A stretch of DNA of 64,000 nucleotides from the NCBI GenBank assembly GCA_053919585.1, contig CM132792.1, one strand, 5' to 3'. Origin of the DNA: Euprymna scolopes. Its lineage: Eukaryota. Positions 1 to 64,000 of the stretch are shown one piece after another. A program made the position numbers and the translations under genes. The notes under the pieces were generated by a model. That model saw only the letters and a program-made list of their open reading frames with translations, was not told the origin of the DNA and did no database searches. Position 1 is the stretch's first letter. Every line of letters starts with the position of its first letter.

Positions 1-26450: not shown

Positions 26451-27345
26451 TATATTATATTATGTGGTCTATTTTTCGTTATAGGTTATATAAAGATTGG
26501 TCAACAAATAACGCGCGCCGATAGTAAACATTGGTACTACGAAATTTCATTTAAGTTACCTGTCTCATTAGGGAAGATAATGATTAATATGATTGTTTCA
26601 ATTATACTAATATATAACTTCATAATTTAGCAGAGTTATTAATTTATCTCGAAATATAAACAACTCATATTTTCTCATTTCTCCAATTGTATAATGCGGT
26701 TCTGGAAACCGTTTTTTATAGATACTACCAGTTTGGTCTTTAAAATACGACATGCCTTTCAAATCTAAAGTGCAACACTTGGGAAAAACTATCCATTAAA
26801 ATCAAGTAGCTGAAAGAGAAAAAAGTCAGTATTCACAGCAGAGGGTATAAGAGTTAACGCCCGTGTTTCTTATCTGGCGACGTTCAAATTTTGGAATAGA
26901 ATGTTAACCATCAGGAAAACGATACCTAAATGAAATTAGATTGCCGTTTTATTTGACAGGCTTCCTTAACTTGATAAAAATTAAGCATATAACGTGCTGG
27001 TATTGATACCACACTTTAACGTACAATCTTCTATAACTAACTTATTCTGTTTCGATAATACTGTCATTGGAGATCTGCATCTTGTCTTATTTAAAGTGGT
27101 GTGTTCAGGTGTTTTCCCCCATCGCTTATGCTATTGCTAATGTTCTGACTATAATGATGATCACATGTTTTATTGAAATATTTTTGGTATCTTATAGGCA
27201 TAAATATATATTTTCATAAAAAAATACAAAACTCAAATAGGGCACTAGAGCAGAAATATGTAAATGGGAGGTGACAGTCATAACAAACTAATGCTAAATA
27301 AGATAAGCAATTTTATACTTTAACTCTACTCTCATCACAATACCT

Positions 27346-27408
<63 letters not shown>

Positions 27409-28463
27409 ATCAACATATGCATCCTTCATCGACCACCATAAAAACAACATATCATGGTTAACTTACTAAAAACACAATTAAAAAAAAATAAAACGTGTAG
27501 TTAGTGGCATATGTATTTTATTTACATGATAAAATGTGATATACAATATTAGTAAAAAGACCACCCCGTTACGAAATTATGGCAGATACACTGATTCGCT
27601 AGCCTACATGGTGATGCCGGCCTGAACGCTTTATTACTTACATTTCTTGCGAAAAAATTCCAAAATCGAGAGAACCGGGTATGAAAGTTAGAAAAACAAG
27701 AGGCCAACTAAAGCAAGCAGTATGATCACTTTCACACACTCGCAAGGTTATGAACTGAAATGCCTAAAAAATGTATTTACTTTACCCTTAATCGTAACCT
27801 ACTCATGGCAAAGCTGACGATCCTTTCTGCGTCTTAAAATTCTTTTGCCTAAGCTACGTCTAACTACTAATCAAGAATTACTCTATTCATTCGACAAACA
27901 CGCGCAAAAGACACTCGCTTTTGGGCTTAATACGAACCTTTACATGATCACGGAATATTTGTATGATAGAGACAGGAACAGAGGTCTCAGATCCGTACAC
28001 AACTTTTATACAAGTGTTCTAAACAACACCTCTCTTTACTGCTAGCCAAGTTAAAAAAATATTTCTTTTCGAAGCCCATAGGTTGTCGATAGCTTATTAT
28101 TACAAACATTAATGAGTATCGGAATAACAGTCAAAACACCCAGTCTGCTAATCATGAGATTTGTAACAAACTCAATAAAAAGCACAACAATGCAACCATA
28201 AACAAAGATGTGAAATAAAGTTTCAACCTCATCGCCACACCGTTAAAAAATATAAGCGAAGCAGCGACCCACACGATATAATGACTTTTGGGATAACGGC
28301 AGAGCGCCAGAGAACGTTTTGTCATAACTATTCGTAGGAACTTCAAATCGCGAAGATACTCGCGATAGGAAGCACCCTGTGTGCCCCCAGCGGCCGAGTG
28401 CACATTTTAACATCCGGAAAGGCTTTCTTAGAGTCCTCTTTCAAGCGGCCACCGATTACTCAC

Positions 28464-28559
28464 TTTATGTACACATGCGATATAGGTAATAGAGCCGATA
28501 ACTGATATCGAGAAACCCATAGCGGCGTTTCTAAGCAGCAAGAACTGAAATATAACCAC
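28464..28559 (-). CDS. Candidate 96 nt host exon (VVIFQFLLLRNAAMGFSISVIGSITYIACVHK), product unknown
   Basis: Pyrimidine-rich acceptor ...tatttgcag| and donor |gtgagt; open phase 0-0 frame; internal GCCGCTATGG in strong Kozak context; lies in non-repetitive-looking CpG-rich DNA. Confidence 0.45.
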
Positions 28560-28909
28560 CTGCAAATACAGCAGTTTATGACTGAAGAGGTAGAATGGAA
28601 AGACGGTATCTAAAGATTGGATAAGTGTGCGGTACATACACCTATGTTATTTCCTTTAACGGAAATTTTCTACTGATCCATAGACAACAATAAGCGATAA
28701 AAAAACAAGTAATAATAACATGAATAATATGAAGAAAAACACGCAATAGAAAATGAAAAACAGAACATAATAATTTGGGTTTATAACGAAGAATGATCCC
28801 TGTACGTTCGGGGCTTATATGTATAAACGGCGCCGATAGGAACTAACGAATCAAAATAATACACGTTCTCCCAGCAATTAATTAGAAACCGGAATTACTC
28901 ATTAAAATA

Positions 28910-31604
28910 TACTGCGCAACACTTAAAAAAAGCACAGCATATCTGCAGCAATTTTTGTATACCTAGTAACGTGGAAATTTTATTTTTGGCTTTCTTTTTG
29001 TTGAATTAGGTATAATTTGTGCAAAATTGCCACAGTCGTAAATTTCAGTAAAAACGTCAAAAATGGGTTACTGACGACTTTGCAGTCACATATTATGTGT
29101 ATTAAATTATAAATCTTAAGAGAAAAACATAGTTTAATATACACATATTATGTACATTATTTGTTAAATAATTTATTTGAATAATTTATTTGCTAAAGTC
29201 CATCGAAATGAGCTATTTTTCCATATTTAAGAGAGCTAGATGACAGAGCTAGCTTGGTTAGCGTAATATTTTCTAGACCAAGGGCTAATTTTTTTCAAAA
29301 TTAAAAACATAATACTGTAGCACATGGTTTGGTGTTCACCACCTTCCGAAAATCCATGGTATTCGTCAAGAAAGGCATTTTTTAATGTAGGCTAAAAAAT
29401 CAAGGAAAAGCTGCCTCAGAACCTTGTTTGTAGGGCACGGGGAAAAAATCTGACGGTTAAAATAGATATCCATTTAATAAAGTATTTTTTTAAAGTAAAA
29501 ACTACAATAAAGACCGGATTATTGTGTATTTTAATGTTTTAAACATAAAGGGGCATTTTATACATTCTTTTCTGAAAATTTACTAAATTAAATGCAAAAA
29601 ATAGAAATGAAATTTTATCAACCCCTTACTTTATGTACGAAAGAATCTAATAACTTGCTAGTGGGCGTTTATAATGACTTAACATGTTCACATTATGGAA
29701 TCCTTATTTTTCTTTATAAAATAATTTACTTTTTTTCTTGTATTTATTCTTTAGATGCAGTATAGGCTTTGACGATGACTTCAAGACAGTGCAAAAATGA
29801 TCCAAACAAATTCTGTTACATATGTGGCGAATTAAAATTTGCTAAAGAAAGGCGCAGCATTACCAGCCATATCAAAAAAGTGTACAAGGCGTACTTTCAT
29901 TTTGATATAGGAGACCAAGACAAGTCATGGGCTCTTCATGTCTATTGCCTTACATGTGTGAAAACATTGAGCGCATGGTATGCAAAAAAGAATGTTCACA
30001 TGGAGTTTGGTGTGCCAATGATTTCGTGAGAGCAGAAAGATCATTCTAATGATTGCTATTTTTGTCAGCAAGACTATACGGGCTGTACAACAGCAAAAAA
30101 AAAGAAACACATTGTTTACCCAAATTTGCAATCAGCAATGCGCCCAGTTGAGCACTCCAAAGAATTACCTGTACCAAAAACCCCTGATCAGGAAATGTGG
30201 AGTTCAAGCAGTGTGGGAAGAACGTTACAGCTATGAAGCAGTAGAATTTTCTATTTCAGAAAGCAATAATAAACCATTACTATTTTCTCAAGATGCTCTA
30301 AATGACTTATGCAGAGATCTTTATTTAACCAAAGACAAAAGTGAAATTCTTGCATCAAGGCTTAAAGAACGAAATCTTCTTAGAAAAGGTGTGAAAATAA
30401 CATTGTACAGAAAACGTGCACAAAACTTGCATGTTCTGTTCACTTTGACAGATGATTTATGCTTCTGCAATGACATTGTTGGGCTTTTTGAACAGCTGGA
30501 AATTCAATATGATAACACCAACTGGCGACTTTTCTTAGATGCATCCAAGGAAAGCATAAAAGCTGTTTTGCTTGACAATGGGAACACTCTGCCATCTGTT
30601 CCTATATCTTACAGCATAACCATGAAATAATCATATGAACATTTAAAAACAATTTTAGCAAGCATACATTATGAAGTCCATAAATGGCATGTTTGTGCAG
30701 ATTTCAAGGTTATAGCCATGCTCACTGGCCTTCAGCCAGGCTATACTAAATGTTGTTGCTTCTTGTGCTTATGGGACTCTAGAACAAGAGCTGAACACTA
30801 TGTACGCAAGCACTGGCCTGCTAGAGATGAAATTGAGCAAGGAAAACATAACATCAAACACAAACCACTTCTGCAAAGTGATAGAATCCATTTACGACCT
30901 TTGCATATTAAACTCGGTTTGTTCAAGCAGTTTGTGAAAGCACTATACAAGGATTCCTTGGCATTTGCATATCTTGCAGAAAAGTTTCCTTCATTAAGTC
31001 GAGCTAAAATAAAAGACGGTATCTTCATAGGTCCCCAAATTCGAAAAAATTGTTCTTGATGAAACTTTTAACACACATCTCACGAGAAAAGAAAAATGTG
31101 CCTTTGAGTCATTCAAGAAGTTTGTGATAACTTCCTGGGAAAACATCGTTCAGAAGACTATGTGCAAGTTGTGAATGATCTATTGCATCATTTTCATGAT
31201 ATGGGATGTAACATGTCTCTAAAAGCTCATGTGCTCCACTCTCATTTGGATTTTTGGCTGAGAATCTTGGCCATGTGAGTGATGAACATGATGAAAGGTT
31301 CCATCAAGATATTTCATTAATAGAAAAACGTTTTAAAGGAAAATGGAACACTGGTATGTTGGCAGACTACTGCTGGAATTTAAAAAAGGATGATGACACT
31401 CTACACAAGAGAGTCAAGAGGACAAATGTTGTTTAAACTGGTAAATTCGGTGCTTTTTTTTAAATAATTAATAATAAAGTACATGAAAATGGTACCTAAT
31501 CCAGAGAAATAAATGTCAGATTTGGAATCAGCATACTTTTCTTACACCGAAACAGGTCTTATATGTCTTGTACATTTTTTTCAATTCAAATTTGTTGCAC
31601 AGTG
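28910..31604 (+). mobile_element. Chapaev3 (CMC superfamily) DNA transposon, full length, inactivated
   Basis: ATA|tACTGCGCAACA ... TGTTGCACAGTG|ATA: short TIR with CACTG/CAGTG-type ends and a 3 bp TSD, enclosing the transposase. Confidence 0.85.
29775..31436 (+). pseudogene. Chapaev3-type transposase with stops and frameshifts
   Basis: Motifs CKNDPNKFCYICGE, GDQDKSW, LNDLCRDL...SEILASRLKERNLL, WRLFLDASKESIKAVLL, GYTKCCCFLCLWDSR, PLHIKLGLFKQFVKAL, GIFIGPQIRK and SDEH.ERFHQDI across ORFs 29769, 30049, 30718 and 31254. Confidence 0.9.
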
Positions 31605-31869
31605 ATATTAATCTTTCAACATCCTAGCACATAATTTTTTTTGACAGCACAAGAAGTAGCTTTTACCCTTTGTCTGCTAAATAATCAAACAAAAAAAAAA
31701 CTAACTACTGAACATTCTTCAAATCCAAGGGGGGTATTAAATAGCTAGTCGTCGAAACTCTCTTGAAATTAAACATCGATTTCAATTCAAGCTGATATCG
31801 ACTCGTCGAAGAATTTATTTAAATTTAATTACATTTATTTGTGGTAAGTAAAAAATTTAGGATATTTAC

Positions 31870-33675
31870 GAATTAAAGAGTTACACTAGGTAAGTCAGGC
31901 ACAACCTGAAAACAGCAAAAAAAAATAACCTCGAGTTTATTGAAAAGACTAGTTCTTCTTGTGGGAGTAATACAATAAGTGTATCTCTGGTACTGCAAAA
32001 AGCTTTGGACGATGACTTCTAACATATTAAAAGAGCATATTTTATTGAAAGAAAACCCTGAAATTATATGTTTTACATTGAACTGACATCTCCAAACCGC
32101 ACGGAAGCCGATACATATATTACATATTATATTAGAAGGGCCGAAACAACAACACATTCATTAAAATATCTGGCAAGGTTATAAACGGTTGTCTGTTTAT
32201 CTCTATGGCCCTTAAAAGGTTGGCAGGCTTTCCCCTGTGATAACTCAGAGTTTCAGTGAATTCAAATTGGCACTTATTAGGTACGCGAAACTGAGAAAAT
32301 GATCATGGGAAAAATGACCCCATAAATATCATGGAATTTACAAATGCACGCTTAAAACACAAAAAACAAATTATACTATTACATCGAATAAAAAACAACT
32401 TTTCCAAAAATATTTTTTTTTTCCTAAGAAAAGGACGAACAGTATTTGCTATAATTGTGGGCGACCCAATCACCAGAGTTTCGAATGTAGATACAAAAAT
32501 TTCAAAGTGGACTCTATTAAAATGCGGAAAGCTCCATTAGCGGACACACATTTTCATGTACGTTTGACAAACCGTAATAAATTTCTTATGTATTGCGGGG
32601 CAATGGAAACGTAATTTCGAAGGAATCGGATTTTATCAGTTTTTATCCCAACTTTAACCCTCAGAGTCACTATGTAGAGCTCGCCGACGGCAGTCGAGTA
32701 AAATAATAAGTAAACTAAAATCCAGCTACGGAATAATAATGGTGGATTTTGTTTCCGTATTTTGGAAAACGCTCTTCTAATCCCAAAATTTAAACAATAT
32801 ATTTCTGTACAAACCGCCACTAAACAAAGTGCAAATACAAATTTTAGCACGAATAAATCAAAACGGATATACACAAATAAAAATGCATTCGATATTAAAG
32901 GCAATGAAAGATTATATCCTTCAAACAGTGTAGTTCCATCAAACATTGCTAGTGATGATTCACAGATATGGAATCAGATACTTGGCCACTGCAATAATCA
33001 AGATATCAAAAATTTGCCGAATGTGGTTGACGAAATTAAAATAAAAAACGACATAAACTTGTCAAACTGCGACGTTTGTAGGAACAGTATAATGGCGAAG
33101 TACCAAAAACACGATTATAAACCAGAAAGCCACGAAAATTCTATCGCTGGTACATTGTGAAATGAAAGGAGCCGTGAAACCCATGGACAGAGAAAACTTC
33201 ATGTATGTATAACATTTGGTAGGGGATTATTCTTGTTTTATAATGGTCTATATCTAAAAAAAAAAAAAAAAAAACATTAAAAAAACGCGAATCTGATAAC
33301 TCACAAGCAACTAAGAAATACTTAGCAGACATTACCTCCAACAATGCAGTAAGGAGTGCCAGATCTAACAATAGTATTTATTCCACTAATAAACTTTTGT
33401 TAATTAACCATCGGATTAAACATGAACAATCGGAATGTAATTCATCTCACCAAAACGGATTTGAGGAAATATAATAGCAACACTTTTAAAATACCAAGAT
33501 GTCCACCTTGAATGAAATTCCCCCCAAATTCTGGACGTATGCACTAATTGCTGCTGCATACATTCACGACCAGCCTTTTAATAAAAGAGTATCTAGAATC
33601 CTATATGAGCTTTCTGCGGTAGAAAATCAAATTTAAGACGACTGCATGTATTTCGCTCAACTTTCGTCGCATTTA
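31870..33675 (+). mobile_element. Copia LTR retrotransposon, 5' half (gag, protease, GAG-pre-integrase, integrase), heavily decayed
   Basis: KCGKLH knuckle remnant; VELADGS; LENALLIP; WNQILGHCN...CDVC; RSNNSIY (RSDNG.EY); SHQNGFEE (PHQNG.AER); FWTYALIAAAYI. Confidence 0.8.
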
Positions 33676-34047
33676 TCTAATATATAAATCTCACTCTGTC
33701 TGTGTTGTGTGTGCGTCTGTCTCCGTTTTTAAATTGTATCTCCTCCTAGTTGGATGGATACTTGATGGCGTTCAATAGCTCCAAAGATTGCATATAGTGT
33801 GCAGAATTTTATTAGAGGTGTTTAATTGATTAAAACAATGGTTAAGGTATTCAAAAATGGGTTCAAACTTGAAAGAAATGAAAACTTGACGAGCATAGCG
33901 CCCATGGCGTCGTTCTGCGCATGCCACGATCTGTAACAGATTTATTTATTTAGTAAATTTGCAAGCTGATGAAAGCAGTTGTCTGTTTGGGGCAATGCGT
34001 AATGTCATCGATTACTAACCCCAGTGTTGCGGGTTCGTGCTCCACCA

Positions 34048-34078
<31 letters not shown>

Positions 34079-34262
34079 GCTATATTCTGATATTCTTGAC
34101 GTTTAAATGTTACGTAATAATTATACAAGAACACTTTTATATATAAAAAAAAAAAATACAGAAAAATGTTTTTGTTGTACATAACGAAAATGTCATATTC
34201 CAAATATATAGGATATATTATATATCAGCTCATTAATCACGTAAATAGATCCAGTAATGGCA

Positions 34263-35060
34263 TTTTTATTGAATTCATTCCTTAACTAATAACCGACCAT
34301 TATTAATTGTAATTATGTGGGTATGATTATATATTTCTATGTATTGAATTCACTCTTAAACTAATTAACTGAGCATTATTAATTTAAATAAGGTGTATAT
34401 GTTTATATATTTGCATGTATTGGATTCACTCCCAAACTAATTAACTGATCATTATTAATTTTATATGTGTGTATATGATTATATATTTCTATGAATTGGA
34501 TTCACTCCTAAACTAATTAAACGATCATTAATTATTTGAATTATGTGTGTGAGTATATATTTTTATGTATTGAACCCACTCCTAAACTAATTAACCGATC
34601 ATTATGAATTTTTTGTGTGTATATGTATGTATATTTGTATTTATTGGATTCACTCCTGAATTAATTAACCGATCATTATGAATGTTATTCATGCGTATAT
34701 TCTGTATATTTGTATGTGTTGGATTCACTGCTAAACTAATTTACTGGCCATTATGAATTTTATTTATGTGTATGCCTGTATATTTGTATTTATTGGATGT
34801 ATTCCTGAATTAATTAACCGATCATTATTAATTATAATTATGTGTATATGTCTGTATATTTGTATGTGTTGGATTCACCCCTACACTAATTCTCCGTTCA
34901 TTATAAATTTCAATTATGAGTGTATGATTATATATTTCTATGCATTGGAGTCACTGCTAAAATAATTAACCGATCATTATGATTTTTTTATTATCTGCAT
35001 ATGATTATGTAATTTCGTAACTTGGATCCACTCCAAAACTAAGTTACTGATCATTATGGA
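34263..35060. repeat. Minisatellite, ~75 bp unit x 11
   Basis: Anchor g(g/a)attcactc recurs at ~34271, 34346, 34422, 34498, 34572, 34646, 34721, 34795, 34871, 34947 and 35024. Confidence 0.95.
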
Positions 35061-35149
35061 TGATATGTAATGCATATGTTTGCATATGAATAAAGATGTC
35101 ATATTCCAAAGATCACACACAATTGTAACGTATTTTGTTAATTAACTTC

Positions 35150-36005
35150 TACTGTATAGTGCTCATACTGACCACGTATGTAAAATCATCGAGTATTTTC
35201 ATCCTTATATTAGAAATAAGATATTGCACAGTATCCTACTCAAGAAATATGTTACTTATGCAGTATATAACTCACATGAAAAAACAAAGAATATCTTACC
35301 TGTGACGTAAATAAGTTATTACAGCCGTACATACCGTTAAATATTTGAGTAGTATGGTTACATAAAAATAATGTGCTTCTTCACAATAACACCCAGATAA
35401 AAAAAAACAAATTCTTACCCCTGACGTACAGAACATTTAGCACAATTGAAAATTTCATAAAATTATTGAGTTCTTTTATTTTTAAATTAGAAAGTGTCTC
35501 ACGTAAGAAATAAGGTACTTGTACACTATAGTATCCATATGAAAAACAAAGGAAATTTTACTTGCGACGTACGTAAAAGTAATCAAAACCGACATCATGT
35601 AATATTCGAGTAGTATTATATTTATATAAAAATAAGGTTGGTCTTTACTATAGCACTCTGATGTAAAATCCAAATCTCACCTGTGACACGCGGAAAAGTT
35701 AGCACAATAGAAAATGATGCAAAATTATCGAGTCGTTTCATCTATATCTTAAAAATGACGTACGTGTACATTATCCTGACAAAGAAAAATATACTTGTGC
35801 AGTATTGTGCTCATATGAAAAAACAAAGAAACCCCTACCTATGACGGGCATAAAAGATACTAAAACCAAAAATCATGTAATGTATTCGGCGAGTGCGACT
35901 TTTAAATGAGAAATAAGGTGCTTCTTGACTATAGCACTCTGATGTAAAAACAAACTCTTACCTGTGACATACAGAACAGTTAGCACAACAGAAAATTATG
36001 TAAAT
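35150..36005. repeat. Diverged tandem repeat, ~270 bp unit x ~3, with two related subunits
   Basis: ca(c/t)atgaaaaa(a)caaag at ~35272, 35535 and 35811, alternating with gat(g)taaaa...acctgtgac...ttagcacaa at ~35396, 35660 and 35940. Confidence 0.85.
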
Positions 36006-36100
36006 TATTTTAAATATGTGTTATACATTTCCTGCCCTAGGTAATGAAACGTTTTCATATAAGTGCTGTAAATTTCCTGTCCTAGGGAAGGTACAATCAT

Positions 36101-36350
36101 TTCATCAGGCCAACAAATGTGTAATTTAATTCCAGAATAATCTGACATTTCCTGTCATATTCTAAAACAAGAAAATACATTCTGTTTTTACAAAAGAAAA
36201 TAAATGCATCCCTTTTTACAGGTCACCTGCTACTGCCCGGGGTTCAATCAACGTTTGACTTACAATCTCAGCATATTTACCCGGCCTGACTCAGGGTTTA
36301 AGGAGATCCTAATCTCCCACATTGGGAGCAATATTACTTCCCCTTTGACA
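36101..36350 (-). repeat. Partial LTR of family B (direct repeat of 44979-45226)
   Basis: Shared ttcatcaggccaacaaatgtgt, ttcaatcaacgtttgac, ctcagcatatttacccg and ttgggagcaat; begins TGTC on the minus strand. Confidence 0.85.
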
Positions 36351-37828
36351 TATTGATCTTTACGGGACCAATATGTCTAAGCCAAAAACACCGCTCCGCC
36401 CAATCTACCTCAGGTGGTTTCAATAAATACCGTTCCTTAACTTGATGATATGCAGGTAACCCTACACCCTTTCCCCTTGCTTTACACCCCCTGTCCAATT
36501 CTACCATAGATAAAGGCGGATTCACCTTGATTATCCATGAGCAGTGTTGTCGCATACCCTGTACTATTCCATCCTCTGTTGCGTGGATACTAACAAGTTG
36601 TCCTCGGCTACTCTTACGGCCAGTTGCAAGAGGTCCTCCCTTGCTACTTCAACCTTGCAGGCGCGATTCATCATTTTCTCTTCCCCCTGGAATAATCCCA
36701 ACACACACAACTCATGATCTTCAGTTACATATATTGGATTCGGTGACCGATAAATTCCAAGGGAATTGATCCGACATTCTCCTGCTTCTCGCTGGTTCAA
36801 TAGCATAAATCGATAATCCGCCGTATTAAACGCTACCTATTCCGTCTAAACCTGGTAACTGGCTACCAGCCCCAACTTAGATGTGCTCGATCCCAGGGGA
36901 GCACAGACACGAACACAGTATTTTTCAGGTTCTAGCCGCGCACTACACCTAAGGGGGTATAATATTCCCACAACCTTTCTTCGGGGTTCACCGGGAGTTG
37001 TAGAGCGACGGTAACTTTTGTCTTATATCCTCAAGAACCTTTCTCAGCTCATCCGGTCTTATTATACTTGGGGACAAATACCCCAACGCTAGGGCATCTA
37101 ATTGTGCCCGTATATAAGTGGTTCCACTCGACGGGTGACTGCTCGGTTCGCTGTAGCTGTAACAGAATATGCATTAGTTGTAAATATATATGTAGGAAAG
37201 CTTCCCTCCTTGAAAACTCATTTTCAATTCGACTAGATACATTCCACAGTTCCTCATGTAAAACTTTCAGTATGCTAATGATATCATTAAGGCCTTATCT
37301 ATTTTCTTGCATTTCTACTCTATTGATATTTAATATGGATACCCCCCCGGTAACCTGTGTTAATGTTTTCTCCCCTCGCTCTTATTCCTCTATTCATGTC
37401 TCTTTTAAGGCGAGGTGATCTTCAGTAACCACTCCGAAAAATGCACCCAAGTCTATGCCTATTATAGGTGTAACGGCTCTCTTAGGCCTGGTCTCCAGGT
37501 TTCTCAATCTCTGATAGTGATCCCTTTGGTCAGTCCATCGGGGCCTTAAAATGCCCGTCTCGTCCTTTAAGGGATTCAGTATCTTTACATATTTCCCTAC
37601 ATGCTCATATGTATTAACTAATTGTTTCATCAACACGTCAAATTGATCAATTCCCTTCCTTCTAATTAATTCTCTAAAAGGCAGCAAATCATTTACTAAT
37701 GTCACCAGTCGATTCGACTGTGGTATTATTACGTCGTTAGTTTTCTTGAACATAACACCCCTTCTCACTAGCAGCGCAGTGGACGTCCATATCAGTCCTA
37801 ACAGGAACAACACCATGATCTCCTTCAT
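36351..37828 (-). pseudogene. env: F-type (baculovirus F/errantivirus-like) class I fusion envelope, disrupted and C-terminally truncated
   Basis: Signal peptide MKEIMVLFLLGLIWTSTA; furin site RPKR (37478-37489); fusion peptide AVTPIIGIDLGAFFGVVTEDHL; heptad region GVSILNINRVEMQENR*GLNDII; LDALALGYLSPSIIRPDELRKVLEDIRQKLP; LWEYY; Cys-spaced region (ECR...LCVLGLF...ACK...GCKA). Confidence 0.85.
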
Positions 37829-37830
37829 CT

Positions 37831-37852
37831 CTGCAACGACAGGAAGGAATGG
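37831..37852 (-). promoter_or_regulatory. Splice acceptor immediately upstream of env ATG
   Basis: Minus strand ccattccttcctgtcgttgcag|agATGAAG. Confidence 0.6.
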
Positions 37853-39270
37853 CTCGGTCAGCGACTCAACCGTCCAACTGATTCGCTAAATAACAAAGTG
37901 TGGGGTTGGTGCGGATAAACAATTGTTTGTGGTCCCCAATAACAGAATACAGAAAGAATACCACCACAGCTGATGTATTACGCTCTGGTAACAATGGAAC
38001 GACGAAAATAAAATAAATTCCCATGGACACCTCTCCCTTAGCTATGCTGTGTGTGAATAAACGCACTCTCTTCCTCAGAACTTATTAAAAACCTACAAAG
38101 GTCGCTAACGAAAAAAAATATATGTCGGTAGCAACTCATCTTGCCTCCTATTGAATCAACATCATATTGCCTGTATCTCACGTTCTGCCACACCCTTCAA
38201 TAACCACAGGGCTTCTGAGGGTCGGAAGCGTCACCCTTGCGATCAGATCACTCTGCCGGATCAAAAACCGAAAGCCCCACAACAACATTACAACAACACC
38301 CACCCTCGTTTCCTCGTCAACACCCTTTTGCTTTTCTTAACACGATACCCCTACATAAAAAAAAATCAAATGCTAAAATGCGTAATCCCCAACTTTTTCT
38401 TTCTTCACAACTAGCGATTAACTCTTGCCCAGTAAAGATAAATAAATACATCACTAAAATGCATATTGTTTCACGGCCTCGCTAGCCGGATACTGGTCCG
38501 CTCGGACTCGGTTCTCTAGGTGCAAAAGCTACACCCACGTGATACTCACAGTAATAGTTCATCTAAAGAAAACATCGGTTTTTAACGCTAACAGGAATGA
38601 ATAGAACAAAAGTACTTTTCCTACACTCAGTCATCACAACTATACAGGGGACTCCATCAGTTTCCATTTACTCAAGGAGAAAACCTTCTAGACGGAGAAA
38701 AAACTTTAATTTTCTCTTCAAGAAAATAAATAAAAAAGTATTTATTTAATCTCTCCAAATTAATATTCTCAATTGCTCCTTACTCACCTCCCCAGAACGA
38801 TCATTGTTTCCTGAACAAGAAATCTTGCTTGACTGAGAACAAGTCATATCTTGTCTCCAAAAATTAATTTAACCGTCAAAATTATCACTTTTTTTATTTT
38901 CGGCTGAATTCAACCAACATTTGTCTGATCTGACGCGAAATCCTTCCAAACTGAGGGAACAGTCTATTTCCCTTCAAAAATGTAATTTAATAATCAAAAT
39001 TGTATACTCGTAGTTATTCTCGATTAAAATCATTAAAACAAACTCTCAAGAACAATTAATAACATCAATCCAGAATTCCGCTGCCCCACACGCACACTGG
39101 ATCATCTAACAAACAACATCTTTAAGATCGATTGTTCAAGGTTATATAAAATAACCTGAAGATAATACAACTCATGTCGTACACAAGGCGTCAAAAGTAA
39201 ACTGAAAGTAAATTCGACCATAATGCAATACCCTAGAGGGTGGGTAAGTGCGCTTTCGCAGCGAATGCAA

Positions 39271-39545
39271 CCACTCTATATCTGTGCCTAAATCAAAACG
39301 CAGATTCCATGAACAAAGCTTCTTTCTTAGAACTGCACGCCTGTGGAACTGTTCCGTCTGCCTGCTTCCCTCCGGACTACAACTTGGTTGTCTTCAAGTC
39401 CAATGTTAACAAATTCCTAATGAACCGCCCCCTTAAGTAAACATTTCAGCAAATCTCCTCACTAACGTAATGTACTTGCAATAACCCTTATCCCTGAGTG
39501 GCTTCCGGGCCTTGATAAGTGGTGATCACTGTGTAAGAAAAAAAA
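39271..39545 (+). mobile_element. LINE 3' end (CR1/L2/Jockey group), copy 1
   Basis: SFF.RT..LWN...FP..YNL..FKSNVN C-terminus, 3' UTR gagtggcttccgggccttgataagtggtgatcactgtgt + A tail; homologous to three other copies in the window. Confidence 0.85.
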
Positions 39546-40059
39546 TGTCAAAGCTTTCCTCGCCTACCTCTCACTGACAACATACGGGTCAGCAAGGAGC
39601 ACGTCGGCACACGCAGAACCTTCCCCATTCCACACAGCGGATATTTGCTTCATCCTTTCCCTTCTTTCTCTGAGCTATCTAATTCCAAATGCCATTTTGA
39701 ATATGTTTTTTCCATTAGTTTTACACAATGAGTCCTTTTTTTTCGATGCATTTCTCAAACCAAAATTAATTTAATAATTGAGTCGCTCATGCTAGCTACA
39801 GTCGGGCAGAAAAAAAAACAACCCTGTACAATTTTACAAAAGGCGCTCACATCACATTCGCTCTTTTTTTTTCCTTCCTATAATTCAATCGAAACTTTTT
39901 TTCTTTGCAAAAGGACTACAGTCGGATCAGCAAATTCTCTCCTAGTCTTCACATAGCTTCAATACGCACCGTTGAACAGATTTTCTTCGGCATCGGAGTC
40001 CATTTGATCCAAGAGGAAATTTAATTAAGCCACTTGATGTACAATGTCATGTGGTCGCT

Positions 40060-40440
40060 CGGGCTCCCCCAGTCAGATCTTCACCGGTAATATTGTAAGC
40101 GTGGGTGGTCCGAAGCTGAACACCGCTCCGTGACTTAGTAGCCAGTCATTATCAAGTGATAGCTCTTTTCGCAGCTTTTAAGCCACGTAAACCTTCATTC
40201 ACCCACCGCGGCCACCTAGTGTGAAGGGCACACAAATCATCCCCTCAAGCTTTAGGTCACTACCATCTGCCTGTGCCAACTTTTCATCTGCAGGCTGCAA
40301 TATTTCCTTATCTTTCATCTGCTCATACGCATCCACTCTCAGCAAAGACACAGCTGTCACTGTGTCGACCAGGGTAGTTAGCACCTTGCCCACTGCCTTT
40401 ACAGGATAGGATAAGCCTCCGATTCCTCTGTAACGTATCG
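40060..40440 (-). pseudogene. Gypsy aspartic protease remnant
   Basis: LTTLVDTVTAVSLL (DTGA-like), LAQADGSDLKLEG, LDNDWL (LG.DWL); no RT follows. Confidence 0.8.
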
Positions 40441-40559
40441 CACCCTGAGCGGCTCGTCCTCGATGACCAGCTCTGAGCAGGTGTCGGTAATTCAAGTATT
40501 CCTCGTCCGGCGACTGCCAGTCCGAACAGACATGGGTCACTTCACTTGAACGCTATCCC

Positions 40560-41700
40560 CCCTTTTCTTTGTGACCTCCTTCTTTTCTGAGGGCACTCTC
40601 TTCTTCAGGTGGAGGTCGTTGATCTGGTCGAGCACATCGGTCAATCCCTAGGCGACCGTTACCCGCATCTGTACACCATTTGGATTCAAAACGTCAGTGG
40701 CCATGCCGATGACACCTCTGGCAATATGACTGCCGAATCAAGGGATTACCTGTCAATCTACTCGGGCATTCTACCGCCTGATAACCCTTATAATACCAGC
40801 TAAAGCATACAACCCTTGTCTTCCAGGAATGCTCCTATAGTCTCCATACAGGATATCCCGCTCCAAGTGGGGGCAGCCTCTTTATTCCAATCTTCCTCGT
40901 CCGGCTCCCGGATGTGGTGTAACTTCAGCGACCGGTCTCGACTCTGGTTTCCTCACAGTGGGGGTGGGTCCCTCTAACCACCTTCCACAGTCTCGAACTT
41001 CGAATTCGCCCTCACATTGGTCACTAGTCTGAGCGAGGTCTACCGCCTCCCCCAGCTTAACAGGGTTAACCTTCAAACATCTGTTCTCATATGCCGACCA
41101 AGAAGAGTTTTGCCCAAGACGTAAAATAGCAGGACTTGTATTGGGCCGCCGTCTAGGATCGACTGATCCGGTAAAACTCTTATCGCCAGCTCGGATACTC
41201 GCTCAGCTAAACTACTAATCTCTTCTCCGGATCGCTGACGAAGCGCAAATAATTTCCGGACAGCGTCAATAGCCGTTCTCTCGCTACTAAATTCTTTGAT
41301 TAAAGCTGACCTTTACTGCTGCCTGGTCAACCGGGGATTTTCCTGAAATTGTTTGCCTAGGAAACTGAGCACTGCACCGGCTGCAGCCTTATAAGCAAGT
41401 AAAATCATCTCTGCATCTTGAAAACCAAAAACAAGTTGTTTTTCCTCACATTATGTAGCCAGTCATCAAGTCCACTCGCTTCTCCACGGAAGCTCGGAAT
41501 TTTCAAATGCCTTAATAAAGCTCGAAACGCCTCTGTGGGCTTAAGTGAGCCCAGACTCGGCTCTACATTGATCTTATCGATCAAACGCCTAGGGCTATAC
41601 ATGCCCGTATTCGCTCCAAAATCCTCCGCTCCCATAAGCACTTCTGTTGTAACTCCACTCTCCATCACATCCTTAGTATCGCGGCCGCCATCAACTTCAT
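40560..41700 (-). pseudogene. gag: Gypsy gag remnant
   Basis: IPSFRGEASGLDDWL, RQRSGEEISSLAERVSELA (Q..GE....R...LA), PVKLGEAVDLA; located between the PBS and the protease. Confidence 0.8.
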
Positions 41701-42601
41701 ATTATTTGGTTATCTCCGTAAACCCTAATAACACCCCACAACGTCATATATAATACAATATAATTAATGAAAAGAAGAGAAGGAAGATTACATAAACAAT
41801 CAGAAAAACCAAATATAATACAATGTAATCGATCAAAAAGAGGGTAGAGTTCACAATTATCTATTTAAAATCTACTTTCTCTCTTTTTTTCTTTCTTCTT
41901 TCACTCTTTCTCTTCTTTCAATGTAAGCCAACACGTTCGAATATAACTCAATCACGTGCACACGCTAAAGCGCCCAAAAGAGATCCTTCGTCCCGTGTTA
42001 TCTGCTATTATATCAACATACACAATTAGTTTCGATTTTAACAATACACCCCCTCCCTCTCTCTGGCTAATTCATTGAAACAGAAGACAGCGGTATCGTT
42101 TTCAAACAACATGCCTCTCTTTCTATTCTTTCTTTTTTTTTTAAATCGCGACAGGTTACAAAAACAACAACAAAAAAGAGAAACTAAAAAAAAAAATGCC
42201 TTACCCAGTCGATTGTTTCTGTTTTTCTCTTCTACCTCGCTTTACTTTGTCTTTCTCTTCTCGAACCCGGGGTTTTCTCCAAGAGAAAGAAAAAGTTTCT
42301 TTTCACTATCTCTGTGTACTTTTGTGACCTTGACACGTGGTCTTACACGACCTTGAACCTCTGATCGCGGCCTAGTTATGATCTTAACCCTGGGTCGATG
42401 CCCAATTATGACTATCCTAGTCACCGGGTAATTAATTATGTCGACTGGGCAACCAGGTCTGCCAACCGTTGGAACGTCGCGTCACCCAGTGAGTCCTCGT
42501 CTAGGCGTTGGAGGACTCTTCTCGGTTGCACGGTCCTCAAGGCTTGTTCTTCTTGATCGTCTAGTTAGTCGTCCTGTTGACTGGGTGTTCGTTGACGGGA
42601 A

Positions 42602-42612
42602 CGGGGTCACAA
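42602..42612 (-). promoter_or_regulatory. Primer-binding site (tRNA-Trp-like) of element A
   Basis: Minus strand TTGTGACCCCG versus consensus TGGTGACCCCG, directly abutting LTR A. Confidence 0.7.
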
Positions 42613-43543
42613 GTGGCAAGTAAAAGAATTACAATTACATGGAACAACAGCACATCAGCAAACAAACTCCGGAGGTTGGTTGATATATAATGCATTTAGG
42701 AAATTCATAAATGATTATCGACAGACATATGTACAATTGAAGATTAAATGGAAGCAAGCAATTAGATTTGTGAATGAGCTTCTTGTTGTTGAAATACTCG
42801 GTCGGAGTCGCGGACCGTTGTAATTATCGTTAAAGTGTTCTGGCTGGTCTCTTCCTAGGTCTTCTGGATTCTATTAAGTTGCAAATTGAGCTCTCTGGCG
42901 ACCAGCGAGGCGGGAGAGAGAAGTTGGGTGGCTGGAGTCCTCTACCGAGACCTTTATCTCTGTCTTCTCTCTTCTTCTAACTCTGCTTCTATCTATCTCT
43001 CTGCCAAATCTCTGATTCCATCGAGTTTTACAGATCTTATATAGTAAACCCTTGAATAATTACGACGCCTACGTTCGTCTTCAACCAATCAAATTGATGG
43101 ATAACAATCCACCTGATTCCTTCTCATTGGTCAATTTGGCCTGTGGCAGGTATTATTTTTCCGCCCCCAATTTCCAAAATCAAATTGACTCCTCCCCACC
43201 TTGTCTGACCTCGCCTTCTTTATAATGTTTTTTTTCCATATTTATCAACTGATAATCAGAGGAAATATTATTGTTTAGCTTGTAATAGATCACCAGCTTT
43301 CATCAATTTAACAATATCAATTTGATATTCTTTCCCCTTTGAATTTATTTGTTCTGTCAACATCTCGACAAAATATGTTATGGAAAACCGAAAAATCTCT
43401 TGATCTAAATTTTAAATGGCTTTATCATAGTCACCCGAATCAGTTAATATTTGATTAGAAAAACACTCTTTGAAGCCGACAAATGCGTGTGTTAAATTTT
43501 AACTCCAAAGAATTTATCTATCTTTTGTTTTGATCTTGTCACA
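42612..43543 (-). repeat. 5' LTR of Gypsy element A
   Basis: Termini TGTGACAAG...CTTGCCAC(T) form a short inverted repeat; TATATAAG (minus, ~43036-43043) and CCAAT boxes; followed by PBS and gag. Confidence 0.75.
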
Positions 43544-44395
43544 AATATATTTTGTGAGGCCAACAATTACGTGTGTGTGTGTGTGTGTGTTTCTCAGATC
43601 AAACACGATCCGACATTTCACTTGTCAACCAACACATTTCAAGCCGACCGACATTTCAAAGCTTTGATTCGGAATTTGTCACCGTCGCTCGACTTGAAAC
43701 AAAACGTATGTTTTTTTGAAGTTATCATTCTGTCCATTTGGCTAAAGCATTTATTATTGTTTTAAGTGATCTTTTGCTTTGAAGTTCAGCAGGCGACCTC
43801 CACTTCTATCCCCCGACCGTATGGTATCTCAACAACAAGATTTTGATGCATAAAAATATTAACAAAAAAAATTATTCTTTTTTTGTAACCGGTGTTCGCC
43901 CGGGATTGATTATCACCTTTAACAAAAACGTCACATCGACCCTACTGATCTGATGTGGCCCCTCTTTGGTGTTACACTTTTGCGTTTTTCTCTCTCTCTC
44001 CCAATGCTATATTATTTGATTAAAAATTTCTCTTTCGAATTTTTCTTTTACTGTCACTCAATTTTAAAATTTTCACTTCTCTCCTTTTTTGTATTTTGTT
44101 CTCAGTCTCTCCTTCTCTATTTTATTATAGTTTTTTTATGCCTTTCGCAATCGTCTTATTTTCAAATGTGTGTTCCGCGTTTTTTTCTTCTGTTTTTCAC
44201 TCTATCCTTGTCTCTTCTCTCTCTTTCTCTCTCTCTGTATATATAATATACCTAAGTGTCTCTTTTTTCGTTGTGCTCTCTTTTTTCTTCTGTCTTTTTT
44301 CCTCGGCAATAATGTAAGAAACGCCTTCCCTTTAAGACTCGTCCTGGTAAATTGGTCACCAACGGTGAGTCCTCCCGCTACGCAGGTCAGCAGAT

Positions 44396-45226
44396 GGGGT
44401 CACTAACTCGGCTGAAACTGCAATGACCGGTGATCTTCCGGGAGAACTTCACAAAGTACTTAGCGTCGCAGGCCCCGTGCTGATTTCCGCTGAAAATTAA
44501 TTCGCTTTGCATGCGAGCCCCCCAAAAAGGATTGAAAACTCGGAGCGTTCTATACTACGAAAAAATTAATTCAGGAAAATTACAGGTTTGTACATATGTA
44601 CATTATTCTGTTAGATTACAACAGAAACATCAAGATTTTTCCCAAACTCATTCTTTGTTCTCCATGATGGCGGTCGTGATGGACAGAGAGATTTGGCGGT
44701 TCTCTGTGAGCGTGTGTTTCCCTCGAGAGTTGACTTCAATCTGCTAATTTCGGCACTGGCATTCGGTTAACAAAGAAAAAGGATAGGTTGGGACAACCTC
44801 CCTGACCAATCAGAATCCAATACGTCTTTTGGGGTATCCCCAAATCCCTTTGCTTGTGTGCACTTCAGCAGTCCGACTATGGGAATCTGAGATCAACACT
44901 CAATTTCTATTCACAAGCTCCAAAAAGTCAACACTGTCACTGTTCCACTCTCAGAAGCCAGACAGGCTGACCAGGTGTTCATCAGGCCAACAAATGTGTG
45001 ATTTCATTCTACGTTTATCTAAATTTGCTGTCATATTCTCAAACAATAAAATATATGCGTTTTTCTTACAAAACACAACAAATTCATTCCTTTTGATATG
45101 TCACCCGCCGCCGTCCGGGATTCAATCAACGTTTGACAGACACACTCAGCATATTTACCCGACCTGACTCAGGTTTTTATTGGATCTTAATCTCCCCAAT
45201 TGGGAGCAATGTAGTTCCTCTAGACG
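44396..45226 (-). repeat. 5' LTR plus PBS of Gypsy-like element B
   Basis: Outer 250 bp matches 36101-36350; inner end is followed by TAGTGACCCC (PBS-like, 44396-44405); Copia sequence resumes just outside it. Confidence 0.7.
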
Positions 45227-45230
45227 GTCA

Positions 45231-46620
45231 TGTTATAAAATTATTAATGATGAAGACAGCGATGATGATGATGCCACAGGGGGAAATTTATCGGGACGGA
45301 CTCGAAAAGAATTAGAAGATGACTTGATAATTTTGTGGACGACAATTTGGAAGATTGTAAAGTCGACTCTATTCTATGGATTAACAAAACAATTAATTCT
45401 GAATATTTTCATCCATTGAAAATAGAAATGGAAAGCGACTATATTTTTTTGCGAAAGGATACTCTCAGATTTACGGTATATGATAGTTTTATACCTTTAC
45501 ACAAAATACAAATCCAACCTCACCATTTTTTTGCAAATCGCATCGCATTATAACCTTGACATCCATCAAATGTACATACAATGCTTATTTAAATGCACTG
45601 ATAGAATGGAGCATTTATATTACCCCTCCACAAAGATGCATAATGTAAAAAAAAATGCGGAGGCTTAACGTACGGTCTGATGCTGAGCAGTCGAATACAG
45701 TTCTTTATGATTATATGGTTGTGCAACAATTCAAACAATCCACAGTAGGCCCCTGTTTGTATACCAAAAACAAAGACAATACACTACTGGCTTTAGTTTT
45801 ATGAGTTGATGACCTTTTAATCGCATCAAGTTTTGTCATAATGTTAGCCGATGTTAAACACATATTAAATACAAAATTCAAAATGACCGATCTTGAGAAA
45901 ATATTATGGTTCCTTGGCATTACATTTACTCATGAAAAGGGAATTATTAAAATGAATCAATCAGGGTTTATTTGTAAAATCCTATTAGAATTCTTAATGC
46001 AAGATTGAAATAAACGCCGGTCTAAAATTATATCACCAAAAACACAAACACAGAATTTGAAATGATTGACGATAAACTATACCGAGATATACTTGGAAGC
46101 CGAGAAGTGACGTATGTTACACAAAAAAACTGTCACAAAAATATCAATACCGAGAATGAAAGATTAAAACAGAGCAAAACAAGTTATTTGTCATTTAATA
46201 AAGGACTAAGTATCAGCATTTAATATTTAGAAAATCAACACATTCCCTAAAATTAGAATTGTTTTTCGAATTTAGATTGTGTAAATGATGAAGTTAAAAC
46301 ACGAATTTTCTGGATATTGTTTTAGACTATCAAAGAATAAAAACACTACTTCATGAAACTCTTAAGCGCAGAAGATTTTATCTCTACGTTTGAGGCGGAA
46401 TTGATTCTGCACAAGATGCCCCATGCCTAAAAACTATTCTACTAATTGTTTGGGAACCAAAATTCACTGAGACTTTCGTCGTAATAAATTATGAAAATCA
46501 AGAAAGCATAATCTTAGCGCAGAACAGCGTAATTCACCAAGATCTTGGCGCCGATATATTTACACAACCGGCGAATAAAAATGTAAATGTTTCGCCTCTA
46601 AACTTGCCAGTATTTGGCTT
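45231..46620 (+). mobile_element. Copia LTR retrotransposon, 3' half (RT and RNase H), decayed
   Basis: IHQM; VDDLLIAS; FKMTDLEKILWFLGI; MNQSGFICKIL; YRDILGS; STFEAE; ENQESIILAQN; ADIFT. Confidence 0.85.
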
Positions 46621-46986
46621 TATATAACTTTTCCCAAGCCTTGATATATAGTAAGAAATGTGTCCTGAGCTATATATAAAACTGTATCATTGCGTGTGTT
46701 AAGCCTCTATGAATAATAATGGGTGACACAGTTTTAAACTTTTATTAATATAGAAAATATCAAATAAAATTTATTAAAATGTTTAATGAGAAAAATCATA
46801 TTTTTGAAAATATTTTATATGTATTTTTATTATTTACACATACTTATGTTAAGGCGTGTATAAATCAACCCATGTCTTTTTTACTATTATTTTGTGAACA
46901 ATACTGTTTCTAATTAACTAAAACTTCCTATTTTTTACTTTTGATTCGGTTTTATTCTACTTTACAGTTTTTTTACGGATACATAT

Positions 46987-47024
<38 letters not shown>

Positions 47025-48556
47025 TGTTTCAGAATTCAGATGCAAAATTGAAATTTAAAGTGGTTTAGTTTCACATTCTAATATTTTCTAGGTAAAAATA
47101 AGAACCTATTTTCTATTTTATTCTATAAAAATATTTTTTTTACAATTGAATAAAATTAAATAGTGGCTTCCTTTTATACGTGCAAAAATTAAAAAAAAAT
47201 CTAAATTACTTTGTTTTTATCTTACTTGCTTAATCTAGCTCTTTTACATATTTATTGAACAGAATTAAACATGAACTTAAAGGGTTTCCCATTATATGAA
47301 ATATTAGGGTGGGTGTTGCATTACTTTCGGTTTCTAATGGAGTATGATTCCTGGAATGTGTATGTTATTTTCATAAGCTCTACTCTTAGGCACTGACGAA
47401 TGACATGAAGTCACGTTTTGCTTCATAAACATTTACTCTTTTAGTTTTCCAGCACATCGTTCTTACGTTGGAACACAATAAGGAAGATTTGCTCTTTGAT
47501 TGTAAAATTATAAAGTCCAGAAAACGTACAGAACTACTACCTACTGAATTTTCTTAACATGTAGAACATGGATGGAATAGGTTCCTGTAAGAAACTCTTC
47601 AGAAATAAAATATGGCTTCCAATTCAATAAGATTTTTGAAAATCTTAACACATTGTCTTATTTTACAATTTTCCATGTACATACTCAGCTTTCTTGCTTC
47701 TGAACGGTTCAAGGCACATGAAAATGTATATGCAAATACCTATGAATGATTGTTTATACATCTATTTTGCTCAGCATTTTTCCTGACTATTTGTCGATAT
47801 CTTAGGCTCTAATCATCTTAAATAGTAGCCTAAAATTAACTGCCAGTTGGCTCATAAATAGCAGAAAATAAGCCATAATTCGGCAGCGGTTTTCACAGAT
47901 ATTTAATGATGTTTAGATTAGGTAATATGATAGATCTTCATTAACTTATATTTTTTCATTTCATCAAACGTCTCTGCTATTTGAATACATTTGCATTCCA
48001 AACTCAGGTAACCGTATCAATATTACACGTCACACAGTTCATGTATATATAAAGAAGAAACTGCAATTAGTGTAAAACTCTAACTTGCAACATCATCTAT
48101 GAGGTATAAACAATTACTTATGCATTATTTCAGCTGGAAATCGGTTATTGGACTTATTCCCGTCTGGCATCTAATCAGCCGGAGGGATCATGCTAGTATT
48201 TAGTCACCATGTTTTTATTTTTATGTTTTTCTCTGGGACAGTTCCAGATTTAATTATCGCTTCTATGAATCAATACAGATGGTGGTCAGCAACAGTGTTG
48301 GAGGTACCAGGATTCAATTTGTTTTTCCTGTAAAGGGGTATTCTATTTAAACTGACACCCGTTGTACAGGGAGCTCTGAGTAAACTAATTGCGGTATTTA
48401 GTATGCATTCAGTCGAATTGAATTGAGAATTTTGCCTTATGGGCATTTAGTCTATCTCGCAGGTTTGTGTGTATGTGTGTTTCTGTAAATGAAGGTGTGT
48501 GTATATACGTATATACGTGTGTTGGGGGTTACGTTCTTATTGCATTCTGTCAACAC

Positions 48557-48608
48557 ACACATGTGCAAGCATGGACGTTTACCTAGACGTCCATGCTTGC
48601 ACATGTGT
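48557..48608. repeat. Perfect 22 bp hairpin with 8 nt loop
   Basis: acacatgtgcaagcatggacgt-ttacctag-acgtccatgcttgcacatgtgt. Confidence 0.95.
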
Positions 48609-49414
48609 CTGGGTTATTATGCACTGTTTTATCGGTAGCAACATAACGCAACTATTTATATCGCCAACGTATCTGTACAAACTAAAAATGCTATAATGTA
48701 AATTAATGTTTACTTGGTATTAGAAACATTACGAGTTGGGACCTATGCATTTTTTATGTAGTTCCATAATTATATTTAGGTTTGTTAAATTTATATTACG
48801 AGGAAACACATTACTGCCTCACTAATTATGACAATAATTCTAATTTTCTTGCGATGATATTAAAATGAAAATATGTAGATAGCGCATATCCTTCTTACTA
48901 CAATTCAAACAAAGAATTAAATAGTAAATAAAATGTTATCTCACTATTATTTGATGCATGTTAAATAGCAACTTAATTGAGTTGCTGCCTTGTTTCTTTC
49001 TAATTTACACGGCAGTTATGTTTCCACAAATACTCCCTATTTATGTTTTGTATTATAATCGTATTGTATCCACGATTTAAAAAAAACATTAAATATTCTG
49101 AGACTCACGCTATTTTAACTTTATATTACAAGTAGTATAAAACAAAATAATGAATAGTAAATATATATATATATATATAATGTTAAAATAATTACCTATG
49201 CTTCTAGAACAGTAATTTGAAAGTAATGACGGTTTCGTGAAGCATGTAAACGATATTGTTTTTTTATTTAATGTTTTAGTTTTTTGTGATTTTCGACATA
49301 CATATGTCATCCTAATACAAAGTATTCTATTTTTAACTGAAAATTTTAAGTGATACGAAACCGAGAGGGCAATCATTAACACGAACACCGTTTTATACTC
49401 TAGAATGTGATTTT

Positions 49415-51370
49415 CTATATATGTCAAAAAGTGCCCTTTTCTTCTAAGAAAAGCATTAGATAACTAAAAATGAGATTTGGATTGACCGAGATTCGAAACT
49501 TGTTAGCAAGTTTCATAAATAGATTCAGAAATGGAATTTTGCATTGTTCAGATCGCATAAAATAGTTTAGATAAGGTGTAGTAAAAGGAATTCTGATTGT
49601 CCAAGTCGTTTTATGAAAACTAAATTAAAATAATGTCATCGAGAAAATACCGAACAATAGCAAATTAAAAACATATTGACAAATGAGTTAGGTCGAAAAA
49701 TAATTTAGTAGGAATTATTTGTCTGAAGAAATGGTTTAGGAACATATGCGAACCACTCATGTTCAGGTCACGTGGGTCTATCACGTTTTTGAACACACGT
49801 ATGACGTCATGGAAGAAATGAATTCTCAATATAGCAGCTAGAGTCGAAGATGAGAGACAGAGAGGGATGGAGTCCAGAGTCGAGTCCGGATCGAATCAAA
49901 AGAAGCGAGGGAGACAGTTTTAAACATGTAGAACCAACTTTGAAGTCTTTGATATCATCATCATTTTGACCGGTAAAAGGGAATAAAAAAACCCTCTCAC
50001 TTTTGTAAATTCCGTGTTCGTGTCGTCTTTTTACTAAATTGAAGGTAATGTGAAATCATTTATATTAACATTGTTCCCATTCATCTTTATAATGAACTTT
50101 TTGTATAACTCATCTAAGTAATGTGTCTCCCTCTCCATCTAAGAAATGTGCCCTCCTCTCCATCTAAGTAATGGCTATCCCCTCCGGTGTTAAAGAACTT
50201 ATCAATCTCTCTCCACTCTAATATATATTGAAAGAAGGAACATCTAGAGAACTGTAAAATGTATAAATGTAATCTCTCTTCTCCCCCTCTCTGTAATATA
50301 TGTATAAATGTATCTTCCCCTCATCAATATAAATGTCTTCATCCGTCTCTCTCTATCTTTCTAATATTGCCCCCTATGCACATACTGGTAAATCTGGGTA
50401 ACATGACCACTTTTATTCTGCAAGAATAAATGTTATGCAATGTGTGGTATTTTAAAGAGGTACCAAATATGTGTATATATTTCGTTTTTCTTATTTAAGA
50501 GTCTTAGTGGCTTCCTGTGTGTGATCATGTGTCTTACAATGTTCGCGTTGTAAGAGATAGCATATTGGAGACGTAAACAGATACATATTATAAGAGAAAC
50601 AGTTCTGTATGAACGGGAGTGTTTCTATAAATATTGACACATATATTTCTTACCTCTTTTTGAGATGATGATTTCCACAAAGTTCTTATAATATAAATGG
50701 GCAATACGTTTTCTGTTGAATAACAATACGGAGACGCAGATACAAAAACACCTGTTGACGTCAATTATTTCATCTTTGACCGGTCGGACATGGTTTATCT
50801 CAGGGATTCAAATTTGTTACATGGTTATTTCTAAAACCCTCTCACTTCTGGAGAATGGCGTGATTCAAACTGAGTATCGGTCGGAACCTCTCTTCTTCTC
50901 TCCAACTCTTATCCCCTTCTCTTGTCTCTCCGACTGCATCTAAAAACTTTCCCTATATTAAGAACTCGTCACGTAATCACGTGATTAAACGTGTGCTCAT
51001 GAAGCACGTTGGATGACGTGCGTCACGTTGCTAAACCTGACATGACCCCGAGTTAAGTAACGTATTTTTCAAATCACCTCTTTACAAAATATGTTTTCAA
51101 TTTCAATTGACGATTACATTCCTTATTTTACTTTTCATAGAAACAAATTTCATTATTACATTACTTTTCCATACACAGAAATGTAAACTAAATAATTGCA
51201 ATTCGGCATACTATATTTCAATAACATTCTGTATTTATTTTAACTAATGCTTTGAATTTTCAATTCCAAATCTAGCTTCGCAAGTTCGAATCCTTGACTA
51301 TCCTATTTCATATTTACATTTAACTAATTCCATATTTTTACTTACATGAAAAGGGGACATGTAACATAAA
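49415..51370. repeat. Old long inverted repeat (~480 bp diverged arms, ~1 kb spacer) containing LTR-like starts
   Basis: Inverted matches: cccttttc.t.taag, gattcga(a)acttg, tatgaaaa.taaa, aaaacatatt, tcatgt(t)caggt, cacacgt, ttct.aatatag and gagagaca. Left LTR-like unit TCATGTT(49757)...AACATGA(50406) includes three ~25 bp catctaag repeats. Confidence 0.65.
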
Positions 51371-53674
51371 AAAACAACTTCTCGTTGCCACGAAACGCAA
51401 CGTAAGAGTCCAATGCAAAAAAAAAAAAAAGGAAAAAATGCTAGAAAAAATAAAATATAAATAATTAAGTAAACAAAGAAAAACACACACACATACGCAC
51501 AGAGAAAAAGAAAGGAAACCGCTAGAAGAAATACAAACATACACAATGGAAAAATATACACTCTCACGAAAAAGATCCAATGTCGATATGCCATAAAGAG
51601 ACAAAACAACAGAATAAAAGTCGAAATTAAAAATTAAATGATAGAAAAAAGAAAATCAGACATAAGCAAAAAAGAAACAAATATTTTGATATGTCACTTT
51701 TCAAAGATTAATAACAGGTCATAACAGGTAACTGTTCTAAAACCAAACACACATGCAATGTAAATACGAGGGTTGCAGGGCGAGTTTGCGTAAAACATAA
51801 AATACTATGCTATTCGGTTAGAAATTCTGTGATAAAATAATTGTTTTGTTTTTAAAAGATACAAACATACACACAGAGAATGTGAAAAAATAATAATGCA
51901 GTTTTATATAAAAGAAAACAGTGTCACTAATTTTATTGTTGAAAATGTGGGTCAGAGCGGGATTGTTAAAGGCCATCTGTCAATAAACATTTTGTGGCAT
52001 GTATCAAACTGAAATGTACTTTTAAATCGTCTTTGTCATTGTGAGAACGAAATACTTTTATTGTCAGACAAGAGATACAGAAATGAAAATCATTTTTCAG
52101 TTCATAGTTGAACTTTTCAGATTTTAATGTGCTTTTATGTTTTTGAAAAAAAGGGACATTTTTGTTTGCTGGGCTTTTTTGAATTGTTGTTGTTGTTAAA
52201 TCACTTTTTTAAAATGTTATAATTGTAAGTTTTCTGTAGATCATAATCAAATGTATTAATGTGAATTTTGAAAATGCTCTTTTGATATGTAAACTGTATT
52301 AAATGTATGTATAATGACATTGCATTTTACTATCAGAGATTCAAAGTTATAATAAGTAGATAAATTAAAATGGAATAAACCAAATCATAGGAAAAGAACG
52401 GAAAACTTTGAGACAGGTGTTTGACGTAAAAATATGTTAGAATTTTAGAGAGGGACAAAATAGAACATTTTGATTATACCTTTTCTAGCGATGAACGATA
52501 TATGTTCATGCCCGTCCATAATTAGCTTAGATATAGGAGGTTCGTTATAATTTAAACACTTCTATTGTTTCAACGTAAAATTTGCAAAGCAACTCAAACT
52601 CTTTGGTAACATCGCTTTTGTGTGTTGCCGCAGATTTTGTGCATTCCCATTGCGCTTTTACAAGCTTCATTAAGACATTTATTCTTCTGACGCTCATCTA
52701 TACAACGTTAATATCTGCAATCGTGACATAACACATTCAAAGGTATAAAGCAGTTTAGTCACTACAATACTGCAATTAACCATAATTTACTTCTATTCGG
52801 GCAAAAGAAATGAAAGGAAGACATCACTTTTTGGAACAACCGTCGTATATTGTATGAATGAGCGATGGCGGACAGTTAAACCTTCTTAATTTTAGCTATT
52901 AAAAAGAGATATTTTTAATAAATAAATAATTCTACTGACAAACTAATTTAATCCGATATAGAATATAAAAAATTATATTTCGTAGATTTTGCAGCGTGCG
53001 TATAATCAGTGTTTAATAGGGTAACGTTTCATTACGATGAGCCATACATAGTTTCTTCGGAAGAATTAAGGAAGATAACTTCGTCAATTATGCACAAGTT
53101 TTCCTCTTCGAATGCATCATTTTTACGTGTGTACCTATATATATATTTTAAATACTTCTATAAGTGAATTACTGAAAAATATATAAAATAGATATATAAT
53201 ATCACGGCAAATTATTAATTAAATAAATAAAACTGTGATGTAAGAAAAATATATGTAAGTGTTATAACACATCTATTACTCCAAGTGATTTGTCTCTGTC
53301 TCTGCTATCTAGGAGGTATATTCTATTATTCTATTACGGCATACTTTTGGTTCGTTTTTTATTTGAAATGAACGGTAAAATGGAAATGATCATTGTAATT
53401 GATTATAATAATGAACGGTAAATGGAAATAATCAATGTAATTTATCAACTCCTTATATATAAATATAATTCCATATCTATTGATTTATATTTGAAATACA
53501 TTTTTGAAAAATGAATAAGTATACGAAGATAGTAATTTTAATGCTGTCGTCATATTTGTATGTTTGGATACGGCGTCTTTTCTCTTCACATCCAGCTATA
53601 CTACATTGCTATCAGCAAACCTTTTTCGTCTTTCTTATTCGGTTCTACGACTTTTTCAACTAAACATCTTGATG

Positions 53675-64000: not shown

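What the first reader, a model, noticed from the sequence alone, without database searches (positions are those of the whole stretch)
36351..37852. Errantivirus-like F-type envelope in a Gypsy complex of a probable non-insect animal
Seen: splice acceptor, signal peptide, RPKR furin site, a G..LG.FFGV.T..D-type fusion peptide, heptad repeat and GxLSPSIIxP..L motif, downstream of Gypsy gag-pro and in the same orientation. Established: this is the organisation of baculovirus F-related env in insect errantiviruses. Inference: an endogenous, once potentially infectious, retrovirus-like lineage in this host, and a possible source of domesticated fusogens.
Basis: partly seen in the sequence, partly recalled or inferred. 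Interest (0 to 1): 0.75.

Follow-up and report, generated by a model that had tools for sequence, protein, structure and literature searches.

The report
Broken envelope gene of gypsy retroelement
This is a real but broken envelope (membrane-fusion) gene related to baculovirus F protein, likely the relic of a retrovirus-like jumping element of a kind already catalogued in molluscs, annelids and crustaceans, so it is an ordinary fossil rather than a working or host-adopted gene.

Summary
From ATG 37828 the DNA matches a family of ~670-aa envelope proteins (219 hits, best E 2e-23, 33% identity) over profile positions 5-505 of 673. 36 of 60 aligned relatives hit Pfam Baculo_F, and their profile hits PDB 'fusion protein' 9w4d (E 1e-18). 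The window's own translation hits neither directly. One relative lies in an intact gag-pol-env Ty3/gypsy element (L001), whose gag and protease match the window's.

The copy is dead: 7 stops in 493 codons, 4 frame switches, about 20 codons missing, no transmembrane anchor, and no RT, RNase H or integrase found. Its decay fits neutral drift, so domestication is unsupported.

F-type env-bearing gypsy elements outside insects are already described (Chary & Hayashi, PMC13524379). The host is unidentified; all 7 organism-named relatives among 30 looked up are molluscan.

Small additions: no close relative in the library, and an acceptor-like site just before the env ATG in 7 of 7 related loci.

Verdict: a new, decayed member of a known kind.

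The parts
37831..37850 (-). Predicted splice acceptor (pyrimidine tract + CAG) 2 nt before the env ATG
   Evidence: Sequence; similar site 7-18 nt before the ATG in 7 of 7 related loci that include the env start (read by eye); splicing not shown
36345..37828 (-). Decayed F-type env: 7 stops, 4 frame switches, about 20 codons missing near 36895, no stem or transmembrane anchor
   Evidence: Significant profile match ends at 36418; continuation to about 36345 is by eye
37775..37828 (-). Predicted signal peptide (residues 1-18)
   Evidence: Hydropathy peak 2.17; aligns with the N-termini of relatives
37478..37489 (-). Furin-type site RPKR (residues 114-117)
   Evidence: K116 and R117 invariant in A2
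37412..37477 (-). Predicted fusion peptide (residues 118-139)
   Evidence: P, G, F, G, E invariant in A2; hydropathy 1.74
37133..37411 (-). Heptad-repeat-like helical region, 3 in-frame stops
   Evidence: Alignment A2; stops counted
37045..37083 (-). GxLSPSIIxP..L motif, in a shifted frame
   Evidence: Aligns with P0001 240-276; profile iE 5.7e-10
36480..36899 (-). Cysteine-bearing part of the ectodomain; 5 of the 6 family cysteines kept
   Evidence: Conserved Cys list; pairwise alignments; hhalign 97.8% and 88.7%
40094..40393 (-). Decayed aspartic protease of Ty3/gypsy type; no RT, RNase H or integrase follows
   Evidence: Match to L001 pol 41-140, iE 3.3e-7; nothing else of pol matched in 37700-45000
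40690..41665 (-). Decayed gag (capsid-like part and two zinc-knuckle-like motifs)
   Evidence: Match to L001 gag iE 1.3e-5 and to Lottia P0029 gag iE 7.5e-6; weak PNMA hit E 0.049; knuckles read by eye
39271..39543 (+). Poly(A)-tailed dispersed repeat (likely retroposon) inserted between protease and env; 3 more copies in the window
36101..36346 (.). Direct repeat, downstream copy, starting where env is cut off; candidate LTR remnant
   Evidence: 80% identical to 44978-45222, K2P 0.22; LTR status inconclusive
44978..45222 (.). Direct repeat, upstream copy; carries AATAAA on the minus strand; candidate LTR remnant

Best explanation
This is a pseudogenised F-type envelope gene, likely the env of a Ty3/gypsy element of the 'ancient errantivirus' kind, and it likely has no protein function now. 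In the living ancestor (inferred from relatives and from Drosophila gypsy), env would have been made from a spliced subgenomic RNA using the acceptor before the ATG, entered the secretory path by its signal peptide, been cut by furin after RPKR to expose the fusion peptide, and, anchored by a C-terminal transmembrane helix, fused a gag-built particle with another cell, plausibly of the germline. Shown here: homology, motif conservation, linkage of the family to gag-pol, and the breaks. Inferred: splicing, cleavage, fusion, infection, and that the upstream gag-protease belongs to the same insertion (about 0.65). After insertion, apparently into a Copia element on the other strand, it lost most of pol and the env C-terminus and drifted by about 10% per site.
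For: 219 hits at E<=0.001, 61 at <=1e-10, best 33% identity. Colinear profile match over positions 5-505 of 673 in four frame segments. 36 of 60 relatives hit Baculo_F; profile hits PDB 9w4d and 9w4c 'fusion protein' at 1.2e-18 and 3.7e-17, including the R-x-K-R/fusion-peptide stretch. L001 has gag, PR-RT-RH-IN pol and Baculo_F env; its env matches the window at E 6e-24, its gag and protease at iE 1e-5 and 3e-7. Equal stop density in env (7 of 493 codons) and gag-protease (6 of 436). Neutral simulation at 0.11 changes per site gives 6.7 +/- 2.3 stops, and the flanking repeats differ by 0.22, that is 0.11 each. 57 of 62 full-length relatives have a C-terminal hydrophobic helix (KD >= 2.0); the best in three frames downstream here is 1.51. 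Gypsy env is made from a spliced mRNA and has furin site, fusion peptide and TM (PMC4276936, passages).
Against: The window's own translation hits no Pfam family and no PDB chain; P0001 alone hits no PDB chain either; the F assignment is transitive, and 24 of 60 relatives also miss Baculo_F at E 0.001. No fold could be predicted. No RT, so no clade assignment. 2.2 kb without pol homology separates protease from env, and gag similarity (24%) is generic for gypsy elements. The LTR candidates lack clean TG..CA ends, a polypurine tract and a target-site duplication, and lie 3.3 kb from gag. The tree gives the window env a long branch (2.35) and no supported sister (quick method, 106 of 153 rows).
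Confidence: 0.85

Rival explanations
1. Env and gag-protease are pieces of two different gypsy insertions that happen to lie in one orientation in a nest of transposons; the 246-bp repeats are two copies of a third short element.
For: No pol homology in the 2.2 kb between them; a primer-site-like 12-mer at 41690 directly before gag (2 mismatches to a tRNA-Arg site) suggests a 5' LTR there, with no partner found; the window is full of nested repeats.
Against: Same strand, canonical order, same stop density; both match the same intact element L001; repeat divergence matches env decay.
Confidence: 0.3
2. A non-autonomous family: gag-protease plus an anchor-less, secreted env that spread as such, borrowing RT and integrase from a full-length partner.
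For: Pol ends just after the protease; env stops exactly where the candidate LTR starts; acceptor and ATG are retained.
Against: One copy only; both losses are what post-insertion deletion gives; no polypurine tract at the env-repeat junction; no genome to count copies.
Confidence: 0.1
3. A domesticated env or N-terminal fragment (144 codons, ending just after the fusion peptide) kept by the host, like Drosophila Iris.
For: The first 144 codons are open; chance of so long a first run given 11 lesions in 495 codons is 0.02.
Against: Chance that some run is this long is 0.27; stops match the neutral expectation; the TM is lost; Iris keeps an intact frame and TM (PMC1262188, passages); viral gag-pro remnants still flank it.
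Confidence: 0.04
4. An F gene from another carrier (BEL/Pao element or an integrated large DNA virus) rather than gypsy.
For: Baculo_F also covers baculoviral and roo-type proteins (PMC13524379 section 6); the window env has no close relative.
Against: Relatives with context are gypsy-linked: L001, L003, Lottia P0029 and P0027 with gag, Mytilus P0104 with integrase; none found in IMG/VR; acceptor placement is shared with the gypsy-linked loci.
Confidence: 0.05

Closest known systems
F-type env of 'ancient errantiviruses' (non-insect env-bearing Ty3/gypsy elements; Chary & Hayashi, eLife 2026, PMC13524379; read: abstract, sections 5, 6, 9 part 1 of each, passages, searches in supplements 1 and 6)
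   Same: Signal peptide, furin site, fusion peptide, gag-(pol)-env order. The paper lists ENV_F elements in bivalves, gastropods, annelids and decapods; all organism-named relatives here are molluscan.
   Different: Those are intact, mostly multi-copy elements; this one is dead, lacks RT/RH/IN and TM, and cannot be placed on their pol tree. I did not compare sequences with the paper's elements.
Drosophila gypsy/ZAM errantivirus Env (PMC4276936, passages)
   Same: Spliced env, PS-furin-FP-TM layout; Pfam Gypsy hits 4 of 60 relatives.
   Different: No direct sequence match of the window to Pfam Gypsy; relatives are from molluscs and unnamed metagenome contigs.
Baculovirus F protein (PF12259; PDB 9w4d/9w4c, titled only 'fusion protein'; its baculoviral identity is my inference)
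   Same: R-x-K-R, hydrophobic peptide with FG, LSP motif and cysteines align.
   Different: Remote, profile-level only; carried by a retroelement.
Iris, domesticated env of Drosophila (PMC1262188, passages)
   Same: Same protein superfamily.
   Different: Iris is an intact selected host gene with TM and without furin site; this locus is broken, keeps the furin site and has lost the TM.

Membership tests
F-type errantivirus env (operational: env-bearing Ty3/gypsy) | Profile homology to Baculo_F / F-type env | tested here: met
   Through relatives: 36 of 60 hit PF12259, PDB 1e-18; window matches their profile iE 4e-47. Direct hit: none
F-type errantivirus env (operational: env-bearing Ty3/gypsy) | Signal peptide | tested here: met
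   Hydropathy 2.17 at residues 6-20; no dedicated predictor
F-type errantivirus env (operational: env-bearing Ty3/gypsy) | Furin site followed by fusion peptide | tested here: met
F-type errantivirus env (operational: env-bearing Ty3/gypsy) | C-terminal transmembrane anchor | tested here: not met
   Absent in this copy; present in 57 of 62 full-length relatives. Read as loss by truncation
F-type errantivirus env (operational: env-bearing Ty3/gypsy) | Class I F fold (head and stalk trimer) | not testable with these tools
F-type errantivirus env (operational: env-bearing Ty3/gypsy) | Linked Ty3/gypsy gag and protease upstream, same strand | tested here: met
   one-element status likely but not proven
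F-type errantivirus env (operational: env-bearing Ty3/gypsy) | RT, RNase H, integrase in gypsy order | tested here: not met
   None in 37700-45000; present in relative L001
F-type errantivirus env (operational: env-bearing Ty3/gypsy) | LTR pair, primer-binding site, polypurine tract | tested here: inconclusive
   246-bp direct repeat at 80%; no clean ends, PPT or target-site duplication; two weak PBS candidates
F-type errantivirus env (operational: env-bearing Ty3/gypsy) | Env expressed from a spliced RNA | tested here: inconclusive
   Acceptor-like site here and in 7 of 7 loci; no reads laid
'Ancient' versus 'insect' errantivirus clade | Position on the RT tree and intact RNase H bridge | not testable with these tools
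   No RT in the window, no genome; env tree unresolved
Domesticated env (Iris, syncytin type) | Intact frame under selection | tested here: not met
   7 stops, 4 frame switches, neutral expectation 6.7 stops

The most novel reading that the evidence does not exclude
A deeply divergent F-type env lineage (no relative above 33% among 1.84 billion representatives) in a host group for which no intact F-type element is listed (for example cephalopods or flatworms in PMC13524379), spread as a non-autonomous gag-protease plus anchor-less env unit; with the acceptor before the ATG showing that spliced env expression is ancestral to all F-type elements.
Probability: 0.1. Interest if true: 0.5.

Novelty: new member of a known kind. 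Interest (0 to 1): 0.2.

Why it matters
It adds one fossil, on a long branch, to a recently described and widespread class of env-bearing retroelements in invertebrates. It would matter more if the host proves to be a group listed without intact F-type elements (0 'cephalopoda' rows in supplement 1; the paper says flatworms, nematodes and bryozoans carry only gB-type env and finds none in echinoderms or sponges). The shared acceptor-like site before env in non-insect elements is a small testable point; 'splic' does not occur in that paper's main text, but I ran no wider literature search on it. The locus gives no support for a domesticated fusogen.

Tried and rejected
Direct Pfam scan of the env frames and of three minus frames of 38001-45000: 0 hits in 7. 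Word-index homologue search with the 144-aa ORF: none of 372 candidates passed. A second such search was wasted on a wrong frame. A1 was too diverse for locus search; A3 found 9 metagenome loci and none in IMG/VR. Search for the missing stem/TM elsewhere in the window: no positive hit beyond low-complexity noise. A possible integrase C-terminal remnant just before env (37913-37800, E 0.16) was not recovered with L001 pol and is rejected as unproven. Reading the 246-bp repeat as Copia integrase: no Pfam or P0164 match. Host identification: no tRNA, no Rfam hit, no credible Pfam hit in 144 of 273 ORFs sent. Sequencing runs: 7 of 24 rows hold part of the stretch, 2 hold over half (two studies, organism A; one may be the source); no RNA holder listed; no reads were laid, so expression is untested. 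No paper found for PDB 9W4C/9W4D. No fold and no Atlas result were obtained. Earlier scan notes: nothing by place or sequence.

Full report
Observation. The feature is on the minus strand in an island of 42% GC within 28-35% GC DNA. An ATG at 37828 opens 144 codons: a hydrophobic leader, RPKR at residues 114-117, then a hydrophobic stretch. An acceptor-like pyrimidine tract and CAG end 2 nt before the ATG. The GxLSPSIIxP..L motif lies in another frame at 37083-37045.

Homology. Pfam gives no direct hit, and a word-index search failed. phmmer of the first frame segment, stops read as X, against 1.84 billion representatives gave 219 hits at E<=0.001 and 61 at <=1e-10; the best is P0001 (669 aa, 33%, E 2e-23). 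A profile from 70 full-length relatives (8 of them near-duplicates of P0002) matches the window colinearly: positions 5-306, 250-288, 348-465 and 467-505 of 673, in changing frames. hhalign confirms the later segments. Five of six conserved cysteines survive. 36 of 60 relatives hit Baculo_F and 4 hit Pfam Gypsy. Their profile hits PDB 9w4d and 9w4c, 'fusion protein'; single sequences do not. The F assignment is therefore secure but transitive, and no fold could be computed.

Relatives and their context. Of 30 relatives looked up, 7 carry an organism name, all molluscs: Haliotis cracherodii, Lottia gigantea (2), Mytilus edulis (2), M. coruscus and Mercenaria mercenaria. Nine metagenome loci encode relatives. 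L001 is a whole element: gag, then protease-RT-RNase H-integrase, then a Baculo_F env, with identical 91-bp ends. L003 has an integrase before env. All 7 loci that include the env start show a pyrimidine tract and YAG 7-18 nt before the ATG (read by eye; L005, L006 and L009 resemble each other, so about 5 independent cases). Drosophila gypsy env comes from a spliced RNA (PMC4276936, passages), so the same is inferred here. In a quick tree of the N-terminal part (106 of 153 rows; rows with short matches dropped) the window env has a branch of 2.35 against a median of 0.74 and no supported sister; decay explains only part of that length.

State of this copy. Seven stops in 493 codons over five separately read segments, four frame switches (near 37150, 37000, 36900, 36540), and about 20 codons missing near 36895. 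Significant homology ends at 36418; the last third or so of the stem, the TM and the tail are absent here and elsewhere in the window, while 57 of 62 full-length relatives have a TM. Neutral decay at 0.11 changes per site predicts 6.7 +/- 2.3 stops; a lesion-free run of 144 codons somewhere has probability 0.27, and as the first run 0.02. I read this as a pseudogene.

Surroundings. Gag (41665 to about 40690) and protease (40393-40094) lie upstream on the same strand and match L001; their stop density, 6 of 436 in three segments, equals that of env (a fourth segment was read in a wrong frame and left out). No RT, RNase H or integrase matches in 37700-45000. A poly(A)-tailed repeat sits in the gap. 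A 246-bp direct repeat (36101-36346, 44978-45222; 80%, K2P 0.22) brackets the whole. Its age fits an LTR pair and one copy carries AATAAA, but it lacks clean ends, a polypurine tract and a target duplication, and another primer-site candidate lies directly before gag at 41690; LTR status is open. On the plus strand, Copia gag knuckle, pre-integrase and integrase lie at 32426-33615 and Copia RT at 45421-46005, so the gypsy complex appears nested in a Copia element; that the two Copia halves are one element is inferred from their order.

Mechanism. Ancestrally (inferred): spliced env RNA, secretion, furin cleavage, fusion-peptide exposure, class I fusion from a TM-anchored trimer, allowing cell-to-cell transfer of particles. 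Today (shown at sequence level): no intact product is possible. Expression is untested.

Comparison with what is known. Chary & Hayashi (PMC13524379; abstract, first parts of sections 5, 6 and 9, passages, searches in supplements 1 and 6) report intact F-type env-bearing Ty3/gypsy elements across most animal phyla, with conserved furin site and fusion peptide. Rows I saw include 15 bivalve, 10 gastropod and 15 malacostracan elements, all ENV_F, and 14 of 15 annelid rows. There is no cephalopod row; supplement 6 gives octopuses 0 hits, three squids 1-16 env hits and Schmidtea 4. I did not see their sequences, so I cannot say whether this lineage is among theirs. It works like such an element and is a decayed member by homology; two defining parts (pol core, TM) are missing from this copy. 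Literature searches run.

Verdict. Real, correctly recognised, known in kind, dead, host unknown. Interest 0.2.

Noticed in passing
window 32000-33750 (+) and 45225-46100 (+): Decayed Ty1/Copia element: zf-CCHC, gag_pre-integrase, integrase core, and RVT_2 (E 3.4e-21) about 11.5 kb further on; likely one element split by nested insertions.
   Followed up: partly
window 39271-39543, 53675-53974, 55185-55407, 56800-56991: Four copies (70-93% alike) of a poly(A)-tailed repeat, likely a SINE or LINE 3' end.
   Followed up: partly
window 30022-31059 (+): 345-codon frame with one stop that looks like a DNA transposase; no Pfam hit. The name Chapaev/CMC is recalled, not from a call.
   Followed up: no
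window 60307-61472 (-): Fragments resembling an RTE-type LINE reverse transcriptase (recalled motifs; no Pfam hit).
   Followed up: no
window 34267-35057 and 35178-36009: Tandem arrays of 76-bp units (10.5 copies) and of roughly 270-bp units, between the Copia integrase and the env-side repeat.
   Followed up: no
window 5841-6530, 6583-6887, 16126-16360: Long near-perfect inverted repeats (up to 98% over 211 nt arms), MITE-like or assembly-related.
   Followed up: no
window 6983-7453: 83-bp tandem repeat, 5.7 copies.
   Followed up: no
L001 1-8588: Intact gag-pol-env Ty3/gypsy element with a tRNA-His-type primer site and F-type env in a metagenome contig.
   Followed up: partly
L001, L002, L003, L005, L006, L007, L009 (env starts): Pyrimidine tract plus YAG 7-18 nt before the env ATG in all seven.
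   Followed up: partly
L005 2546-3205, L006 2606-4123 (-): Another gypsy RT/RNase H lies antisense just downstream of env in two related loci (read by eye).
   Followed up: no
window 42300-43000 (-): Non-coding stretch upstream of gag with an LTR-like look (TGTAAG at about 42346); no partner found.
   Followed up: partly
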